Shown: piece by piece, positions 1-64,000 of the stretch | Numbering within the stretch: position 1 is the first letter of the stretch | How the letters are laid out: the number at the start of each line of letters is the position of its first letter | Source of the DNA: Bradyrhizobium sp. | Lineage (GTDB): Bacteria; Pseudomonadota; Alphaproteobacteria; Rhizobiales; Xanthobacteraceae | DNA length: 64,000 nucleotides | Assembly (NCBI RefSeq): GCF_030646015.1 | Contig: NZ_JAUSLT010000067.1 | Span: 27,484-91,483, forward strand | Reading direction: 5' to 3' | Made by a program: the position numbers and the translations under genes | The notes under the pieces: model-generated | Database searches by the model: none | Seen by the model: the letters and a program-made list of their open reading frames with translations, nothing else | Told to the model about the DNA's origin: nothing

Positions 1-1
1 C

Positions 2-922
2 GATTCGATCATCGACGCGGTCGGCGATACGCCGATCGTCCGTCTGCGCAAACTGCCGCAAGCGCACGGGGTGCACGCGACTATCCTGGCCAAGCTGGAA
101 TACTTCAACCCGGCCGCCAGCGTGAAGGACCGCATCGGGGCGGCGATGATCATCGCGATGGAAAAGGCCGGCCTGATCAATGCCGATACCGTGCTGATCG
201 AGCCCACTTCGGGAAATACCGGGATCGCGCTCGCCTTTGTCGCCGCTTCCCGCGGCTACCGGCTCAAGCTGGTGATGCCGGAATCGATGTCGATCGAGCG
301 GCGCAAGATGCTGGCGTTCCTCGGCGCCGAAATCGTGCTGACGCCGGCGGCCCAGGGCATGAAGGGCTCGATCGCGACCGCGGAGGAACTGGTGCGCACC
401 ACGCCCAATGCCGTGATGCCGCAGCAGTTCAAGAACCTCGCCAACCCCGAAATTCACCGCCGCACCACCGCGGAGGAAATCTGGAACGACACCGGCGGCA
501 ATATCGACTACTTCGTCGCCGGCGTCGGCACCGGCGGCACCATCACCGGTGTCGGGCAGGTGCTCAAGCCCCGCAAGCCGAGCTTGCGGATCGTCGCCGT
601 GGAGCCGGAGGAAAGCCCGGTGCTGTCAGGCGGCCAGCATACCCCGCACAAGATCCAGGGCATCGGCGCCGGGTTCATTCCCGATATCCTCGATCGCTCC
701 GTGATCGACGAGATCGTGAAGATCAGCGGCCCGACCGCGATCGAAACCTCGCGCGCGCTGGCCCGCACCGAAGGCATTCCCGGCGGCATTTCCTCGGGTG
801 CTGCGATCGCAGCTGCCCTGCAGATCGGCAAGCGGCCGGAGGCCGCCGGCAAGACCATCGTGGCGATCGTGCCGTCGTTCTCGGAGCGCTATCTGTCGAC
901 CGTGCTGTTCGAGGGAATCTGA
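2..922 (+). CDS. cysK: cysteine synthase A (O-acetylserine sulfhydrylase), 5' end cut by window edge
   Basis: The reading frame stays open back to base 2 ([18 protein letters not shown]...), so the ATG at 71 in the track is internal. PLP-enzyme motifs [10 protein letters not shown] and [10 protein letters not shown] are present. Confidence 0.9.
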
Positions 923-926
923 GACC

Positions 927-1166
927 ATGGCGGATCAACCGAGACGGCCGCGAACCCTGAACGACGCGCGCACCGAAGCGGAAGCAGCGTTCAAGAAGAC
1001 AACGACCAAGGTGGTGGAGGCGCCGCCGAAGCCGACCGCTATTCCCGGCGTGAAGGAGTTGGTTTCGTTGCGGATCGATCAGGACGTGCTCGAACACTTC
1101 CAGGAGGGTGGACCCGGCTGGCAGGACCGCATCAACGACGCCTTGCGCAAGGCCGCGGGCAAATAG
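927..1166 (+). CDS. BrnA-like antitoxin family protein (no adjacent toxin)
   Basis: Internal ATG at 927, just after the cysK stop, gives 79 aa. The C-terminal VSLRIDQDVLEHFQ...GWQDRINDALRKA pattern is typical of BrnA antitoxins. Confidence 0.65.
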   Translation: MADQPRRPRTLNDARTEAEAAFKKTTTKVVEAPPKPTAIPGVKELVSLRIDQDVLEHFQEGGPGWQDRINDALRKAAGK

Positions 1167-1186
1167 GCCGGACCCATCGATAACTG

Positions 1187-1214
1187 AAAAAGCCCGGCGT
1201 GAGCCGGGCTTTTT
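1187..1214. terminator. bidirectional rho-independent terminator
   Basis: AAAAA-GCCCGGC-GTGA-GCCGGGC-TTTTT lies between convergent genes. Confidence 0.7.
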
Positions 1215-1243
1215 GCTGGATTCGATATCGGCGGAACGGGCGA

Positions 1244-2677
1244 TCAGCGTCGGAACGCACCGCCCAACATGCCGCCGACCACACCGCCGACGAAGGCTGC
1301 ACCGGGATCCCCGCCGCGGTGACCGCCACCGCCGCCGCCACCACCGCTGCTGCGCTGCCGTTCGCGGCGAGCCGGCTTTTTCTCTTCCCCGTCGTCGCTC
1401 GAGGCGGTTGGCGTGGTCGCGACGATTTCCGTCAACAATGCCTTGTGCTGGAACTTGTTGAGGTAGCCGCTCTTGGGATAGCCGCGCGCGGCCTGCCAGC
1501 GGGTGATCACCGCGCGCGTCGGCGCGTTGAACACGCCGGTCACCTTGGTATCGAAACCGAGGCCGTTCAGCCTTCGCTGCACGTCGCGGCGCTGTCCCTT
1601 GTCGAGCCCGATCTGGTCTTCGGTGGTCTGGTTGGCTTCCGCGTCAAACGTCTTGGGATCGATCCCGGTGGTCAGGTTGCGGGTCGCGTTCGCCGAAGCG
1701 CCGTCCTGCAGCGACGCGATCCGGGCCTGCGCCAGCGAGCGGAACTGGCCGTTCGGATAGGAGGCCAGATAGGCGTTGAGTTCTTCGGGCTTGTTGGATT
1801 CCTTGACCGATCGCCAGAATTCGACTTCGACCTCCGAACCCTGGGACGCCGTCGCAACGGCCGGGCCGGCCTGCGAAGGAGCCGCGGCAGTTGCTGCGGG
1901 CGCAGCGGCCTGATTGAGATAGACCGTCCCGATCAGGTTGGTGTGGCCCCAGGGCAATTGGCCCTTGTTGGTTTCCTCGTTGACCTGGGCGCGGACCTTG
2001 GTCATCGCCTGCTGGATCTCCATGCCGGGGGTCGCGATGTTGGCCATGAGCGCGCGCGTGAACGGGCTGTTGGTGCCCTCCTTGCCGTCGAGTGCGGTTT
2101 GTCCGGGACCGGTGGCGAAGGCGATCAGGGTGCCTTCGCCGGACTTCATTTCCGCAAGGCCGGTCTGCACCGACACGCTGCGGGTGGCGCCGGCATTCGC
2201 CTTGATCTTGGCGGCGAATGGATTGTCGCGGCAGGCATCGAGGAACACCAGCTTGACCTTGGCATCGCCCATGGTCTGGTCGAGCGTGAGGTCGATGTTG
2301 ATGGCGGCGCCGAGCTTGACGTCCATTTCCGATTTGATGTCGGCGTCGATCGGCAACAGATAGTTGACGCCGCCGATGGCGATGCCATGGCCGGCGTAGA
2401 AGAACACCGCGACGTCGGCGCCTTGCGCCTTCTTGCCGAACTCGAGCAGCCGCTCGGTCATTTTATCGCGGGTGAGGTTGGTGCCTTCGACAACTTCAAA
2501 TCCCACATTGCGAAGCACGCCGGCCATCGACTTGGCGTCGATCGAGGGGTTGGGGAGCGGCTGAACATTCTTGTAGGCGCCGTTGCCGACGACAAAGGCA
2601 ACACGCCGGTCGGCCTTGGCCGAATGGGCTGATAACGCCATGCAAATCAGGGAAAGGAATATGGTGAGGTAGCGCAT
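1244..2677 (-). CDS. caspase-family (peptidase C14) protein with C-terminal peptidoglycan-binding domain
   Basis: Signal peptide, then a caspase core (VFFYAGHGIAIGG...FLDACRDNPF, the His/Cys dyad context). A PG_binding_1-like segment (DVQRRLNGLGFDTKVTGVFNAPTRAVITRWQAARG) and a Gly-rich tail follow. Confidence 0.8.
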   Translation of the reverse strand: MRYLTIFLSLICMALSAHSAKADRRVAFVVGNGAYKNVQPLPNPSIDAKSMAGVLRNVGFEVVEGTNLTRDKMTERLLEFGKKAQGADVAVFFYAGHGIAIGGVNYLLPIDADIKSEMDVKLGAAINIDLTLDQTMGDAKVKLVFLDACRDNPFAAKIKANAGATRSVSVQTGLAEMKSGEGTLIAFATGPGQTALDGKEGTNSPFTRALMANIATPGMEIQQAMTKVRAQVNEETNKGQLPWGHTNLIGTVYLNQAAAPAATAAAPSQAGPAVATASQGSEVEVEFWRSVKESNKPEELNAYLASYPNGQFRSLAQARIASLQDGASANATRNLTTGIDPKTFDAEANQTTEDQIGLDKGQRRDVQRRLNGLGFDTKVTGVFNAPTRAVITRWQAARGYPKSGYLNKFQHKALLTEIVATTPTASSDDGEEKKPARRERQRSSGGGGGGGGHRGGDPGAAFVGGVVGGMLGGAFRR

Positions 2678-2907
2678 TTGAAATCCCCCGGTGGAATCGC
2701 GCGACTATGGGAGCAACGCATCGCAACAGACTACACGAAAAAGCCACGCATCGTGTCGAAAATCAGGCGTCGCCTGAATTGAGCTGCCCCCGTCGCCGAT
2801 TGACCACACTAGCCGGCAGGCTGGCAGCATTGAGTGATCTACATCACAGTCGGACGCGCCGTCTCAGGAGAATTGGTTCGGGAGAATCGCCTGGCACCGT
2901 TCGGCGG

Positions 2908-3786
2908 TCAGACTTGAGTCCGCGCCGGAGCATTACCGGCCGTCTTGAGGTTCAACAGATTGCCGGTGAGGATCAGCGTCGCGCCGAGCACGGTGAACAT
3001 GTCCAGCCGCTCCGAATAGATCAGCCAGCCGGCGGCGGCGCTCAAGGGAACCCGGAGGAAATCCATCGGGATCACCACCGTCGCATCGGCATACAGCATC
3101 GCGCGCGCCATGCAGTAATGGGAGAAGGTGCCGCAGATCGCGATCACGACGGTCCAGCCCCATGCCCAGGCCGACGGCCAGACCCAGACATGGATCGACG
3201 GGAAAAATCCGGCCACCGACTGCACCACCAGCATCCAGAAGATGATCGCCAGCGTATGTTCGGTGCGGGTCAGCGACTTCACCATGGCGATGGAGATGCC
3301 GAAGCCGACCGCCGCGGCCAGCGCGATCAACTGGCCCGGATTGACCTCACCGGTGGAGGGCCGAACGATGACGACGACACCGACGATCCCGAGCACGATC
3401 GCCGCGATCTTCCACACCGTCATGCGTTCGCCGAGAAAGGCCGCCGCCAGGATGGCGGTCCAGATCGGCATGGTGAATTCGATCGATACCACCTGGCCCA
3501 GCGGAATCAGGGTCAGCGCGAAGAACCAGCCGAGCTGCGCGCCATAATGAATGAGATTGCGCGAGATGTGCTGCAGCGGCCGCGCGGTCTTCATGGCAGC
3601 GAAGCCGCCGCTCATGCGGATCAGCGGGTACAGCATGCAGAGGCCGAGAACCGAGCGCACTTCCATGATCTGGAAGACGTTCATTTCACGCGTCGTCTCG
3701 CGGCCGGCCACCGTCAGGATCAGCATCAGAGCGAGCCAGCCCGCCATCCACAGCGCAGCCCTTGGTATAGAGGGGGTTCGGTCCAT
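2908..3786 (-). CDS. DMT/EamA-family transporter
   Basis: About 10 hydrophobic helices. Internal ATG at 3786 (MDRTPSIPRAALWMAGWL...) gives a 292-aa protein of typical DMT size. The longer track ORF adds a non-membrane leader. Confidence 0.8.
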   Translation of the reverse strand: MDRTPSIPRAALWMAGWLALMLILTVAGRETTREMNVFQIMEVRSVLGLCMLYPLIRMSGGFAAMKTARPLQHISRNLIHYGAQLGWFFALTLIPLGQVVSIEFTMPIWTAILAAAFLGERMTVWKIAAIVLGIVGVVVIVRPSTGEVNPGQLIALAAAVGFGISIAMVKSLTRTEHTLAIIFWMLVVQSVAGFFPSIHVWVWPSAWAWGWTVVIAICGTFSHYCMARAMLYADATVVIPMDFLRVPLSAAAGWLIYSERLDMFTVLGATLILTGNLLNLKTAGNAPARTQV

Positions 3787-3996
3787 CGTGAGCTGAATGC
3801 CAGGAACTGATTGCTGAGTCTGCCGCGCTGGAGCGGCGCGCAAATACGGAAAGGGCAGGCCGGTATCGGCGACCCCGGTCCGATTTGCAACGCGCAAATA
3901 TGCCGGGGCAGCGCTGCGCCGCGCCAAAATTCGGGGTGGGAGCGCGCGCAATCGGTGCTAAGGAACAGCGGAAATCACGTTCGAGGGAACTCCTTC

Positions 3997-4395
3997 ATGC
4001 TCACCTTGCAACCGGCCGAATGGTCAAAGCCGCGCGGCTTTTCGCATGGCGTCGCGGTCGACGGCCCCGGCCGCTGGGTCGTGCTCGCCGGCCAGACCGG
4101 CGGCGACGAGAAGGGCGACTATGCGCCCGATATGGCCGCGCAAACCGGCACCGCGCTGCGCCGGATCATCAAGCTGCTCAATGAGGCCGGCGCCGGCCCT
4201 GAGCATATCGTTCGCCTGACCTGGTACCTGACCAGCCGAGAGGAATACCAGGCCGCGGGTGCCGGCATCGGCGCCGCCTGGAAGGAGACGCTCGGGCGCA
4301 ACTTCCCGCCCTCGACGCTGCTCTACATTTCGGGACTGGTCGATCCCCGCGCCAAGGTCGAAATCGAGGTCACCGCCTTCGTACCGAATGCCTAG
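3997..4395 (+). CDS. RidA/YjgF/L-PSP family protein
   Basis: Internal ATG at 3997; 132 aa. GFSHGVAV...LAGQTG...RLTWYL...VEIEVTA matches the RidA fold pattern. Confidence 0.8.
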   Translation: MLTLQPAEWSKPRGFSHGVAVDGPGRWVVLAGQTGGDEKGDYAPDMAAQTGTALRRIIKLLNEAGAGPEHIVRLTWYLTSREEYQAAGAGIGAAWKETLGRNFPPSTLLYISGLVDPRAKVEIEVTAFVPNA

Positions 4396-4503
4396 ATCCC
4401 GATTCTGATTTATCAGGACCGCGCTCTAATCTCTTGTTTTTACGCGTTTTCTTTACGCGAGCCGGCGTCCACTTCGCTCAAAAGCGCCATAGGGAATTTC
4501 ACG

Positions 4504-4704
4504 ATGACAACACGATCCACATCGGCAGATTTTGTAACCGCCTTCGCCACCGGCTGGCCCGAGGACCAGCCCGATATCATGGTGCTGTCGCTTACCACTC
4601 ACAGGGGCGTTCAGGATTTTGCGCTGAACAAGGAACAGGCCCTGCTGGTCGCCAAGACCATGACGGAAACCGCCAACCGGTTGGCCAAACCCAAAACCAG
4701 CTAG
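4504..4704 (+). CDS. hypothetical small protein
   Basis: 66-aa ORF in an otherwise empty intergenic space with GC-rich third codon positions. No recognisable domain. Confidence 0.35.
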   Translation: MTTRSTSADFVTAFATGWPEDQPDIMVLSLTTHRGVQDFALNKEQALLVAKTMTETANRLAKPKTS

Positions 4705-4723
4705 CCGATCGCGGCGATGGCGC

Positions 4724-5299
4724 TCAGGAGCGGGTCAGCGAAATCGATGTGACCCGGAATGCACCTTCGGACTTGATGACGACGGATTGCTTGTTGCCGC
4801 GCGTCGTCAACGAGATCTGCGCCGTGAATCCGGCGCCGCTCGCGATCAGGTGAAAATGGCCGCCGCCGCCGCGACCTTCAAGGTTGCCGCTGGCGTTACG
4901 AATGCTTTCGCTCCAGGTCCCGGAAAGCGCCGTGCCCTGGGCGACGACGTTGCTGGCGAGATTGAACTTGAAGCTGTCGCTGGCGCAGGTCAGGGTTTGG
5001 TTGATGGCGTCGCCGTCGGCGCGGACGGCGTAGCTGGCGCGGCATCGAACCCGCTCGGTGGAACCGTCGTCCAGCGTGATGGTGCCGCCGCCGGACCAGT
5101 TGCCGGCCATGCCGGCGAACGCCCCAGATTCCGCGTGAACAGCGGAGCCGGCGATCGATACCAACAAAAACGCCAAAAAAAACGCGACGGCTGCGAATAT
5201 CAGCCGTCGCGCGTTCAGGATGATTGCTGCTGTGGGACCCGGATTATTGCCGCGACGCTTCCCATCGACCACTGCACGGTACGCCTGCAGACGAACCAT
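4724..5299 (-). CDS. secreted hypothetical protein (start uncertain)
   Basis: Hydrophobic signal segment (LIFAAVAFFLAFLLVSIAGSAVHA), then a Gly/Ser-rich beta-type sequence with 2 Cys. The ATG at 5299 overlaps the upstream gene, and no later ATG precedes the signal peptide. Confidence 0.5.
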   Translation of the reverse strand: MVRLQAYRAVVDGKRRGNNPGPTAAIILNARRLIFAAVAFFLAFLLVSIAGSAVHAESGAFAGMAGNWSGGGTITLDDGSTERVRCRASYAVRADGDAINQTLTCASDSFKFNLASNVVAQGTALSGTWSESIRNASGNLEGRGGGGHFHLIASGAGFTAQISLTTRGNKQSVVIKSEGAFRVTSISLTRS

Positions 5300-5606
5300 T
5301 CCACTTCCCCGAACCGGTCTTGCCGCTGAGCTGGCCGTTCGCATATGCACCATTGATCGAGACTCGCACAAGTCCCTCTCTTCCGACCTTGCCGGAAACG
5401 GCGGCGCCACCGGCCGAGACCTTGCCGTCCGTCACGGTCAGCGTCGAGCTGACGGTCGGTTCACAGCTGCCGCTCTTGGTCACCACCGTGACATTCCAAA
5501 GTCCGTCATAGGCACTGCTCTCGGCGGAAGCCGGAGCGGCAGCGAGGGCGGCAGCGGCGGTCAAGGCGGAAGCAAGGAGCGCGTTACGAATGCGATTGTG
5601 GCGCAT
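5244..5606 (-). CDS. secreted hypothetical protein
   Basis: Signal peptide MRHNRIRNALLASALTAAAALAAAPASA. The mature part carries 2 Cys and GxW repeats. Confidence 0.55.
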   Translation of the reverse strand: MRHNRIRNALLASALTAAAALAAAPASAESSAYDGLWNVTVVTKSGSCEPTVSSTLTVTDGKVSAGGAAVSGKVGREGLVRVSINGAYANGQLSGKTGSGKWNGSSAGVPCSGRWEASRQ

Positions 5607-5787
5607 GAATCATATCCCCGAATATGTATGTGTGATGATGCGGTATTGAGGCACAATGTGTCCAAAGTTTGCTGCGCCGCGATAAAGCGAAAAGTTCCCT
5701 ATGAATCAAACATTTAATGCCCGAATTGGTTCCAGGCAGGGAACGAAAAATCTGACACAAATCGAGCGTCGGGTCGTTGGTAAAATA

Positions 5788-6378
5788 CTACTTTGGTAAA
5801 TTGGGCGCGCTGGTGGCAAATTGCTCGTCCTGCGGCTTGGCCGGCAGCGATTGATGGGCCTTGGCGTACTCAATTACCTCTCCGAGCAGCTTCTGGCCGA
5901 GCGGGGCCAGCGCGCGCTCCCACAACTCCCGCGCGGTTTCGCCCTTCTTGACGAAGCACCATTCCTGGGCGGCGATCGCGCCGGCATCCATGCGGTCGGC
6001 GAGATGGTAGACGGAGCCGCCGGCGATCGGGTCGCCTTCCCGGATGGTCCATTCGACCGCCGCGATGCCGCGATGCCGCGGCAGCAGCGAGGGGTGGTAG
6101 CCGATCCCCCCGAGCTTGGCCGCCGCCAGCGCGTCCCTGCCGATGCGCGCGTGGCTGTGCGCGGTGACGATCAGGTCGGTATCGGCCGCGATCTCCCCGG
6201 CGACCACCAGTTTCGGATCGGCCTGCACGGTGACCGGGATTCCGGCGTCGCGGGCCGCGGCGGCGAGCCGGTCCTCGGCGTCAGCGACGACGACGCCAGC
6301 GATTTCGACGCCGTGCTGGCGCAGCATGTTCAGTGTCGTCACGCCGAAATGGCGGGAGCCGACCAGGGTAATCCGCAT
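5788..6378 (-). CDS. formyltransferase-family protein (Fmt N-terminal-domain-like)
   Basis: Internal ATG at 6378 (MRITLVGSRHFG...). HPSLLPRHRG and the SVYHLADRMDAG motif are typical of formyl transferases. Only about 196 aa, with no Fmt C-terminal domain. Confidence 0.7.
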   Translation of the reverse strand: MRITLVGSRHFGVTTLNMLRQHGVEIAGVVVADAEDRLAAAARDAGIPVTVQADPKLVVAGEIAADTDLIVTAHSHARIGRDALAAAKLGGIGYHPSLLPRHRGIAAVEWTIREGDPIAGGSVYHLADRMDAGAIAAQEWCFVKKGETARELWERALAPLGQKLLGEVIEYAKAHQSLPAKPQDEQFATSAPNLPK

Positions 6379-6606
6379 GGTGTTTGATCCGTCCAGAGCA
6401 AGGCGTCCCGTCGATAACACGTCGCCACTGTCTGTCACGCCGGGGGCGCCCGCGCGACCGGGTTATCAACAGGTCGGGTCGAGGTTTGCGACAGCGGTTT
6501 GCGAGGGCGTCGGGCCGCAAAAAGGCCATTGAAGGCGGCTTGCATGGGTCAATGCCACGGGACTACGCTGACCGCATTGCGGGTCGGGTGAACTCTGGAG
6601 GTTTTC

Positions 6607-6993
6607 ATGCAAAGATTTTTCCTGATGCAGAGGCTTTCGTTGATTTCGGCGACGATTGCGCTGGTGTCCTTGCCGGCCGGCTTGGTGCTGGCCCAGACCA
6701 CGCCGAATACCGGCGCGGCGCCGGCCGCGACAGCGCCAGCGACCACGCCTCCGGCAGCGACCACCCCGCCAGCTGCTGCGGCGCCGCCAGCCGCAGCGAC
6801 CGCTACGGCGCCAGCCGCGAAAACGGAAACGACGACAACCGAACCCGCGAAGCCGGCGAAAAAGAAGGCCGCGAAAAAGATGACCCGGCAGCAGGAGATC
6901 GACAAATCGATCGACAGCGGCACGGTGCCCGCGCGCTATCGCAGCTCGGTGCCGAAGGAGTACCACCATCTTATTCCGTTCGATAAGCGGTAG
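6607..6993 (+). CDS. secreted Ala/Pro/Thr-rich low-complexity protein
   Basis: Signal peptide (LVSLPAGLVLAQ), a long APAAT repeat tract and a basic C-terminal region. Confidence 0.45.
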   Translation: MQRFFLMQRLSLISATIALVSLPAGLVLAQTTPNTGAAPAATAPATTPPAATTPPAAAAPPAAATATAPAAKTETTTTEPAKPAKKKAAKKMTRQQEIDKSIDSGTVPARYRSSVPKEYHHLIPFDKR

Positions 6994-7051
6994 CCCGCGC
7001 GTTCAGGGCACGAGCCACTTGTCATTCGGATGTTGCGGATCTGGTTGATGG

Positions 7052-7339
7052 GTGGCTGCACCCTGGAATGAGGTTGTCCAAATGCCGAAAAAGGGAATTA
7101 CCGGCCACGACGAGTGGGTGCTGACGGAAGCGCTCGCCACCGCGCTGGTCGCGCTGGAGCAGCTGCCTGAAGCCAGCCAACCGCGGCCACATATGGAAGA
7201 CATCAAGAAGCTCCTGATTGCCGGCTGCCAGCAGGGCACCGTTATGGTGCATCTGGCGCAAGCCAAATGCCGGTTGTTTCCCGACCGCGATCCCCTGACG
7301 ATCTACCGGGAATATGGTCTGGAAGACGGGCAGGGCTGA
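7052..7339 (+). CDS. hypothetical protein
   Basis: 95-aa ORF with an alternative ATG at 7082. No recognisable domain. Confidence 0.3.
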   Translation: MAAPWNEVVQMPKKGITGHDEWVLTEALATALVALEQLPEASQPRPHMEDIKKLLIAGCQQGTVMVHLAQAKCRLFPDRDPLTIYREYGLEDGQG

Positions 7340-7391
7340 ACTATTCGCCGCTCGTCATGAGGGGCGGTTCGTGTCGGCTCGAGTGCGGATT

Positions 7392-8393
7392 TCACTTCGC
7401 GGTGGAGCGGCCCGGCAAGAAACGCTTCAACCGCTTCCAGGCGGGCGCAACGACAAGTCCAATGACCGGGATGCAGGCTGCGCCGATCACCAGGCCAATC
7501 ACCCCCGATATGGCAGCATGCGCGATCCATTCCAGCACGCCGGCGGCTGACGGGACTGCGTGAGCCGCGGCTTGCGTCGCGGCGTGGACGGCGTGCCCGA
7601 TCGAAGGCGGGCCGTAGAGCTCCAGGCCATGCAGCACAATGCCGCCGCCGACCCAGATCATCGCGGCGGTACCGACGGCGCTGAGCACCGTCAAAAAGAC
7701 GGGCATGCCGCGAACCATGCCGCGTCCGAGCGCTCGCCCCATGCCGCCAAACGGCGAGGCGCCATCATTTTTCGCCAGCGCCAATCCGACGTCGTCGGCC
7801 TTCACGATCAGAGCGACCACGCCATACACCGCGACGGTAATCCCGATCCCGACCAGCGCCAGCACCAGTGACTGCGTCAGCAGGCTGCCTGCGGGAACTG
7901 CCGCCAGCGTGATCGCCATGATCTCCGCCGAGAGGATAAAGTCGGTCTTGATGGCGCTTGCGACCTTTTCGTCTTCCAGGGTTTGCGCATTCAACGCCAC
8001 CGTACCGAGCTGGGCTTCGTGCTGGTGGGCATGATGGGGCAGGAAGGCTTCGAGCAGTTTTTCCACCCCTTCGTAGCAGAGGTAGGCGCCGCCAAACATC
8101 AGCAGCGGCGTGATCGCCGAAGGCAGGAAATAGCTCAGGGCCAGAGCAGCGGGAAGCAGGATCAGGAGCTTGTTGCGCAGCGATCCCGCCGCGATCTTGC
8201 CCACGATCGGCAGTTCGCGCCTGGCGGTGAACCCGATCACGTAGCCCGGCGTGACTGCGGTATCGTCGATGACGACACCCGCCGCCTTTGCCCCCGCCTT
8301 GACGGCCTGGCTCGCCACATCGTCAAGGGAAGCCGCCGCGACCTTTGCGATCGCAGCGATATCGTCGAGCAGGGCGATCAGTCCGATGCTCAT
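7392..8393 (-). CDS. DUF808-family inner-membrane protein (YedI-like)
   Basis: Internal ATG at 8393. The N-terminus MSIGLIALLDDIAAIAKVAAASLDDV is characteristic of DUF808. Confidence 0.8.
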   Translation of the reverse strand: MSIGLIALLDDIAAIAKVAAASLDDVASQAVKAGAKAAGVVIDDTAVTPGYVIGFTARRELPIVGKIAAGSLRNKLLILLPAALALSYFLPSAITPLLMFGGAYLCYEGVEKLLEAFLPHHAHQHEAQLGTVALNAQTLEDEKVASAIKTDFILSAEIMAITLAAVPAGSLLTQSLVLALVGIGITVAVYGVVALIVKADDVGLALAKNDGASPFGGMGRALGRGMVRGMPVFLTVLSAVGTAAMIWVGGGIVLHGLELYGPPSIGHAVHAATQAAAHAVPSAAGVLEWIAHAAISGVIGLVIGAACIPVIGLVVAPAWKRLKRFLPGRSTAK

Positions 8394-8498
8394 CAACAGT
8401 TCCCGTTCGTCATTCGCAGCTTCCTCGCCAATCAACCTGAGCTATAACCCGGTAATGCGCCCAGCACACTCATCGAGAGCCCAACCCCGCGAGAGATC

Positions 8499-9185
8499 AT
8501 GAGTTTCTTCGAGCGACTAAAGAGCGCAGCATCCGCCGAGTGGCGCGCCTACACCGAACACCCCTTCACCAGCGCGCTGGCGGACGGCTCGCTTCCCGAG
8601 GTGGCGTTTCGTCACTACCTCGTTCAGGACTATCTGTTCCTGATCGAGTTTGCCCGCGCCTATGCGCTCGCCGTCTACAAGTCGCCCAGGCTTGCCGACA
8701 TGCGTGACGCCGCAGCCGGCCTGTCGGCCATCATCGACGTCGAGATGAACCTGCACGTAAAACTCTGCGCGGGGTGGGGGCTGTCTCCCGATGATCTCGA
8801 ACATGCCCCGCCGGCGGTCGAGATGCTGGCCTATACGCGCTACGTGCTCGACGCGGGCATGCGCGGCGATCTGCTGGCGCTCAAGGTGGCGCTGGCTCCC
8901 TGCGTGATCGGCTACGCTGACATCGCGACCCGGCTCGCCGCGCAACCCGGCGCGCTCGCGGCCACCAATCCCTACAGCGTCTGGATATCGGAATATGCCG
9001 GTGCACCCTACCAGGAGGTCGCGGCGAAGGCGCTGGCGCAGCTGGATGGCCTCGCCCATCTCTATGCCACGCCGGCCCGGGAGCAGGATCTGATCGCGAT
9101 CTTCAAGGAGGCCACCCGGCTCGAAGCCGAGTTCTGGGAGATGGGCTGGCGCGTGGATGCTCGTCGTGGCAGTTCGGCAGGCTAG
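8499..9185 (+). CDS. tenA: TenA-family aminopyrimidine aminohydrolase (thiaminase II)
   Basis: HPF...L..G.L....F..YL.QDY.FL pattern (EHPFTSALADGSLPEVAFRHYLVQDYLFLIEF). Confidence 0.8.
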   Translation: MSFFERLKSAASAEWRAYTEHPFTSALADGSLPEVAFRHYLVQDYLFLIEFARAYALAVYKSPRLADMRDAAAGLSAIIDVEMNLHVKLCAGWGLSPDDLEHAPPAVEMLAYTRYVLDAGMRGDLLALKVALAPCVIGYADIATRLAAQPGALAATNPYSVWISEYAGAPYQEVAAKALAQLDGLAHLYATPAREQDLIAIFKEATRLEAEFWEMGWRVDARRGSSAG

Positions 9186-9290
9186 GACAAGCCAGTCGCC
9201 ACTGCTGCTGCTGGGGCGGACGGAACGGATACTATCCTGGAATGTTTTCTCTCGTGGTACTGGCAGCGCCATGCTGCGCAGCAACCAGGC

Positions 9291-9488
9291 ATGGGAGTCG
9301 TCGCAATGGCCAAAGATGACAAGCCGCTGGAGCCGGAAGACTTCCCCCTTCGCGCGGAGGACAAGAAAATCGTCAAGAAGGACGGCGAGCCGATTGCCGA
9401 GGCCCGCAGCGAGAAAATCGCGGACGAAGTAGCGGAACGATTGAACGCGGAAGAAGACATTCGCGAAGAAGACCGATGGTCGGCCTGA
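9291..9488 (+). CDS. hypothetical acidic small protein
   Basis: 65-aa ORF rich in charged residues. An alternative ATG gives MAKDDKPLEPE. Confidence 0.35.
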   Translation: MGVVAMAKDDKPLEPEDFPLRAEDKKIVKKDGEPIAEARSEKIADEVAERLNAEEDIREEDRWSA

Positions 9489-9951
9489 TCCGACGTTGCA
9501 GGCCTAATTCACGACAACGGGAGGCTGAACCGGCCTGGGGCCCGGCGGCGTTGGTTCGACCACTAATTTCGGTTGAGTCGGGATTACTTTAGCGCCTGCA
9601 GCTTGCGCAGCCGCCTTGGTCGCGGCTTGGTTTGACGGCTCCAGCGCCTGCCGGTTCCATGGACCGAACTCAAAAATTAGGAAGGCCGCCGTGCTGATAG
9701 CGGCGACCGTGGCTGCGATGACCAGCGGCTGACCGACTTCTCTCTCTCATATTTTCATAACTGGTCCGTAGTGGCTCCACCAACAAGCCGTCCGATGAAA
9801 GCAAGTTCCGGCGGCCTCGCGCGGCGGAAGGACGCATAACCCCGGTCCACTTGACCCCACCGGAAGGGCTAAACGTCGACTTGGCGAGATGCCGGATTAA
9901 CGGCATGATGGCCAAATTCGGCGCAGAGGCACCGTGTGATTTCTGCTGCTG

Positions 9952-11073
9952 ATGATTGCAATTCCTGATGGGATTTCCGTGAAGACCGAGTTGATTGACC
10001 GCATCTACGAATGCTCGTTTGTGCCGGAACTGTGGCCCGGCGTGCTGGACGAGCTGGCCCACCTCACGGATTCGCGTGGCGGCCTGTTGTTCTCGGCCCG
10101 CGACCGGGTCCTGAAATGGACCGCGTCCGCGAACTTGAACGATATTTTCCGGTCCTACGTCGAGGACGGGTGGTTTTCACGTTGTCCGCGCCGGATCTGC
10201 CTGTTTGGAAAGACGCTGCCGGCCTTCTTCGTCGAGCATGATTTCTGGACGCAGGAACAGCTCGACAGCAATCCGATCTACCGGGACTTCTTTCGCCCGC
10301 GCGGGCTCGGCTGGTCCGCCGGTACCGGTCTGCAATTGCCTACCGGCGATCATATCGTCTTCAGCATTGAGCGCGATCACAGCCGCGGACCGATCGAAAA
10401 AGAGCGAGTCGAATTGCTGAACGAGCTGCGCTCTCATCTGGCGCGCAGCGCCTTCGTTGCGGCCCGGCTGGGGTTGCAGCGCGCCAGGGGCGCCAAGGAG
10501 GCGCTGACAGCGATGGGATTGCCCGCGCTGCTGCTCGGCCAGGACGGCACGGTGATCGAAGCCAATCCCCTGATCGAGGATTTGCCCGACCATTTGCAAT
10601 GGCGTGCGCAAAACCGCATCGCGCTGGCGGATGGCCACGCCAACGAGCTGTTGCGGGCAGCGCTTGCCGCGCTCGATACCAATGCCGAATTGTCCGTCCG
10701 CTCGTTTCCGCTGCGTGACGCCGACGACAAAGCGGCCCTGGTGGTTCATCTCATTCCGATCCGGCGCTCCGCCCACGACATCTTTGCCGGCAGCTACGCG
10801 CTGCTGGTGGTGACGCCGGTGTCGGCCCCGGCAGCGCCGCCGGTAGAACTGATGCGCTCGCTGTTCGACCTGACCGTGTCGGAAGCCCGGGTGGCGCGGG
10901 GGCTTGCCGTCGGCGAGACTCTGGAGGAGATTGCCGTCAGCGGCGGGGTGGCCATCTCCACCGTCCGCTCGCAGCTGCGTCAGGTGCTGGAAAAAACCGG
11001 ATGCGCCCGCCAGGCCGAAGTGGTGTCGCTGCTGGCCAATGTCACGCTTGATCGCAGCACGGCGAGGAATTAG
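9952..11073 (+). CDS. LuxR-family transcriptional regulator
   Basis: C-terminal LuxR/FixJ HTH (LTVSEARVARGLAVGETLEEIAVSGGVAISTVRSQLRQVLEKTG). Co-directional with the lasso precursor ORF 94-112 nt downstream. Confidence 0.8.
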   Translation: MIAIPDGISVKTELIDRIYECSFVPELWPGVLDELAHLTDSRGGLLFSARDRVLKWTASANLNDIFRSYVEDGWFSRCPRRICLFGKTLPAFFVEHDFWTQEQLDSNPIYRDFFRPRGLGWSAGTGLQLPTGDHIVFSIERDHSRGPIEKERVELLNELRSHLARSAFVAARLGLQRARGAKEALTAMGLPALLLGQDGTVIEANPLIEDLPDHLQWRAQNRIALADGHANELLRAALAALDTNAELSVRSFPLRDADDKAALVVHLIPIRRSAHDIFAGSYALLVVTPVSAPAAPPVELMRSLFDLTVSEARVARGLAVGETLEEIAVSGGVAISTVRSQLRQVLEKTGCARQAEVVSLLANVTLDRSTARN

Positions 11074-11185
11074 CCTCGGATTCGGCGCGCCGCTTCATCT
11101 ATTTAGAGGATGACGCCCGGATTGGCCGACCGCACTATTGGCATGGCGTGATTTGCGCCTGAATCACATGAAATGGAGATATTTC

Positions 11186-11299
11186 GTGAAATCATACACC
11201 AAACCGACGCTCGTCAAGCTGGGTAGCCTCGCGCTGATCAAGTCCAATTCGACGGGACCGAGCACCGACGGCAAGAAGTATTCCGGCTTCTTCAAGTAA
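11186..11299 (+). CDS. putative lasso-peptide precursor (A peptide), 37 aa; not in the supplied ORF track
   Basis: GTG at 11186 lies 6 nt after GGAGA (11175-11179). An in-frame ATG at 11168 lacks an SD sequence. TAA stop at 11297-11299. Translation: VKSYTKPTLVKLGSLALIKSNSTGPSTDGKKYSGFFK. The leader matches the RRE-recognition motif Y-x2-P-x-L-x3-G. Third codon positions are GC-rich, and a hairpin plus T5 follows. Confidence 0.6.
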   Translation: MKSYTKPTLVKLGSLALIKSNSTGPSTDGKKYSGFFK

Positions 11300-11323
11300 G
11301 ACGGAAGCGTCGGCGAAATCCAG

Positions 11324-11355
11324 GCGGCGAGCTCCTCGCGGGCGCGCCGCTTTTT
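11324..11355 (+). terminator. putative rho-independent terminator after the precursor ORF
   Basis: GCGGCG...CGCCGC stem (11324-11350) followed by TTTTT (11351-11355). Confidence 0.45.
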
Positions 11356-11377
11356 CATGGCTAAAAGAGCTTCATGG

Positions 11378-13138
11378 TTACGAGGATCTGGCGGATATCA
11401 GCCCGGCGATCTCTCGTCCGATAGTCCGGTGGCCGACAAAAGCCTGCCGCCAGCCGAGATAGCCCATCAGGGCCATCGCCGAGCGGGTTGAGCTGGTCGC
11501 GATGCCGAACGAGAGCTGCTCCAGCGCGTAGTTCGCGGCCCGGCGGTCGATCCAGTCGTCGGGGGCCGTCCTGAGCAGGGCCGCGAAATACTCCCGCGCC
11601 TTGTTCACATAGGTCAGCTGAAATGAATTGAACACGAAGGTATCGTTCTGACGCCCGCGCAGGGATTCCGGCACGATGCCCTTCTGGGCTTCCCGCAGCA
11701 GCTCCTTGTAGCGGCCCTCGAAGTCATGGACGAGAAGGGCGCTCACCTCATCATAGACGAAGTCCAGCAACGGAAGATCGCAGAACGGCGAGGCGTCGGT
11801 CAGTCGCTTCGCGGCGAAATGGCTCTGCGTCACCGTCCGCGGCGCAGAAAAGTAACCCCAGTCATCGCAGATGATGCCGTCGCCGACCAATTCCCTTTCC
11901 CGGGTTTCACGCTCCGTCGAATAGGCGTGGAGAGTTCTGCCGCACCGCAGCCAGGGAACCGAATCGGTCAGCATGCGGCGCATGTTGACGTCGCTGACAT
12001 CGAACGGATTCCACCCCCTGTCGCCAAACATCCGGTTCAGCCGCTGGTGGATGCCTTCGGGAACGAGCGACAACAGGCTCTGCCAGCCGAGATTGGTGCG
12101 GCCGCGCGAAAGCAGCGCGCTGGCCGGGGGCAGGGCATTGGCGAAGTGCCGGTATTCCCGGCGCTGCAGCAGATAGGGAAGAAATGACGGCGCGCGCAGG
12201 AACAGCTGATCCGCGCCGAATCCGGTAAAGACCTGCGAGCCGGGTTCCGCCACATCGGCGACCGCTCGCGAAAACCAGTCGCCGAACCAGAAGAAATCGC
12301 TCGGCTCGTCGGAATAACCGGGGTTCTCGTCGACGCTGGTCGGAAGCTCTTCAGGGGGCATGACGACGAGATCGATCCCGTAGCGGTCCGCGACCTCGCG
12401 CGCATAGCCTTCGCTGATCGCGTGAGAGGGCAGGTTGGGCTGCGAGAACATCACGCCGCGAATACCAGAAGCCTGTTCGCCCAGCAGGCAGGCAATGAAG
12501 GACGAGTCGAGGCCGCCGGAGATCTCGACGCAAATTTTCGCATCCGGATTGGCTGCAAGGCGGCCCTTGATCGAGTCGCGCAGGATCGCCAGTATTTGCG
12601 GCGCAACGTCTTCGCGGCGCTGCGCGCCATCCAGCCGATAGCCGTAACGCCTTCGCACGAGTTGTTGCCGTGTAACGGGGCGACCAAGGCGAATCAATTC
12701 ACCGGGAAGGACCCTGCTGACATCAGCGAGAGGCGTTTCCGTGCTCAGGAACTGATAGCCGGGCACGAGCAGAACGTGCCTGGCGAAGTAATGTTCGTTC
12801 CAGCGGGAACTGGAAGCATCGAAGAAAAAGCCGAGGCGGTTGGCGACCGCGCCATCCCGCTCCCGATAGTAGATCTGATACTGCGACGTGAAGCTCTTGA
12901 ACGCGTAGGTGTCCTGATCCGTCACGATGATGGCGACGAAGTCGCCGACCGCCTTGGCGATCGCTGACGGACCCTCGCGATCAATCAGCGCGCCCAAATG
13001 ATCCAGCGCCCGACGCCTGACCTGGTTGTCGACCCGGAAGACGGCGCCCTCGATCAGAATTGTTCCCAAGGCACAATCAATCGTGCTGCAGTCTCGATCG
13101 GCGCTCCAGCGGGCTTTGGCAGCCGCGTTTGCGTTCAT
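11378..13138 (-). CDS. lasso peptide isopeptide-bond-forming cyclase (asparagine synthetase-like, McjC-type)
   Basis: 586 aa. PP-loop ATP-pyrophosphatase motif ICVEISGGLDSSFIACLL. Asn-synthase B-like architecture without a catalytic N-terminal Cys2. Sits next to the B1, B2 and D genes. Confidence 0.85.
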   Translation of the reverse strand: MNANAAAKARWSADRDCSTIDCALGTILIEGAVFRVDNQVRRRALDHLGALIDREGPSAIAKAVGDFVAIIVTDQDTYAFKSFTSQYQIYYRERDGAVANRLGFFFDASSSRWNEHYFARHVLLVPGYQFLSTETPLADVSRVLPGELIRLGRPVTRQQLVRRRYGYRLDGAQRREDVAPQILAILRDSIKGRLAANPDAKICVEISGGLDSSFIACLLGEQASGIRGVMFSQPNLPSHAISEGYAREVADRYGIDLVVMPPEELPTSVDENPGYSDEPSDFFWFGDWFSRAVADVAEPGSQVFTGFGADQLFLRAPSFLPYLLQRREYRHFANALPPASALLSRGRTNLGWQSLLSLVPEGIHQRLNRMFGDRGWNPFDVSDVNMRRMLTDSVPWLRCGRTLHAYSTERETRERELVGDGIICDDWGYFSAPRTVTQSHFAAKRLTDASPFCDLPLLDFVYDEVSALLVHDFEGRYKELLREAQKGIVPESLRGRQNDTFVFNSFQLTYVNKAREYFAALLRTAPDDWIDRRAANYALEQLSFGIATSSTRSAMALMGYLGWRQAFVGHRTIGREIAGLISARSS

Positions 13139-13204
13139 TGCAGGCTCCGATAGTTATCGGTTACTCTCCTGGGGCAGAGCAGTCTTACGGAAATCGTCGC
13201 ATTC

Positions 13205-13600
13205 ATGAGCGCATCAATTTTGTGTTTGTCCCATTTCTCCACGAAGCTTTTCGGGATTGACCGAGCCATCACTTTTTTCCGATGGCTGGGACGCGCCCGC
13301 GGGCCCGGCCGCTCGCCAAATGCAACAGCAGAGGATCTTGCCGGCCGCGCGATACGTGGCATGCAGCTATTGCCGCTCAGGATCGAGTGTCTCGATCAGG
13401 CGGTTGCTACGTGGTACGTCCTGAACCGTCATGGCCATCCGGCTTCCCTCAGGATCGGCATGCGGCTGTCGCCGCTGTCGGGCCACGCCTGGGTGATATG
13501 CAATGAGCAAACGTTCATAAAAACCCCCGGCATGGAAGATTTCACGGTCGTGGCTTCCTACCCGCCCTGGGTGGAAACCAGCTGCGTAAATTTCAACTGA
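13205..13600 (+). CDS. lasso peptide biosynthesis B2 protein (transglutaminase-like leader peptidase)
   Basis: LLPLRIECLDQAVATWYVLNRHGHPASLRIGMRLSPLSGHAWVICNEQTF matches the conserved C-L...G...L..G...HAW core of McjB C-terminal/B2 proteins. Confidence 0.8.
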   Translation: MSASILCLSHFSTKLFGIDRAITFFRWLGRARGPGRSPNATAEDLAGRAIRGMQLLPLRIECLDQAVATWYVLNRHGHPASLRIGMRLSPLSGHAWVICNEQTFIKTPGMEDFTVVASYPPWVETSCVNFN

Positions 13601-13830
13601 ACGAGTTCGGCAACGAGTTCTTCGAAGTCGTCCCGAATTTCCTGGCGCTCGGCGCCGTACTCGCCCGCCAGCCGATTGACGACTTCATCCAGGTCGGCCT
13701 CGAGCCCGAGCCGCAGCATCCGCGCAGCCGTTTCATTGAGGCCGTAGGAATCGCCTGTCTTCACCGAGAACAGGACGTCCTTTCCTTCGACATTGGTGAG
13801 CGTCGTGCCGGGAGCCAATCGAATATGCAT
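13558..13830 (-). CDS. lasso peptide biosynthesis B1 protein (PqqD-family RiPP recognition element)
   Basis: 90 aa. PqqD pattern: VEGKDVLFSVKTGDSYGLNETAARMLRL...LDEVVNRLAGEYG...EIRDDFEELVAELVQL. Confidence 0.75.
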   Translation of the reverse strand: MHIRLAPGTTLTNVEGKDVLFSVKTGDSYGLNETAARMLRLGLEADLDEVVNRLAGEYGAERQEIRDDFEELVAELVQLKFTQLVSTQGG

Positions 13831-13877
13831 TTTCCAACCGCTTTAAGATGAAGGAGCCTCAGGGAGAACCGTGGAAG

Positions 13878-15740
13878 TCAGGGGATTTGGAAATCAGGGG
13901 ATTTGGGCGGCGCGAAAGAAGAGTGTTCGCCGCCGGGGAGGCGTCCGCCTGTCTGATGTTGCCAGAGAGAGGCGTAAAGCCCCCCGCTGATGATGAGCTG
14001 TTCGTGCGATCCTTCCTCGAGAATGCGTCCCGCATCCAGTACGACAATCCTGTCCATTCGGGCCAGCGTCGAAAGCCGATGCGCAATGGTAATCACTGTT
14101 TTCCCCACCATCAGCGTGTCCAGCTGCTCCTGGATCGCGTGCTCCGCCTCGGAGTCGAGCGCCGCGGTGGCTTCGTCCAGCACCAGGATGGGGGCGTTCT
14201 TGAGCAGCGTGCGCGCCAGAATGATGCGCTGGCGTTGCCCGCCCGACAATTTCGCACCGCGCTCGCCGGCGCTTGAATCGAGCCCGGTGCGGCCGTCCTC
14301 GTCCTGTAGCTCCGACACGAATTGCGCGACCCGGGACTGGTTCAGCGCACGCTCGAGTTCGCCCGGCGTGGCATCGGGCTTGCCGCACATGATGTTGTCG
14401 CGAATGGAGCGGTGCAGCAGCGCCGTGTCCTGGGTGACGACCCCGATGCAGGATCGCAGGCTGTCCATCGAGACGTCCTGAATGCTTTGTCCGTCGATCA
14501 CGATGGAGCCGTCCTGGATATCGTAGAGCCGCAACAGAAGGCTGACGAGCGTCGACTTGCCCGCGCCGGATCGCCCGACAAGACCGACCCGCTCGCCCGG
14601 CGCCAGGGTCAGGGTAAATTGCTCGAACAGCGGGCGCTCGCTGGAGTACCCGAAACCGATTTGCCTGAACTCGATCGCGCCGGCCTTGATCTCCAGCGTC
14701 TTCGCGTTGGGCATATCGACCATCGTATTGGGCGCCGCGATCGACTCCATCCCTTGCTTAACGTCGCCGAGATTCTGGAATATGCCAGAGACCTCCCAGG
14801 CGACCCAGCCGCCGGTGCTTGCCAACTGCCATACCAGGGGCAGCGCCATCGCCACGGCCTCGGCTGGAATGGACTCGTTCAGCCACAGACTGACGCCGAT
14901 AACGCCGGTGCCTGTCAGCAGTGCCGTATTGAGAAGCGTCAGGCTGGTCATGAAGCCGGTGATGGCCTGCATGTGGCGCAGCTGGGTATCGTTGTGCGAC
15001 AGCAGCGCGCGGCGAACGTGATCGTTGTCGGTCGCGGCATAGGAGAAGAGTTTGATGGTGAGAATGTTGCTGTAGCAGTCGACGATCCCGGCCATCAAAT
15101 CCGAATAGGCCTGCGAACTGCCTTCGGCCCTTGTCCGCAGACGAGGCACATAATAACGCAGCAACAGGCCGTAGCCGCAAAACCAGCCCGCAATGGGAAG
15201 CGCCAGTCGCCAGTCCGCACCTGCAAGCAGGAAGGCGCTGGCGCCACCATACATCGCGAGATACCACACCGCGCGAATGGCGGCCTCGGCGGTTTCGCGC
15301 AAGGAGCCGGCGGTATGCATCACCCGGTGGGCGAGGCGGCCGGGAAAATCATTCTGGAAGAATTGCCAACTCTGGTTCACCACCAGCCAATGGCTGATCC
15401 AGCGCATGCGCGATGTGACGCCGGGAACGAGGTAGCTGTTTCGCAGATGCAGATCGAGATAGATCAGGGCAGGGCGGACGAGTCCGATCGCGACCAGAAG
15501 CGCGACAAGTGTCGGCCAACGCTCCAGCCAGGCCTGCCACCGGTCGGGCTGACCGACGAAAGCCACCACCTTGCCGACGAACACGGACACCATCGCGTCG
15601 GCGCAGGCGACGCCGAAGCCGCAGATGAACAGCCAGACGAAAATCTTCTTATGCTCGGCGAGAAAGTATCGGTAGAACGCGAATAACGAGGAACGGGGGA
15701 CGTCGGGCGGCGGGGCGGCGGCAATATCAATTTGGTTCAT
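13878..15740 (-). CDS. ABC transporter permease/ATP-binding protein (McjD-like lasso peptide exporter)
   Basis: 620 aa. N-terminal 6-TM exporter domain, Walker [10 protein letters not shown], signature LSGGQRQR and Walker B ILVLDEATAALD. Confidence 0.9.
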   Translation of the reverse strand: MNQIDIAAAPPPDVPRSSLFAFYRYFLAEHKKIFVWLFICGFGVACADAMVSVFVGKVVAFVGQPDRWQAWLERWPTLVALLVAIGLVRPALIYLDLHLRNSYLVPGVTSRMRWISHWLVVNQSWQFFQNDFPGRLAHRVMHTAGSLRETAEAAIRAVWYLAMYGGASAFLLAGADWRLALPIAGWFCGYGLLLRYYVPRLRTRAEGSSQAYSDLMAGIVDCYSNILTIKLFSYAATDNDHVRRALLSHNDTQLRHMQAITGFMTSLTLLNTALLTGTGVIGVSLWLNESIPAEAVAMALPLVWQLASTGGWVAWEVSGIFQNLGDVKQGMESIAAPNTMVDMPNAKTLEIKAGAIEFRQIGFGYSSERPLFEQFTLTLAPGERVGLVGRSGAGKSTLVSLLLRLYDIQDGSIVIDGQSIQDVSMDSLRSCIGVVTQDTALLHRSIRDNIMCGKPDATPGELERALNQSRVAQFVSELQDEDGRTGLDSSAGERGAKLSGGQRQRIILARTLLKNAPILVLDEATAALDSEAEHAIQEQLDTLMVGKTVITIAHRLSTLARMDRIVVLDAGRILEEGSHEQLIISGGLYASLWQHQTGGRLPGGEHSSFAPPKSPDFQIP

Positions 15741-16004
15741 AACACGTCGCTGGTTCGGCGAGACAATCGGCCCGCTTGTGTTCCCGGCGTCGTGGCCCGC
15801 GCCGAGATTCGATATGGCGTTCTTCTACATGGCGAAGAGGGACCTTGTCCGAGGAATCGGCGCTGCGCGCGGCGATATATTTCGGTCGTTTTCATCAATT
15901 TAGGGGATGCGGCCCCGACGGACCGACCGCACGGTTGGCGTGACAACAGCTGTCACCAGCCTCCGGCGAGCCGGAGCTGGCGTTCCCAACAGGAGGAGAA
16001 TTCC

Positions 16005-16151
16005 ATGATTCGCTTTTCAGCTCTGGTTGCCGCTGCGTTTGCGCTCGCGGTTTTCGTCGGCGGATCGCTGGCACAGGCCCAGACCGCCTCGGACCCGAAG
16101 AGCCAGCCCGGCAGCGGCCAGTGCCGACTGTCAAACGGGCAACGCTGCTAG
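16005..16151 (+). CDS. small secreted peptide with C-terminal Cys-x7-Cys (48 aa)
   Basis: ATG at 16005 lies 6 nt after AGGAGGAG. Sequence MIRFSALVAAAFALAVFVGGSLAQA|QTASDPKSQPGSGQCRLSNGQRC, with a predicted Sec signal ending AQA. Confidence 0.5.
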   Translation: MIRFSALVAAAFALAVFVGGSLAQAQTASDPKSQPGSGQCRLSNGQRC

Positions 16152-16180
16152 GCTGACGTGACTTGCGCCAATCCGCTCAC

Positions 16181-17002
16181 CTATCGAATAAACGATCCCC
16201 ATAGCGCGGCATTGGCCAGCGTTCCCAGTTCATTCATGTGGCAACCGTCATGCGGATTGCGGCCGTCGTTGCCGATCAAATCGGTGTCCGGCCCTGGCCG
16301 AATGTTCAGTTGATCGTTGACGGCGGACAGCTGGGCGGCGCGAACGGCCGCGACGTTGGTGGGCGCGTACACATCGCACTTGGTGGTGCGCGACAGATAG
16401 AAGGGCGCATCAAACCCGGCCGCGCGAAATCGTTTGACGAATTGATGCAGCAGCGAAACATATTGCTGCTGCGTCGTGGTCAGGATCGCGTCCTTTTCGC
16501 CCTGCTGAACCAGAAAGTGGGTTGGCCGGAGTTTTGCGGCCTGAAGGGCTGACATGGCGCGGTCGATCCGCTCGGCGTGCTCGTTGTTCAGCGCCGACAG
16601 CGATGCGCCTTCCACGGCAAAGGATGCGACGATGACGCGATCATACCGTCCCGCCTGGATCAGGAGGTCGCCAAGGCGCGTTCCGAAGTTGCCGCCGGCG
16701 CCATCGGCCCCCAGCAGCGGATCGGCAGCCGCGAAGCATTTGCCCGAAGCGGGGTCGAAATTGTCAACGGCTTCACGGGCGGAGTATCGGGTGTTGCCGT
16801 AATTGGCCGCGTTGCTTTGGCCCAGCAGCACGATCACGGCCGTTCGATCGGAATCCGGCAGGCAAGGTCGTTCAATCCGCGGGAGCGGCGGGAGCGCGGT
16901 CAGATTGATCTGGCTGCTGCGGGGACTGACGAGATGGCTGCCGATCGCACCAATCAGCACGCCACCGATCAGGAACGCGAGATTGCGTCGCATTGGAATC
17001 AT
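16181..17002 (-). CDS. SGNH/sialate-O-acetylesterase-like hydrolase (secreted or membrane-anchored)
   Basis: Internal ATG at 17002 overlaps the upstream stop (ATGA). N-terminal TM/signal segment. GQSNA motif (VLLGQSNAANYG) typical of DUF303/sialate O-acetylesterase-type SGNH enzymes, and a C-terminal DGCHMN motif. Confidence 0.6.
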   Translation of the reverse strand: MIPMRRNLAFLIGGVLIGAIGSHLVSPRSSQINLTALPPLPRIERPCLPDSDRTAVIVLLGQSNAANYGNTRYSAREAVDNFDPASGKCFAAADPLLGADGAGGNFGTRLGDLLIQAGRYDRVIVASFAVEGASLSALNNEHAERIDRAMSALQAAKLRPTHFLVQQGEKDAILTTTQQQYVSLLHQFVKRFRAAGFDAPFYLSRTTKCDVYAPTNVAAVRAAQLSAVNDQLNIRPGPDTDLIGNDGRNPHDGCHMNELGTLANAALWGSFIR

Positions 17003-18183
17003 GACACCGCTGGAACGAGGACCGGCTTGTCGGTCGCGTGGCGTGCTTTCTTCAATCTGTTCTGCCGCCATCGATCGATCGGTGCCTCGACCCATCTGTA
17101 AAGCATGATCGAGGCGATCAGGGACATCGCCAATGCGAGGCACGCGCCCGCAATGGTCTCCGGCAGCAATATCCATCCAAACAGGAAGTGACAGATATAG
17201 AGCGGGTACGACAGTTCGCCGAGATGCCGGTCCCAGGCGATATCACGGGTCGATTCGAACAGGCGCGGCACGCCGATGATGACGGCGCAGAGCAGCGACA
17301 ACGATGCCAGCCGCGAAACGCCATCCCATTTGCTCAGGGCCAGCGCAGCGAACAATGACACCGCCGCGGTCGAGAGCAGGCGATACACCTGCTTGCGCTC
17401 CTCGTCGGTCCGCGAAACATAGGCGTAGTAACCGAGCGAACCCGTCAGGAACAGCGCGATCTCGGAGGGAAAGAACCGGTACGTCCATGGTTCTCCACTG
17501 AAGCCGAAGCCCCAGAGCAGCGCGATCCGCAGGATCAGGCTCCCGGCGATGGCTGCCGCAATGACGAGGGGTCCGCGTCGCACAACGAATGGCGCGAGCA
17601 GGTAGAAATAGAATTCCAGCCCCAGCGTCCACGCCTGGGGAATCGGCGCGAACGTATACAGCAGGCCCGACATCCCGCCTGGATGCAGCGTGGAGGCCAA
17701 TGCGCCATTGCTGATGAACAGGAAGAAGTAGATCTCCTGACCGACGATGAAGATCTGCGACCCTATCCAGAACGCCAGACCGGGCAGGTCCAGCGCAGCA
17801 ATCGGCCCCCAATTGGGGGCCACCGCGAGCGACAGAACCAGCACGACGGCATAGGTTGGCCAGAGTCTCAGCACGCGATTGGAGATGAACAGAAAATACG
17901 AGCCGGGCCCATATTTTTCATTCAAGACCAGCGCCATGTAGAAGCCGGAGATGACGAAGAAGCTCTGTACCGCGATGTCGCTGGTCGGAAATCCGAGCGG
18001 GATCCCGAAATGGACGAGCACGACGGAAAGCGCGAGAAACAATCGAAGGCTGCCCATGGATAAATGTTGGCGGGACAATCTTGAGGAAGTCTTAATGATT
18101 CTCGAAAACCTGGCGCGGCCAGAGCTTTCGCGGCGTCCTGTTTCCCGCCCTGGGCTAGGAGTTGCGTCTGCCGAACAGGACAT
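16999..18183 (-). CDS. acyltransferase-3 family membrane O-acyltransferase (start uncertain: 18183 or ATG at 18057)
   Basis: Multi-TM protein. LRLFLALSVVLVHF...QSFFVISGFYMA is typical of the acyltransferase_3 family. Confidence 0.8.
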   Translation of the reverse strand: MSCSADATPSPGRETGRRESSGRARFSRIIKTSSRLSRQHLSMGSLRLFLALSVVLVHFGIPLGFPTSDIAVQSFFVISGFYMALVLNEKYGPGSYFLFISNRVLRLWPTYAVVLVLSLAVAPNWGPIAALDLPGLAFWIGSQIFIVGQEIYFFLFISNGALASTLHPGGMSGLLYTFAPIPQAWTLGLEFYFYLLAPFVVRRGPLVIAAAIAGSLILRIALLWGFGFSGEPWTYRFFPSEIALFLTGSLGYYAYVSRTDEERKQVYRLLSTAAVSLFAALALSKWDGVSRLASLSLLCAVIIGVPRLFESTRDIAWDRHLGELSYPLYICHFLFGWILLPETIAGACLALAMSLIASIMLYRWVEAPIDRWRQNRLKKARHATDKPVLVPAVS

Positions 18184-19375
18184 GCCCCGATCGCCACAGG
18201 CGCTCGCAGGCGTCGCGAGCGAAATTCGTCCTTTGCGCCGGCTCGAGCCGCGCGAACACGGCGTGGGACAGAATTTCCGATATGCTCCTGTTTCCGTCGG
18301 CCTGCTCCAGCAGCAAGGCTTCCGCTCTCGATATCGGGATCCTCATTTCCCCCTGAGGCGAGGGGCGCGTCAGCATCAATGCGTTGGCATCACCGGCGAG
18401 CCGGGTGCCGGCGCGAATGAACGGGACATACGACAGATAATCATCGGTGTCGAAACGCGTGAGGAAGCGTGCGCTTTGCGGCTTCCTGACGAAAAAATCG
18501 TGCCGGTCGTTCAGCACGGCAAGATTGTCGATGACGGCCCACTGCTCCGCGGCCGGCAGCGCCAAAACCCTGTCCAGCATCTCTCCGCTCAGAAACCGAT
18601 CGGCGCAGTAGAGCGCGTTGTCGTTCCAGCCGAAGAAAACGAGCCCGGCCGTTTCGACAAACGTCATGACCTCCGGTACCGAATAGGCCCGGTCCTGGGG
18701 GTGAAGCAGCATGTCCACGACCCCCGCATCGTCGGCAAGGTCATTGGGAAGTTTGCCGGTCGTCGAGATCAGAGGATGATTCGGCGGGACAAACTTCAAG
18801 AGCTCGCGGGCCATCCTGAGGCCCCCGGCATCCGGACCGGCGCCAAGCCGCCGCAGGGTATCCTGGAGTAAATAGACGCCAGCGCGCCCCGCCGTCCCGT
18901 AAAGCATGATGGCCATGCTTCCCTCGAGATCGAGTACGTCCGCGAGTGCCCGGAGTCCGGCATCCGGATCCGGAAGGTGATGCAGGACGCCGGTGGAAAT
19001 GATCAGGTCAAAGGAGCGATTCAACCTGGCGACGTCGAGCAGGCTCACCTGCCGAAGTTCGAGGTTGCTGAGGCCGTGTCGATCGCGATGGCGGTTGGAG
19101 TGCGCGAGGCTGGCCTCGGAAAGATCGATGCCGACGACCGAACAGTCTGGGTTATTGAGGGCGATCAGAGGCGCCTGCGAAGAGCCGCAACCGGCGCACA
19201 GGATGCGCAGGTCCTGCCGCGGCCGCCCCTCCGGCCACAACTGAACGCCCGCAAATCGGGGGTCGCATGTCAGCGGTCCCCATTGCTTCAGGAATTTCTC
19301 GGCGTCCTCGATTGGCGGCGGATAGCTGTACGCCTCGTACTGCTTCCTGACCGCCTCTGTAACTGTATCTTCCAT
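18155..19375 (-). CDS. class I SAM-dependent methyltransferase with extended C-terminal region (possible RRE-like wHTH)
   Basis: Motif I ILCAGCGSS; VVGIDLS; post-I/II LIISTGVLHHLPDP. About 230 further residues end in IPISRAEALLLEQADGNRSISEILSH...FARDACERLWRSGHVLF. Confidence 0.8.
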   Translation of the reverse strand: MEDTVTEAVRKQYEAYSYPPPIEDAEKFLKQWGPLTCDPRFAGVQLWPEGRPRQDLRILCAGCGSSQAPLIALNNPDCSVVGIDLSEASLAHSNRHRDRHGLSNLELRQVSLLDVARLNRSFDLIISTGVLHHLPDPDAGLRALADVLDLEGSMAIMLYGTAGRAGVYLLQDTLRRLGAGPDAGGLRMARELLKFVPPNHPLISTTGKLPNDLADDAGVVDMLLHPQDRAYSVPEVMTFVETAGLVFFGWNDNALYCADRFLSGEMLDRVLALPAAEQWAVIDNLAVLNDRHDFFVRKPQSARFLTRFDTDDYLSYVPFIRAGTRLAGDANALMLTRPSPQGEMRIPISRAEALLLEQADGNRSISEILSHAVFARLEPAQRTNFARDACERLWRSGHVLFGRRNS

Positions 19376-19409
19376 GAAAAGACTCTAGATCTGCCCGATC
19401 CAGCCCGCA

Positions 19410-19510
19410 ATGGTCGCGGAGAACTTCGACGCGAATCTGAAATGCGTTCGTGTTCATGAGGGCGGGTACTCCGACGATAAGGACGGCCGCGGCGGCGACC
19501 ATACGCCGGT
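19410..19510 (+). pseudogene. remnant of a GH108-type phage lysozyme N-terminus
   Basis: NFDANLKCVRVHEGGYSDDKDGRGGDHT resembles the conserved GH108 N-terminal HEGGY..d..D.GG.T block. Similarity is lost after about 35 codons. Confidence 0.3.
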
Positions 19511-19868
19511 GGCGGCGAGCCAGCCTGAATTTCAGCTTGACGGGCGGTTCGCCTTTTCGAGGAGTGTGGCCCACGTGAACCACCACGTACGGTGTAACGC
19601 TTGATGCCAATTCGACTGTGGGCCCGCGCTTGATTCGCGTGGTCGCTTCAGAGAGCGCCAGCGCCTGGAGTCGGCGGTTGCATCAATGTTCATTTCAATT
19701 TCAGCGATCAGTTCAAGCCCTGATTTCCGTACTTCTACGGTCCGTTGCGAGCCGCCCACCCATCAGCGTTAGCGAAGTGTAAAAGTTGATCGATTAAATT
19801 TGCCTAATAGATGGGCATTGCCGATTCGACGTAGATCCGACGAATCCCAAAATGATCAGGAAATAATC

Positions 19869-21839
19869 ATGAGCGGCTTTTCCGTTCGTCTCACCCACAA
19901 GATCATGGCGATAGGCATCGTCGGGTTGCTCGGGCTTCTCGCATTCGGGGCGATCTATCAGATTGGAAACGGGTTGCAGGATGGCTCGCGGATTGTCGCT
20001 GACGAAGGCCGCGCCATCTCCAGCCTGAACAAGCAGATTTCGATCAAGATGCTGGAAGCGCGCAGGGCCGAGAAGGATTTCCAGCTCCGTCGCCAAGAGT
20101 CCTACTTGAAGCGTCATTCGGAATTGTCTGCCGGAATACAACGCGACATCGACAAATTGAAATCCATGGTGCAATCTGGCGACTTCAACGTCATCCTGCA
20201 AAAGGTCGAGATCGCGCAGCGCGGCTTCGCAAACTACGTAAAGAACTTTGCAGGTTTGGCGCAAGCCGAGGTCAAGCTTGGCTTGAACGAGAAGCTCGGC
20301 CTGACCGGTTCGCTGCGCGGCGCCGTTCACGACATCGAAGCCAAGCTCAAGGAAATCGATAATCCGCGGCTGACCAGTTCGATGCTGATGTTGCGGCGGC
20401 ATGAGAAAGATTTCATGTTGCGGCGCGACGAGAAATATGTCGGTCAACTGAAGAAAACCGCCGGGGAGTTCTCAAAGTTGCTGGCAAGCGCCGACATTCA
20501 GCCGGCGCTGAAGTCCGACATCGCCGGGAAGCTGGAAAAATATCAGGCGGATTTCTCTGCCTGGGCCACCGTCGCGCTGGAAGTCGCGAACTATGGCGCC
20601 GCGGTGTCGAAGACGTTTCACGACATCGAGCCTGTGATCGCCGAGGTCGAGAAAGATGTCGAGCAGCTGTACACTGCGGCTGAAGCCCATGAGGCGGCGA
20701 CGCGCAGCTCGGTCGCCATGTGGATGGTGATCGCGTTCGCCCTGGCGGTCGTCCTGGTGATTGGACTTTCGCTATTGATTGGACGGTCGATCTCGAAGGC
20801 ACTCGCTTCGATGGTCTCGGCGATGACCCGGCTTGCGAAAGGCGACCTCAGGATCGCGATTCCGGGCCTCGGCCGCCGGGACGAGATCGGCGAAATGGCC
20901 GGCGCGGTCGAAGTGTTCAAGAACAGCATGACCGAGGCGGAGCGGCTGCGCGCCGAACAGCGTGAGACCGAGCAACGGCAGCTGGAACAGCGCAAGGCCG
21001 ACATGCGCGAGCTTGCCGACGCTTTCGAAGGCGCGGTGGGCGAGATCGTCGAGACGGTGTCTTCGGCTGCGACCGAACTCGAAGCTTCCGCCGATACGCT
21101 GACGAGGGCCGCCGAGCGATCGCAGAACCTTGCCACCGTGGTCGCCGCGGCTTCCGAAGAAGCATCCACCAATGTGCAATCGGTTTCCGCAGCCAGCGAG
21201 GAACTGACCGCGTCGGTGAACGAGATCAGCCGGCAGGTCCAGGAATCATCCCGGGTCGCCAGTGAAGCGGTCGATCAGGCGCAGGAAACCAATAACCGCG
21301 TCAGCGCACTGTCGCTGGCCGCCAGTCGTATCGGCGACGTGGTCGAATTGATCAACACCATCGCCGGACAGACCAATCTGCTGGCGTTGAACGCGACCAT
21401 CGAAGCGGCGCGCGCCGGCGAGGCCGGTCGCGGCTTTGCCGTGGTGGCGTCGGAAGTGAAGGCGCTCGCCGAACAGACGGCGAAAGCGACCGGCGAAATC
21501 AGCCAGCAGATACAGGGCATTCAGGCCGCCACCCAGGATTCGGTGGGGGCCATCAAGGAGATCGGCAACACCATCGGCCGCATGTCGGAGATCTCCTCGA
21601 CCATTGCCTCGTCGGTTGAGGAGCAGGGCGCTGCGACGCAGGAAATATCGCGCAACATCCAGCACGCAGCAGAGGGCACGCAGCAGGTTTCCTCGAACAT
21701 TGCCGAAGTGCAGCACGGCGCGACCGAGACCGGTTCGGCCTCCGCACAGGTTCATTCCGCGGCGAAATCGCTGTCAAGCGAAAGCAACCGACTCAAGCTC
21801 GAGGTCGGAAAATTTCTCAATTCAGTCAGGGCCGCCTGA
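19869..21839 (+). CDS. methyl-accepting chemotaxis protein
   Basis: Internal ATG at 19869. TM1, a periplasmic helical sensor, TM2 and a HAMP domain. Highly conserved signalling hairpin ([44 protein letters not shown]). Confidence 0.9.
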
Positions 21840-21842
21840 CCT

Positions 21843-22691
21843 CTACCCCATCACCTTGACGAGGTCTCCAATCGATTGAGCGCTCTGGGCTTCCGGGTCG
21901 TGCAGCGAAAAGGCCGGGCCATCGTAGAGAAACGAGCATTGGTGGATGACGATGTTTCCATCGCCCACGGTCGCCAGGGAATAGTCCGGCGCCTCGTGCG
22001 TGCCTGGAATATGGCCCTCGGTTTCGAAATCGAAGGCGACCTGATGGGTCAGCGCGCGCTGGATATGGAAGGGTATGCCACGCCAGGTTCCGGCGATCGG
22101 GCGGTGCAGGTGGCCCATGAACATGTAATCGGGTTTTCGCGTGCGGGCGATGATATCCCATTCGGCCTCGCCGTTGGCGAGCTTGATGGTGTCCATGTAG
22201 CGCAGGCCGCTGTCGAACGGCGGATGATGCTGGAACAGCAATAGCGGCCGGTCGGCCGGCGCGGAGCCAAGCGCTTGTTCCAGAAAATGCAACCGCGCTT
22301 CGCACAGGACGCCGGCATGGTCAGGCGTCTCTTCGTTCAGCGTGTCCAGCGTGACGACGGTCGCGGCATCGAAGACGTGCACGCCCTGAACGAAGCCGTC
22401 GGCATCACGGTCGGCCCCGGCAAATTCGCTCCGGAACGCATCGCGTTTGTCGTGGTTCCCCATCATGAGAATGGTGGGGGCGTCGAGTCCGGCCAGCACG
22501 CCGGCGAGACTGGCATAGGCCGCCCGTTCGCCCCAATGGGCGAGATCGCCTGACACGATGACGAAGGAGATGTCCTTGTGCGTCGCGTTGATCTTCTCGA
22601 CGGCGACCGCGAGGCGCTCTGCCGGATCGAGCCCGTACAGCTTCCGGCCGCGTGGCACGAAATGGGTGTCGGTCAGAATTACGAATTTCAT
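21843..22691 (-). CDS. metallophosphoesterase (GpdQ/CpdA-like phosphodiesterase)
   Basis: Internal ATG at 22691 overlaps the upstream stop (ATGA). Motifs DTHF, SGDLAHWG, GNHD and GHLH. Confidence 0.8.
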   Translation of the reverse strand: MKFVILTDTHFVPRGRKLYGLDPAERLAVAVEKINATHKDISFVIVSGDLAHWGERAAYASLAGVLAGLDAPTILMMGNHDKRDAFRSEFAGADRDADGFVQGVHVFDAATVVTLDTLNEETPDHAGVLCEARLHFLEQALGSAPADRPLLLFQHHPPFDSGLRYMDTIKLANGEAEWDIIARTRKPDYMFMGHLHRPIAGTWRGIPFHIQRALTHQVAFDFETEGHIPGTHEAPDYSLATVGDGNIVIHQCSFLYDGPAFSLHDPEAQSAQSIGDLVKVMG

Positions 22692-23512
22692 CGCTGCATG
22701 GTCTCCCGGTCCCACATGGCAAAATCCGGCGAGCCCTCGGTCCGGATCGCGCCCTGATAGCCAAACTCCACCATGTGCACGGTGACGTAGTCCGGGCCGA
22801 CGAACGCCACGCCATAGGATTCCGGCAGATCGGACGCGCTCAGCATCAGCTTCTCCGAAAACAGCGGGTAGCTGGCATGGTTGGTACCGCGCAGCGAGGT
22901 CGCGGGGACGCCGGCGACCGAACCGCCGAGCGGCAGATGACAATGGCCGAAGAAGATATGGCGGATCTTGTCGCGATGCCGCCCGACGATCTGGCGGAAT
23001 GCCGCGTCGTCCAGCAGCCGGATCTGGTCCATCGGGCCGAGATGGGTCGGCATCGGATTATGATGCATGAACAGCAGGTGCGGACCGTCATGTTCGAACA
23101 GCTGTTGCTCCAGCCAGTCCTGCCGCCGCGCGCAATAGCGGCCGGCATGGGTCCGCGGTTCGGTGGTGTCGAGAAACAGGCAGCGACCGGCTGCGGTGTC
23201 GTGAAAACCCTGCGCGAAACCGTCGGACTCGGCGTATTCGGGGAATACGCCGAGGAACGCCGCGCGATTGTCGTGATTGCCGATGCAAAGACGAACCGGA
23301 AGCGGAAAGTTGTCCAGCCGGCTCCGCAGCCATTCATAGTCCGCCCGGTCGCCCCAATCGGAGAGATCGCCTGTTATTACCATCAGTTCGGCGTCGCTGT
23401 GGTCGGCCAGGACGTGCCCGAGCGCGCGCTCGAAATTATGGCGGGGATCGCGGCCGCCGATGGTGCCGCCGGGAGCGGTCAGATGGATGTCGCTCATATG
23501 GATGAGTTTCAT
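22688..23512 (-). CDS. metallophosphoesterase (GpdQ/CpdA-like phosphodiesterase), paralogue
   Basis: Motifs SDIHL, TGDLSDWG, GNHDN and GHCH. Confidence 0.8.
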   Translation of the reverse strand: MKLIHMSDIHLTAPGGTIGGRDPRHNFERALGHVLADHSDAELMVITGDLSDWGDRADYEWLRSRLDNFPLPVRLCIGNHDNRAAFLGVFPEYAESDGFAQGFHDTAAGRCLFLDTTEPRTHAGRYCARRQDWLEQQLFEHDGPHLLFMHHNPMPTHLGPMDQIRLLDDAAFRQIVGRHRDKIRHIFFGHCHLPLGGSVAGVPATSLRGTNHASYPLFSEKLMLSASDLPESYGVAFVGPDYVTVHMVEFGYQGAIRTEGSPDFAMWDRETMQR

Positions 23513-23534
23513 GGTGAACCTCGCTGGTATGAGA

Positions 23535-23558
23535 AGCGGGGCGCCGTGGCGCCCCGCT
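23535..23558 (-). other. intercistronic GC hairpin after the solute-binding-protein gene
   Basis: AGCGGGGCGCC-GT-GGCGCCCCGCT, a perfect 11-bp stem, between the SBP stop and the phosphodiesterase start. Confidence 0.45.
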
Positions 23559-23590
23559 GGGTTGGGTAAGACGAGCTTGATGTCTTGAAA

Positions 23591-24886
23591 TCAGCGCGCC
23601 GAGCCGACCGATTTCGGCAGCAGCTTCTGCACGTCGGAGGCCATGTCGGCGAGAACAGCATCCGGCTCCTTGGTGCGCGTTCCCGAAATGATCGTGTTGA
23701 GATGATCCTTGATGACGTCGGTAATCTTCAGGCCATTGTCACCGGGAAACGCGTACCACTTGGTCAACAGCGGCAGCTGCTTGACCGCGGTGTAGTTGTT
23801 CGGGTTCTTGACGTAGAAATCCTTCAGGTAGACTTCGTTGGTGACCTTGTTGGGCGGCATATAGCCGGTGGTTTCCGCCATGATCGCCGCACCCTTCGGA
23901 CCGGTCCAGAATTTGACGACTTCCCAGGAGGCGTCGCGCTTGGCCTTGTCCTTGGCGAGGATCATCACGACGTTACCGCCCGCGGGTAGCCGGCCCTTGC
24001 TGGCGACGACATCGGGGAAGGTGTGGGTCTTCAGCTTGAACTTGTCGCCTACCATCTGCGTCACCTTGTTCAGATCCGAGGTCGAGGTGACGTGGATGCC
24101 GGTCTTGCCGGCGGCGAATGCCGCACGCATCGCCGGCTGATCGAGGTTGGGCATGCCGCCGTCGCTGACGAGGCGGCCGAGCGTCCGGATGGCGAACTGG
24201 CCTTCCGGTCCGTCGAACGCCACCTTGGTCTCGTCGGCGTTCAGCATCGTGCCGCCGCGCGAAAACACAGGTGCCTGCCAGAGCCAATTGCCGGTGATGT
24301 CCCAGGCGTAAGTGATGCCGTTGACGTCGGGCGCGCTGGCCTTGATCTTTTTGGCAAGGTCGATGATGCCGTCCCACGTCACCGGCAGATTTTCCGGATC
24401 TGCGCCGGCCTTCTTGGCGAGGTCGAGGTTGACATAGACGATCGGCAACGAGATCGCGAACGGCAGCGCGTAAACCTTGCCGCTGGAAGTGCCGATATCG
24501 AACATCGCCTGGTGGAAGCCCTGCTTGTCGAAATCCTTTTCCGCGGCGATGTAGCCATCGAGCGGCGCCGGGATGTTCTTGTCGACGAGGACGCGGATGC
24601 GGTTGAGGCCCTGGAAGCTGACGTCGGGCATCTGGCTGGTGACGGCTTCACGCAGTACGCGCTGGGTGCCGTCCTCATAGGATTCATAGGGCGCACGCAT
24701 CGACACCTTGATGTCGGGACGAACCTTGGCGAACTCTTCGGCGATCTTCTTGTGGGTTTCGGTGAACAGCTCCGGGTAGGGATATTGCAGCACCACTTCG
24801 GTCTGGCTCTGGGCTTGAGCTTGGGCCTGGGCGCCGGCGACGCCGGCAAGCACGGCCAGTGTAGCGACAGTCAGTCTTTTCAACAT
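23591..24886 (-). CDS. ABC transporter substrate-binding protein (family 1, UgpB-like)
   Basis: Signal peptide plus a 431-aa extracellular solute-binding fold. Operon context with UgpAEC-like genes. Confidence 0.8.
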   Translation of the reverse strand: MLKRLTVATLAVLAGVAGAQAQAQAQSQTEVVLQYPYPELFTETHKKIAEEFAKVRPDIKVSMRAPYESYEDGTQRVLREAVTSQMPDVSFQGLNRIRVLVDKNIPAPLDGYIAAEKDFDKQGFHQAMFDIGTSSGKVYALPFAISLPIVYVNLDLAKKAGADPENLPVTWDGIIDLAKKIKASAPDVNGITYAWDITGNWLWQAPVFSRGGTMLNADETKVAFDGPEGQFAIRTLGRLVSDGGMPNLDQPAMRAAFAAGKTGIHVTSTSDLNKVTQMVGDKFKLKTHTFPDVVASKGRLPAGGNVVMILAKDKAKRDASWEVVKFWTGPKGAAIMAETTGYMPPNKVTNEVYLKDFYVKNPNNYTAVKQLPLLTKWYAFPGDNGLKITDVIKDHLNTIISGTRTKEPDAVLADMASDVQKLLPKSVGSAR

Positions 24887-24919
24887 CGATAGCTCCTTCG
24901 TTACGATTGCACCTGTGGT

Positions 24920-25756
24920 CTATTTGATACCGGTCAGCGTGATGCCTTCGATGAACCGGCGTTGCGCGAGCAGGAACGCGACGACGAGCGGCGCGATGAT
25001 GACGATGGCGGCAGCCATCAGCGGGCCGTAATTGGTGCCGGCTTCCTCGTTGCGGAAGCTGGCGACGCCGAGCGGCGGGGTACGCAGGTGCTCGCTGTTG
25101 AGCACGATCAGCGGCCAGAAATAGTCGTTCCAGTGCGCCACCACCGAGAAGATGCCGAAGGCGGTCAGGGCCGGGATCGCGGTCGGCAGCATCACGCGCC
25201 AGACGATGCCGAACTCGGAAATCCCGTCCATGCGGGCGGCCTCGATCAGGTCGTCCGGCACGGTCTTGAAGAACTGCCGCATCAGGAAAATGCCGAACGC
25301 CGAGATCGTGAACGGCACGATCAGCGCGGCATAGCTGTCGAGGATTCCGAACTGGTGAAACAGCAGGAACACCGGGATCGCGGTGGCCTGCGGCGGAATC
25401 AGGATACAGAACAGCACCAGCGCAAACAGCACCTCGCGGCCGGCGAACCGCAGCTTGGCGAGCGCGTAGGCGGCGGGCAGCGCGATCAGCACCTGCAGGA
25501 CGAAGATCGACACCGTGACCACGACGCCGTTGAGCAGGAACCGCCAGAGGTTGGCCTTGCCGAAGGCGGTCGCAAAATTGTCCCACAGCGCAAAGCTGTG
25601 CGGGATGAAGTGAATGCTTTTTGTGAAGATCTCGGTCTGTGGTTTCGACGCCGTCGAGATCATCCAGACAAACGGCAGCAGAATGAACGCGGCCCCGGCC
25701 AGCAGCAGCGAATGCCGGGCAACGGACCAGACGATGGCACGAGGGCGCGGCGTCAT
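24920..25756 (-). CDS. carbohydrate/glycerophosphodiester ABC transporter permease (UgpE-like)
   Basis: 6 TM helices and an EAA loop (IEAARMDGISEFGIVWRVMLP). Confidence 0.85.
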   Translation of the reverse strand: MTPRPRAIVWSVARHSLLLAGAAFILLPFVWMISTASKPQTEIFTKSIHFIPHSFALWDNFATAFGKANLWRFLLNGVVVTVSIFVLQVLIALPAAYALAKLRFAGREVLFALVLFCILIPPQATAIPVFLLFHQFGILDSYAALIVPFTISAFGIFLMRQFFKTVPDDLIEAARMDGISEFGIVWRVMLPTAIPALTAFGIFSVVAHWNDYFWPLIVLNSEHLRTPPLGVASFRNEEAGTNYGPLMAAAIVIIAPLVVAFLLAQRRFIEGITLTGIK

Positions 25757-26595
25757 ACGTAATGCACTCCGCGGTTCGCCAGCGCCGATTTGACCAGCGT
25801 TAGCAGCAGCACGAATACCAGGAACACCACGGTCAGGGCCGCGCCATAGCCGGAGCGGAAAAATTCGAACCCCTCGACATACATGGTGTGGATGAGGACC
25901 TCGGAGGATTTCGAGGGGCCACCCTTGGTCAGGACGTGGACGGTATCGAACACCTGAAACGAGCGGATCCCGGTGATGACGACCACGAACACGGTGGTCG
26001 GTCCCAGCATCGGCCAGGTCACCAGCCGGAACCGGGCCCAGGCGCCGTGCGCGCCGTCGATCTCGGCGGCGTCGTAGAGCTGCCGGGGGATCGAGACGAG
26101 GCCGGCGAGAAACAGCACCATGTTGAAGCCGAGCGCCTGCCAGACTCCGATCACACAGAGCGCATACAGCGCGGTACGGCGGTCCTGCAGCCAGCTAAAA
26201 CCCTCGAACCCGATGCCGTGCAGCAGCCCGTTGATCAGCCCGAACTGCGGATGCAGCATGAATTCCCAGACGATCGACATCGCAATCAGCGTCGCCATCA
26301 CAGGCAGGAAATAGATGGTGCGGTACCATGCCCGGAAGCTGCCGCCACTTTCGATCAGAAGCGCCACGGCGAGTCCCAGCGCTACCGCCGCGGGCACCAC
26401 GATCGCGACATAGGTCAGCGTGTTGCGCAGCGAGAGCCAAAATACCCGGTCGCCAAACATGTCCTGATAGTTCGCAAGGCCAATCCAGGAGAATTGCGGG
26501 CTTCCGAGCTGGTAGTCGGTAAACGACAGCGCGATGACGCCGAGCAGCGGCCCGAGCAGCAGCAAACACATCAGGGTGAAAGCAGGCGCCACCAT
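25753..26595 (-). CDS. ABC transporter permease (UgpA-like); start uncertain
   Basis: EAA loop YDAAEIDGAHGAWARFRLVTWPML. ATG at 26595 (MVAPAFTLMCLLLLGP). The longer track ORF overlaps the ATPase gene. Confidence 0.8.
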   Translation of the reverse strand: MVAPAFTLMCLLLLGPLLGVIALSFTDYQLGSPQFSWIGLANYQDMFGDRVFWLSLRNTLTYVAIVVPAAVALGLAVALLIESGGSFRAWYRTIYFLPVMATLIAMSIVWEFMLHPQFGLINGLLHGIGFEGFSWLQDRRTALYALCVIGVWQALGFNMVLFLAGLVSIPRQLYDAAEIDGAHGAWARFRLVTWPMLGPTTVFVVVITGIRSFQVFDTVHVLTKGGPSKSSEVLIHTMYVEGFEFFRSGYGAALTVVFLVFVLLLTLVKSALANRGVHYV

Positions 26596-26692
26596 GGCCA
26601 GCGCAGGACGTGTACGATTGGGGCTCCGAACCTGCGATGGCGTGGCTGGGGCTACGTGGCGTTCGGCAGGTATCGCAACAGCGGCGAGGGCG

Positions 26693-27853
26693 TCAGCCAA
26701 GGGCTTTCTCCCGCACGCGCTCGCTGCGAGCCGGCGCCGTGACGTCAATGCGTTTGCCGGCGGCGTCGAATATCCTGACGGCGTTGGCGGAAAAGCCGAG
26801 GTGGATGGCGCTGCCGATCTCCGGCAGTTGCTGGTCGGGGCTGACACGCGCGAGCAAGGGCAGGTCGATACGATCGACCTTGACGTGAATGAATGCCTCC
26901 GCGCCGAGATGCTCGAGATGCGTCACGATGCCGGCAATGGCGCCCGGGCCGTGACCGAGCTCCATGCGCTCCGGTCGCACGCAGACCGTACAGCGGCCCG
27001 CCGCCGCTGTGGTATTGAGGCGAAGCTGCCGTCCCAGCACCTCCAGGCCGCGGTCCTCGCGGATGACCCCGGGCATGGCGTTGATCTTGGGACTGCCGAC
27101 GAATTCCGCGACCCGGATGTCCCGCGGATTCTCGTAGACTTCGGCAGGGGTGCCGATCTGGACGATGTTGCCCTCGATCATGACGGCGATGCGGCTCGAC
27201 ATCGTCATCGCCTCGGCCTGGTCGTGGGTGACGTAGACAAAAGTGGCCTTCAGCTGGCGATGCAACTGGGCCAGCTCGGCGCGCATATGCACCCGCAGCT
27301 TGGCATCGAGATTCGACAGGGGTTCGTCGAACAGAAAGCCGACGGGTTGGCGCACGATGGCGCGGCCGACCGCGACGCGCTGGCGCTGGCCGCCGGAGAG
27401 TTGTCCCGGCTTGCGCTTGAGCAACGCGGAGAGTTCGAGCTGGGCGGCAACGCGCTCGACGTCTTCCCGGATGCCGTGTTCGGTGCGGGCGCGTCCCGGG
27501 AGCAACCGGCCAACCAGGGGCATGCGTGCAAGTGCGGAATGCCGTCGCATCCGCAGCGGCACCGCAATATTGTCGAACACGGTCAGGTGCGGATACAGCG
27601 CATAGGACTGAAACACCATCGCGAGGTTGCGGGCGCTGGGCCTGATGCCGTCGACCTGGACGCCGTCGATGCGAACCTCGCCGGAACTCTGGGGTTCCAG
27701 GCCCGCAATGATGCGCAGCAATGTCGATTTGCCGCAGCCCGAGGGGCCGATCAGCGCGATGAACTCGCCGTCTTCGATCGCCAGGTCAATTCCCTTTAGA
27801 ATTGCCGTCTGGTCGAAGGTCTTGCGGATCCCGTTCAGTTCGATCTTCGCCAT
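26693..27853 (-). CDS. ABC transporter ATP-binding protein (UgpC/MalK-like)
   Basis: Internal ATG at 27853 (MAKIELNGIRKTF). Walker A GPSGCGKST, signature LSGGQRQR, Walker B FLFDEPLSNLD and a C-terminal TOBE-like domain. Confidence 0.9.
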   Translation of the reverse strand: MAKIELNGIRKTFDQTAILKGIDLAIEDGEFIALIGPSGCGKSTLLRIIAGLEPQSSGEVRIDGVQVDGIRPSARNLAMVFQSYALYPHLTVFDNIAVPLRMRRHSALARMPLVGRLLPGRARTEHGIREDVERVAAQLELSALLKRKPGQLSGGQRQRVAVGRAIVRQPVGFLFDEPLSNLDAKLRVHMRAELAQLHRQLKATFVYVTHDQAEAMTMSSRIAVMIEGNIVQIGTPAEVYENPRDIRVAEFVGSPKINAMPGVIREDRGLEVLGRQLRLNTTAAAGRCTVCVRPERMELGHGPGAIAGIVTHLEHLGAEAFIHVKVDRIDLPLLARVSPDQQLPEIGSAIHLGFSANAVRIFDAAGKRIDVTAPARSERVREKALG

Positions 27854-27906
27854 TTCGCCGGTGTCCCCACTGCAATGCAGCAATGAACGTTGATTAGGGG
27901 CGGCGC

Positions 27907-27924
27907 TTGACAGTCACATAACAG
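27907..27924 (-). promoter_or_regulatory. Pho-box-like site upstream of the ugp-like operon
   Basis: The minus strand reads CTGTTAT-GTGA-CTGTCAA: two 7-bp direct repeats with a 4-bp spacer, 54-71 nt upstream of the ATG at 27853. Confidence 0.5.
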
Positions 27925-28016
27925 TCAAAGGATTTCCCTATCCACAACACAGGATTTTCCTTCTGGGGCACTCCCGCGCGATCCGGGATTTGTTCGGAGT
28001 TAGAGGTTGATTTGAA

Positions 28017-28895
28017 ATGGCTTTGACGTCTTCGCGCGTGCGCGCGGTAAACGCGGTTTTCGAAGCCGGCAATTTTTCCGCTGCGGCAAGACGTCTCGGC
28101 GTCTCGCAGCCCTCGGTCGCCCAGCTGGTTCGTGAGCTGGAGTCCGAGTTCAATGTCAGGCTGTTCGATCGACACGGCCACAATCTGGTGGCTACTTCGC
28201 TATGCCGCCAGCTCTACGCCGCGACCAACCGAATCCAGGCGATGGAAGCCGACGCGGTGGCAATTCTCGAGCAGCGCGAGGAGCTGGCGGGAGGCGAGCT
28301 GCGCGTGGGCCTGGGTAACTCAATGCCCGGGATGGCGCTCATTTCTGCATTCAAGGCGCTCTATCCGAAAATCCAGATCAGCGTGGAGATCGGCAACTGG
28401 TCGGACATCATGGCTGCCGTCATCGATCGGCGCGTCGACGTTGCGGTGCTGCCCGAGGTGCCTCAGGACCGCCGGTTTCGATGCGAAGTGTGTCTCAATC
28501 AGCGTGTCGTGGCGATCTGTCATCCGGGACACCGCCTCAATCAGTTGGGTCAGGTGTCGGTCGCCGAGCTGACGCAATACCCGCTGGTGTTTCGCAGCCG
28601 CAATTCCTCCACCCAACGCGTCGTGGACAAGGCATTCCGCGCGGCCGGACTGCGGATCGAGCCGGGCATCGTCGTCAACACCCGCGAAGGCATGCTGGAA
28701 GCCGTGGCGAACCAGCTCGGGATCGGATTCATATGGGAGCATGGCTCAAGCCGCGTCGACCGCATCGCCAAGGTCGTGGTGTCGGAGATGGACGTCGAGG
28801 TCCCCGAGTATATTTTCTCGCTGTTCGGCGCCAAGGGAAAACTCGTCGAGCTGTTCTTTCATTCGCGCAATCTGCTGCCGCAGGGTTCGAACTGA
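28017..28895 (+). CDS. LysR-family transcriptional regulator
   Basis: N-terminal HTH (FEAGNFSAAARRLGVSQPSVAQLVRELE) plus a LysR substrate-binding domain. Divergent from the ugp-like operon. Confidence 0.9.
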   Translation: MALTSSRVRAVNAVFEAGNFSAAARRLGVSQPSVAQLVRELESEFNVRLFDRHGHNLVATSLCRQLYAATNRIQAMEADAVAILEQREELAGGELRVGLGNSMPGMALISAFKALYPKIQISVEIGNWSDIMAAVIDRRVDVAVLPEVPQDRRFRCEVCLNQRVVAICHPGHRLNQLGQVSVAELTQYPLVFRSRNSSTQRVVDKAFRAAGLRIEPGIVVNTREGMLEAVANQLGIGFIWEHGSSRVDRIAKVVVSEMDVEVPEYIFSLFGAKGKLVELFFHSRNLLPQGSN

Positions 28896-29013
28896 GGCGC
28901 TATCGTTCTGGTGCAGAAACGACCCGATCGCAGGACAGCCGCGATGCCCTGCAATCCAGATATCCGATCGGCTCGGTGGCTTGCGGCCAGAGGCGGTTCG
29001 CGGTTCGAAAAAC

Positions 29014-30051
29014 CTATGCCGAGATGATGACCTTGAGCGCCCGCGTGCCGGCTGCGTTTCCGAACGTTTCGTAGGCATCGAGAATCTGATCGAATTTGAA
29101 GCGATGCGTGATCAGGAGCCGGGGATCGATCTTGTTCGATTGCACGGTCTTCAGCAGCATCGGGGTCGTGACCGTATCGACCAGCCGGGTCGTGATCGTG
29201 ATGTTCTGCGACCACAGCCGTTCGAGATGGAGGTCGGCCTTGGTGCCGTGGACGCCGACATTGGCGATCACGCCGCCAGGCGCGATGATGTCCTCGCAGA
29301 GGACGAAGGTTGCGGGAATGCCGACCGCCTCGATCGCGGTATCAACGCCGCGGCCATTCGTGAGCGCCATGACCTTCTCCACCGCCTTGCCGTCGGTGCT
29401 ATTGACGGTATGGGTTGCACCGAAGCGGCGGGCGACTTCGAGACGGTTGTCATCGAGATCGATCATGATAATCTCCGCCGGTGAATAGAACTGCGCCGTG
29501 AGCAGTGTCGCCAGACCGATGGGGCCGGTGCCGACGATCGCCACGGTGGATCCCGGAGCGACCTTGCCGTTGAGCACGCCGCATTCGAATCCGGTCGGGA
29601 GAATGTCGCTCAGCATGACCAGCGCTTCCTCGTCCGCGCCTTCGGGGATCGGATAGAGGCTGGTGTCGGCATGGGGAATCCGAACGAAATCCGCCTGCGT
29701 GCCGTCGATGACGTTGCCAAGGATCCAGCCGCCGGTGGTGCAATGAGAATACATGCCACGCCGGCAATATTCGCATTTGCCGCACGATGAGATGCAGGAG
29801 ATCAGCACGTGGTCGCCGGGGCGGAACGCGGTCACGCCGACGCCGACGGCGTCGATGATGCCAACCCCTTCATGCCCGAGAATTCGCCCCGGTGTGCAGG
29901 TGGTGACGTCACCCTTCAGAATGTGCAGGTCGGTTCCGCAGATCGTCGTCTTGGTGACCCTGACGATGGCGTCGCCCGGAAGCTGAAGTTCCGGCTTGGC
30001 ACGGTCTTCAACAGCCTTCGCGCCGGGGCCGAGGTAGATGAGGGCTTTCAT
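29014..30051 (-). CDS. zinc-dependent NAD(P) alcohol dehydrogenase
   Basis: Internal ATG at 30051 (MKALIYLGPG...). Motifs CGTDLH, GHEGVG and a GxGxxG-type Rossmann motif (IVGTGPIG). Confidence 0.85.
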   Translation of the reverse strand: MKALIYLGPGAKAVEDRAKPELQLPGDAIVRVTKTTICGTDLHILKGDVTTCTPGRILGHEGVGIIDAVGVGVTAFRPGDHVLISCISSCGKCEYCRRGMYSHCTTGGWILGNVIDGTQADFVRIPHADTSLYPIPEGADEEALVMLSDILPTGFECGVLNGKVAPGSTVAIVGTGPIGLATLLTAQFYSPAEIIMIDLDDNRLEVARRFGATHTVNSTDGKAVEKVMALTNGRGVDTAIEAVGIPATFVLCEDIIAPGGVIANVGVHGTKADLHLERLWSQNITITTRLVDTVTTPMLLKTVQSNKIDPRLLITHRFKFDQILDAYETFGNAAGTRALKVIISA

Positions 30052-30208
30052 GTGATCTTCCATTCGTAGGAGGCGGGGGTCATCAAGCCTGGGGGTTTTC
30101 TGCTCCGGCTGCTTGATCTGGATCAGCGGTCTGCAAGCGAAGGGGGGAGTGGCAATCCGAGCGCTCTTGCTCCGACTTCCCCGTCGTCACGATTAAAGGA
30201 ACCCGGCT

Positions 30209-31837
30209 TCAACCGGCCGAACTCCCGTGGTGCGGGTTCCGCTTGCGGGGGCGCTCTCGATCGGCTTCGTTGCGCCACCGCTTGACTTCGTCGAGCTCGG
30301 TGTCGGGCTGCGTTACGATTACTTCGCGTTGCCCGAGGTAGAGCTTGCCGCTGTCGCCGTCGATGGTGATCCAGTCGCTTTCCGAGATCGCTGTGTCCGC
30401 GAGCTTTGCCCGGGCGGCCGCGACGTCGATCGCCATGCTGCCGCATCCGACGACGCAGGGCTTGCCCATCTGGCGCGCGACCAGCGCGGCATGCGCGGTG
30501 CGGGCGCCAACGGATGTCACGATGCCTGCTGCGGCGGCAAAGCCCGCGACGTCGGCGGTGCTGGTATCGGGCCGCATCAGGATCACGGGGTCCCCCGCGG
30601 CGGCCAGGCGTTGCGCGCTTTCGGAGCAGAACGCCGCCCGTCCGACCGCGATGCCGCCCGACGCGCCGATGCCGGCGGTGACCGGATCATCCGCGGATGC
30701 CAGCGAGATCTGGACGAGAGCCGCAGGGTCGATGCCGTCGAGTCGCTGCAGCCCTTCTTGCTGCGTGATCAGTCCTTCGCGCACGAGGTCGATGGCGATC
30801 CGGAGCGCCGCGCGCGGGGTCCGCTTCGCGGAGCGCGTCTGCAGAATCCACAATTTGCCGTCCTCGATCGTAAACTCGACATCCTGCACATCGCCGAATT
30901 CCCGTTCCAGGCGCCCGAGAGTATCGCCCAGTTCGGCCGCAGCCGCCGGCAGCGAGCGGGCGAAGGTCTCTTCCGTATCCGGCGTCCGGCGGCCCGAGAC
31001 GACGTCTTCGCCCTGGGCGTCGAGCACGAGGTCGATCATCGGCTGGGCTTTGCCGGTTGAGGGATCCCGCGAAAACGCCACGCCGGCCCCGGACGAAAGT
31101 CCGCCATTGCCGAATACCATGGCCTGGACCGTAACCGCCGTACCCCGGAGATGGTCGAGTTTCTCTATACGGCGATAGGCCTGCGCCCGTTCGCTCATCC
31201 ACGACCGGTAGACGGCCCTTGCGGCGCTGTCGAGCTGCACCATCGCATCCTCCAGCCAGCTGTCATCGCCTTCCTCGATCAGCGCCTGCTCGTCTGCGGC
31301 GAGACGCTCGAGGGCCTCGCTGTCCAGTTCGCGGTCGCTGGCAACGCCTTCGCTGGCGGTCAACTCGGCAAGGCACGCCGCGAACGGCTCGGGGTCGAGG
31401 CTCAGCACCGCTTCGGCATAGCTTTCGAGAAACCGCCGCCGACAATCCCACGCCAGCCGCGGCCGGCCGGTGGCCCGGATCAGACCCTGCACGGCGGTCG
31501 ACGTGCAGCCGACGTTGAGGACCGTATCCAGCATGCCCGGCATCGATCGCGCCGCTCCCGAGCGTACCGATACCAGCAGCGGATGCCGGCGATCGCCAAG
31601 GCGCTTTCCGGTCGCGTTTTCCAGGAACTCGATACCGTCTTTCAGGCCATCGCGCAGATGGCGCTGCGCATGTCCATCCCCGTCGATGATCGCCGCGCAG
31701 AGCTTCACCGGGAGCACGAAGGCCGGCGGCACCGGCAGACCGAGGGCCGCCATCCGCGCCAGGTTGGCGGCTTTGGCGCCGACCACTTCGGCGGAATGCT
31801 GTTCGGTCGATACACCGCCGATACGCACGATATGCAT
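30209..31837 (-). CDS. PPDK-like protein: ATP-grasp nucleotide-binding plus phosphohistidine swivel domains only, with no PEP/pyruvate TIM-barrel domain
   Basis: The N-terminus resembles PPDK (GAKAANLARMAALGLPVPPAFV...SVRSGAARSMPGMLDTVLNVG). Phosphohistidine motif GARTAHAALVARQMGKPCVVGC. The protein ends about 90 aa later at 542 aa. Confidence 0.8.
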   Translation of the reverse strand: MHIVRIGGVSTEQHSAEVVGAKAANLARMAALGLPVPPAFVLPVKLCAAIIDGDGHAQRHLRDGLKDGIEFLENATGKRLGDRRHPLLVSVRSGAARSMPGMLDTVLNVGCTSTAVQGLIRATGRPRLAWDCRRRFLESYAEAVLSLDPEPFAACLAELTASEGVASDRELDSEALERLAADEQALIEEGDDSWLEDAMVQLDSAARAVYRSWMSERAQAYRRIEKLDHLRGTAVTVQAMVFGNGGLSSGAGVAFSRDPSTGKAQPMIDLVLDAQGEDVVSGRRTPDTEETFARSLPAAAAELGDTLGRLEREFGDVQDVEFTIEDGKLWILQTRSAKRTPRAALRIAIDLVREGLITQQEGLQRLDGIDPAALVQISLASADDPVTAGIGASGGIAVGRAAFCSESAQRLAAAGDPVILMRPDTSTADVAGFAAAAGIVTSVGARTAHAALVARQMGKPCVVGCGSMAIDVAAARAKLADTAISESDWITIDGDSGKLYLGQREVIVTQPDTELDEVKRWRNEADRERPRKRNPHHGSSAG

Positions 31838-31852
31838 AGGCTCGAGTCCTTC

Positions 31853-33781
31853 CTAGGCTGACAGTTCGGTCATGATGTGACGCCGCAGCAGATGGCCGAA
31901 ACCGGCCAGCTGATCGGTGGCGCGCTCGATGGCGCGGGCAAGTTCGAGAACGGAGAGCGACGTCGCCACGTCGAACCCCCCGGCGAACACCCGCGCGGTG
32001 ACCTCGCGTTCCCGGGAATCCGCCGCATGCTCGGCATCGATCAGGCGAACAACGGCGTCCAGCGCGTCTTCGGAGTCGGCGCGGCGTCCCTCCGGCACTT
32101 CGATGGCGGCGGCGAGGCCGGAAGCCGCGGCTTCTGTCGCCGTCGTGGCGATGGCGCACAACCCGGCAAGTGCTGACAGCAGCGATGGGTCGATTGCGGC
32201 GGGCGTCAGCGAGGCGATAAAGGCGGCCTGTTCCAGCTCATCGACGGCTTCCTCGACGCGGTCCACCAGTTGTTCGATGATCGGGCCGGCGTCGAGGCGG
32301 GTCGCTTCCTTGCGGGCCTGGATGGCAATGCGGTCGGCCTTGCGTTCGATGAGGCCGGCCCGGGTGGTCAGCAGCGTACCGTCCGCCGGACGGCCCGCCT
32401 GTAGTGCGGCAACGTGCTGGGCGATCGCAGCGGCTACATCGTGCGCCAATCCGATTTGACGCAGTACGATAGCGAGCAGGGCACTGTCGACACGTTCGAG
32501 ATGCCTGACCAGGTCGGCTTCGATCTGGTCGCGGACCAGCCTGACCGATCGTCCCCCGCTCAGCGCCTCTGTCGAGGCGCGCATCGCGGTCTTGAGGAAA
32601 TCGACCGCGGCGGTGCGTCCGAGCGCCTGATCCAGCCGCTCGCCGAAGCCGATGCGGGTCGGCGCCGCATTGCGTACCGCGGTGCCGATCAATTCATTGC
32701 CGCCGAGTTCCAGGAAGGCGCGGTGGCCGATCCGCTGCCGGGCGGCCCATTCGAGAATTCGGGTCGCATCGTCCTTGGCGACCCAGCTGCGCAACAGCTT
32801 GCGCGCCTTGTTCCAGTCGATCAGGAATACCAGCGCAGCGCCGAGCGCGGCCAGGAAGTCGTTGCGATCCTCGGAACTCTCGGCCTTGTACTGTCCGGTA
32901 ACCAGGAAGAAAGCGTTATCATCGCCAAGACCCGCCGCGGTATGACGATCGAGCCCGCTCCATTTCGCCTGGAATTTATCGAACAGGCCGATGAAGAATT
33001 TCGCGCGCGCCCGATGCACGTCGGTATAGGTCACCGTCACGGAATTCTTCTTGATCGCAATGACCACCACATGGGCGTCGGTGGTGCCGATATCGTTCTG
33101 AATCAGCAGCCGGCCGCCCGACCTCGTCGCCATCGTGTCGAGGCCGGGGTGGTCGAATTTCAGGGCGCGGGTCTCGTTGAGCCCCTGCATGAAGCGTTCC
33201 ACCGGGGTACGGTCTTCGGTGTGCAAGCCGAACACATGGGCGCCCGCCAGGATTTCCTCGGCGCAGCCGGCGGCCAGGCGGTTGAGCGCCTTGTGCAGAT
33301 CCATCACCAGTCGATGCAGGCTGTCGGCGCCTTCCTGCGTCACGCCGGTCAATTTGGCGACCCGCGGGATTTCGATTTCATTCAACGCCTCGAGCGCGCC
33401 GGAGTTGCGGATCGCCGCGAGCCGTGCGCTCATGGCTTCACCCTCGGCGGCGTTGCCCGCGCTCACGGCGCGGACCATCGCCGCCACGTCGTCGTGGATT
33501 TCCTTCATCAACTTGGCCAGATTGGGCGCGGCCATTCGGCCATCGCCGGCAAGATGAGCACCGCCGATCAGCGTCGCCAGCGTCGCGGGCGCCAGACCGG
33601 CGGCGTTGCATTCGACGTGCAAATCGGTGGCCGGCCGATCCGGCTGTTGCGCATGCTGTGATGCGGCCTGAAGCGCGCTCATGCGCACCTTGATGCGATC
33701 ATTCGCTGCCAGTCCCTCGGCAACGAGCGACGGCAGAAGGATGTCAGCTTGTCCGAGCTGCTCGATGATTTGTGATTTCAT
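31853..33781 (-). CDS. hypothetical 642-aa protein with C-terminal DUF47/PhoU-like helical repeats
   Basis: RBS GAAGG precedes the ATG. The stop lies 15 nt upstream of the PPDK-like gene start, whose own GGAAGGA RBS sits in the gap. The last ~200 aa carry two E-x-x-A-D-containing helical repeats (ERKADRIAIQARKE...VDELEQAAF; DAEHAADSREREV...IERATDQLAGF). Confidence 0.6.
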   Translation of the reverse strand: MKSQIIEQLGQADILLPSLVAEGLAANDRIKVRMSALQAASQHAQQPDRPATDLHVECNAAGLAPATLATLIGGAHLAGDGRMAAPNLAKLMKEIHDDVAAMVRAVSAGNAAEGEAMSARLAAIRNSGALEALNEIEIPRVAKLTGVTQEGADSLHRLVMDLHKALNRLAAGCAEEILAGAHVFGLHTEDRTPVERFMQGLNETRALKFDHPGLDTMATRSGGRLLIQNDIGTTDAHVVVIAIKKNSVTVTYTDVHRARAKFFIGLFDKFQAKWSGLDRHTAAGLGDDNAFFLVTGQYKAESSEDRNDFLAALGAALVFLIDWNKARKLLRSWVAKDDATRILEWAARQRIGHRAFLELGGNELIGTAVRNAAPTRIGFGERLDQALGRTAAVDFLKTAMRASTEALSGGRSVRLVRDQIEADLVRHLERVDSALLAIVLRQIGLAHDVAAAIAQHVAALQAGRPADGTLLTTRAGLIERKADRIAIQARKEATRLDAGPIIEQLVDRVEEAVDELEQAAFIASLTPAAIDPSLLSALAGLCAIATTATEAAASGLAAAIEVPEGRRADSEDALDAVVRLIDAEHAADSREREVTARVFAGGFDVATSLSVLELARAIERATDQLAGFGHLLRRHIMTELSA

Positions 33782-33882
33782 GGCCTGCCTTCAACAGTGA
33801 TGACAGGCATATGCACCGCATTGGCGACAGCTTCATTGCGCTAGATCATTCATGAAAACGTCATATTGGAAGAGCGCTGCGA

Positions 33883-34614
33883 TCAGGCATCCCTCGCGCG
33901 CAATCCCCAGTGGTGGACGATCCGGAATCGCGAAGCAGGGGTGTCTTGCCGGAAGACGGCGATCCGGTCGATCGGCAGCACCGGCAGGTTTAGTGCAACG
34001 AAGCGCTCCGCCAACATCTTCAGCAAGGGTTGGCGGCGCCCGGCGTCCAGCCGGCGGGTCAGTGTCATGTGAAACCGGAACTCGTCCATCACATAAGGAT
34101 ATCCCCAGCGATCGAGATGCTCGCGCTGCGCCGGCGTCAATTGCGAGGGATTGCGCCGCGCACGGTCGGCTTCGCTGAGCGGCGCGCGGAACGAATCGAA
34201 TTGGCTGACGCAATCCGCCGCAAGCTGGATCAGTTCCGGCGGCGGTTCCGCCGGGATCACCGCGATAAAGCCTTCGATCGAACCGATTACGGGCCGGATC
34301 GCCGGGATAGGCCGGGGCGTTGCGGCGAACGCGGCACATGCGGCAAGCAGCTCGACCTCGGTCTTTCCTGGCGCCAGCGACATCGGCGCCTTCAGGGTGG
34401 CGTGAAAACCGTATTTTCGGGGGTCGTTGGTCAGATCGCTCCAATCCGACGTCGCCTGCAGGATGCCGTCCGGGAAGGGCAGGTCCTCGCCGCGAAAGGC
34501 GTCATAGCCGAGCAGGTGCGCGCCGAAACGATCGAGGCCGCTGTCGGGTGCTGGGACATAGTAGATGGCGTAGCGCGGATGGTCGGCCATCTCGGCACCA
34601 TAGAGCCGCGTCAC
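33883..34614 (-). CDS. DUF1045 putative phosphonate-metabolism protein (2H-phosphoesterase-like)
   Basis: YAIYYVP...GFHATLKAPM...RFHMTLT carries two H-x-T-type motifs. The GTG start overlaps the phnM stop, with an alternative ATG at 34590. Confidence 0.75.
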   Translation of the reverse strand: MTRLYGAEMADHPRYAIYYVPAPDSGLDRFGAHLLGYDAFRGEDLPFPDGILQATSDWSDLTNDPRKYGFHATLKAPMSLAPGKTEVELLAACAAFAATPRPIPAIRPVIGSIEGFIAVIPAEPPPELIQLAADCVSQFDSFRAPLSEADRARRNPSQLTPAQREHLDRWGYPYVMDEFRFHMTLTRRLDAGRRQPLLKMLAERFVALNLPVLPIDRIAVFRQDTPASRFRIVHHWGLRARDA

Positions 34615-35804
34615 GCGGCCGCAACAGCCTTGCGCGGCGCGGCTGCGAACCGGATCAGGCGGTCAGCCTCGGTCAGATGGATCAGGCGTCCCGCGGCGAC
34701 GACACCGACGATTCGCGGCCGCAGCGGCACCTGGTCATCGACAAGGATGATGTCGGCGCGCCGGCCCGCGGCGAGTACACCGCGATCGGTGAGACCGGCG
34801 GCCGTGGCCGGTGCCGCCGAGATCAGGTGCCAGGCTTGCGCCAGCGGCAGCACGCCGTCGGCGGCGAGGCGAAAGGCCGCCAGCAATGGCGCGGGATAGT
34901 AGTAATCGGACGCCAGGATCGAGCACAGCCCCTTGGCGATCATGTCGGCCGCCTTGGTCCAGCCGGTGTGGCTGCCGCCGCGGACGACATTGGGCGCGCC
35001 GAACACGATGAAATCGCCCGCTGCGGCGGCCTCGCGCGCGGTTTCCTCGTTGACCGGGAATTCGGCGATGCCGACGCCCTGATCCCGAAATGCCCTGCGC
35101 ATCGCCGGGCTTTCATCGTCATGCGACAGCATGCGGACGCCGGCCGCTCGCGCCATCCCGGCCAGCCGTGCGACCGATGCCGGGACGTCGTGACCACGGG
35201 AAACCACGTTCGCCACCAGACCATCGAATGCCTCGCTGGAAAGGCCGGTGCGTTCCACCATGCGGCTGCGCTTCTGCGGCTTGGCCAGGCTGGCGACGGT
35301 GGAATCCATGTGGTCGTTGAAAGCGAACAGGTCGATCCGTCCGTCGGACAGCCATTGGCCGATTTCGGCTTCGGCATCGAGGTTGTACGTTTCATGGCGC
35401 AGGTGGAAGCGGGTGTCCGCCGCCAATTGCGGCCGCAGGGCCTCGATTCCCTCGAGCAACTGCCGTGCGTTGTCCGCGCTGCGCAGCCCCGGTTCCCACG
35501 ACCAGGTCGTGGCATGAAACACCGTGGTGATGCCGTTGGCGATCGCCTGCCGGTCGCTGTCGACCAGCGCCACATCGACGGGAAAATCGACGCCCGCGCG
35601 CGGCATCATCTGCCGCTCGAACGCGTCGCCGTGCAGATCGACGATGCCCGGCAGCACCTTCAGCCCGCTGGCATCGATGCCGACTGAGCCGTGCCCACGG
35701 TCCGAGCTCACGGCGTTGATGTCACGTCCGGCGAGTCGCAGCGAGGTTTCGTGAAACTCGTCGCCGACAAGGGTCTGGCCGCCTTCGATCGACAGGTTCG
35801 TCAT
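34611..35804 (-). CDS. phnM: alpha-D-ribose 1-methylphosphonate 5-triphosphate diphosphatase (PhnM paralogue 1)
   Basis: Amidohydrolase fold. [19 protein letters not shown] is typical of PhnM. Confidence 0.85.
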
Positions 35805-36463
35805 GATGCGGCACGCATGGCTTGCGAGCGCCCCGGGATCGCCGCCGCTTCATGCTTTTCCAGAAAATCCTCGATGGTCAGTTTGCGGAAATCGGGCAGG
35901 GCGCGGCGCAGCGTCTCGTGGTCCCAGTCCCACCACGCCAGCGCCGCGAGCCGGTCGGTGATGTCTTCCGGGAAGCGCCGCTTGATGACCCGCGCCGGAT
36001 TTCCGGCGACGATGGCGTAGGCCGGAACGTCCTTGGTCACGATCGCGCCCGCCGCGATCACGGCGCCGGTGCCGATGCTGCGACCCGGCAGCACGACGGC
36101 GCCATGCCCGATCCAGACATCATGGCCGATATGAACGTGATGCTCGCGCCGCCATGCGAAGAATTCCGCATCGTCGCCTTCTCCCGGGAAATAGCAGCTG
36201 GCGCGATAGGTGAAGTGGGCCTGCGACGCCCGCTGCATCGGGTGATTGCCCGGATTGATCCGCGTCATCGCCGCGATCGAGCAGAATTTTCCGATCGTGG
36301 CGTAGGTGATCTGGGCGTCGTTCACGACGTAGGAATAGTCGTCCATCGTCACTTCATGCAGGATCGTGCGCGCGCCGACCTCACAATAGGCGCCGAGCCT
36401 GACGTCGTGCAGGTTTGCTGTTCCGTCGACGGTCGGTTCAATCGAGAGCATTTTTCCGGCCAT
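35801..36463 (-). CDS. hexapeptide-repeat transferase, phosphonate-metabolism associated
   Basis: Internal ATG at 36463. Left-handed beta-helix repeats ([46 protein letters not shown]). Overlaps the phnM start. Confidence 0.8.
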
Positions 36464-36522
36464 GCGAATTCCCACACGAAATGGAGATTGATCTGGAAGT
36501 CCGCACGTCATCGGTGGGCCTG

Positions 36523-36551
36523 ATGACAATGTCATGACGAACGAATGACAG
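36523..36551 (-). promoter_or_regulatory. triple Pho-box-like repeat for the leftward phn operon
   Basis: The minus strand reads CTGTCAT-TCGT-TCGTCAT-GACA-TTGTCAT: three half-sites at 11-bp periodicity, about 60 nt upstream of the ATG at 36463. Confidence 0.55.
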
Positions 36552-36589
36552 CCGGCTCGGCTGTGGATGGCCACTGCACTGCAGCGCGG

Positions 36590-36607
36590 CTGTCACACAA
36601 CTGTAAA
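36590..36607 (+). promoter_or_regulatory. Pho-box-like site for phnCDEE
   Basis: CTGTCAC-ACAA-CTGTAAA, 47 nt upstream of the phnC ATG at 36654. Confidence 0.55.
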
Positions 36608-36653
36608 ACCCCGGCGCTAGCGATGGTGCCAGTTCTGGGCATTGGAGCATTGC

Positions 36654-37469
36654 ATGCTGGTGGTGGAAGGTTTGACGTGCCGTTTCGGCACAAAGGCCGC
36701 GGTCGACAATGCATCGTTCTCCATTGCGCCCGGCGGCTTCGTCGGTGTGATCGGCCGTTCCGGCGCCGGCAAGTCGACCCTGCTGCGGATGATCAATCGC
36801 CTCGCCGAACCCTCCGAAGGGCGCATTCTGTTCGAAGGCATCGATGTGACGTCACTGCGCGGCAAGGATCTGCGGCAGTGGCGCGCACGCTCGGCGATGA
36901 TCTTCCAGCAATTCAATCTGGTCGGCCGTCTGGATGTGTTGACCAACGTGCTGATGGGACGGCTCGCAACAGTGCCGGCATGGCGGTCGCTGACGCAGCT
37001 GTGGCCCGACGAGGACAAGGCGATTGCGATGTCGGCGCTCGAGCAGTTCGATATGGCCTCGATTGCGGCGCAGCGCGCCGATCAACTCTCGGGCGGTCAG
37101 CAGCAGCGCGTCGCGATTGCGCGTGCGCTGGTTCAGCAGCCGGCGATGATCCTCGCCGACGAGCCGATCGCCTCGCTCGATCCACGCAACACCCGGATCG
37201 TGATGGATGCGCTGCTGCGCATCAACAAGCACTTCGGCATCACCGTGATCTGCAATCTGCATTCGCTCGATCTGGCGCGGACGTACTGCGACCGCCTGAT
37301 CGGCATGGCTTCGGGGCGGATCGTATTCGACGGCGCACCGGCGGCGCTGACCGATCGCATCGCGCGCGAGCTTTACGATCTCGAGGCGGATGAAGTGATG
37401 GACGTGGCGCCCGGGCACGTGCCCACCCGTTCGCCGATTCCGGCTTTCGGTACGGTTGCCGCAGCCTGA
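36654..37469 (+). CDS. phnC: phosphonate ABC transporter ATP-binding protein
   Basis: ATG at 36654 lies 6 nt after GGAG; the track uses a TTG at 36642. Walker [10 protein letters not shown], signature LSGGQQQR, Walker [12 protein letters not shown]. Confidence 0.9.
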
Positions 37470-37542
37470 GTGCTGCATCTGTAAATCAACAGCTGTGCGG
37501 GATGAAATCCGCCAGCTTCATCGCTGCAAAACAGGAGACGTC

Positions 37543-38451
37543 ATGATCAACCGTCGTATGATTCTCGCCGTCGCGGCGGGACTGGCATTCACAGCCTCCG
37601 CTGCATCGGCTCAGGACTGGAAGGCAAAGTACCCCGAACTGGTGTTCGCAAAAGTTCCCGATGAGAATGCCTCAGGCACCACCGACCGCTGGACGCCCCT
37701 GGCGGAGTATTTGACCCGGGAGCTGGGCACAAAAGTCACGCTGCGGATCGCCAACGATTATGCCGCGGTCATCGAAGGCCAGCGCGCCGGAAACATCCAC
37801 ATCGCGATGTATGGTCCGGCGTCCTACGCCCGCGCCTACATTATCGGCGCCAAGGTCGAGCCGTTCGCGATCGAAGTGAACGGCGACGGGACCAAGGGCT
37901 ATTACTCGGTTCTCTATGTGAAAAGTGGGTCGAGCTACAAGGACATCCAGGACCTGAAAGGCAAGAATCTCTGCCTTGTCGATCCCAATTCGACGTCGGG
38001 CAACAACGTGCCGCGTTTCGCGATGGACAAGATGGGTATCGACCCGGAAAAGTTCTTCTCCAAGGTGGTCTACTCCGGAAGCCACGAGAACGCGGTGATC
38101 GGACTTGCGCAGGGCACCTGCGATGCAGCGTTCAACTGGTGGAACGATGAAAACGAATCCAACCTGCTGCGGATGGAACGCAAGGGCATGGCGAAGGCCG
38201 CCGATTTCAAGATCATCCTGAAGTCCGAGCAGATCGTTAATTCGCCGATGGCATACCTCGGCACCCTGCCTGCCGACCTCAAGGCGGCGATCAAGAAGGC
38301 CGTGTTGGAAATTGCGATGAAGGACAAGGCCGCTTTCGACAAGATCTATGAGGGGAAACAGCTGCCTTTCGTCGCGGTTGACCACAAGGCCTATGAGCCC
38401 GTGGTCGACCTGATCAAGTTTGTCGACAGCATCCGCAAGCAGAAGTCCTGA
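37543..38451 (+). CDS. phnD: phosphonate ABC transporter substrate-binding protein
   Basis: Internal ATG at 37543 after CAGGAG. Signal peptide MINRRMILAVAAGLAFTASAASA. PhnD-like fold (YYSVLYVK...NSTSG). Confidence 0.9.
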   Translation: MINRRMILAVAAGLAFTASAASAQDWKAKYPELVFAKVPDENASGTTDRWTPLAEYLTRELGTKVTLRIANDYAAVIEGQRAGNIHIAMYGPASYARAYIIGAKVEPFAIEVNGDGTKGYYSVLYVKSGSSYKDIQDLKGKNLCLVDPNSTSGNNVPRFAMDKMGIDPEKFFSKVVYSGSHENAVIGLAQGTCDAAFNWWNDENESNLLRMERKGMAKAADFKIILKSEQIVNSPMAYLGTLPADLKAAIKKAVLEIAMKDKAAFDKIYEGKQLPFVAVDHKAYEPVVDLIKFVDSIRKQKS

Positions 38452-38471
38452 GCTACGGGTCGAGATGGTTT

Positions 38472-38493
38472 GGGCAGGTCGTGAGATCTGCCC
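38472..38493 (+). other. intercistronic hairpin between phnD and phnE
   Basis: GGGCAGGTC-GTGA-GATCTGCCC: a 9-bp stem with one G-U pair and a GTGA loop. Confidence 0.4.
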
Positions 38494-38514
38494 AGGCTCT
38501 CACCAGAAAATCCC

Positions 38515-39402
38515 ATGCGAACTGCAGTCCCCGAATTCCCGGAAGCCAGGCTGCAAGAGCTTGCCGATCGCTATGCGGTCGCGGTTGCCGCCAAGCGACG
38601 ACGCTTATGGCTGGGTACAGCCGTCCTGATCGCCGCCGCACTTGCCGCCGGCTGGATGGGCGATGTCAAGCTTGGGATGTTCGCCGAGAATTTCTGGCGA
38701 TTCCCGGCCTATTTCGCGAGTACCGCTCCGAAGTTTTCGTTTTCATCTGCATGGGTTGATCTCTCGGAATGGCTCTGGGGGCTGCCGCGCTGGACGCGGC
38801 TGCTCGGAGACACGTTGCTGATCGCGTATGTCGGAACCCTCGCAGGAGCGATAAGCGGCTTCGCTCTCTGCTTTCTGGCATCGGCCAATCTGGTCAAGTC
38901 GCGCGCGATCGTTTTTGTTACGCGGCGTGTCCTCGAATTCTGCCGGACCGTGCCTGAGATCGTCTTTGCCCTGATTTTTGTATTGGCATTCGGGCTCGGG
39001 GCTTTGCCCGGCGTTCTTGCGATCGCGATCCATACCACCGGCGCGCTGGGCAAGCAGTTCGCCGAAGTTGTCGAGAACATCGACATCAACCCGATCGAGG
39101 GAGTGGCCGCGAGCGGAGGAAGCTGGATTCAGATTGTCCGGTTTGGTGCGGTACCCCAGGTTCTTTCGAATTTTGTCAGCTACGCCTTGCTGAGATTCGA
39201 AATCAACGTGCGCGGCGCCGCGGTGATGGGATTCGTCGGCGCCGGCGGGATCGGACAGGATCTGATCGAGGCGGTCCGCAAATTCTACTTCACGGATGTG
39301 AGCGCCATCCTCCTGCTTATTATCGTGACCGTCATGCTGATTGATTTTGTCACAGAGCGCGTGCGCCATCGACTCCTTGGGCTGGAAGGTGCCCGCAAAT
39401 GA
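38515..39402 (+). CDS. phnE: phosphonate ABC transporter permease
   Basis: 6 TM helices. The PhnE-type conserved segment EAVRKF... matches the pattern (DLIEAVRKFYFTDVSAILLLIIV). Confidence 0.9.
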   Translation: MRTAVPEFPEARLQELADRYAVAVAAKRRRLWLGTAVLIAAALAAGWMGDVKLGMFAENFWRFPAYFASTAPKFSFSSAWVDLSEWLWGLPRWTRLLGDTLLIAYVGTLAGAISGFALCFLASANLVKSRAIVFVTRRVLEFCRTVPEIVFALIFVLAFGLGALPGVLAIAIHTTGALGKQFAEVVENIDINPIEGVAASGGSWIQIVRFGAVPQVLSNFVSYALLRFEINVRGAAVMGFVGAGGIGQDLIEAVRKFYFTDVSAILLLIIVTVMLIDFVTERVRHRLLGLEGARK

Positions 39403-40253
39403 ATTCCTTCAATTTCGAAAACCAGGCCACAATCGCTGAACGCCATCCGCACCTGTTCCGTCCGGACTGGTGGAACCGGGGAAAAATCACCGTTGGCTTC
39501 GGCGCAGCGATCGCGTTGTTTGTGTACGGGATCGTCCAGCTCGACATTCCGTTTCACAGGCTTTCTGACGGAATGTTCAGGCTGGGCGGTTTCCTTCAAT
39601 TGATGGTGCCACCCGATCCGGGTTCATGGGCGCAGGCGTTGATCTATTTGCACGCGCTCGGAGAGACCGTGGCGATCGCATTCCTTGGCACGCTGGGTGG
39701 GGCACTGCTGGCGTTTCCGGTTTCCCTGCTGGCGGCGCGCAATGTGGTCGCAAACCGTATCGTCCACCTGTTGACCCGCCGCGGCCTCGATACCATGCGC
39801 GGTGTCGATACCTTGATCTGGGCTCTCATCTGGGTCGGTGTTGTGGGACTGGGTCCGTTTGCGGGCATTCTCGCGCTCATCTGCAGCGATTTTGGGAGTT
39901 TTGGAAAACTCTTTTCGGAGGCCATCGAGGCTGCCGACAAGAAGCCCGGCGAAGGTGTCCTGGCGGCCGGCGGCAGCCATCTCCATGGTATCCGGTTCGG
40001 CTTGCTGCCGCAGGTGATTCCGATCCTGTTGAGTCAGGTGCTTTACTATTTTGAGTCAAATACGCGGTCGGCGACCATCATCGGAATCGTCGGGGCCGGT
40101 GGAATTGGCCTTCAGCTCGCCGAACAAATCCGGGTGCTGGAATGGCAGAGGGTGTCGTTCCTGATTTTGCTCATCCTCATCACGGTATCGTCCATTGACT
40201 GGATTTCCGGCAAACTCCGCTTCGCGATCATCGGACGGCGGGAAATCGCGTAA
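39399..40253 (+). CDS. phnE: phosphonate ABC transporter permease (second copy)
   Basis: ATGA overlap with the upstream phnE. Paralogous TM layout. Confidence 0.9.
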   Translation: MNSFNFENQATIAERHPHLFRPDWWNRGKITVGFGAAIALFVYGIVQLDIPFHRLSDGMFRLGGFLQLMVPPDPGSWAQALIYLHALGETVAIAFLGTLGGALLAFPVSLLAARNVVANRIVHLLTRRGLDTMRGVDTLIWALIWVGVVGLGPFAGILALICSDFGSFGKLFSEAIEAADKKPGEGVLAAGGSHLHGIRFGLLPQVIPILLSQVLYYFESNTRSATIIGIVGAGGIGLQLAEQIRVLEWQRVSFLILLILITVSSIDWISGKLRFAIIGRREIA

Positions 40254-40263
40254 GATCTCGCAG

Positions 40264-40992
40264 CTAGCCGTTCTCGACCAGAAATTCGACCCGCTCGGCG
40301 GCGAAGCGCGCGCGCGTGGTCAGCAGCGGTCTTCCACTGGCATCGACGTCGGTGCTGTCGACCACCAGGACGGGGCGCCCGAGTGCGAGGTCGAGCCTGA
40401 TCGCGTCGGTGGCGTCGACAATGGCGGCGGTGACGCGGGTCGAGGCCCGGCGATAGTCGCGAATGCCGTAATGCGCCAGCAACTTCGTCATCGAGCGCAC
40501 CCGCTCATAGGTGCGTCCAGCGTCGGGAAATTGCGCTGCCGCGAGCCAGGTGGTGCCGATGCAGATCGGGGTGCGGTCGGCGAGCCGCAGCGCCTCGATC
40601 CGAATCAGGGGTGTTCCGGTTTTCAGGCCGAGCTGCTTCGCCAGTTCGCGCGTTGCCGGCTCTTCGGAAGCGCCGATCAGCTGACCGCGCGGCTCGCGGC
40701 CGCCGGCGCCGACGATCTCGGAAAACCGGGTGCGCGAGCGCAGCGGATAGGCAATGCGCGGTGCTTCCACGTAGGTGCCGCTGCCGCGCTCGGCGCGCAC
40801 CAGGCCGCGCTCGGCCAGCGTCGCCAGCGCCCGGCGCACGGTATGGCGGTTGACGCGGTAGGTTTCGGCGATTTCGGTCTCGCCCGGCAACCGCTCGCCC
40901 GCGGCAAAGCGGCCGTCGGCGATGCCGCGCTCGATGCCGTCGGCGACCTGGCGCCACAACGCCACGCCGGAGGCTGCGTCCTGCATGCTCAT
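40264..40992 (-). CDS. phnF: GntR/HutC-family phosphonate-metabolism transcriptional regulator
   Basis: N-terminal GntR wHTH (LPGETEIAETYRVNRHTVRRALATLAERGLV) and a UTRA-type C-terminal domain. Divergent from phnG. Confidence 0.85.
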   Translation of the reverse strand: MSMQDAASGVALWRQVADGIERGIADGRFAAGERLPGETEIAETYRVNRHTVRRALATLAERGLVRAERGSGTYVEAPRIAYPLRSRTRFSEIVGAGGREPRGQLIGASEEPATRELAKQLGLKTGTPLIRIEALRLADRTPICIGTTWLAAAQFPDAGRTYERVRSMTKLLAHYGIRDYRRASTRVTAAIVDATDAIRLDLALGRPVLVVDSTDVDASGRPLLTTRARFAAERVEFLVENG

Positions 40993-41034
40993 GGCGCGAA
41001 AAAGCCGGGGAGGGGCATCGGAAAAATCATCCTG

Positions 41035-41052
41035 ATGTCACGAAACAGTCAT
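41035..41052 (+). promoter_or_regulatory. Pho-box-like site upstream of phnG
   Basis: ATGTCAC-GAAA-CAGTCAT, 71 nt upstream of the phnG ATG. Confidence 0.45.
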
Positions 41053-41063
41053 GGCGCTTCGCT

Positions 41064-41095
41064 ATCAAGTTGTCTAATAACATAGACAACTTGAT
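41064..41095. promoter_or_regulatory. perfect 13-bp inverted repeat, candidate PhnF (HutC-type) operator
   Basis: ATCAAGTTGTCTA-ataaca-TAGACAACTTGAT. It contains the GT.TA/TA.AC half-site style of the HutC subfamily and sits between the Pho-box-like site and the phnG start. Confidence 0.55.
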
Positions 41096-41122
41096 TCCGG
41101 CAAGACCGATCTGAAGGCTGAT

Positions 41123-41584
41123 ATGACCGTCGCGGACGAAAACGGCAAACAGGCGCAGCGCAAGGCGGCCATGGCGGTGCTCGCGCATTCCGATGCGGCG
41201 GAGATTGCCCGTCGTCTCGAGCCGATCGCGGTGCCGGCTTACGAAAACCTGCGCGAGCCCGAGAACGGGCTGGTGATGCTGCGCGGCCGCATCGGCGGCG
41301 ACGGCGCGCCGTTCAACCTCGGCGAGGCCACGGTTTCGCGTGCCGCGGTGCGGCTGGCGACCGGCGAGGTCGGCTTCGGCTACACGCTCGGCCGCGACCG
41401 GCAAAAGGCGCAGATGATCGCGCTGTGCGACGCATTGGTGCAGTCGAATGAGTTCTCGGGGGCGGTTGAAGCAAATGTGCTGACGCCGCTTCGTGCCGCG
41501 ATGGCCTCCGAACGGGATCGCAAGGCCGCGGAGACCGCGGCGACGCGGGTCGATTTCTACACGATGGTGCGCGGTGAGGGCTGA
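41123..41584 (+). CDS. phnG: C-P lyase complex subunit PhnG
   Basis: Size and position at the head of the phnGHIJKLMN series; conserved PhnG-like sequence. Confidence 0.85.
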   Translation: MTVADENGKQAQRKAAMAVLAHSDAAEIARRLEPIAVPAYENLREPENGLVMLRGRIGGDGAPFNLGEATVSRAAVRLATGEVGFGYTLGRDRQKAQMIALCDALVQSNEFSGAVEANVLTPLRAAMASERDRKAAETAATRVDFYTMVRGEG

Positions 41585-41587
41585 ACG

Positions 41588-42196
41588 ATGACGACGGTTG
41601 CCGAACTGCCTGCCGGGTTTGCGGACAAGGTTCTGTCCGCGCAGACCACCTTCCGGTCAGTGATGGATGCGATGGCGCGCCCGGGCAGCGTCCAGCGCGT
41701 CACGGCGGTATCCGGCGCGCCTGCATCCTTGATGCGCGGCACCGCCGCCATCGCATTGACGCTGTTCGACCACGACACGCCGGTCTGGCTCGACCCGCTT
41801 CTGTCCGAGACATCTGATGTCGCCAAATGGCTCAAGTTTCACACCAGCGCGCCGGTCATCCCGGATTCGTCGATCTCCAGCTTTGCCGTCATCGGCGAAC
41901 CGCGAGCCCTCCCGGCGCTCGACCGTTTTGCCTTCGGCAGCAATGAGTATCCGGATCGTTCGACGACGGTCATTCTGCAGGTTGAGAGCCTGACGATGGG
42001 CCCTGCCTTCGAGTTGCGCGGCCCCGGCATCGACGGCACCGCCGTGTTGCGGGCGACGCTGCAGCCTGCGGACCTGTTTGAACGGCTCGCCATCAACGCC
42101 ACGCTGTTTCCGCGCGGTATCGATGTGGTGCTGGTGGCTGATGATGCCGTTGTCGCGATCCCGCGCACCACGCGGCTTGTCGCGAAGGGAGGCTAA
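41588..42196 (+). CDS. phnH: C-P lyase complex subunit PhnH
   Basis: FR..MDAMARPG motif (TTFRSVMDAMARPGS). Confidence 0.85.
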   Translation: MTTVAELPAGFADKVLSAQTTFRSVMDAMARPGSVQRVTAVSGAPASLMRGTAAIALTLFDHDTPVWLDPLLSETSDVAKWLKFHTSAPVIPDSSISSFAVIGEPRALPALDRFAFGSNEYPDRSTTVILQVESLTMGPAFELRGPGIDGTAVLRATLQPADLFERLAINATLFPRGIDVVLVADDAVVAIPRTTRLVAKGG

Positions 42197-42199
42197 CGG

Positions 42200-43309
42200 A
42201 TGTATGTCGCCGTCAAGGGTGGTGAACGCGCCATCGAGAACGCCCATCGGCTGCTGGCGCATGAGCGCCGTGGCGACCGCGAGGTCCCCGAACTCTCGCT
42301 CACGCAGATCTCCGGACAACTCAGCCTCGGCGTCGATCGCATCATGACCGAGGGCTCGCTGTACGACCGTGAGTTGGCGGCACTGGCGTTGAAGCAGGCG
42401 CGCGGCGACATGATAGAGGCGATCTTCCTGGTCCGCGCCTTCCGCGCCACCTTGCCGCGTTTCGGCGCCTCCGAGCCGGTCGATACCGGCCAGATGCAGG
42501 TGCGCCGCCGCATCTCCTCGACCTTCAAGGATATTCCGGGCGGCCAGATTCTCGGGCCGACCTTCGATTACACCCACCGCCTGCTGGATCCGGAATTGGC
42601 GGAAGGCTCAAAGCCCGAGGCGCCCGCGACCGCGGAAGCATCCGCGGCGATCATGCCACGCGTCACTGACATTCTCGGCCGCGACGGCCTGATCGAGCCT
42701 TCACCGCAGTTGGATGCTGATGCGCCGGTAGGCGATCTCACCCGCGAGCCGCTCAGTTTCCCCGCCGATCGCGATTTGCGGCTGCAGAATCTGGCGCGCG
42801 CCGACGAAGGTTTTTTGCTGGCGCTCGGCTATTCGACGCAGCGCGGTTATGGCCGCAGCCACCCGTTCGCCGGCGAAATTCGGCTCGGCGAGGTCGAGGT
42901 GGAATTCATGGCCGAAGACGTCGGCTTCGCCGTACCGCTCGGCGCGGTCACGTTGACCGAGTGCCAGATGGTCAACCAGTTCAAGGGCTCGGCGACCGAG
43001 GCCCCGTGTTTTACGCGGGGCTACGGGCTGGCGTTCGGACAGTCGGAGCGCAAGACCATGTCGATGGCGCTGGTCGACCGCAGCTTGCGCGCCCGTGAGC
43101 TCGGGGAGGAGGTCATCGCGCCGGCCCAGGACGAAGAGTTCGTGATGTCGCATTCCGACAATGTGCAGGCGACCGGCTTCGTCGAACATCTCAAGCTGCC
43201 GCATTACGTCGACTTCCAATCCGAACTCGGCCTGTTGCGCAAGCTGCGCAAGGAGTTTTCGGAAGCGGCGGCGGACACCCCGGAGCCGATGCAGGAGGCC
43301 GCGGAATGA
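42200..43309 (+). CDS. phnI: C-P lyase complex subunit PhnI
   Basis: MYVAVKGGERAIENAH N-terminus is typical of PhnI. Confidence 0.9.
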   Translation: MYVAVKGGERAIENAHRLLAHERRGDREVPELSLTQISGQLSLGVDRIMTEGSLYDRELAALALKQARGDMIEAIFLVRAFRATLPRFGASEPVDTGQMQVRRRISSTFKDIPGGQILGPTFDYTHRLLDPELAEGSKPEAPATAEASAAIMPRVTDILGRDGLIEPSPQLDADAPVGDLTREPLSFPADRDLRLQNLARADEGFLLALGYSTQRGYGRSHPFAGEIRLGEVEVEFMAEDVGFAVPLGAVTLTECQMVNQFKGSATEAPCFTRGYGLAFGQSERKTMSMALVDRSLRARELGEEVIAPAQDEEFVMSHSDNVQATGFVEHLKLPHYVDFQSELGLLRKLRKEFSEAAADTPEPMQEAAE

Positions 43310-44190
43310 ACGCGCCGGTCTACAATTTCGCCTATCTGGATGAGCAGACCAAACGGATGATCCGCCGCGCCGTCCTGAAGGCGATCGCGATTCCCGGTTA
43401 CCAAGTGCCGTTCGCCAGCCGCGAAATGCCGATGCCCTATGGCTGGGGCACCGGCGGCGTGCAGGTGACCGCCGCGATCCTCGGGCCTGACGATGTGCTG
43501 AAGGTGATCGATCAGGGTTCCGACGACACCACCAACGCGATTTCGATCCGAAAGTTCTTCGCCAGGACCGCCGGCGTCGCGACCACGACCGCCACGGCGG
43601 ATGCCACCGTAATCCAGACAAGGCACCGGATTCCCGAATCGCCGCTGCATGGCGGGCAGGTGCTGGTCTATCAGGTGCCGATCCCCGAGCCGCTGCGCTT
43701 CCTCGAGCCGCGAGAGACCGAGACCCGGCGCATGCATGCGCTCGGCGAATATGGCCTGATGCACGTCAAGCTGTACGAGGACATCGCGCGCTTCGGGCAT
43801 ATCGCCACCTCCTATGCCTATCCGGTGAAGGTCAATGCCCGCTATGTGATGGATCCGTCGCCGACGCCGAAGTTCGACAATCCGAAGATGGACAATTGCC
43901 CGGCGCTGCAGCTGTTCGGCGCCGGCCGCGAGAAGCGCATCTACGCGATCCCGCCCTATACCTCGGTGGTTTCGCTGGATTTCGAGGATCATCCGTTCAC
44001 GCGCTACCGCTTCGATGCGCCCTGCGCGCTGTGCGGTGCCGATGACTCCTATCTCGATGAAATCGTTACCGATGACCAGGGCAGCCGCATGTTCGTCTGC
44101 TCCGACACCGACTATTGCGAGAACCGCCAGGCAGAGGGTCATCGCGGCAGCGAGAGCGCGGCCCCGCACAAGGAGAGGCCGCATGGCTGA
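43306..44190 (+). CDS. phnJ: alpha-D-ribose 1-methylphosphonate 5-phosphate C-P lyase PhnJ
   Basis: YNFAYLDEQTKRMIRRA...PYGWGTGG, and a C-terminal Cys cluster CALCGA...VCSDTDYC. Confidence 0.95.
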   Translation: MNAPVYNFAYLDEQTKRMIRRAVLKAIAIPGYQVPFASREMPMPYGWGTGGVQVTAAILGPDDVLKVIDQGSDDTTNAISIRKFFARTAGVATTTATADATVIQTRHRIPESPLHGGQVLVYQVPIPEPLRFLEPRETETRRMHALGEYGLMHVKLYEDIARFGHIATSYAYPVKVNARYVMDPSPTPKFDNPKMDNCPALQLFGAGREKRIYAIPPYTSVVSLDFEDHPFTRYRFDAPCALCGADDSYLDEIVTDDQGSRMFVCSDTDYCENRQAEGHRGSESAAPHKERPHG

Positions 44191-44986
44191 CAACAATGCC
44201 GCTGTGCAGGACAATGACCAGCCGCTGCTGATGGCCGAGGGCCTCGGCAAGACCTATGGCCGGCTCAGCGCCTGCCGCGACGTCTCCTTTGCGCTCTATC
44301 CCGGCGAGGTGCTGGCGATCGTCGGCGAATCCGGATCGGGCAAATCGACCTTGCTGCAACTGTTGTCGGCGCAGCTGGCGCCGAGCGCCGGGAAAGTATC
44401 GTACCGGATGCGCGACGGGGTGATGCGCGACCTGGCGGCGCTTGGTGAGGCCGAGCGCCGGTTCCTGTTTCGCACCGACTGGGGCTATGTGCATCAGGAT
44501 CCCGTGCTGGGATTGCGGATGGCGGTCTCGGCCGGCGCCAATGTCGGCGAGCGGCTGATGGCGGTCGGCTGGAATCACTATGGACGCATCCGCGACACCG
44601 CGACATCCTGGCTGGAGCGCGTCGAAATCGATATCGAACGCATCGATGATGCGCCGCGAACCTATTCCGGCGGCATGCGGCAGCGGCTGCAGATTGCGCG
44701 CAATCTGGTGACCGAACCGCGCCTGGTGTTCATGGATGAGCCGACTGGCGGCCTGGACGTGTCGGTGCAGGCACGGCTGCTCGATTTGATGCGCAATCTG
44801 GTCAGCGAACTCGGCCTTGCCGCCATTGTCGTCACCCATGACCTCGCGGTAGCGCGGCTGTTGTCGCACCGGGTGATGGTGATGAAGGGGGGCCGCGTCA
44901 TCGAGACCGGGTTGACCGACCAGGTGCTCGACGACCCCCGCGAGCCCTATACCCAGTTGCTCGTCTCCTCGATTTTGCCAGCGTGA
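44183..44986 (+). CDS. phnK: phosphonate C-P lyase system ATP-binding protein PhnK
   Basis: Internal ATG at 44183 overlaps the phnJ stop. Walker A GESGSGKST and signature YSGGMRQR. Confidence 0.9.
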   Translation: MADNNAAVQDNDQPLLMAEGLGKTYGRLSACRDVSFALYPGEVLAIVGESGSGKSTLLQLLSAQLAPSAGKVSYRMRDGVMRDLAALGEAERRFLFRTDWGYVHQDPVLGLRMAVSAGANVGERLMAVGWNHYGRIRDTATSWLERVEIDIERIDDAPRTYSGGMRQRLQIARNLVTEPRLVFMDEPTGGLDVSVQARLLDLMRNLVSELGLAAIVVTHDLAVARLLSHRVMVMKGGRVIETGLTDQVLDDPREPYTQLLVSSILPA

Positions 44987-44996
44987 GCACAAACCT

Positions 44997-45695
44997 ATGA
45001 CTGCGATGATCGATATCAGCCGTGCGGAAAAGACCTTCACCATGCATCTGCAGGGCGGGATCGAACTGCCGGTCGTGAGCGGTGTCACCTTTCAGGTCGA
45101 GCCCGGCGAATGCGTGGTGCTGTCGGGTCCCTCGGGCGCCGGCAAATCCTCGATCCTGAAAATGATCTTCGGCAATTATCGCTGCGATGGCGGCCGCATC
45201 GGCATCCGCCACCAGGGCGCGCTGGTCGATCTCGCCAGCGCCGAGCCGCGACAAATTCTCAGCGTGCGCCGCGCCACGATCGGCTATGTCAGCCAGTTCC
45301 TGCGGGCGGTGCCGCGCGTCGCCACCATCGATGTGGTGGCCGAGCCCCTGATATCAAACGGAATGGCGCGTCCGGAGGCTCAGGAGCGGGCAGGGCAGCT
45401 GCTGCGCCGCCTCAACATTCCGGAGCGGCTGTGGGCGCTGCCGCCCTCGACCTTTTCCGGCGGCGAGCAGCAGCGCGTCAACATCGCGCGCGGCTTTATC
45501 TCCGATCTGCCGATCCTGCTGCTGGACGAGCCGACCGCCTCGCTCGATGCCGCCAACCGCGCCGTCGTGGTCGAACTGATCGACCAGAAGAAACGTGCCG
45601 ATGTCGCCATGGTCGCCATCGTCCATGACGACGAGATCCGCCATCTGATCGCCGACCGCATCGTCGACGTGACGTCGTTTGCATCAGCCGCATGA
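44997..45695 (+). CDS. phnL: phosphonate C-P lyase system ATP-binding protein PhnL
   Basis: Walker A GPSGAGKSS and signature FSGGEQQR. Confidence 0.9.
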   Translation: MTAMIDISRAEKTFTMHLQGGIELPVVSGVTFQVEPGECVVLSGPSGAGKSSILKMIFGNYRCDGGRIGIRHQGALVDLASAEPRQILSVRRATIGYVSQFLRAVPRVATIDVVAEPLISNGMARPEAQERAGQLLRRLNIPERLWALPPSTFSGGEQQRVNIARGFISDLPILLLDEPTASLDAANRAVVVELIDQKKRADVAMVAIVHDDEIRHLIADRIVDVTSFASAA

Positions 45696-45710
45696 AGAAA
45701 GAATTTTGAC

Positions 45711-46868
45711 ATGACTTCGACCGGGTCCGACACCGTTATCGGCAATGCCAGGATCGTTCTGGCCGACCGCGTGATCGAACGCGGCTGGATCGCATTTGCG
45801 AATGGCCGTATCGCGGAAACGGGCGAGGGTGACGCTCCCGCCGGCAGCGAGGATGCGGCCGGCGACATGATCATGCCCGGCCTGATCGAACTGCACACCG
45901 ATCATCTGGAAGCCCATTACGTGCCGCGTCCAAAAGTGTTCTGGGATCCGATCGCGGCGGTTGTGTCCTATGACGCGCAGCTGGCGACATCGGGCATCAC
46001 CACGGTGCTGGATTCCTTAAGGGTCTGGCGCGAGGACGGCGCCGAGGACGTCGATGGCAGGGCAGGCGTGCTGGCCGCGGCGATCTCGTCGGCGCGCGAC
46101 GCCAATCTGCTGCGATCGGATCATTTCCTGCATCTGCGCTGCGAGATCCCGATGCCGAGCGTGGTCGAGGAGGCCAAGGAACTGATCGGGCGACCGGACG
46201 TCCGCCTGATGTCGCTGATGGACCACACGCCGGGGCAGCGTCAGTTCCGCGACGAAGGCAAGCTGCGCGACTATTATCGCGGCAAGGGCGCCGGTATGAC
46301 CGACGCCGAACTCGACGTGCTGTTCGAGCGGCGTTTTGCCTATCAGAAGGCCTATGCCGCGACCAACATGCGCGAGATCGTGGCGCTGGCGCACCACTAC
46401 AATATCCCGCTCGCCAGCCACGACGACACGACAGATGAAAACGTTGCCGATGCCGTTCGTGATCGGATTTCGGTGGCGGAATTTCCGACCACGATGGAAG
46501 CCGCGCATGGATTGCACCAGGCCGGTATCGGCATCCTGATGGGCTCGCCGAACGTGGTGCGCGGCGGCTCGCATTCCGGCAATATCGCCGCGGTCGATCT
46601 CGCCCGCGAAGGGCTGCTGGACATCCTGTCGTCCGATTACATCCCCTCGAGCCTGCTGATGGCGGCGCTGCAGCTGCCGCAATGCGCGCCGGCCATCGAT
46701 CTCGCCTCCGCCGTCCGCACCGTCACCAAGACGCCCGCCGAAGCGGTGGGGCTCGCCGACCGCGGCGAGATCGCGGCCGGCAAGCGCGCCGACCTGATCC
46801 GTGTGCATGTCGCCCGCGACATTCCGGTGGTGCGCAGCGTCTGGCGTGAAGGACACCGCGTGGCGTGA
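45711..46868 (+). CDS. phnM: alpha-D-ribose 1-methylphosphonate 5-triphosphate diphosphatase (PhnM paralogue 2)
   Basis: MPGLIELHTDHLE, an amidohydrolase fold, and the in-series position after phnL. Confidence 0.9.
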   Translation: MTSTGSDTVIGNARIVLADRVIERGWIAFANGRIAETGEGDAPAGSEDAAGDMIMPGLIELHTDHLEAHYVPRPKVFWDPIAAVVSYDAQLATSGITTVLDSLRVWREDGAEDVDGRAGVLAAAISSARDANLLRSDHFLHLRCEIPMPSVVEEAKELIGRPDVRLMSLMDHTPGQRQFRDEGKLRDYYRGKGAGMTDAELDVLFERRFAYQKAYAATNMREIVALAHHYNIPLASHDDTTDENVADAVRDRISVAEFPTTMEAAHGLHQAGIGILMGSPNVVRGGSHSGNIAAVDLAREGLLDILSSDYIPSSLLMAALQLPQCAPAIDLASAVRTVTKTPAEAVGLADRGEIAAGKRADLIRVHVARDIPVVRSVWREGHRVA

Positions 46869-47452
46869 CCGACGAGTCGACGATATCTGGCCATCGCGCC
46901 GCCGCGGGGATCGGGCCCGGCCGGCTGGTTCTGGTGGTCGGCCCGAGCGGCGCCGGCAAGGACACGCTGATCGGGCTGGCCCGGGCCGCCTGCGCCGATG
47001 ACGGCACGATCGTCTTTCCGCGCCGGGTGGTGACGCGGGAACCCTCGTCCTTCGAAGACAATGAGCAGGTGAGCCTGGAAGCCTTTGCGCAGGCACAGGC
47101 GCAAGGTGAATTTGCAGTCCATTGGGAAGCGCATAGCCATTGCTACGCGTTGCGCCGCGCGATCGACGACCAGATCGGCGCCGGGCGCGCGGTCGTCGCC
47201 AATGTATCGCGTACGGTAGTCGAGGCGATGCGCCGCACCTACCTCGACGTCGTCGTGGTCTCGATCACGGCGCCGCCTGAAGTCCTTGGCCAGCGACTGG
47301 CCGCGCGGGCGCGCCGCAGTGACGGACAGATCGCCGACAGGCTCCGCCGTGCCGTCGATGATGCGGCGGCCGCGCCTGATGTCACCATCATGAATGTCGA
47401 AAACGCCGAGGATCATGCGCTGGAACTGTTGCGGGCTATCAGGGGTGCTTGA
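46865..47452 (+). CDS. phnN: ribose 1,5-bisphosphate phosphokinase PhnN
   Basis: GTGA overlap with phnM. P-loop VVGPSGAGKDTL. Confidence 0.85.
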   Translation: MTDESTISGHRAAAGIGPGRLVLVVGPSGAGKDTLIGLARAACADDGTIVFPRRVVTREPSSFEDNEQVSLEAFAQAQAQGEFAVHWEAHSHCYALRRAIDDQIGAGRAVVANVSRTVVEAMRRTYLDVVVVSITAPPEVLGQRLAARARRSDGQIADRLRRAVDDAAAAPDVTIMNVENAEDHALELLRAIRGA

Positions 47453-47455
47453 ACG

Positions 47456-48067
47456 GTGTCGATAATCGCAACGGTCGCGGAATTGGAAGCGATCTATGGT
47501 CAGCCGGGCGAGGCGTCGACCGTCAAGGTCGCCGACCGGATCACGCCGCCTTACCGGGTGTTGATCGACAAGTCGCCGTTCGCGGCGCTGGCGACCTCAG
47601 GCCCGGAGGGGCTGGATTGTTCGCCGCGCGGCGATCTGCCCGGTTTTGTCAGAGTCCACGATGAGAAGACCCTGATGATGCCGGACCGCCGCGGCAACAA
47701 CCGGGTGGATTCGCTGCGCAACATCGTGCGCGACCCCAGGATCGCGCTGTTGTTCCTGATACCTGGCTCCGGCAGCACGCTGCGCGTCAACGGCCGCGCG
47801 CAGGTGTCGGCCGATCCGCAACTGCTGGCATCGTTCACGTTCGACGGCAAGGCGCCGCGCACCGTCATCGTCATGACGGTCGACGAGATCTATTTTCAGT
47901 GCGCCCGCGCCATCGTGCGTTCGGATCTCTGGAATCCGGACAAGCGGGTGGACCCGAAGATCCTGCCGACGCCCGGCCAGATCCTCGCCGACATGAGCGA
48001 GAATCGCGTCGGCGGCGAAGCGTACGACAAGGCATGGCCGGAGCGGGCGCGGCAGTCGCTGTGGTAG
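47456..48067 (+). CDS. pyridoxamine 5'-phosphate oxidase-family (PPOX-class FMN-binding) protein
   Basis: GTG start 3 nt after the phnN stop. PDRRGNNRVDSLRNI...ALLFLIPG is typical of the MSMEG_1061-like PPOX class. Confidence 0.65.
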   Translation: MSIIATVAELEAIYGQPGEASTVKVADRITPPYRVLIDKSPFAALATSGPEGLDCSPRGDLPGFVRVHDEKTLMMPDRRGNNRVDSLRNIVRDPRIALLFLIPGSGSTLRVNGRAQVSADPQLLASFTFDGKAPRTVIVMTVDEIYFQCARAIVRSDLWNPDKRVDPKILPTPGQILADMSENRVGGEAYDKAWPERARQSLW

Positions 48068-48101
48068 GGCGTCTTGCGGAGCTTCCGGCCACGAACGGCT
48101 T

Positions 48102-48119
48102 CTGTCATCCAACCGTCAA
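48102..48119 (+). promoter_or_regulatory. Pho-box-like site upstream of ppk2
   Basis: CTGTCAT-CCAA-CCGTCAA, 60 nt upstream of the ATG at 48179. Confidence 0.5.
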
Positions 48120-48178
48120 CTCCGTCGTTCAGAGACTAGCGTCCCACCAGCACGGTTTGCCTATCGTCGGAGTCGTCC

Positions 48179-49087
48179 ATGACCGAAAAGCCCATCCACG
48201 ACCGCATTCACGCCGGCATGCTGGACAGCTTCGATGAAGAACTGGAACTCGAGATCGACGATGATCGCCTCGACGCGTTGACCAACGAGTTCTCCGGCCA
48301 TACCGCGAATGAGACCCTCGATCGGCGAATTTATTTCAAGGAGCTGTTCCGCCTGCAGGGTGAACTGGTCAAACTGCAGAGCTGGGTGCAGCACCAGAAA
48401 CTCAAGGTGGTGGTGATTTTCGAGGGCCGCGATTCCGCCGGCAAGGGCGGGGTGATCAAGCGTATCACCCAGAGGCTCAATCCGCGGATTTGCCGCGTCG
48501 CGGCACTTCCGGCGCCGAGCGAGCGCGAACGCACGCAATGGTATTTCCAACGCTATGTGTCGCATTTGCCGGCCGGCGGCGAAATCGTGCTGTTCGATCG
48601 CAGCTGGTATAATCGCGCCGGCGTCGAACGCGTGATGGGGTTCTGTACCGAGGCCGATGTCGAGGAGTTCTTCCGGTCGGTGCCGGAATTCGAGCGCATG
48701 CTGGTGCGCTCCGGCATCGTGTTGATCAAGTACTGGTTCTCCATCACCGACGAGGAACAGCATCTGCGCTTCACCATGCGGATTCACGATCCTCTCAAGC
48801 AATGGAAGCTCAGCCCGATGGATGTGGAATCGCGCAGCCGTTGGGAACAATACACCAAGGCCAAGGAAGCGATGCTGGAGCGGACCCACATCACGGAAGC
48901 CCCCTGGTATGTGGTCCAGGCCGTCGACAAGAAGAGGGCGCGGCTGAACTGCATCGCGCATTTGCTCGAACAGATTCCCTACAACGAAGTCGGGCACGCT
49001 CCGGTGGTTCTGCCGCCGCGAATTCATAGCCCGAATTATAGTCGAGGTCCGATTCCGGCCGAAATGTACGTGCCGGCGCGCTATTGA
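48179..49087 (+). CDS. ppk2: polyphosphate kinase 2
   Basis: FEGRDSAGKGG (Walker A-like) ...FDRSWYNRAGVERVMGF, the PPK2 signature. Confidence 0.9.
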   Translation: MTEKPIHDRIHAGMLDSFDEELELEIDDDRLDALTNEFSGHTANETLDRRIYFKELFRLQGELVKLQSWVQHQKLKVVVIFEGRDSAGKGGVIKRITQRLNPRICRVAALPAPSERERTQWYFQRYVSHLPAGGEIVLFDRSWYNRAGVERVMGFCTEADVEEFFRSVPEFERMLVRSGIVLIKYWFSITDEEQHLRFTMRIHDPLKQWKLSPMDVESRSRWEQYTKAKEAMLERTHITEAPWYVVQAVDKKRARLNCIAHLLEQIPYNEVGHAPVVLPPRIHSPNYSRGPIPAEMYVPARY

Positions 49088-49241
49088 ACGCCGTCGGCGA
49101 CACATGACTGTAACACGAATGTCATTCCATGGGGCCGCCCCGGGGAAAACAACCGGGCTTGAATGGTCGTCCCCCGGTTTCGTTGCGCCTTGCAGGTTTG
49201 CGTCGTGACGTCCTGCGTTCGGCCAGGTTTTGCGGTGTCCA

Positions 49242-50282
49242 ATGCAAGCTGAAACGCCAGTCGCAGAAATTGCCGCCGACGACAGGGGTCGGTCATCGGG
49301 CGCAACCGCGCCGATTCCGGGTCTGGTCTGGGCATTCCGCATCCATCCGGACGGCAGTCCGGAACTCCTCCCGGTCGATCAGCCGATTGCGTTCGCTCAT
49401 GACGGCCTGCTCTGGCTGCACTTCAATCTGGCGGATGCGCGGGTGCTGCAGTGGTTGACCCCTGCCAACCTTCAGGTGCCGTCCCAGGCACGGACGCTGT
49501 TGCTGTCGAAGGATACCTATCAGCAGCTCAACACCGTCGATGACTGTGTCTACGGCGTGATCTCGGATCTGCGGCGCGACATCGGCGAGGCGACGGAAGA
49601 CACCGGATACCTTCGGTTGATCATGACCGAGCAGATCATGGTGAGCGGCCGGCATCATGCGCTTTGCGCGGTCGATGCCACTCGCCGCGCGCTCGAAGAC
49701 GGCCAACGTATCGAAAGCGTTGCCGCGCTGTTCGAGGCCATCGTCGAGAATGTCGCCAGTACGATAGACCGGGTCGCCGATCGCGTGGCGCACGATCTCG
49801 ACGAACTCGAGGAGCAGGTGCTGTCGGGCGGCACGACGGACTTGCGCCAGAACCTCGGTCGCCTGCGGCGTACCTGCGTCCGGCTGCATCGGCAGGTTTC
49901 AGGATTGCGGATCGTGTTCCACCGGCTCGAACAGAAGAACCCCGGCGATCTCAAGCCCGCCTTGCGGCTCCGCGCCGGCAAGCTCGGCCAGCGCCTCGAT
50001 GGCCTCGATCACACCATCGTCGAGATGCGCGAGCGAAGCCGGTTGTTGCAGGAAGAACTCCATCTGAAGATCGAGGAACAGGGGAACAACAACATCAGGG
50101 CGCTCTCGATTCTGACGGCGCTGCTGATGCCGCCGACGCTCGTCACCGGCATCTTCGGCATGAACCTCAAGGGCCTGCCGCTTGCCGATCTCGAAGCAGC
50201 CTTCCCGTGGGCGGCCATGCTGATGGCTCTGGCGTCCCTTGTCGCCTATTTCATCATGAAACGCTGTGGTGTCATCAGGTAG
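49242..50282 (+). CDS. CorA/ZntB-family divalent-cation transporter
   Basis: First ATG at 49242; the track uses a TTG at 49230. Two C-terminal TM helices with the GMN motif (TGIFGMNLKGLP). Confidence 0.75.
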   Translation: MQAETPVAEIAADDRGRSSGATAPIPGLVWAFRIHPDGSPELLPVDQPIAFAHDGLLWLHFNLADARVLQWLTPANLQVPSQARTLLLSKDTYQQLNTVDDCVYGVISDLRRDIGEATEDTGYLRLIMTEQIMVSGRHHALCAVDATRRALEDGQRIESVAALFEAIVENVASTIDRVADRVAHDLDELEEQVLSGGTTDLRQNLGRLRRTCVRLHRQVSGLRIVFHRLEQKNPGDLKPALRLRAGKLGQRLDGLDHTIVEMRERSRLLQEELHLKIEEQGNNNIRALSILTALLMPPTLVTGIFGMNLKGLPLADLEAAFPWAAMLMALASLVAYFIMKRCGVIR

Positions 50283-50381
50283 CGTCCGATTTCGATGATG
50301 CCTCGAAACGGCGCGTAACGCGGCTGTCACGTCAGCGTGCCAATGGAAGATGTCGATCACCCGAATCAGCCGGCGCGATAG

Positions 50382-51386
50382 TTGCTATTGCCGTCCGGAC
50401 GGACGCACCCCCTGAAAGCCCTCGTGCTGCAAAACACACCCCGCAGCCACGCCCGACTGAAGGGGCTGGGTGTGGTCGTCAGCCTCGCCATCGCGGCGGC
50501 AGCCATCTTCGCGCTGACGCATGCGCTCAAAAACGTCGACTACGACGAGGTGTTCGCGGTCGTGGGACGCACCAGTCCCGGCGTCATTGTCATGGCCCTG
50601 ATGCTGGTGGCCATTTCCTACGCCAGTCTGACTCTCTACGACCTGCTGGCGCTGCGCACGATCGGGCGGGCCGACATTCCCTACCGGATTGCGGCGCTCG
50701 CGAGTTTCACCAGCTATCCCATCGCCCATGGTGTCGGAGCAGTCGCGCTGATCGCGCCGGTGATCCGCTACCGGGTCTATTCGCGCCACGGCCTCGGCGT
50801 TTTCGACGTGGCGAATATCAGCTTCCTGACCGGGCTGACGTTCTGGCTGGGCAACCTGACGGCGCTGGCGCTCAGCCTGTTCTGCGCGCCCGATGCCATC
50901 AGCCTGATCAACTATCTGCCGCCATCTGCCAATCGCTGGCTGGCGGCGGCGCTGCTATCAGCTGTGCTCGCCTTCCTGCTCTGGACCTGGCGCGCGCCCA
51001 GAAGCTTTGGAACGCGGCGGTGGCCGGTGCGGCTTCCCTCAGGGCCCGTGGTTCTGCTGCAGATCGCGATCGGAATTTTCGATCTCGGCGCCGCGGCGCT
51101 GGCGATGTATGTGCTGTTGCCGGCCGGGCTGGATATCGGGGTGTTTCGCGTGATCGCGGTGTTCATCGCCGCGACGCTACTGGGGTTTGCCAGTCACTCG
51201 CCGGCGGGAATTGGCGTGTTCGACGCGGCTGTTTTGATCGGGCTGGCCGGTGACGAGAAGGAACCGGTGATCGCGGCGCTGCTGATGTTCCGGTTTCTGT
51301 ACCACTTCTTGCCGTTCGTGCTCGCGCTCGGCCTGTTCGGCGGCCTGGAAGGCTGGAGGAGTTTTCGCGGCAGGAGCAGGCCGTGA
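50382..51386 (+). CDS. YbhN/UPF0104-family membrane protein (lysyl-PG-synthase TM-domain-like); start uncertain
   Basis: About 8 TM helices. The pattern resembles the flippase-like domain of the MprF/YbhN family. TTG start in the track. Confidence 0.55.
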   Translation: MLLPSGRTHPLKALVLQNTPRSHARLKGLGVVVSLAIAAAAIFALTHALKNVDYDEVFAVVGRTSPGVIVMALMLVAISYASLTLYDLLALRTIGRADIPYRIAALASFTSYPIAHGVGAVALIAPVIRYRVYSRHGLGVFDVANISFLTGLTFWLGNLTALALSLFCAPDAISLINYLPPSANRWLAAALLSAVLAFLLWTWRAPRSFGTRRWPVRLPSGPVVLLQIAIGIFDLGAAALAMYVLLPAGLDIGVFRVIAVFIAATLLGFASHSPAGIGVFDAAVLIGLAGDEKEPVIAALLMFRFLYHFLPFVLALGLFGGLEGWRSFRGRSRP

Positions 51387-51401
51387 AGCCGCTTGCGCCA
51401 T

Positions 51402-51725
51402 TCACACCGGCGAGTTGAGCTTCAGCCCCACCATTCCCGCCACGATCAGCGTCAGGCACAGCACCCGGACCGGGTCGGCCGGCTCGCTGTAGATCAGCAT
51501 TCCCACAATGATGCTGCCGGTGGCGCCGATACCGGTCCATACCGCATAGGCGGTGCCGAAGGGCAGGGACTTCAGCGCGATGGCCATCAGTCCGAAGCTC
51601 AGCGCGATCGCCACCAGGGTCGCAACGGTCGGCCAGAACCGGGTGAGGCCGTCGGAATATTTCAGGCCGAAGGCCCAGGCGATCTCGAGCAGTCCGGCCC
51701 CCAGCAATGCCAGCCAGCCGCTCAC
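51402..51725 (-). CDS. sugE: SMR-family quaternary ammonium/guanidinium efflux protein (SugE-like)
   Basis: 107 aa with 4 TM helices. EIAWAFGLKYS contains the essential Glu. The GTG start overlaps the btaB stop. Confidence 0.85.
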   Translation of the reverse strand: MSGWLALLGAGLLEIAWAFGLKYSDGLTRFWPTVATLVAIALSFGLMAIALKSLPFGTAYAVWTGIGATGSIIVGMLIYSEPADPVRVLCLTLIVAGMVGLKLNSPV

Positions 51726-52426
51726 GCGGTCTTGCGTTCCGGCGGAAGGGTCAACACGGCATATTGCGCATAGCCGCGGAACGGCCGTTCGAATTTCAGA
51801 TCGGCGCCGGAGCTTTTGACCATCGCCGACAGCTCGCGCTCGAGATCGTCACGCGGCGTGACGCCGAACAGCGCCAGCCACTGCCGAAGCAGCGTCCGCG
51901 CTATTTGTGGCAAGCGCTCCTGATCACCGAAATCGACGATGTGCAGGCTTCCGCCGGGCTTGAGGCGGCCGGTCGCCGCCTGCAGCACGAGGCGCCAGTC
52001 CGGAATCATCGACAGGCTGTAGGAAATCATCACATGATCGAACCGCGCGATGCCGAACGAGACCTGGGGGTTGAAGGCCGTTCCGTCGCCATGCGCGACG
52101 CGAATGCGCTTGGCGAGGTCGCGGCGCGAAATGGCTGAAATCGCCGATGTCAGCATTTCCGTGGAAATATCGATGCCGAAGAATCGCGCGTTCGGATAGA
52201 GCCGGGCGGCATGCACCAGGTTTCTGCCGGTTCCGCAGCCGATTTCCAGCACGTTCGCGCCGGCGGCAGGCTGTAATCCCGCGATCAGCTGGTCCCGGCC
52301 AAGCAAATAGTATCGCCTTGTGCCGTCGTAGATGTGGCGCTGCCGGCGGTACATCCGGTTCATGCGACGCGTGGCCTCGACCGGCCACGATGGTTCGGCA
52401 CTGATTTCCTCTGTGTACATCGACAT
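51722..52426 (-). CDS. btaB: diacylglycerylhomoserine N-methyltransferase (betaine lipid DGTS synthesis)
   Basis: Only the C-terminal 234 codons of the 722-aa track ORF are counted (ATG at 52426, MSMYTEEI...). SAM motif VLEIGCGTGRNL. The upstream part of the long ORF is antisense to btaA. Confidence 0.8.
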   Translation of the reverse strand: MSMYTEEISAEPSWPVEATRRMNRMYRRQRHIYDGTRRYYLLGRDQLIAGLQPAAGANVLEIGCGTGRNLVHAARLYPNARFFGIDISTEMLTSAISAISRRDLAKRIRVAHGDGTAFNPQVSFGIARFDHVMISYSLSMIPDWRLVLQAATGRLKPGGSLHIVDFGDQERLPQIARTLLRQWLALFGVTPRDDLERELSAMVKSSGADLKFERPFRGYAQYAVLTLPPERKTA

Positions 52427-52474
52427 CCAAGCACCTCGTATCGCCTGTGATCGCTGGATCCTTGCGATGTTCGC

Positions 52475-52492
52475 GCGACAGGGATGTGACAG
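52475..52492 (-). promoter_or_regulatory. Pho-box-like site for btaB
   Basis: The minus strand reads CTGTCAC-ATCC-CTGTCGC, 49-66 nt upstream of the ATG at 52426. Confidence 0.5.
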
Positions 52493-52525
52493 CGCGGGAC
52501 AGTGTCCGCGGTTCCGCTTCCGCCG

Positions 52526-52543
52526 CTGTCGCAAAACTGCAGC
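52526..52543 (+). promoter_or_regulatory. Pho-box-like site for btaA
   Basis: CTGTCGC-AAAA-CTGCAGC, 43 nt upstream of the ATG at 52586. Confidence 0.45.
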
Positions 52544-52585
52544 GTGCTCCCGATACCCTCGTCGGATTGTTGATTCGAGGGATGG

Positions 52586-53791
52586 ATGAATACGCAACTC
52601 ATCGCCGACGCGGTCCGCAACTCCAGAGGCAAGGCCGAGGAAACCGTTTGGGACCGGCTGTTCGCGTTCTGGTTCCGCCGGCTGGTCTACACCCAGATCT
52701 GGGAAGACCCGGAAGCCGATCTCGCGGCACTTCGCCTGCCGGTCGGCTCGACCATCGTCACCATCTCCTCCGGCGGCTGCAACGCGCTGTCCTATCTCAC
52801 GGCGCGGCCGGCGCAAGTGTACGCGGTCGACCTCAACGAGGCGCATCTGTCGCTGCTGCAGCTCAAGCTCGCGGGGCTTCGTGTTTTCTCCGGCTATGCC
52901 GAATTCTGGCAGTTCTTCGGCGAGGCCGCCTCGGTCGCCAACTCCGCGCTGTATCGCGATCGGCTGCGGCCGGTGCTGGACGCGGAGACGCGCGCCTATT
53001 GGGACAGGCTCAACATCATCGGCCGCCCGCGGCATGCCTATTTCACCGACGGGTTCTATCGCCATGGCATGCTCGGCCGCTTCATCGGCCTTGCCCATGT
53101 ACTGGCGAAGCTGGCGCGGATCGATCTTTCGGCGCTGCTGAACGGCAAGGCAGATTGCCCCGATCGCATGCGGGCGCTGGATCGCCTGCATCGGCTGTTT
53201 CATTCGCCGCTGGCGCGCCTGATCACCGCAACGCCCGCGCTGCTGTTCAGCCTCGGCATTCCGCCGCAACAGCGGGCACTGCTCGGCGCCGACGCGCCGC
53301 TCAACGAAGTACTGCACGAGCGGTTGCTGCGGCTGGTCAGCGGTCATTCCAACGAGACCAACTATTTCGCCTGGCAGGCGCTGCAGCGCAGCTACCGCGG
53401 GCCGGGCGATGCCTGCCTGCCGCCCTATCTGCAGCGCAGCCAGTTCGAACGCATGCGCGACGGGGCGGGATTGATCATTCCGGTGCACGCCAATCTCAGG
53501 CAGTTTCTCGAAGGCCTGCCGGCGCGCGAGGTCGACGCCGTGGTGCTGCTGGACTCGCAGGACTGGATGGCCTCCGAAGAAATCCGCGCGCTGTGGAATG
53601 CGATCGACCGCACCGGCAGCAACGACGTCCGCGTGATCTTCCGCACCGCCGGCAAGGAATCTCCGCTGGAGAACGACGAACTGGCGCCGCTGCGCCAGAT
53701 CTGGCGTCGTGACGAGGCGCGAAGCGCGATCGGCTTCGCACAGGACCGCTCGGGGATCTATGGCGGGTTTCACTGCTACGAGCGGCGCTGA
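52586..53791 (+). CDS. btaA: S-adenosylmethionine:diacylglycerol 3-amino-3-carboxypropyl transferase (DUF3419)
   Basis: LVYTQIWEDPEADLAAL...TISSGGCNALSYL is typical of BtaA. Confidence 0.85.
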   Translation: MNTQLIADAVRNSRGKAEETVWDRLFAFWFRRLVYTQIWEDPEADLAALRLPVGSTIVTISSGGCNALSYLTARPAQVYAVDLNEAHLSLLQLKLAGLRVFSGYAEFWQFFGEAASVANSALYRDRLRPVLDAETRAYWDRLNIIGRPRHAYFTDGFYRHGMLGRFIGLAHVLAKLARIDLSALLNGKADCPDRMRALDRLHRLFHSPLARLITATPALLFSLGIPPQQRALLGADAPLNEVLHERLLRLVSGHSNETNYFAWQALQRSYRGPGDACLPPYLQRSQFERMRDGAGLIIPVHANLRQFLEGLPAREVDAVVLLDSQDWMASEEIRALWNAIDRTGSNDVRVIFRTAGKESPLENDELAPLRQIWRRDEARSAIGFAQDRSGIYGGFHCYERR

Positions 53792-53813
53792 GCGCACCGT
53801 GCGCAACGGCAGC

Positions 53814-54974
53814 TCAATGCTGCTCGGCCTTCCAGTCGCGCTTGATCTTCTTGGCGAGAGACCATTTGTGGACTTCGGTCGGACCATCATAAATGCGAAA
53901 GGCGCGGATCTCGCGGAAAGCCTGCTCGACGATCGTCTCAGCCGAGACGCCGGTGCCTCCCGTCACCTGCACGCATCGATCGGCAACCCGCATCAGCGCT
54001 TCCGATACCGAAACCTTGGCCATCGAACTCTCGGCCGTCCCCAGCGAGCCGGTGTCGAGCACGCCTGCGCACCAGTCGATCATCAGTTCCGACTGTTTCA
54101 GATCGATCAGGTTCTCCGCCAGCATGAAGCCGACGCCTTCGTGATCGACCAGCGGCTTTCCGAATGCGTGACGGCGGCAGGCATAATCGGTGGCGATCTC
54201 GTTGGCGCGGATCGCCAGGCCCAGCCAGCGCATGCAGTGCGACAGACGGGCCGGGCTGAGCCGGATTTGCGCATATTTGAAACCGTCGCCAGACGCGCCG
54301 AGCATCTGGTCGGCGGGCACGCGAAGGTTCTCGATCTCGATCTCGGCATGTCCGCCGGGCATCGAACTGTCGATCGTATCGATCACGCGCAGCGTCCGGA
54401 TCGCGGGATCCGGCAGATCGACGAGGAACATGCACGCGCCGACGTCCGACTTCGCCATGACGATGCCGACCCGGGCGCCATCGGCCCCGGTGATGAACTT
54501 CTTCCGCCCGTTGATGACCCAATGATTGCCGTCCAGCCTGCACGTGGTCTGCATCATCGACGGATCGGATCCTGCACCGCCCGCGTCCGCCGGCTCGGTC
54601 ATGAAGAATGCCGAACGCGCTCGGCCCGACACCAGCGGCTCCAGGAAGCGCACCTTCTGCTCGGCGTTTCCGACCTTGCCGAGCAGGTACATATTGCCCT
54701 CATCGGGCGCCATCGTGTTGCAGGCAAGCGGTCCCAATGGTGAGAGGCCGGATTTGATCAGGGCCTTCGCGGTCTCGCGCTGCGTGAGATGCGATCCATC
54801 CGGCAGAATGTGCGGCGTCAGGACGCCGGCCTTGCGTGCCTTCGCGCGCAGTTCCTGCACCAGCTCGTCGCTCGGGCCGTGCGGTCCCGTCCGCGGATCC
54901 TTCTCGTAGGGGATCACCTCGGCGCGGATGAAGGCCTCGATATCAGCGGCAATGGTGTCGGCTCGATTGTTCAT
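53814..54974 (-). CDS. acyl-CoA dehydrogenase family protein
   Basis: 386 aa. ACAD middle and C-terminal domain patterns (FFMTEP...GSD...; IYDGPTEVH). Confidence 0.9.
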   Translation of the reverse strand: MNNRADTIAADIEAFIRAEVIPYEKDPRTGPHGPSDELVQELRAKARKAGVLTPHILPDGSHLTQRETAKALIKSGLSPLGPLACNTMAPDEGNMYLLGKVGNAEQKVRFLEPLVSGRARSAFFMTEPADAGGAGSDPSMMQTTCRLDGNHWVINGRKKFITGADGARVGIVMAKSDVGACMFLVDLPDPAIRTLRVIDTIDSSMPGGHAEIEIENLRVPADQMLGASGDGFKYAQIRLSPARLSHCMRWLGLAIRANEIATDYACRRHAFGKPLVDHEGVGFMLAENLIDLKQSELMIDWCAGVLDTGSLGTAESSMAKVSVSEALMRVADRCVQVTGGTGVSAETIVEQAFREIRAFRIYDGPTEVHKWSLAKKIKRDWKAEQH

Positions 54975-55067
54975 GGAAGCGGATACTCCGGTCGATGCCG
55001 GCGCAAATATTCGCCGGGCTAGAGAACGCCAACGCAGCCATAGAGTGTTGAAGGGATAGGGATTTCA

Positions 55068-55149
55068 TGGTGAGCGCGGAGGGACTCGAACCCTCGACCC
55101 CATGATTAAAAGTCATGTTATCCACACTCAACCGGACGCAACCGCACTC
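55068..55149 (-). tRNA. tRNA-Lys(UUU)-like sequence with a non-canonical D region; possible att site or pseudo-tRNA
   Basis: The minus strand reads GAGTGCG...CATGA-CTTTTAA-TCATG-GGGTC-GAGGG-TTCGAGT-CCCTC-CGCGCTC-A-CCA. The anticodon arm, T arm and 7-bp acceptor pairing are canonical. The acceptor-to-anticodon-stem segment is 25 nt rather than about 19 and forms no good D stem. Confidence 0.45.
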
Positions 55150-55289
55150 AAAAACCCTTATTTTATTGACTTTTGACCCTTCTGGCGTTCCATTCGGTCC
55201 CGCTTCGTTCCGTTGCATCCAGCTATTTTGTGTCCCCGGCGTGTCCCCGGAAGCAAAATCAGCAGCAGCGAATTGATCGGGGACGCAGA

Positions 55290-56555
55290 ATGGATCAGCG
55301 CGTAGAGACTCGGAAAGCACTAACGGACGCATTTTGCCGGGCTCAGACAGCGCCCGCAAGCGGCCGGCTCGAATTTGCCGATTTGAGGTGCGCCGGTCTT
55401 TCGTTCCGTGTCACTTCGAAGGGCTCGCGGACATTCTGTTTCCGGTTTCGTGATCCGCTCACCAGGGCGTCGACCAGGGCGACGATCGGGACCTATCCCG
55501 ATATCGGCCTAGGCGAAGCCAGAACGCGCGCGGATGCCATGCGCGCGACCGTGGCTGGCGGTGCCAATCCGGTCATAGAGAAGCGCAAGGGGCGCGCTGG
55601 CGCCTCCCAGCGGGCTTTCAGCGCCATTGCTGAGCGCTTCATGGTCGAACACTCCCGCCGAAAGAAACGATCGGCGGATGGCGACGACCGCAACCTCAAC
55701 CTCCATATTCTGCCGAAATGGAAGTCCCGCCAGATTGACGACATCCGTCGCGCCGACTTGATCGAATTGGTCGAGGGCCTCGTGGCCACCGGTAAGCCGG
55801 TTCTTGCGAACCGGGTGCAGTCGCTCATTTCGTCGATTTTCAGCTTCGCGCTCGACGCGGATCTTCTGTCGGCGAATCCTTGCGCGCGGCTGCGAAAGAG
55901 GGGCGAGGAAACCGCCGGCACTCGCATCCTTTCGGACTCGGAAATCCGGCTGTTCTGGCGGCGCTCCCTGTTGCCGCCGCTTAGCCGCGGCGTCGGGCTC
56001 GCCATGCGCCTGCAGCTGCTCACGGGCGCCAGACCGAGCGAAGCGGCCGAGATCAACCTGAACGAATTACAGGCGATGGACAAAGCTGGCGAAGAAACGT
56101 GGATCATCCCCGGATCGCGGACCAAGAATAAACGAACGCATCTCATTCCGTTATCGGCTGCCGCTGTTGCGGTGGTGCAGGCTGGACTGGAACTAATCGA
56201 TGATGACGACGCGTTTCTATTCCCATCGCCGACCAGAGAGGACTCCTCGATCGACGGTCACGCTCTCGCGGTAGCAATGCGGCGTCTAAGCGAAAGCGAG
56301 AAGTTGACCGGACCAGGCAGTAAGACATGGAAGGCTGAGCCGCCCACGCCGCACGACCTGCGGCGGACTTTCGCGACACGGCTCGCAGAACTGGGAGTGC
56401 CGAAGGAAGACCGGGACGCCTGCCTAAATCACACACCGACCGATGTCGGCTCGAAACACTACGATTTGTATGAACGTGCCAAAGAGAAGCGCGCTGCGAT
56501 GGGTTTGTGGGCGTCGACGCTCACCGGCATTCTCAGGGTGGGGCAGGCGTCATGA
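55290..56555 (+). CDS. int: tyrosine-type site-specific integrase (P4-like, DUF4102 N-terminal domain)
   Basis: Internal ATG at 55290. N-terminal LTDAFCR...GLSFRVTSKGSRTFCFRFR (DUF4102 style). Catalytic region LLTGARPSE...HDLRRTFAT...LNH...Y. Confidence 0.9.
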   Translation: MDQRVETRKALTDAFCRAQTAPASGRLEFADLRCAGLSFRVTSKGSRTFCFRFRDPLTRASTRATIGTYPDIGLGEARTRADAMRATVAGGANPVIEKRKGRAGASQRAFSAIAERFMVEHSRRKKRSADGDDRNLNLHILPKWKSRQIDDIRRADLIELVEGLVATGKPVLANRVQSLISSIFSFALDADLLSANPCARLRKRGEETAGTRILSDSEIRLFWRRSLLPPLSRGVGLAMRLQLLTGARPSEAAEINLNELQAMDKAGEETWIIPGSRTKNKRTHLIPLSAAAVAVVQAGLELIDDDDAFLFPSPTREDSSIDGHALAVAMRRLSESEKLTGPGSKTWKAEPPTPHDLRRTFATRLAELGVPKEDRDACLNHTPTDVGSKHYDLYERAKEKRAAMGLWASTLTGILRVGQAS

Positions 56556-57211
56556 ATACTTCGCCTACCATTCTACCGCTTGACGAGACCTGTATAACCT
56601 CACCTTCAAAGGTGCATCTCGCGGTCACGGGCGCCGCGATGCTTTGGCCGCACGATCCTGATGCAAGAGAGCGAACAGCTCTTTCGTGGGTCGTGCATGA
56701 GGCGCGCGAACTGATGCGCGCGCGCCGATTGGCGCAAGAGGCAATTCTGGAGTTGGCTGAGCGCGGCCCAGACGCATTGCCGATGCAGGACCTTACGCAG
56801 GCATTGCTTGATCCCATCAAAAAGGGTTTCTTTGCGGGGCAGTTTCTAAGGCTCGCGTTGACCGGCCGTAATCCAGACGGAACGAAGCCCAATCTTGGCG
56901 AGGTGAACAAGTTCTTAGCTCGCCGCTACACAGGCAAGAAGGCAACCGACACCACGGCCATTTCTCAAATCTGGAAAGACTATCGACCCGTCGCGCACTA
57001 TTGGGCTGCTCACCTTGACTATTGCGAAGCCACAGGCAGAAGCGACCTACCTTGCGCCGTTTCGGAATTCGGAAATTTCCTAGTGCGGGCCGAATCCTGG
57101 CGAGTTCGCGGAGAGGCCGGAAAGCCGCATAGGAATGCACCGTCGACCGTGCTTGACCCGAGCGAAACAGTCCGATTGCCGCCGGAGATCAAGTTTCGCA
57201 AAATTTATTGA
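56552..57211 (+). CDS. hypothetical protein, translationally coupled to int
   Basis: ATGA overlap with the integrase stop. 219 aa with no recognisable domain. Confidence 0.5.
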   Translation: MNTSPTILPLDETCITSPSKVHLAVTGAAMLWPHDPDARERTALSWVVHEARELMRARRLAQEAILELAERGPDALPMQDLTQALLDPIKKGFFAGQFLRLALTGRNPDGTKPNLGEVNKFLARRYTGKKATDTTAISQIWKDYRPVAHYWAAHLDYCEATGRSDLPCAVSEFGNFLVRAESWRVRGEAGKPHRNAPSTVLDPSETVRLPPEIKFRKIY

Positions 57212-57293
57212 AATACTTCCCGCCGGACTTTTGAGCTAGCGCTGATGCGTTCCCGCAGAACGTTGCGGGACTCCTGAGAAACAGGGAGCATCA

Positions 57294-57551
57294 ATGATAG
57301 GCGCGACCGATACCAAGACTGCAGAGCAGACCCCTCGAATTTTCACCGAGGAAAATTACCGGCCGGTGCCGATCGCATATCCGCCGGCAGTTGCCGCGGT
57401 CGCGTCTGGTCGCACCAGGACGCGAATTTTCGGTGCGATCGAAAGCGGCGAGTTGGTGGCCCGCAAAGACGGCAAAGCAACAATCATCGAGCACGACGAA
57501 CTGATGCGATGGGTCAAAACTCTGCCTGTCGTAAAGGCGAGGGCGTCCTGA
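57294..57551 (+). CDS. AlpA/excisionase-type HTH DNA-binding protein
   Basis: VASGRTRTRIFGAIESGELVARKDGKATIIEHDELMRWV fits the HTH_17 pattern (SR..iy..I..GEL.a.K.G....I...dL..W). Confidence 0.55.
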   Translation: MIGATDTKTAEQTPRIFTEENYRPVPIAYPPAVAAVASGRTRTRIFGAIESGELVARKDGKATIIEHDELMRWVKTLPVVKARAS

Positions 57552-57554
57552 TCA

Positions 57555-57857
57555 ATGGCCGGCGCCCGCCCATACCGTAACCCGATCTATGCCGCCGATA
57601 TCCGCGAGCTCGGTGGCGTCGTGTCGGTGCACACAAGTCGGGATCGATGCGACGGCGCGCCGGTGTTCCGCGTCGGGCACATCAGCGGCGGCGGCGACGT
57701 GGCGTTTCTATCGTTGCCGATCATGCTGGAGGATCACGCCGCGGCTGCTGCGCGCGTCCTGGCTGAATTCGTCGGGTGTTCTGCGGACGTCCAGAAATCT
57801 GACGCAGGTTTGCCACGGGAAACATCTGACGCAGAAATAGCCGGCGGTGCGAAATGA
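57555..57857 (+). CDS. hypothetical protein
   Basis: 100-aa ORF tightly packed after the previous gene. No recognisable domain. Confidence 0.35.
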   Translation: MAGARPYRNPIYAADIRELGGVVSVHTSRDRCDGAPVFRVGHISGGGDVAFLSLPIMLEDHAAAAARVLAEFVGCSADVQKSDAGLPRETSDAEIAGGAK

Positions 57858-58069
57858 GTACCGGCTATCAAGCAGCACAGGCCAATGGCACGAAAGGCGA
57901 GTGCCGGGAGGGCAGGGTGCGCCACACTGTGACGATGGATCGGGTCGTGTTCGAGGCCGTGCGCGCGGGTGCCATGAGGAACCGCAGGAGCGTTTCCGAG
58001 GAGATCGCGGCAAGGCTGTCAGCATCGGTCGCGTCTCGGGAGGTGCAGATTGCAAATCCCGGATCCTAA
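57854..58069 (+). CDS. ribbon-helix-helix (Arc/MetJ-like) protein
   Basis: ATGA overlap with the upstream ORF. HTVTMDRVVFEAVRAGAMRNRRSVSEEIAARL fits an RHH beta-strand plus two helices. Confidence 0.4.
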   Translation: MSTGYQAAQANGTKGECREGRVRHTVTMDRVVFEAVRAGAMRNRRSVSEEIAARLSASVASREVQIANPGS

Positions 58070-58256
58070 AGCGCGAAACCGCCCGGCGGCGAACCGGGCG
58101 GCAATTCACATTTCGAAAGATGCGCTGACAACGCCAGACACTCTTACAGCAGAACCCGCCGCGCTTCAAGTGAGGCGGCTGCAGCGGTTGCTTTTTGTCA
58201 CGCCTGACACCGCCGCGACGATTGCGCGGCTGCATTTCGGCGAGGGGCGAGCATGA
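58050..58256 (+). CDS. hypothetical protein
   Basis: 68-aa ORF whose stop overlaps the start of the VirE-family gene. Confidence 0.3.
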   Translation: MQIPDPKARNRPAANRAAIHISKDALTTPDTLTAEPAALQVRRLQRLLFVTPDTAATIARLHFGEGRA

Positions 58257-59473
58257 GCAATGTCGTCACCATGCCAGCGCCAGAGTGGACCAAGTCCCTG
58301 CAGCGATACCCCAGCGGCGCCCCCCATGGCAGCCTAGCAAACGTTTGCACCATGTTTCGATCGTCGCCGGAATTGCAGGCCGTTCTAGCGTTTGATGAGT
58401 TTTCGCAAAAGGTCATGCTGCAGTCAGCGCCGCCGTGGGAATTCGAACCGCGGGCTTTTTTGGCGCGGCCCTGGACGTCGCATGATGATGTTCTGGCGAC
58501 AGAGCACGTCCAGCGCGGCGGCATACCGACCAAGGTTTCCACCACGGCGCAGGCGGTTGAGGTGGTGGCGCGGGAGAGACCATATCACCCCGTCAGGGAA
58601 TATCTCGAAAGCAGTGAGTGGGATGGAACGCATCGCCTGCGAACCTTGTTTGCGACCTACTTCGGGACGGTGGACGATCGGTACGTCGCCAACGTCGGCA
58701 GCAGCTTCATGATCGGCGCCGTGGCGCGCGTTCTCAACCCGGGCTGCAAACACGATCATGTGCCGATCATCGAGGGCCCGCAGGGGATCGGAAAATCTAA
58801 GGCACTGAAGATTCTTTTCGGACCGCACTTTTCCGATGAACTTGGCGACTTGGGATCGAAAGATGCGGCTATGCAGCTGCCTGGCGTGTGGGGCTTCGAG
58901 CTAGCCGAGCTGGACGCCTATTCGCGAGCAGAGGCCGGACGGATTAAGGCGTGGGTTTCGCGAACCGTCGACCGTTTCCGGCCGCCCTACGGCACGCGGG
59001 TTATCGAGTTGTCGCGCAGCTGCGTCTTCATCGGCACCACCAACAACGACACCTACCTGAAGGACGAGACCGGTAATCGGCGATTTTGGCCCGTGCGAGC
59101 AACGCGCATTGATGAGGCTGGTCTAGCCCGCGACCGTGACCAGCTTTGGGCAGAGGCCTATCGGCTGTACTGCGGCGGCGCGCCTTGGTGGTTCGTAAAT
59201 CAGGAGGTGGTGAAGCAGGCGCTGCAGGAGCAGGCCGACCGCCTCATAGACGACCCCTGGGACGGGATCATAGGCGCCTACCTTGCGACCCGGGCAGACG
59301 TATCGGTGGCCGAGCTATTGGCGGACGCCATCTGCATCGATCGATCACGCTGGGGCCAGATGGAGCAAAACCGAGTCGCGCGCTGCCTAAAAGCCCGCGG
59401 TTGGCAGCGCGTTCAAGTAAGGGCTGGTGACAAACGGGTGTGGAGATACAGGCGAAATCATGTTGGCGCTTAA
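58253..59473 (+). CDS. virulence-associated protein E (VirE/VapE) family primase-helicase-like P-loop protein
   Basis: Walker A EGPQGIGKSKAL. ...FELAELD...VDRFRPPYG...CVFIGTTNN...DETGNRRFWPV is typical of the VirE family. Confidence 0.85.
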   Translation: MSNVVTMPAPEWTKSLQRYPSGAPHGSLANVCTMFRSSPELQAVLAFDEFSQKVMLQSAPPWEFEPRAFLARPWTSHDDVLATEHVQRGGIPTKVSTTAQAVEVVARERPYHPVREYLESSEWDGTHRLRTLFATYFGTVDDRYVANVGSSFMIGAVARVLNPGCKHDHVPIIEGPQGIGKSKALKILFGPHFSDELGDLGSKDAAMQLPGVWGFELAELDAYSRAEAGRIKAWVSRTVDRFRPPYGTRVIELSRSCVFIGTTNNDTYLKDETGNRRFWPVRATRIDEAGLARDRDQLWAEAYRLYCGGAPWWFVNQEVVKQALQEQADRLIDDPWDGIIGAYLATRADVSVAELLADAICIDRSRWGQMEQNRVARCLKARGWQRVQVRAGDKRVWRYRRNHVGA

Positions 59474-59499
59474 ACAACGACGCATCTGCACCAGTGCAA

Positions 59500-59760
59500 A
59501 GCCGGTGACATCGCGGATGGTGGTGACATCCGAAATCCCTGTGTCGCAAGGGTTGTCATCACAGTCACCAGTATCACCACTCAAAAACCTTGAGATACTA
59601 ATACGCGCATATAGAGGTTTGGAATCTCGATTTGTCACCGGTGACGTGGTGACCGGTGACAAAGGCCAAGCGCGACAGTTTCGTGAAGTGTCGCAAATCG
59701 ACCACCGCAACCGTCGCGAAGATCGGTATCTATCGGCGCGCCTCGAAGTCAGGGTGACCG
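59500..59760. repeat. iteron cluster flanking an AT-rich patch; candidate replication origin of the element
   Basis: GGTGAC(A) occurs at 59504, 59522, 59640, 59648, 59655 and 59753. The inverted form GTCACC occurs at 59564 and 59634. Palindrome TGTCACCGGTGAC at 59633-59645. AT-rich segment at about 59578-59633. Confidence 0.5.
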
Positions 59761-59844
59761 GCAGGGGGGTATCAAATCCCTGCCGATCGGGGCGGTCCCT
59801 ACCGCAGTGGGGGTCACGCAGAGAATCTTTCCCTCAATACGAAT

Positions 59845-60264
59845 TTGAAGGTGCAAACCAAGATGCGAACCAGAGAAAGAAATTCCATCGATTGGAACGG
59901 CATCCGGGCCAGCTATCGGCAAAGCTCGATGTCAATCAGAAGCTTAGCGCGGGACTTTGATGTCAGCGACGCGGCGATTCGGAAGCGAGCGCGCAAGGAG
60001 AGTTGGGTTCGCATCGCGCCGGAGTCTGGTTTGCGCGAACCATCTCAGGCCCACTTTTTTGCTGAGCGGCTGGATGCGCTGGCGACAGCGCTCGCCGCGA
60101 CTGCCGGCGGCAGCGTCGACCGTGCCCAGGAGAGCGACAGGCGGTTTGTCGCGGCGATGCTCGCTCTCAATGCGCCAACCTCGTCGATCGCGATGGTGCT
60201 CAAGGTTCCAGAGCCGCAACTGTTCGCAGAGTTCGCGAACGAACTTGCCATGAGGTGCAAGTGA
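59845..60264 (+). CDS. HTH-containing phage-type protein (possibly small-terminase-like or a regulator)
   Basis: MSIRSLARDFDVSDAAIRKRARKESW is an HTH-like segment. The assignment is weak. Confidence 0.35.
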   Translation: MKVQTKMRTRERNSIDWNGIRASYRQSSMSIRSLARDFDVSDAAIRKRARKESWVRIAPESGLREPSQAHFFAERLDALATALAATAGGSVDRAQESDRRFVAAMLALNAPTSSIAMVLKVPEPQLFAEFANELAMRCK

Positions 60265-60698
60265 TCGTCCTGGGCAAACTTGACGATGTCGGCCGCGCCC
60301 GGCTCGAGGCCGCGGTCGCGAGGGTGCGCGCGTATGAGGTGGGGGTGCGCGCGGCCTGCGGTCACGGCGTTTTCAAGATGGCCGCCAGCGACAGCATCGA
60401 AAAGCGGCGGGCCGGTCAGAACGCGCGTTCCGCCGCGCGCAACTATCGGAATAAGAACAGCTTGGGCCGGGTGGTGGCGACGGTGCCGAAGGCGGGTTTC
60501 ATCGACTGGATGTTGCGAACTGGGTGGTACCCGCGCCCACGAGAGGGTCCGCCCACGTTCGCCGGCGCCGTCGCGGCGCATGAGCTCATGTTGCTGGCGG
60601 TGACGACCGGCAAATCTATCACGCGTGATAACAAGAATTTGCGCGATGGGGCGACGAGTGGAAAAGTCGGGACGAAAGACGAGGAAAGCAAGGCATGA
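60255..60698 (+). CDS. hypothetical protein
   Basis: 147-aa ORF with a GTG start overlapping the upstream gene. Confidence 0.3.
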   Translation: MQVIVLGKLDDVGRARLEAAVARVRAYEVGVRAACGHGVFKMAASDSIEKRRAGQNARSAARNYRNKNSLGRVVATVPKAGFIDWMLRTGWYPRPREGPPTFAGAVAAHELMLLAVTTGKSITRDNKNLRDGATSGKVGTKDEESKA

Positions 60699-60920
60699 AT
60701 AAAGGTGCAGTTTGCGATAAGACATGAGCGCCTCCCACGTTTAGAGTCAGAGGCTGCAGTTTCTCTTCGCTGGGGTCGCTGACTTCGTCGTCGCAGCGGT
60801 CTAGCTCGGCGTCGACGTCATAACCACTGCCGTAACCAGGTCGCGCGACTCGGAACAGCCAAAACCGCGAACGACAATTTCACAAGCTCAACCGGGCTCG
60901 CGCGCCACGAGTTAATCAAT

Positions 60921-62513
60921 TTGTCGCGCCAGGCGCAGGACGTCGCGGTGTCGCTGGCGTCAGGGCAGTCGTCGTTCACGGTGCTGTTCCAGCAAGGCTC
61001 GCAGATTGCCGATGTGTTTATATCTTCACAGTCTGGCGTGAAGGGTTTTGCCCAGCAGGCAAGAGATGCACTGCTGTCTATTCTCACTCCGGGCCGCATG
61101 ATCGTGCTCGGGTTCGCTGCGGCGTCGGCCGCGGCGTACGGGCTCTACGCGCTGTTGAAAACCGAGCAGCCGACCGCGGAGAAAAACCTCGAGGAACATG
61201 CGCGGCTGCTCGGCGTCGTGAAGTCGGCCTACAGTAATGCAACCGAGGCCGGCGCCAAATTCTATGCGCAAAGCCGGGAGCAGACGGTGTTGGAGTCGAC
61301 GGCCAACATCGAGCGAATGCGCAACAACCTGCGTGATCTGACCGCGGAAATGACCAAGGCGAGCACGACGCCGACCTCCCTGGGTATGCCGGAAATGGGT
61401 ATCGGTCCGGATCCGGCTGCGGTCGCGGCACAAGGGCGATTCAAGGAGTTCGCTGCCGCGATTTCCGATCTGCAGCATTCAATCCGCAACGGCTCTCCCG
61501 AATTCGAGGCGTTCAACAAGCGTGTTGCGGATATCGGCACCGAGGAACCGGCGTTACGCGAAGCGGCCGAGCGGCTGCTCGCGATCTCGAAGAATGCGAC
61601 CGGGATGGCCCAGAACCTCGCACATGCGGAGTCGATGTTGCGGCTGATACAGGGCACGGCGACGGAAGCCGACCGCGCCCTGCTCAACCTCGCGGGAACG
61701 ATCAACAAGGTCAACATGTCGCGTATGCGCGAGCAGAACGAAATCGCGCTGAAGGGTCTCACGGCGTTCAGTCCGGCGGCAAAGGGGGAGATTGCCTTTC
61801 TCGAAACCAAGATGCGCCTGCAGGACCAGGTGAACCGTCAAGAAATGACGAGCGCAGAGCAGGAAGAGCAGTCGGCCGCGGCCCGTCGGTATGCGCTGGC
61901 GAGCGCCGCCGTTGCACAGTCCGAGGCAGCGCGCGCCCGGGAATTGTCGGCGACCCAGAGCGTAGCTTCGGCGCAACTCGAAATCGACATGACCGGGAAG
62001 TCAATCGGCCAGCAAGCCGAGATGCGCGCCAACCTACAGGTGCGCCAGGCTCTCGAGCAACAGGCCAGCCAGAACCGGGCCGCGTTTGATGAAGGCGAAT
62101 ATGAGCGGCTGAAGAAGATCAACGCGAAATTGGGTGAGCGGACGCAGTTGGCCGCCCTAGCCGCCATCCGGAACAGTATAAAGTTCGACAGGGACACAGC
62201 GTTCCTGTCGCAAGAAGACGTCCAGATCGCTTCGCAACTGAAGGGTCTCTTCCCCGATATCGCTACGGCCTTGAAAAGCCCGGAAGCTGCCGCAATCAAG
62301 TTCAACGATCAAATCAAATCGATCAAAGCTACGGCGGAACAACTTGCCGGAACCTTTGCAAACGATTTCGTGTCGGGAATAATGAAGGGAAACTCGGCGA
62401 TGGTCGCAATGCCTACGGCGTGCCGCGGTCTCGCTGGTGCATTGGCTAATGAAAAGAAAGCTCAGGACGATCCTCCGAAAGAGGTTGTCGAGCCGATGCG
62501 AAAGGCGGCCTGA
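60921..62513 (+). CDS. phage tail tape-measure-like protein (possibly N-terminally truncated)
   Basis: TTG start. QDVAVSLASGQSSFTVLFQQGSQIADVF resembles the conserved tape-measure block but lies at the extreme N-terminus. The rest is a long Ala/Gln/Glu-rich coiled-coil-like sequence. Confidence 0.5.
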   Translation: MSRQAQDVAVSLASGQSSFTVLFQQGSQIADVFISSQSGVKGFAQQARDALLSILTPGRMIVLGFAAASAAAYGLYALLKTEQPTAEKNLEEHARLLGVVKSAYSNATEAGAKFYAQSREQTVLESTANIERMRNNLRDLTAEMTKASTTPTSLGMPEMGIGPDPAAVAAQGRFKEFAAAISDLQHSIRNGSPEFEAFNKRVADIGTEEPALREAAERLLAISKNATGMAQNLAHAESMLRLIQGTATEADRALLNLAGTINKVNMSRMREQNEIALKGLTAFSPAAKGEIAFLETKMRLQDQVNRQEMTSAEQEEQSAAARRYALASAAVAQSEAARARELSATQSVASAQLEIDMTGKSIGQQAEMRANLQVRQALEQQASQNRAAFDEGEYERLKKINAKLGERTQLAALAAIRNSIKFDRDTAFLSQEDVQIASQLKGLFPDIATALKSPEAAAIKFNDQIKSIKATAEQLAGTFANDFVSGIMKGNSAMVAMPTACRGLAGALANEKKAQDDPPKEVVEPMRKAA

Positions 62514-62516
62514 GAG

Positions 62517-63374
62517 ATGTCGGCTTGCAATGTGCTGGTGAAAAAACAGTCTGTGCACATTCTGATGGACGGGCTGTCGTACCATTCTGACGGCGTCGTG
62601 GTCCGGATTTCGCAAAAATGCTTTACCATGCCGACGCTGCACGCTTGCATTGCAACGATCGGCGCCGGCGGCGCGGCGATGATTTTCAGCATCAAGGCGG
62701 GAGAAGTGTTCTCTTCGTTCGACGAACTGGTTGATGGTGCTGAAGATGAATTTCCCAGTATCTTTGATCGCCACCGCGATCTATTCGAACAATGTGAATT
62801 CAGCGATTGCGAGCTATACGTGGCTGGATGGTCGAAGGCCAGCAATCAAGCCGAAGCCTACATGATGCGCATCCACGATCCGAAGGCGCAAGAATTCTGG
62901 AACGAGGCGACGACCGGTTCCGAGTATTCGGCGGAAGCCTTTAGGCTTCAAAAGCTCGATGGGATCGTCACGAACCCGCCGCCGGACGTCTCAGAACTCA
63001 AGGCCGCCGGTATGAGCTTCAACTGTCGACCGGAGGAAATCGGCGAAGTGATGTCGCCGGATGTCGGCTTATTGCACTTGATGGAAGTGCAGCGCCGAAA
63101 GAAAACGCCGCTGCGCCCCGAGCTTGATGCGCACTATTGGGTTGGTGGTCTCGCCTTGCTCACCTCGATCGACAGGACCGGCATCACGCAACGTGTGCTG
63201 CACCGATGGACCGAGGACAAGGTAGGCGAGGTGGTTACGCCGCGTCCGATCGACTGGAAGGCCTGGCGCGCATCGCGAGTGGTGGCCGGCGCTGCGATCC
63301 CTGAGGGTCTGTCGCGCCTACAGCGTGAGCGGATGGAAAAGAAGGCGCGGAAGGGGACGCTGCGAGCGGTGTAA
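62517..63374 (+). CDS. hypothetical protein
   Basis: 285-aa ORF starting 4 nt after the previous stop. No recognisable domain. Confidence 0.45.
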   Translation: MSACNVLVKKQSVHILMDGLSYHSDGVVVRISQKCFTMPTLHACIATIGAGGAAMIFSIKAGEVFSSFDELVDGAEDEFPSIFDRHRDLFEQCEFSDCELYVAGWSKASNQAEAYMMRIHDPKAQEFWNEATTGSEYSAEAFRLQKLDGIVTNPPPDVSELKAAGMSFNCRPEEIGEVMSPDVGLLHLMEVQRRKKTPLRPELDAHYWVGGLALLTSIDRTGITQRVLHRWTEDKVGEVVTPRPIDWKAWRASRVVAGAAIPEGLSRLQRERMEKKARKGTLRAV

Positions 63375-63400
63375 TGGCGCGGACGACCGACTCCTCCGGC

Positions 63401-63631
63401 CTAACGGGCAGATGGGATGTTTGCTTTCAATGCCGCTTCACCCGCGGCCGTGATACGATACTTCGGATACGGGCCGGCTTGCTTTTCGATCCAACCCTTT
63501 GCCAGCATGGTGGCAATGGTGTTGGTCTTAGCAGGATACAGAGCGGCCTCCGGCAGCCATTTGGACCCCTGCATATTTTGCAGAGCCGTGCGCTCGACGT
63601 TGTGCGGGATGTGAGGAGGTCGCTGCGCCAA
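63401..63631 (-). CDS. hypothetical small protein
   Basis: 76-aa ORF. KYRITAAGEAAL is reminiscent of a winged-helix C-terminus, but the evidence is weak. Confidence 0.3.
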   Translation of the reverse strand: MAQRPPHIPHNVERTALQNMQGSKWLPEAALYPAKTNTIATMLAKGWIEKQAGPYPKYRITAAGEAALKANIPSAR

Positions 63632-63688
63632 CTATTTCCCTTTCGCCTCCAGCCCGATCTTCGGCGGATTTGCCACGGTGGGTGTTTC

Positions 63689-63994
63689 TCACAGTTGCAG
63701 GCCAGCAGCTTGCACTGTTATCCGATAACTTAACGATCTCTTTTGATTACCTACTTCCACATCAATCTGGACCGTGTCCGCCCCTGAAAAATCTTTGTTC
63801 GGGGCGTATATCAGTGCGGTACTAGGGATCTTCCTCGCCGGGCATTTGCTGGACGCAGGAACGTTAGTCACCGTTATCTGCATCTGAATGACGCCGTTGG
63901 CCGGCGCGCCGCTGACGACGGGCACGGCAACTGGGCCAGGATTTGTGCTGCAGTCGGCCCGCGCATTTAGAAAATTGACCAACACAACCGGCAC
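63689..63994 (-). CDS. hypothetical protein; N-terminus may lie beyond the window
   Basis: ORF reaching the window edge. Beta-rich sequence with no recognisable domain. Confidence 0.3.
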   Translation of the reverse strand: MPVVLVNFLNARADCSTNPGPVAVPVVSGAPANGVIQMQITVTNVPASSKCPARKIPSTALIYAPNKDFSGADTVQIDVEVGNQKRSLSYRITVQAAGLQL

Positions 63995-64000
63995 GCCGAC

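What the first reader, a model, noticed from the sequence alone, without database searches (positions are those of the whole stretch)
11168..15740. Cryptic lasso-peptide (RiPP) gene cluster with split B protein and alternating-strand layout
**Seen in the sequence.** Five adjacent genes carry the hallmarks of lasso-peptide maturation:
- 11378-13138(-): Asn-synthetase-like cyclase with PP-loop ICVEISGGLDSSF.
- 13205-13600(+): transglutaminase-core leader peptidase B2 (RIECLDQAV...SGHAWVI, a Cys/His pair).
- 13558-13830(-): PqqD-like RRE B1.
- 13878-15740(-): McjD-type ABC exporter.
- 11186-11299(+): a 37-aa ORF absent from the ORF track.

**Established.** This enzyme set defines lasso peptide clusters. 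In Proteobacteria the B protein is usually a single fused polypeptide and the genes are usually co-directional.

**Inference.** Here B is split, which is the actinobacterial/firmicute style. The genes alternate strands (A+, C-, B2+, B1-, D-). A LuxR-type regulator (9952-11073) is co-directional with the precursor. The product is probably an uncharacterised lasso peptide.
Basis: partly seen in the sequence, partly recalled or inferred. Interest (0 to 1): 0.85.

Follow-up and report, generated by a model that had tools for sequence, protein, structure and literature searches.

The report
Lasso peptide gene cluster, Bradyrhizobium
This is a real, intact gene cluster for a knotted ("lasso") ribosomal peptide in a Bradyrhizobium genome; it belongs to an uncharacterised but widespread family with an unusually conserved peptide and an odd but conserved gene layout, and its chemistry is otherwise ordinary.

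Summary
All five ORFs lie at the stated coordinates. Pfam and NCBIfam place them as an Asn-synthetase-like cyclase (C), a lasso B2 protease above NCBI's curated cut-off, a PqqD-type RRE (B1) and an ABC exporter (D). The 37-aa ORF (GTG 11186) is a real gene. It has a GGAG ribosome-binding site and a conserved terminator, evolves mainly at third codon positions, and sits beside the enzymes in 29 loci from Alpha-, Beta- and Gammaproteobacteria and one Polyangiaceae MAG.

The leader carries the RRE-binding YxxPxL motif. Asp28 is the only acidic residue in the C-terminal half and is invariant.

The split B and the opposite-strand B2 are conserved across the family, so they are not a local rearrangement. 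The canonical Thr(-2) is absent. A conserved I-K-[S/G]-N junction, also seen in distant relatives (IK|GN), favours cleavage after Ile-Lys. That gives an 18-aa Ser1-Asp9 lasso, SNSTGPSTDGKKYSGFFK (M 1888.896). Asn1-Asp8 is the rival.

The core (86% mean identity) is better conserved than the enzymes (62-68%).

NCBI already names this B2 "lasso peptide biosynthesis B2 protein". I call it a new member of a known kind, of moderate interest. Function and threading are untested.

The parts
9952..11073 (+). Putative LuxR-family regulator (C-terminal HTH), co-directional with the precursor gene. Linked to the cluster only in the closest relatives.
   Evidence: All matches are sub-threshold: GerE E 0.009; NF041232 BagY/FevT LuxR 30 bits; TraR HTH E 0.022. 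It lies adjacent to A in L001-L004 and L022 only. Other clades have other neighbours, e.g. a two-component system in Afipia carboxidovorans OM5.
11145..11159 (+). Short GC hairpin (GGCGUGAUUUGCGCC) in the 5' region of the precursor gene. Role unknown.
   Evidence: A hairpin with a different stem sequence sits at the same place, 15-30 nt upstream of the SD, in almost all loci. Per-sequence z-scores are not significant, so this is tentative.
11175..11178 (+). Shine-Dalgarno GGAG of the precursor gene.
   Evidence: GGAG lies 7 nt before the GTG/ATG start in almost all loci shown (L020 has GGAA).
11186..11299 (+). Precursor gene A, 37 aa: (M)KSYTKPTLVKLGSLALIK | SNSTGPSTDGKKYSGFFK. The leader carries YxxPxLxxxG. 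Predicted core is residues 20-37.
   Evidence: Conserved at 65-97% identity in 29 loci. It shows a coding signature. Y4, P7, G13, I18, N21, T23-S26, D28, G29, Y32, G34, F36 and K37 are invariant. Further copies occur in metagenomes.
11322..11356 (+). Intrinsic terminator of the precursor gene (GC stem plus U5), lying between the convergent A and C genes.
   Evidence: The fold shows an 8+4-bp stem followed by UUUUU. A stem plus T-run is present at the same place, with different stem sequences, in 11 of the 12 relatives examined (L001-L006, L008, L009, L017, L020, L024; not evident in L013). The generic terminator scan missed it.
11378..13138 (-). Lasso cyclase C (Asn-synthetase / beta-lactam-synthetase fold, PP-loop SGGLDS). 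No N-terminal glutaminase Cys.
   Evidence: PF00733 E 1.3e-17. The AlphaFold model (pLDDT 81.5, pTM 0.84) matches TsnB9, beta-lactam synthetase, carbapenam synthetase and AsnB over both domains. S207-G-G-L-D-S-S213 is invariant. The sequence starts MNANAA, with no Cys2.
13139..13204 (.). 66-bp divergent intergenic region between the C and B2 start codons. It presumably holds back-to-back promoters.
   Evidence: A gap of 36-109 bp is conserved in all loci that have the B2(-)/C(+) arrangement. No sigma-70 consensus was found, so promoters are inferred only.
13205..13600 (+). Leader peptidase B2 (transglutaminase-core Cys protease), encoded on the strand opposite to B1, C and D.
   Evidence: PF13471 E 3.4e-18. 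NF033537 scores 69.3 bits against a cut-off of 33. C62, H94 and D112 are invariant in 30-31 of 31 homologues. The opposite-strand orientation is conserved in all loci. NCBI names it a lasso B2 protein.
13558..13830 (-). RiPP recognition element B1 (PqqD-like). Its 3' end overlaps the 3' end of B2 by 43 nt.
   Evidence: PF05402 E 2.6e-12. NF033530 lasso PqqD scores 37.9 bits, below its cut-off of 70. The best PDB sequence matches are the lasso RREs TbiB1 (5v1u) and TfuB1 (6jx3). The overlap with B2 is present in most alphaproteobacterial loci.
13878..15740 (-). ABC exporter D (TMD-NBD half-transporter). Presumed export and self-protection.
   Evidence: ABC_membrane + ABC_tran. It is MsbA/ABCB-like. 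It is present in most loci and was not detected in three, L013, L015 and L023.

Best explanation
A functional class-II-type lasso peptide biosynthetic gene cluster in a Bradyrhizobium genome.

Proposed pathway:
1. The 37-aa precursor is translated from its own short, terminator-bounded message.
2. B1 (PqqD-type RRE) binds the leader through Y4-x-x-P7-x-L9.
3. The B1-B2 pair cleaves after Ile18-Lys19.
4. C adenylates the side chain of Asp28 and joins it to the new Ser20 amino group around the pre-threaded tail. This gives an 18-residue lasso, cyclo(Ser1-Asp9)-SNSTGPSTDGKKYSGFFK, with a 9-residue ring and Tyr13/Phe16/Phe17 as candidate plugs.
5. D exports the product.

What is shown:
- gene identities;
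- catalytic residues;
- the reality and conservation of the precursor;
- the leader motif;
- a single invariant acceptor Asp;
- the conserved layout.

What is inferred: the exact cleavage site, ring size, threading, export and biological activity.
For: Enzyme families:
- HMM placement of C, B2 and B1, with B2 above NCBI's curated lasso-B2 cut-off.
- Invariant Cys62/His94/Asp112 in B2.
- PP-loop and two-domain AsnB / beta-lactam-synthetase fold without a glutaminase Cys in C.
- The nearest solved relatives of B1 are lasso RREs that bind YxxPxL leaders.

Precursor:
- It is adjacent to the enzymes in 29 loci across four lineages.
- It has a coding signature, a conserved SD and a terminator.
- The YxxPxLxxxG motif is invariant, and D28 is the only acidic residue after the leader and is invariant.

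Cleavage after IK:
- Position 20 is Ser, or Gly in two independent lineages (L026; P0147). These are classic residue-1 identities.
- Distant relatives (C 28-31% identical) have ...LTIK|GNRNVKSDG..., which gives a canonical Gly1-Asp8 ring.
- Ile(-2) cleavage by a B1/B2 pair is experimentally documented in Bradymonas (PMC10368454).

All ORFs are intact, so the cluster is not decayed.
Against: - No Thr at -2, which is the usual B2 recognition residue.
- With cleavage after K19, the YxxPxL motif sits at -16/-13/-11 instead of the canonical -17/-14/-12 (PMC10368454; bioRxiv 10.1101/2024.12.20.629632). One of the two rules must therefore be broken.
- C scores far below NCBI's lasso-cyclase models: NF033535 26.8 bits against a cut-off of 525, NF033561 48 against 300. 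Its assignment rests on context and fold.
- No product, transcript or activity data exist. I found no characterised member of this family in the searchable literature.
- The Bradymonas cluster with Ile(-2) could not be expressed heterologously, so such clusters may be hard to activate.
Confidence: 0.68

Rival explanations
1. Same cluster and chemistry, but the leader is cut one residue later, after Ser20. This gives a 17-residue lasso with an Asn1-Asp8 ring (NSTGPSTDGKKYSGFFK, M 1801.864).
For: - It keeps the canonical Tyr(-17)/Pro(-14)/Leu(-12) register (motif register from PMC10368454; positions).
- Asn21 is invariant in all 28 sequences and in the metagenome copies.
- Asn as ring residue 1 now has a precedent in metanodin (PMC12670498).
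Against: - It puts Lys/Arg at -2, for which I know of no precedent.
- In the distant relatives it would give an Asn1-Asp7 ring instead of a canonical Gly1-Asp8 ring.
- The only substitutions at position 20 are Ser to Gly, the typical residue-1 pair. A -1 position would be expected to vary more.
Confidence: 0.22
2. The enzymes make a macrolactam peptide that is not threaded (a branched-cyclic peptide), or the cluster is silent or only conditionally expressed. Under laboratory conditions no lasso peptide would then be produced.
For: Threading cannot be read from sequence. The tail is short (9 residues). The Ile(-2) cluster of Bradymonas gave no product in five hosts (PMC10368454). No recognisable sigma-70 promoters were found.
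Against: The gene set, including an RRE and a dedicated exporter, is the one known to make threaded lassos. Bulky Tyr13 and Phe16/17 are invariant or nearly so, as expected for plugs. Strong purifying selection on the core argues for a made, functional product.
Confidence: 0.07
3. A decaying or rearranged remnant. On this reading the opposite-strand B2 and the B1/B2 overlap result from a recent inversion that broke the operon.
For: The layout is unusual for proteobacterial lasso clusters, which are described as co-directional ABC(D) (PMC12670498, PMC5067487).
Against: The same layout is conserved from Bradyrhizobium to Solimonas, and B2 is also on the opposite strand in clusters with only 28-31% identical C. 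All ORFs are intact with invariant catalytic residues.
Confidence: 0.02

Closest known systems
Split-B lasso peptide clusters with YxxPxL leaders (fusilassin/TfuB1-B2, TbiB1, paeninodin PadeB1/B2)
   Same: Separate PqqD-type RRE and transglutaminase-core protease. The leader has Tyr-x-x-Pro-x-Leu. The cyclase is Asn-synthetase-like. An ABC exporter is present. B1's best PDB matches are TbiB1 and TfuB1.
   Different: The host is an alphaproteobacterium. B2 is encoded on the opposite strand, between B1 and C. There is no Thr(-2). Sequence identity to the characterised proteins is low (B1 E 0.006-0.015; B2 and C have no PDB sequence hit).
Bradymonas sediminis bsf cluster (BsfA/B1/B2; Ile(-2) leader), PMC10368454
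   Same: Split B1/B2, a YxxPxL motif, and a penultimate leader residue that is Ile rather than Thr.
   Different: bsf and all the Ile/Val(-2) clusters reported there encode a kinase or phosphotransferase; this cluster has none. In bsf the motif keeps the -17 register with a Gly1-Asp8 ring. Here Ile(-2) implies a -16 register and a Ser1-Asp9 ring.
Metanodin (soil-metagenome lasso peptide, Asn1 ring residue), PMC12670498
   Same: Proteobacterial. The precursor was missed by automated tools. An Asn lies at or next to the cleavage site.
   Different: Metanodin has a fused B, the classical ABC layout and Thr(-2). Asn1 is only the minority reading here.
Classical proteobacterial lasso clusters (microcin J25 McjABCD, capistruin, astexins)
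   Same: Same overall logic: precursor, protease, cyclase and an ABC exporter of TMD-NBD architecture.
   Different: Those have a fused B protein, co-directional genes and Thr(-2). The alphaproteobacterial ones usually carry an isopeptidase instead of D (PMC13352647). D here is not specifically McjD-like.
Triculamin/lariocidin-like lasso peptides (bioRxiv 10.1101/2024.12.20.629632)
   Same: The core is unusually conserved across distant taxa. A Gly follows the ring-forming Asp (…DG…). Some canonical clades lack Thr(-2), so annotation pipelines miss the precursor.
   Different: Those cores are highly cationic with a PGDG motif. This core reads GPS[ST]DG and has only three Lys. There is no acetyltransferase or follower peptide. 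No homology was shown.

Membership tests
Lasso peptide biosynthetic gene cluster | ATP-dependent Asn-synthetase-homologous macrolactam synthetase (C) with a PP-loop and no active glutaminase | tested here: met
   PF00733 E 1.3e-17. SGGLDS is invariant. The two-domain AsnB / beta-lactam-synthetase fold is recovered. There is no N-terminal Cys. It does not reach NCBI's lasso-cyclase model cut-offs.
Lasso peptide biosynthetic gene cluster | Transglutaminase-core cysteine protease (B or B2) with a Cys-His-Asp triad | tested here: met
   NF033537 scores 69.3 bits against a cut-off of 33, and PF13471 matches. C62/H94/D112 are invariant.
Lasso peptide biosynthetic gene cluster | PqqD-like RiPP recognition element (B1 or the N-terminal domain of B) | tested here: met
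   PF05402 scores 47.3 bits against a cut-off of 23.4. The top PDB matches are the lasso RREs TbiB1 and TfuB1. The lasso-specific NCBIfam models are below their cut-offs.
Lasso peptide biosynthetic gene cluster | Adjacent short precursor whose core has Gly/Ala/Ser/Cys (rarely Asn) at position 1 and Asp/Glu at position 7, 8 or 9 | tested here: met
   Ser20...Asp28 gives positions 1 and 9, and Asn21...Asp28 gives 1 and 8. Asp28 is the only acidic residue in the C-terminal half and is invariant.
Lasso peptide biosynthetic gene cluster | Leader motif Tyr(-17)-x-x-Pro(-14)-x-Leu(-12) for RRE binding | tested here: met
   Y4, P7 and L/I/V/F9 are invariant or conservative. The register is -17 only under the Asn1 reading; it is -16 under the Ser1 reading.
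Lasso peptide biosynthetic gene cluster | Thr at the penultimate leader position (-2) | tested here: not met
   Position -2 is Ile18 (Ser1 reading) or Lys19 (Asn1 reading), in all 28 sequences. This feature is not absolute: Ile(-2) was validated in BsfA (PMC10368454), and Thr-less clades are reported in bioRxiv 10.1101/2024.12.20.629632.
Lasso peptide biosynthetic gene cluster | The product is a dehydrated, threaded [1]rotaxane | not testable with these tools
   This needs LC-MS/MS, carboxypeptidase or heat challenge, or NMR.
McjD-type lasso exporter | Specific sequence relationship to McjD, beyond the general ABC exporter fold | tested here: not met
   The best NCBIfam matches are MsbA and glucan exporters, all below their cut-offs. 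The top 60 PDB sequence hits are ABCB1, ABCB19, Sav1866, Atm1 and similar proteins, not McjD. Only the architecture and the cluster context match.
LuxR/FixJ-family transcription regulator (for 9952-11073) | C-terminal GerE-type helix-turn-helix | tested here: inconclusive
   GerE scores 16 bits against a cut-off of 23.5. BagY/FevT LuxR E 1.8e-7, far below its cut-off. TraR HTH E 0.022. These are three concordant but sub-threshold signals.

The most novel reading that the evidence does not exclude
This family's lasso peptide may not be a strain-specific antibiotic. It may be a molecule with one conserved target or physiological role, spread by horizontal transfer among Alpha-, Beta- and Gammaproteobacteria and Myxococcota. 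That would explain why its core (86% mean identity) is held more constant than the enzymes that make it (62-68%).

The protease gene B2 is embedded antisense between B1 and C, with convergent 3' overlap. This arrangement may be a conserved regulatory device: transcriptional interference or antisense pairing that couples or limits protease expression relative to the RRE and cyclase.

In addition, the B1/B2 pair would define a new cleavage rule, I-K|[S/G]-N, with the YxxPxL motif one residue closer to the cut.
Probability: 0.15. Interest if true: 0.6.

Novelty: new member of a known kind. Interest (0 to 1): 0.38.

Why it matters
If expressed, the cluster would give the first characterised lasso peptide from Bradyrhizobium and the Nitrobacteraceae, and from this roughly 120-cluster family.

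It would also settle a concrete biochemical question: which rule a B1/B2 pair obeys when the YxxPxL register and the -2 residue disagree. The two outcomes are Ile(-2)/Ser1 and Lys(-2)/Asn1. The answer bears directly on why antiSMASH- and RODEO-type tools that require Thr(-2) miss precursors.

The near-invariant core across classes hints at a conserved target worth testing.

Beyond that, the biosynthetic logic is standard. Public annotation already flags the B2 gene as lasso-related.

Tried and rejected
1. Tailoring enzymes in the window. The SGNH hydrolase, acyltransferase_3 and methyltransferase (16.2-19.4 kb) are absent next to the cluster in every relative, and the whole 16175-21832 stretch is an insertion relative to L001/L002. 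The methyltransferase's C-terminal tail looked PqqD-like by eye but gave no Pfam hit even at E 10. Rejected as cluster members.
2. A PCMT-type methyltransferase lies directly upstream of A in Afipia carboxidovorans OM5 and in L010-L012. It is absent from the window, so it is not part of this cluster.
3. PDB sequence searches for B2 and C returned nothing. The predicted structure was used for C instead.
4. The sigma-70 promoter scan found 0 sites. The generic terminator scan found 4 against 4.7 expected, and it missed the real A terminator. Neither is informative.
5. Literature searches found no characterised member. I searched for the core and leader strings and for lasso peptides in Bradyrhizobium, Afipia, Oligotropha, Tardiphaga, Solimonas and Orrella. 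An Afipia taxonomy paper only lists antiSMASH 'lassopeptide' regions.
6. Tietz et al. 2017 (RODEO) and Hegemann et al. 2018 (paeninodin leader residues) are not held. I could therefore not check how much the motif-to-cleavage spacing varies in characterised systems. My recollection that paeninodin has a shorter spacing is unverified and is not used.
7. Triculamin-like identity was considered because of the ...DG... motif and the cross-phylum conservation. I rejected it for lack of the PGDG motif and the cationic character.
The 53-aa upstream-extended ORF was used instead.


Full report
**Observation**

- C, 11378-13138(-), 586 aa, with the PP-loop ICVEISGGLDSSF.
- B2, 13205-13600(+), 131 aa.
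- B1, 13558-13830(-), 90 aa.
- D, 13878-15740(-), 620 aa.
- A 373-aa regulator-like ORF, 9952-11073(+).

The 37-aa ORF 11186-11299(+) starts with GTG, and a GGAG lies 7 nt upstream. G+C content is unremarkable across the region.

**Enzyme families**

- C matches PF00733 (E 1.3e-17).
- B2 matches PF13471 (E 3.4e-18). It also matches NCBI's curated lasso_biosyn_B2 model NF033537 at 69.3 bits, against a cut-off of 33.
- B1 matches PF05402 PqqD (E 2.6e-12, 47 bits against 23.4).
- D has ABC_membrane plus ABC_tran.

Across 31 homologues, B2 keeps Cys62, His94 and Asp112. This is the triad expected of a transglutaminase-core protease.

An AlphaFold model of C (pLDDT 81.5, pTM 0.84) superimposes over both domains on TsnB9, beta-lactam synthetase, carbapenam synthetase and asparagine synthetase B. 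C starts MNANAA and so lacks the N-terminal glutaminase Cys. This fits an enzyme that activates a carboxylate and couples it to a peptide amine. C does not reach NCBI's lasso-cyclase cut-offs, so its role rests on fold and context.

B1's best solved relatives, though weak (E 0.006 and 0.015), are TbiB1 and TfuB1, the lasso RREs crystallised with YxxPxL leaders.

D is a generic ABCB/MsbA-like half-transporter. McjD is not among its top 60 PDB matches, so 'McjD-type' holds only for architecture.

The regulator has three concordant but sub-threshold LuxR-HTH signals.

**The precursor is real**

C has about 120 listed relatives of 55% identity or more among public proteins. They come from Bradyrhizobium, Afipia, Tardiphaga, Beijerinckiaceae and Orrella.

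A scan of one genome per species returned 30 loci. In the loci with C at 42% identity or more, tblastn finds the 37-aa peptide next to the enzymes at 65-97% identity. It is also present in Afipia carboxidovorans OM5.

Several lines show that it is a coding gene:
- All 29 copies are 37 codons long, except one with a longer N-terminus.
- Differences from the column majority fall 120/103/329 on codon positions 1/2/3.
- Synonymous codon changes outnumber non-synonymous ones in most comparisons.
- In almost all loci shown a GGAG sits about 7 nt before the start codon.
- A GC stem plus U-run follows the stop codon (window 11322-11356). It recurs with different stem sequences in 11 of the 12 relatives examined.

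The gene therefore appears to make its own short, terminated message. Gene callers usually miss it or extend it upstream.

**Anatomy of the peptide**

Invariant residues are Y4, K6, P7, G13, I18, N21, T23, G24, P25, S26, D28, G29, Y32, G34, F36 and K37. Y4-x-x-P7-x-L9-x-x-x-G13 is the RRE-binding leader motif. D28 is the only acidic residue after the leader, so it must be the isopeptide acceptor.

The usual Thr(-2) is absent, and two cleavage sites are compatible with a 7-9-membered ring.

*(a) Cleavage after I18-K19, giving Ser1-Asp9.* In favour:
- Position 20 is Ser, or Gly in two independent lineages (L026; P0147).
- Much more distant clusters (C 28-31% identical; L028-L030) encode MVYKKPKVVKLGNVLTIK|GNRNVKSDGTTVGYL. 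They keep the I-K-[G/S]-N junction, and there Gly1-Asp8 is canonical.
- Ile(-2) has been experimentally validated for a split B1/B2 pair in Bradymonas (PMC10368454).

*(b) Cleavage after S20, giving Asn1-Asp8.* In favour:
- It keeps the canonical Tyr(-17)/Pro(-14)/Leu(-12) register (PMC10368454; bioRxiv 10.1101/2024.12.20.629632).
- Asn21 is invariant.
- Asn1 has a precedent in metanodin (PMC12670498).

Against (b): it places Lys at -2.

I weight (a) to (b) at about 3:1. The predicted masses are 1888.8955 and 1801.8635.

**Layout**

In the window the order is A+ C- B2+ B1- D-. Oriented on C, the relatives show D+ B1+ B2- C+. A lies either after C on the minus strand or before D on the plus strand. 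Orrella and the Polyangiaceae MAG have rearranged orders, but B2 is still opposite to B1 or C.

B2 and B1 converge in all of them. Their 3' ends overlap by 14 to about 100 nt in most alphaproteobacterial loci (43 nt here). They are separated by 13-329 nt in the beta and gamma lineages. The B2 and C start codons are 36-109 bp apart (66 bp here).

Even the 28-31% relatives have B2 on the strand opposite to A-B1-C.

The split B and the opposite-strand B2 are therefore ancestral, conserved traits of this clade and not a local inversion. Whether D-B1 transcripts read through antisense B2 into C is unknown. The promoter and terminator scans were uninformative.

**Cluster limits**

To the left, the LuxR-like gene, TenA and a DUF808 gene are syntenic only in the closest MAGs.

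To the right, window 16175-21832 holds an SGNH hydrolase, an acyltransferase_3, a methyltransferase and a chemoreceptor. This stretch is absent from L001/L002, where synteny resumes at about 21.8 kb.

No tailoring enzyme is conserved with the cluster, except a PCMT-type methyltransferase in the Afipia/Oligotropha subclade. That gene is not in this window.

**Conservation pattern**

Mean identity to the window across 26-27 loci is 86% for the core, 78% for the leader, 68% for C, 62% for B1 and 64% for B2. A core that is more constrained than its leader and enzymes, across three proteobacterial classes and a myxobacterial MAG, is unusual for lasso peptides. It suggests a conserved target. This is an inference only.

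**Source and prior knowledge**

The window's B2, B1 and D proteins are identical to MDO8398046-48 of a Bradyrhizobium sp. MAG. C falls in the same 90% cluster as MDO8398045, which NCBI annotates from a later start (563 aa). PGAP already names the B2 'lasso peptide biosynthesis B2 protein'.

No paper in the searchable library contains the peptide strings or describes a lasso peptide from these genera. One Afipia paper merely lists antiSMASH lasso regions.

Literature from 2016 stated that all characterised proteobacterial systems had a fused B (PMC5067487). Later work cites the split SyanB2 from Sphingobium (PMC10368454).

**Verdict**

It is a new, uncharacterised member of a known kind, with three noteworthy but not category-breaking features:
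- a Thr-less I-K|[S/G]-N junction;
- a conserved antisense-placed B2;
- a cross-class, near-invariant core.

Product structure, threading, regulation and activity remain untested. Interest 0.38.

Noticed in passing
window 16175-21832: A 5.7-kb block next to the lasso cluster is absent from the syntenic Bradyrhizobium-like MAG loci L001/L002. It holds an SGNH/GDSL hydrolase (16181-17176), an acyltransferase_3 (16999-18183), a 406-aa class-I SAM methyltransferase with an unassigned C-terminal ~120 aa (18155-19375) and a methyl-accepting chemotaxis protein (19800-21839). It appears to be a strain-specific insertion, possibly a surface-polysaccharide acylation module.
   Followed up: partly
window 11145-11159; the same relative position in L001-L032: A short GC-rich hairpin lies 15-30 nt upstream of the precursor's Shine-Dalgarno in nearly every locus, with different stem sequences. 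In L006-L009 and L011 a U-run follows it. It could be a 5' mRNA stabiliser, the terminator of the upstream gene or an attenuator. Per-sequence folding z-scores are not significant (-3.7 to +1.1).
   Followed up: partly
L031 3975-4892 (Afipia carboxidovorans OM5, CP002826.1); L010, L011, L012: In the Afipia/Oligotropha subclade a PCMT (protein-isoaspartate O-methyltransferase-type, PF01135) gene sits immediately upstream of the precursor. The core there has no free Asp besides the ring-forming one, so a C-terminal methyl ester seems more likely than aspartimide formation. This is inference only. OM5 also has a HisKA_3/GerE two-component pair next to it.
   Followed up: partly
L028 ~6398, L029 ~6111, L030 ~1834: A sister family of lasso clusters occurs in an unclassified bacterial MAG, a Polynucleobacter MAG and an Oligoflexales MAG (C 28-31% identical). 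Its precursor is MVYKKPKVVKLGNVLTIKGNRNVKSDGTTVG[YF]L, encoded between a divergent B2 and B1-C. It also lacks Thr(-2).
   Followed up: partly
window 55068-55149 (-): ARAGORN calls an 82-nt tRNA-Lys(UUU) with the anticodon at position 40. Rfam's tRNA model matches only 55071-55129 (41.5 bits). The length and boundaries disagree, so this may be an atypical or degenerate tRNA.
   Followed up: no
window 15995-16174 (+): A small ORF tail encoding a signal-peptide-like sequence (MIRFSALVAAAFALAVFVGGSLAQAQ...) just beyond D is conserved in L001 (80% over 60 aa by tblastx). It marks the last syntenic segment before the insertion. Function unknown.
   Followed up: no

What the first reader, a model, noticed from the sequence alone, without database searches (positions are those of the whole stretch)
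11168..11299. Unannotated 37-aa precursor with a textbook RRE-binding leader but a non-canonical leader/core junction
**Seen in the sequence.**
- GTG at 11186 is preceded by GGAGA at a 6-nt spacing. An in-frame ATG at 11168 has no SD sequence.
- Translation: VKSYTKPTLVKLGSLALIKSNSTGPSTDGKKYSGFFK, with stop TAA at 11297 followed by a hairpin and T5.
- The track instead lists an antisense 64-aa ORF (11164-11358), which has AT-rich third positions and no RBS.

**Established.** B1/RRE proteins recognise Y-x2-P-x-L-x3-G-x5-T-x in lasso leaders, and the ring is closed onto Asp/Glu at core position 7-9.

**Observed against that.** Y4-x2-P7-x-L9-x3-G13 fits exactly. The residue where Thr(-2) is expected is Lys19, and the only Thr-Gly (T23-G24) would leave Asp only 5 residues into the core.

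**Inference.** D28 is the single acidic residue in the C-terminal half, so it must be the acceptor. Residue 1 is then S20 (9-membered ring), N21 (8-membered) or S22 (7-membered, with Ser at -2). The tail Y/FF could act as steric plugs.
Basis: partly seen in the sequence, partly recalled or inferred. Interest (0 to 1): 0.8.

Follow-up and report, generated by a model that had tools for sequence, protein, structure and literature searches.

The report
Conserved lasso-peptide precursor lacking Thr(-2)
The 37-codon ORF is a real, strongly conserved precursor gene of an uncharacterised lasso peptide whose leader lacks the usual threonine before the cleavage site, so annotation pipelines miss it and sequence alone cannot fix where the leader is cut off.

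Summary
GTG 11186 lies 6 nt after GGAGA. The ORF encodes VKSYTKPTLVKLGSLALIKSNSTGPSTDGKKYSGFFK and ends in TAA, followed by a hairpin and T5.

It sits in a complete lasso cluster: cyclase C, protease B2, PqqD/RRE B1 and an ABC exporter D. The same 37-codon gene is in all 21 related genome loci. Its third codon positions vary in 36 of 37 codons, and the SD, start and terminator hairpin are conserved. I found 92 distinct versions in Alphaproteobacteria, Betaproteobacteria and a Polyangiaceae MAG. The antisense 64-aa ORF has stop codons in 14 of 21 homologues and is spurious.

Asp28 is invariant and is the only possible ring acceptor. Ser22 as residue 1 is excluded, because that position is H, A, S or P. 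Two junctions remain:
- **K19|S20** (Ile-2, Lys-1, Ser1-Asp9), which I favour at about 0.55.
- **S20|N21** (Lys-2, Asn1-Asp8), at about 0.35.

Each has one experimental precedent: BsfA for Ile(-2) and metanodin for Asn1. The B1 tyrosine thought to contact Thr(-2) is an invariant serine here.

This is a new member of a known kind and moderately interesting. Mass spectrometry would settle it: 1888.90 versus 1801.86 Da.

The parts
9952..11073 (+). LuxR-family regulator gene directly upstream of the precursor. It is probably a cluster-situated regulator. It is conserved only in the closest (Bradyrhizobium-like) loci.
   Evidence: Pfam GerE gives a weak hit and NCBIfam BagY/FevT gives 1.8e-7, below the cutoff. 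It is present next to A in L001-L004 and L019 only.
11145..11159 (+). Small 5' hairpin (GGCGT-GATTT-GCGCC) upstream of the SD. Its role is unknown; it could stabilise the mRNA, act as an attenuator or be an operator.
   Evidence: A hairpin at the same place, with a different stem sequence, occurs in most of the alphaproteobacterial loci. No Rfam family matches.
11175..11179 (+). Shine-Dalgarno box GGAGA, 6 nt before the start codon.
   Evidence: Read directly. A GGAG box is conserved in 21 of the 22 copies.
11186..11299 (+). Precursor gene A, 37 codons plus TAA.
   Evidence: It is conserved in all related loci, shows a purifying-selection pattern, and exists in 92 distinct versions.
11186..11242 (+). 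Leader under the favoured reading, residues 1-19 (VKSYTKPTLVKLGSLALIK). Tyr4, Pro7 and Leu9 form the RRE-binding motif, with Ile18 at -2 and Lys19 at -1. Under the rival reading the leader ends at 11245, after Ser20.
   Evidence: Y4, K6 and P7 are invariant. I18 occurs in 91 of 92 sequences and K/R19 in 92 of 92. NCBIfam lasso_leader_L3 matches residues 4-16 at E=0.039, below the cutoff.
11243..11296 (+). Core under the favoured reading, residues 20-37 (SNSTGPSTDGKKYSGFFK). The ring would be Ser1-Asp9 and the tail GKKYSGFFK. Under the rival reading the core starts at 11246 (Asn21) and the ring is Asn1-Asp8.
   Evidence: Asp28 is invariant, and Tyr32, Gly34, Phe36 and Lys37 are invariant.
11322..11355 (+). 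Intrinsic terminator of the precursor transcript: a GC-rich hairpin followed by T5.
   Evidence: A hairpin is present in all 22 copies, and 15 of them have a T-run directly after it.
11378..13138 (-). Lasso cyclase C (Asn-synthetase-like, 586 aa), convergent with A.
   Evidence: Pfam Asn_synthase gives 1.3e-17 and NCBIfam gives weak macrolactam/lasso cyclase hits. An SGGLDSS PP-loop is visible in the translation.
13205..13600 (+). Leader peptidase B2 (transglutaminase-like Cys protease, 131 aa). It is divergent from C and converges on B1, overlapping it.
   Evidence: NCBIfam lasso_biosyn_B2 gives 4e-19, above the cutoff, and Pfam Transglut_core3 gives 3.4e-18. Cys62, His94 and Asp112 are invariant.
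13558..13830 (-). B1, a PqqD-type RiPP recognition element (90 aa).
   Evidence: Pfam PqqD gives 2.6e-12. The closest PDB relatives are TbiB1 and TfuB1. Ser28 occupies the position of FusE Tyr33.
13878..15740 (-). ABC exporter D (620 aa, fused TMD-NBD), for export and probably self-immunity.
   Evidence: Pfam ABC_membrane and ABC_tran both match. It is conserved next to B1 in 18 of the 21 genome loci.

Best explanation
Window 11186-11299 (+) is the precursor gene (A) of a class II-type lasso peptide. The neighbouring B1, B2, C and D genes make the peptide.

**Proposed mechanism.**
1. The gene is transcribed as a short unit of its own, ending at the hairpin-T5 terminator, and is translated from GTG 11186.
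2. B1 (the PqqD RRE) binds the leader through Tyr4, Pro7 and Leu9.
3. The B2 cysteine protease, presented with the leader by B1, cuts after Leu17-Ile18-Lys19. Ile18 is then the penultimate (-2) residue that replaces the usual Thr, and Lys19 is -1.
4. The cyclase C adenylates the side chain of Asp28 and joins it to the new alpha-amine of Ser20. This gives a 9-residue Ser1-Asp9 ring through which the tail GKKYSGFFK is threaded. Tyr32 and Phe36 are the likely plugs.
5. The ABC transporter D exports the 18-residue cationic peptide. The expected monoisotopic mass is 1888.90 Da.

**What is shown.** The gene is real and under purifying selection. All four enzyme families are present. Asp28, Ile18 and Lys19 are invariant or nearly so. 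Thr(-2) is absent, and so is the B1 tyrosine that partners it.

**What is inferred.** Everything about processing is inferred, including the exact scissile bond, the threading, the export and any bioactivity.
For: **Cluster identity.** Searches identify C, B2, B1 and D.

**Linkage.**
- A lies in the module in all 21 genome loci, even where it has moved (L010-L012, L016).
- It also lies in the module in a Polyangiaceae locus.
- It is in 19 of the 45 metagenome loci fetched with B2. Most of the remaining loci are contigs of under 4 kb.

**Coding.**
- The codon-position pattern of variable columns is 18/12/36.
- The SD and start are conserved.

**Junction after Lys19.**
1. Ile18 is one of only five columns invariant across the three related precursor families. 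It is I in 91 of 92 sequences of this family.
2. Ile(-2), followed by Arg(-1) and Gly1, is experimentally validated for BsfA (..AAIIR|GTSGNEVD).
3. Position 20 is S, G, A or T (82/6/3/1). G, S and A are among the N-terminal residues seen so far in lasso peptides.
4. In the sister family the block L-I-K-G is invariant over diverged cores. That family's B1 is 44%, B2 39% and C 28% identical to ours. The next residue varies (N, S, and G in a leader-homologous peptide). Gly then sits 8 residues before the only Asp, giving a 15-mer Gly1-Asp8 peptide.
5. Among 21 reference B2 proteases, the profile of our B2 scores best against five Acidobacteriaceae B2s. Their precursors have predicted junctions ..TIK|G..TIQ|S and ..CTK|G. 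The validated Thr(-2) enzymes FusB, PadeB2 and StmB2 score worst.
6. The Tyr-to-junction distance is not fixed in nature. It is -15 in the paeninodin group and -16 to -18 among the predicted Acidobacteriaceae junctions.
7. FusE Tyr33, which the literature describes as contacting Thr(-2), is an invariant Ser in this family and Phe in the sister family.
Against: - The canonical ruler (Tyr-17, Pro-14, Leu-12) puts the cut one residue later, after Ser20.
- The precursor aligns without gaps to BsfA, whose cleavage site is validated. It also aligns without gaps to a TbiA-like family (..RYGRVEAITS|GQTGPASDGK..).
- In those alignments Lys19 falls on the -2 residue, Asn21 on Gly1 and Asp28 on Asp8. The ring residues x-T-G-P-x-S-D-G-K also match.
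- Asn21 is invariant in 92 of 92 sequences while position 20 varies. That is the pattern expected if Asn21 is the ring-forming residue.
- One metagenomic variant has Lys instead of Ile at position 18 (P0087).
- Asn1 is chemically possible, as metanodin shows.
- A 7-residue ring closed on Asp exists in huascopeptin. The sister family therefore does not rule out the later cut.
- No product has been observed.
Confidence: 0.55

Rival explanations
1. The gene and enzymes are the same, but B2 cuts one residue later, after Ser20. Lys19 is then the -2 residue, Ser20 is -1, and Asn21 is residue 1. The ring is Asn1-Asp8 (8 residues) and the product is a 17-mer of 1801.86 Da. The B1/B2 pair would have evolved an S2 pocket for a basic side chain, and the cyclase would use an N-terminal Asn.
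For: - The canonical spacing Tyr(-17), Pro(-14), Leu(-12) and Gly(-8) is kept exactly.
- The precursor aligns without gaps to BsfA (validated) and to the TbiA-like family. Asn21 falls on Gly1 and Asp28 on Asp8, and the ring residues are shared.
- Asn21 is invariant in 92 of 92 sequences. Position 20 varies (S, G, A, T) as a -1 residue might.
- Position 21 in related families runs G, S, N, which is a one-step mutational series.
- Asn1 is verified by MS in metanodin.
- The P0087 variant (Lys18, Thr20) would still be processable.
- The loss of the B1 tyrosine fits a remodelled S2 pocket.
Against: - I found no report of a basic residue at -2 in the papers and reference sets read here. The -2 residues seen or tolerated so far are small or beta-branched: T, I, V, A.
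- The sister family would then have an invariant -1 Gly, a variable residue 1 (N/S) and a 7-residue Asp ring in a 14-mer.
- Ile18 would be an invariant -3 residue with no known role.
- The closest reference B2 enzymes belong to systems with I/T(-2)-K/Q(-1)|G/S junctions.
Confidence: 0.35
2. Residue 1 is Ser22, giving a 7-residue Ser1-Asp7 ring with Ser20 at -2.
For: Ser at -2 resembles Thr. Seven-residue rings closed on Asp exist, as in huascopeptin.
Against: Position 22 is H in 43, A in 29, S in 18 and P in 2 of 92 sequences. The ring-forming residue would therefore be His in about half of the family and Pro in some members. Position 20 (-2 under this reading) is G, A or T in 10 sequences.
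Confidence: 0.02
3. The peptide is made and the leader is removed, but the mature product is not a simple threaded lasso. It could be a branched-cyclic peptide, or it could carry a further modification from an enzyme encoded elsewhere.
For: Threading cannot be seen in sequence. The cyclase is divergent, scoring only 65 bits against Pfam Asn_synthase and far below the NCBIfam lasso cyclase cutoffs.
Against: - The conserved module holds only A, B1, B2, C and D.
- The neighbouring methyltransferase, acyltransferase and SGNH genes are not conserved with it.
- Bulky invariant residues Tyr32 and Phe36 sit where plugs are expected.
Confidence: 0.06
4. The real gene is the minus-strand 64-aa ORF 11164-11358, and the plus-strand ORF is a chance reading frame.
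Against: - Its frame has 1-3 stops in 14 of 21 homologues.
- Variation falls on the third positions of the plus frame.
- It has no Pfam hit.
- The plus-strand SD, start and terminator are conserved.
Confidence: 0.01

Closest known systems
BsfA / Bsf cluster of Bradymonas sediminis (Duan et al. 2023, PMC10368454)
   Same: - It is a split B1/B2 lasso system.
- Its leader has YxxPxL but no Thr(-2).
- The junction is Ile-(basic)|small (..IIR|G), and cleavage there was proven in vitro.
- Under my favoured reading our junction, ..LIK|S, is of the same type.
   Different: - BsfA keeps Tyr at -17, whereas ours would have it at -16.
- BsfA has a Gly1-Asp8 ring.
- The Bsf cluster has a kinase that phosphorylates Ser3; ours has none.
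- BsfB1 keeps the FusE-Tyr33-equivalent tyrosine, while ours has Ser.
- B2 similarity is low: 20 bits in the profile comparison.
Predicted Ile/Val(-2) precursors of Acidobacteriaceae (Duan et al. 2023, Suppl. Fig. 14)
   Same: - The junctions ..STIK|G, ..STIQ|S and ..ECTK|G resemble our L-I-K-S/G.
- Their B2 proteases are the best matches to ours in the reference set.
- The Tyr-to-junction distance varies there from -16 to -18.
   Different: - Their junctions are predictions, not measurements.
- Their cores are longer, acidic and unrelated (..AYQADE).
- B2 identity to ours is only about 35% over the catalytic half.
Metanodin (Negri et al. 2025, PMC12670498)
   Same: It is described as the first lasso peptide with Asn as the ring-forming residue 1, and its precursor was also missed by antiSMASH. 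It is the precedent for the rival reading, Asn1-Asp8.
   Different: - It has a normal Thr(-2), a fused B protein and an isopeptidase.
- Its ring has 9 residues.
- Its core is unrelated.
- It comes from a gammaproteobacterial (Steroidobacterales) source.
TbiA (Thermobaculum terrenum) and the TbiA-like precursors found here (P0031, P0090, P0092)
   Same: - The leader aligns without gaps: Y-x2-P-x-L-x2-[YL]-G-x4-I-..
- The ring sequence is shared: x-T-G-P-x-S-D-G-K, against our N-H-T-G-P-S-S-D-G-K.
   Different: - They have the canonical Thr(-2) and Gly1 where ours has Lys and Asn.
- The one context recovered (L022) has a cyclase with a GATase domain only 26% identical to ours over a partial alignment. 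It also has a MATCAP peptidase and an HprK-like protein, with no B1 or B2 on the contig.
Sister family found here (P0081 and relatives; locus L024)
   Same: - The leader is nearly identical: MKKYQKPVVVKLGSVLLIK-G.
- B1, B2 and C are homologous at 44%, 39% and 28% identity.
- Thr(-2) is absent, and the B1 tyrosine is lost (Phe).
   Different: - The core is different and shorter: GNKNVKSDMTTVGFL.
- Asp lies one residue closer to the leader.
- The genes are collinear, A>B1>C>B2, and the locus has no ABC exporter.
- This family is also uncharacterised.
Canonical clade b of triculamin-like lasso peptides (PMC12070363)
   Same: It is a canonical B1/B2/C cluster in Pseudomonadota whose leader lacks Thr(-2), so antiSMASH misses the precursor.
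   Different: - The leader also lacks the Y/P/L motif.
- The core is a Lys/Arg-rich PGDG type.
- The cyclases are stated to be phylogenetically distinct.

Membership tests
Lasso peptide biosynthetic gene cluster (RiPP class) | Asn-synthetase-like ATP-dependent macrolactam cyclase (C) with a PP-loop | tested here: met
   Pfam Asn_synthase gives 1.3e-17, above the cutoff, for window 11378-13138(-). SGGLDSS is visible in the translation. The NCBIfam lasso and macrolactam cyclase models hit only far below their cutoffs, so the enzyme is divergent.
Lasso peptide biosynthetic gene cluster (RiPP class) | Transglutaminase-like cysteine protease (B or B2) with a Cys-His-Asp triad | tested here: met
   NCBIfam lasso_biosyn_B2 scores 69.3 bits against a cutoff of 33. 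Cys62, His94 and Asp112 are invariant in the alignment of family and sister-family B2.
Lasso peptide biosynthetic gene cluster (RiPP class) | PqqD-type RiPP recognition element (B1, or the N-terminal domain of B) | tested here: met
   Pfam PqqD gives 2.6e-12. The closest solved structures are TbiB1 and TfuB1.
Lasso peptide biosynthetic gene cluster (RiPP class) | Short precursor gene genetically linked to the enzymes | tested here: met
   It is present in 21 of 21 genome loci and stays in the module when rearranged.
Lasso precursor peptide (canonical B1/B2-type leader) | Leader motif Tyr-x2-Pro-x-Leu for RRE binding | tested here: met
   Y4 and P7 are invariant. Position 9 is L, V, I, F or M in 92 sequences. 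NCBIfam lasso_leader_L3 matches residues 4-16 but only at 14 bits against a cutoff of 19.
Lasso precursor peptide (canonical B1/B2-type leader) | Thr at the penultimate leader position (-2) | tested here: not met
   No Thr lies at positions 18-20. The -2 residue is Ile18 or Lys19, depending on the junction. The B1 residue equivalent to FusE Tyr33 is Ser in all 22 family members examined.
Lasso precursor peptide (canonical B1/B2-type leader) | Asp or Glu at core position 7-9 as ring acceptor | tested here: met
   Asp28 is invariant and is the only acidic residue after the leader. It falls at position 9 or 8 for the two viable junctions.
Lasso precursor peptide (canonical B1/B2-type leader) | Small residue (Gly, Ala, Ser or Cys) as core residue 1 | tested here: inconclusive
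   The feature is met if the core starts at position 20 (S82, G6, A3, T1). It is not met if the core starts at the invariant Asn21.
Lasso peptide (mature product) | Isopeptide ring with the C-terminal tail threaded and held by bulky plug residues | not testable with these tools
   The only evidence is indirect: Tyr32 and Phe36 are invariant in the 9-residue tail. Testing this needs MS/MS, protease and heat challenge, or NMR.
Ile(-2) lasso systems (BsfA type) | Ile at -2, shown by the site of B2 cleavage | not testable with these tools
   The sequence is compatible, and Ile18-Lys19|Ser20 resembles BsfA Ile-Arg|Gly. The site of cleavage was not observed.
Ile(-2) lasso systems (BsfA type) | Associated HprK-like kinase that phosphorylates the precursor | tested here: not met
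   The conserved module has no kinase gene. It holds only A, C, B2, B1 and D.

The most novel reading that the evidence does not exclude
The canonical ruler holds, and this widespread family is cut after Ser20. It would then be the first lasso system whose leader peptidase and RRE pair accepts a basic residue (Lys or Arg) at the key -2 position. It would also be the second, and by far the most widespread, case of Asn as the ring-forming residue 1. The invariant Tyr-to-Ser change in B1 would mark the remodelled S2 pocket.
Probability: 0.33. Interest if true: 0.6.

Novelty: new member of a known kind. Interest (0 to 1): 0.42.

Why it matters
1. **A blind spot in genome mining.** The precursor of a lasso family present in many soil and water Bradyrhizobium, Afipia, Tardiphaga, Xanthobacteraceae and Beijerinckiaceae genomes is named only 'hypothetical protein' where it is named at all. 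It is also present in Betaproteobacteria and a Polyangiaceae MAG. Tools that require Thr(-2) miss such genes, as stated for antiSMASH in PMC12070363 and PMC12670498.

2. **A natural test of how the cleavage site is chosen.** Here the two rules used to place a lasso cleavage site disagree by one residue. One rule counts the distance from the YxxPxL motif. The other looks at the identity of the -2 and +1 residues. One mass measurement would show which rule the B1/B2 machinery follows.

3. **An unusually conserved peptide.** The core is far better conserved than its enzymes. It is about 78% identical where the cyclase is 43% identical. This points to a conserved molecular target for a small cationic peptide with its own exporter. 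Cultured carriers exist, namely Afipia carboxidovorans OM5 and Tardiphaga alba.

Tried and rejected
- **NCBIfam and Pfam on the peptide itself.** Only a sub-threshold lasso_leader_L3 hit came back. It cannot carry the claim; conservation does.
- **Promoter and terminator consensus scan.** It found no promoter and missed the terminator, because the loop exceeds its limit. Folding and comparison were used instead. The window hairpin alone is not significant against shuffles (z = -0.66).
- **Literature search for the core strings.** No paper holds them. No paper on lasso peptides of Afipia, Oligotropha, Azonexus or Orrella describes this peptide.
- **Triculamin-like family.** I considered it because of the D-G-K motif and the mention of Bradyrhizobium. 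I rejected it because that core (PGDG, with Lys at positions 2, 3 and 5) and its leader are different.
- **Argument from ring size.** I first argued that the sister family must start at Gly because a 7-residue ring closed on Asp is unknown. I withdrew this after finding huascopeptin, which has a Gly1-Asp7 ring.
- **Kretsch et al. 2023.** The paper is not held. Its point about FusE Tyr33 is taken second-hand from Duan et al., and the residue was located through the FusE sequence in their supplement.
- **Search for intermediate B2 families.** The metagenome scan gave only this family and its sister family. The last protein search listed only close B2s.
- **Uninformative loci.** L068 is a decayed remnant, L072 has no visible precursor, and L027 has leader-like peptides without lasso enzymes.
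- **Cyclase divergence against residue-20/21 changes.** The comparison was uninformative.
- **Neighbouring genes.** The SGNH, acyltransferase and methyltransferase genes at 16181-19375 were considered as tailoring enzymes. I rejected them because they are absent from all related loci.
Full report
**1. The observation**

- GGAGA lies at 11175-11179, then six bases, then GTG at 11186.
- The ORF has 37 codons and reads VKSYTKPTLVKLGSLALIKSNSTGPSTDGKKYSGFFK.
- TAA is at 11297-11299.
- A GC-rich hairpin at about 11322-11350 is followed by TTTTT at 11351-11355 (-24.9 kcal/mol). On its own the hairpin is not better than shuffles of this GC-rich stretch (z = -0.66).
- An in-frame ATG at 11168 and a minus-strand 64-aa ORF at 11164-11358 also exist.

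**2. Surroundings**

The ORF sits at the edge of a complete lasso peptide gene set.

| Gene | Coordinates | Evidence |
|---|---|---|
| Cyclase C | 11378-13138 (-) | Asn-synthetase-like, Pfam 1.3e-17, SGGLDSS loop |
| Protease B2 | 13205-13600 (+) | NCBIfam lasso_biosyn_B2 4e-19, above cutoff |
| RRE B1 | 13558-13830 (-) | PqqD, 2.6e-12 |
| ABC exporter D | 13878-15740 (-) | ABC_membrane and ABC_tran |
| LuxR-type regulator | 9952-11073 (+) | weak GerE and BagY/FevT hits |

The peptide itself gives only a sub-threshold match to the NCBIfam lasso leader model (residues 4-16, 14 bits against a cutoff of 19).

The orientation is unusual. A converges on C. C and B2 diverge from a 66-nt spacer. B2 and B1 converge and overlap by 43 nt.

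**3. Is the gene real?**

A scan of one genome per species with the cyclase found 21 loci. They come from Bradyrhizobium, Afipia, Xanthobacteraceae, Beijerinckiaceae and other Hyphomicrobiales, and from the Betaproteobacteria Orrella and Azonexus.
- Every locus encodes the peptide as an ORF of exactly 114 nt.
- The five-gene module is conserved. A stays in it even where it has moved: upstream of D in L010-L012, and rearranged in L016.
- In a Polyangiaceae MAG the order is B1> A> <C B2>.
- Variable alignment columns fall 18, 12 and 36 of 37 on codon positions 1, 2 and 3. Invariant residues use 2-4 codons.
- The GGAG box and the GTG/ATG start are conserved. The upstream ATG is not. GTG 11186 is therefore the start.
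- Each locus has a hairpin after the stop with its own stem sequence. A T-run follows it in 15 of the 22 copies.
- The antisense frame carries stops in 14 of 21 homologues and has no family hit. It is a shadow ORF.
- The neighbouring SGNH, acyltransferase and methyltransferase genes (16181-19375) are absent from all related loci and are not part of the system.

Protein and metagenome searches raise the count to 92 distinct versions of the peptide. Where a source names them, the name is 'hypothetical protein', for example OCAR_7491 of Afipia carboxidovorans OM5.

**4. Conservation pattern**

The motif used to collect the sequences fixed T23, G24, P25, D28 and G29. Their invariance is shown independently.

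| Position(s) | Residues (of 92) |
|---|---|
| Y4, K6, P7 | invariant |
| G13 | 91 |
| 14-16 | variable |
| L17 | 85 |
| I18 | 91 |
| 19 | K 89, R 3 |
| 20 | S 82, G 6, A 3, T 1 |
| N21 | 92 |
| 22 | H 43, A 29, S 18, P 2 |
| 27 | S, T, V, I or G |
| D28, G29, Y32, G34, F36, K37 | invariant |
| 35 | F, N or Y |

The core is more conserved than the enzymes. The Polyangiaceae cyclase is 43% identical to ours, while the core there is GNATGPSTDGRKYAGFFK.

Asp28 is the only acidic residue after the leader, so it is the only possible ring acceptor. Position 22 cannot be residue 1, because it is His or Pro in many members.

**5. Where is the leader cut?**

Two readings survive.

*Reading A: cut after Lys19.* This gives Ile18 = -2, Lys19 = -1 and a Ser1-Asp9 ring. 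The evidence for it is as follows.
- Ile(-2)-Arg(-1)|Gly1 was proven by in vitro B1/B2 cleavage of BsfA. There, Ile(-2) cannot be replaced even by Thr, Val or Leu.
- Position 20 shows G, S and A, three of the residues the metanodin authors list as seen at position 1, plus one Thr.
- Ile18 is one of five columns invariant across three related precursor families.
- A sister family was found by profile search. Its enzymes are truly homologous: B1 44%, B2 39% and C 28% identical. It keeps L-I-K-G over several diverged cores, while the next residue varies. Gly lies eight residues before the only Asp.
- Among 21 reference B2 proteases, ours scores best against five Acidobacteriaceae enzymes. Their precursors are predicted to end ..TIK|G..TIQ|S and ..CTK|G. 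It scores worst against the validated Thr(-2) enzymes FusB, PadeB2 and StmB2.
- The distance from the Tyr to the junction is not constant in nature. It is -15 in the paeninodin group and -16 to -18 among the Acidobacteriaceae predictions.

*Reading B: cut after Ser20.* This gives Lys19 = -2 and an Asn1-Asp8 ring. The evidence for it is as follows.
- The precursor aligns without gaps to BsfA and to a TbiA-like family (..RYGRVEAITS|GQTGPASDGK..). Asn21 falls on Gly1 and Asp28 on Asp8, and the ring residues x-T-G-P-x-S-D-G-K match.
- Asn21 is invariant while position 20 varies.
- Asn1 has been verified by MS in metanodin.
- A 7-residue ring closed on Asp exists in huascopeptin. The sister family is therefore not decisive.
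- One variant, P0087, has Lys at position 18.

*Weighing the two.* Both readings agree that Thr(-2) is absent. The B1 residue that corresponds to FusE Tyr33 is described in the literature as contacting Thr(-2). It is Ser in all 22 family B1 proteins examined and Phe in the sister family, while TfuB1, TbiB1 and BsfB1 all have Tyr.

Reading A needs one unusual feature, the spacing, for which natural variation is documented. Reading B needs a basic -2 residue, for which I found no precedent, and the rare Asn1. I therefore put A at about 0.55 and B at about 0.35. Sequence alone cannot decide.

**6. Mechanism proposed (inferred)**
1. A short transcript is bounded by a 5' hairpin and the terminator.
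2. B1 binds Tyr4, Pro7 and Leu9.
3. B2 (Cys62, His94, Asp112) removes the leader.
4. C activates Asp28 and closes the ring around the tail GKKYSGFFK, with Tyr32 and Phe36 as plugs.
5. D exports the peptide. The product has a net charge of +2, from three Lys and a free C-terminus, since Asp28 and the N-terminus are used in the ring.

Expected masses are 1888.8955 Da for reading A and 1801.8635 Da for reading B.

**7. Comparison and novelty**

This is a lasso cluster by every enzyme criterion, and a precursor by linkage, leader motif and acceptor position. It fails the classical Thr(-2) criterion. That failure now has precedents: BsfA, triculamin-like clade b, and predicted Ile/Val/Ala(-2) precursors. 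Asn1 also has a precedent.

I found no description of this peptide or its family. I file it as a new, widespread, uncharacterised member of a known kind.

Its particular value is that the two rules for placing the cleavage site disagree here by one residue. A single mass measurement would show which rule the enzymes follow. If Lys(-2) and Asn1 prove right, it would be a new variant.

**8. What led nowhere**
- The consensus promoter and terminator scan.
- Rfam.
- The Kretsch 2023 paper, which is not held.
- The search for intermediate B2 families.
- Cyclase divergence against residue changes.

Noticed in passing
window 11378-15740; loci L001-L021, L073: The gene orientation is unusual and conserved. 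B2 lies on the opposite strand to D-B1 and C. It diverges from C across a 66-nt spacer and converges on B1, overlapping it by 43 nt in the window (13558-13600). The precursor converges on C. The distant sister family (L024) is simply collinear, A>B1>C>B2.
   Followed up: partly
window 11145-11159 (+): A small hairpin (GGCGT-GATTT-GCGCC) lies 15-25 nt upstream of the SD. Most of the alphaproteobacterial loci have a hairpin at the same place with a different stem sequence. In the Afipia loci it is followed by a T-run. It has no Rfam match and its function is unknown.
   Followed up: partly
L010:5130-5200, L011, L012 (after the precursor stop): Where the precursor gene sits upstream of D on the same strand, the hairpin after its stop codon lacks the T-run. 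That would allow read-through into the exporter gene, so it is a possible attenuator setting the precursor-to-enzyme ratio.
   Followed up: no
L033:98-208 and L033:2185-2295: This metagenome contig carries two copies of the precursor gene, about 2 kb apart and differing at three or four positions.
   Followed up: no
L022:1051-7885: A TbiA-like precursor (P0090, canonical Thr-2/Gly1, with a core resembling ours) overlaps the end of an Asn synthase that keeps a GATase domain. It is flanked by an ABC transporter, a MATCAP-family metallopeptidase, a methyltransferase and an HprK-like P-loop protein. No B1 or B2 lies on the 7.9-kb contig.
   Followed up: partly
L027:5553-5875: Two adjacent small ORFs (P0094, P0093) have the same leader as the sister family (..KLGSV.LIKG..). 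However, no cyclase, PqqD or transglutaminase gene lies within 5-8 kb. These are either orphan precursors or a different enzyme set.
   Followed up: partly
L068:5965-6518: An intact B2 gene lies next to a truncated B1 (53 aa), with no cyclase or precursor nearby. It looks like a decaying remnant of this cluster type.
   Followed up: partly
window 18155-19375 (-): This 406-aa SAM methyltransferase has its methyltransferase domain in residues ~50-160 and a long C-terminal part with no family hit. It is not conserved with the lasso module.
   Followed up: no
window 16181-18183 (-): The listed SGNH/SASA-like esterase ORF and acyltransferase_3 ORF overlap by about 180 nt (16999-17176). This suggests that the esterase start listed by the ORF finder is too far upstream.
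   Followed up: no
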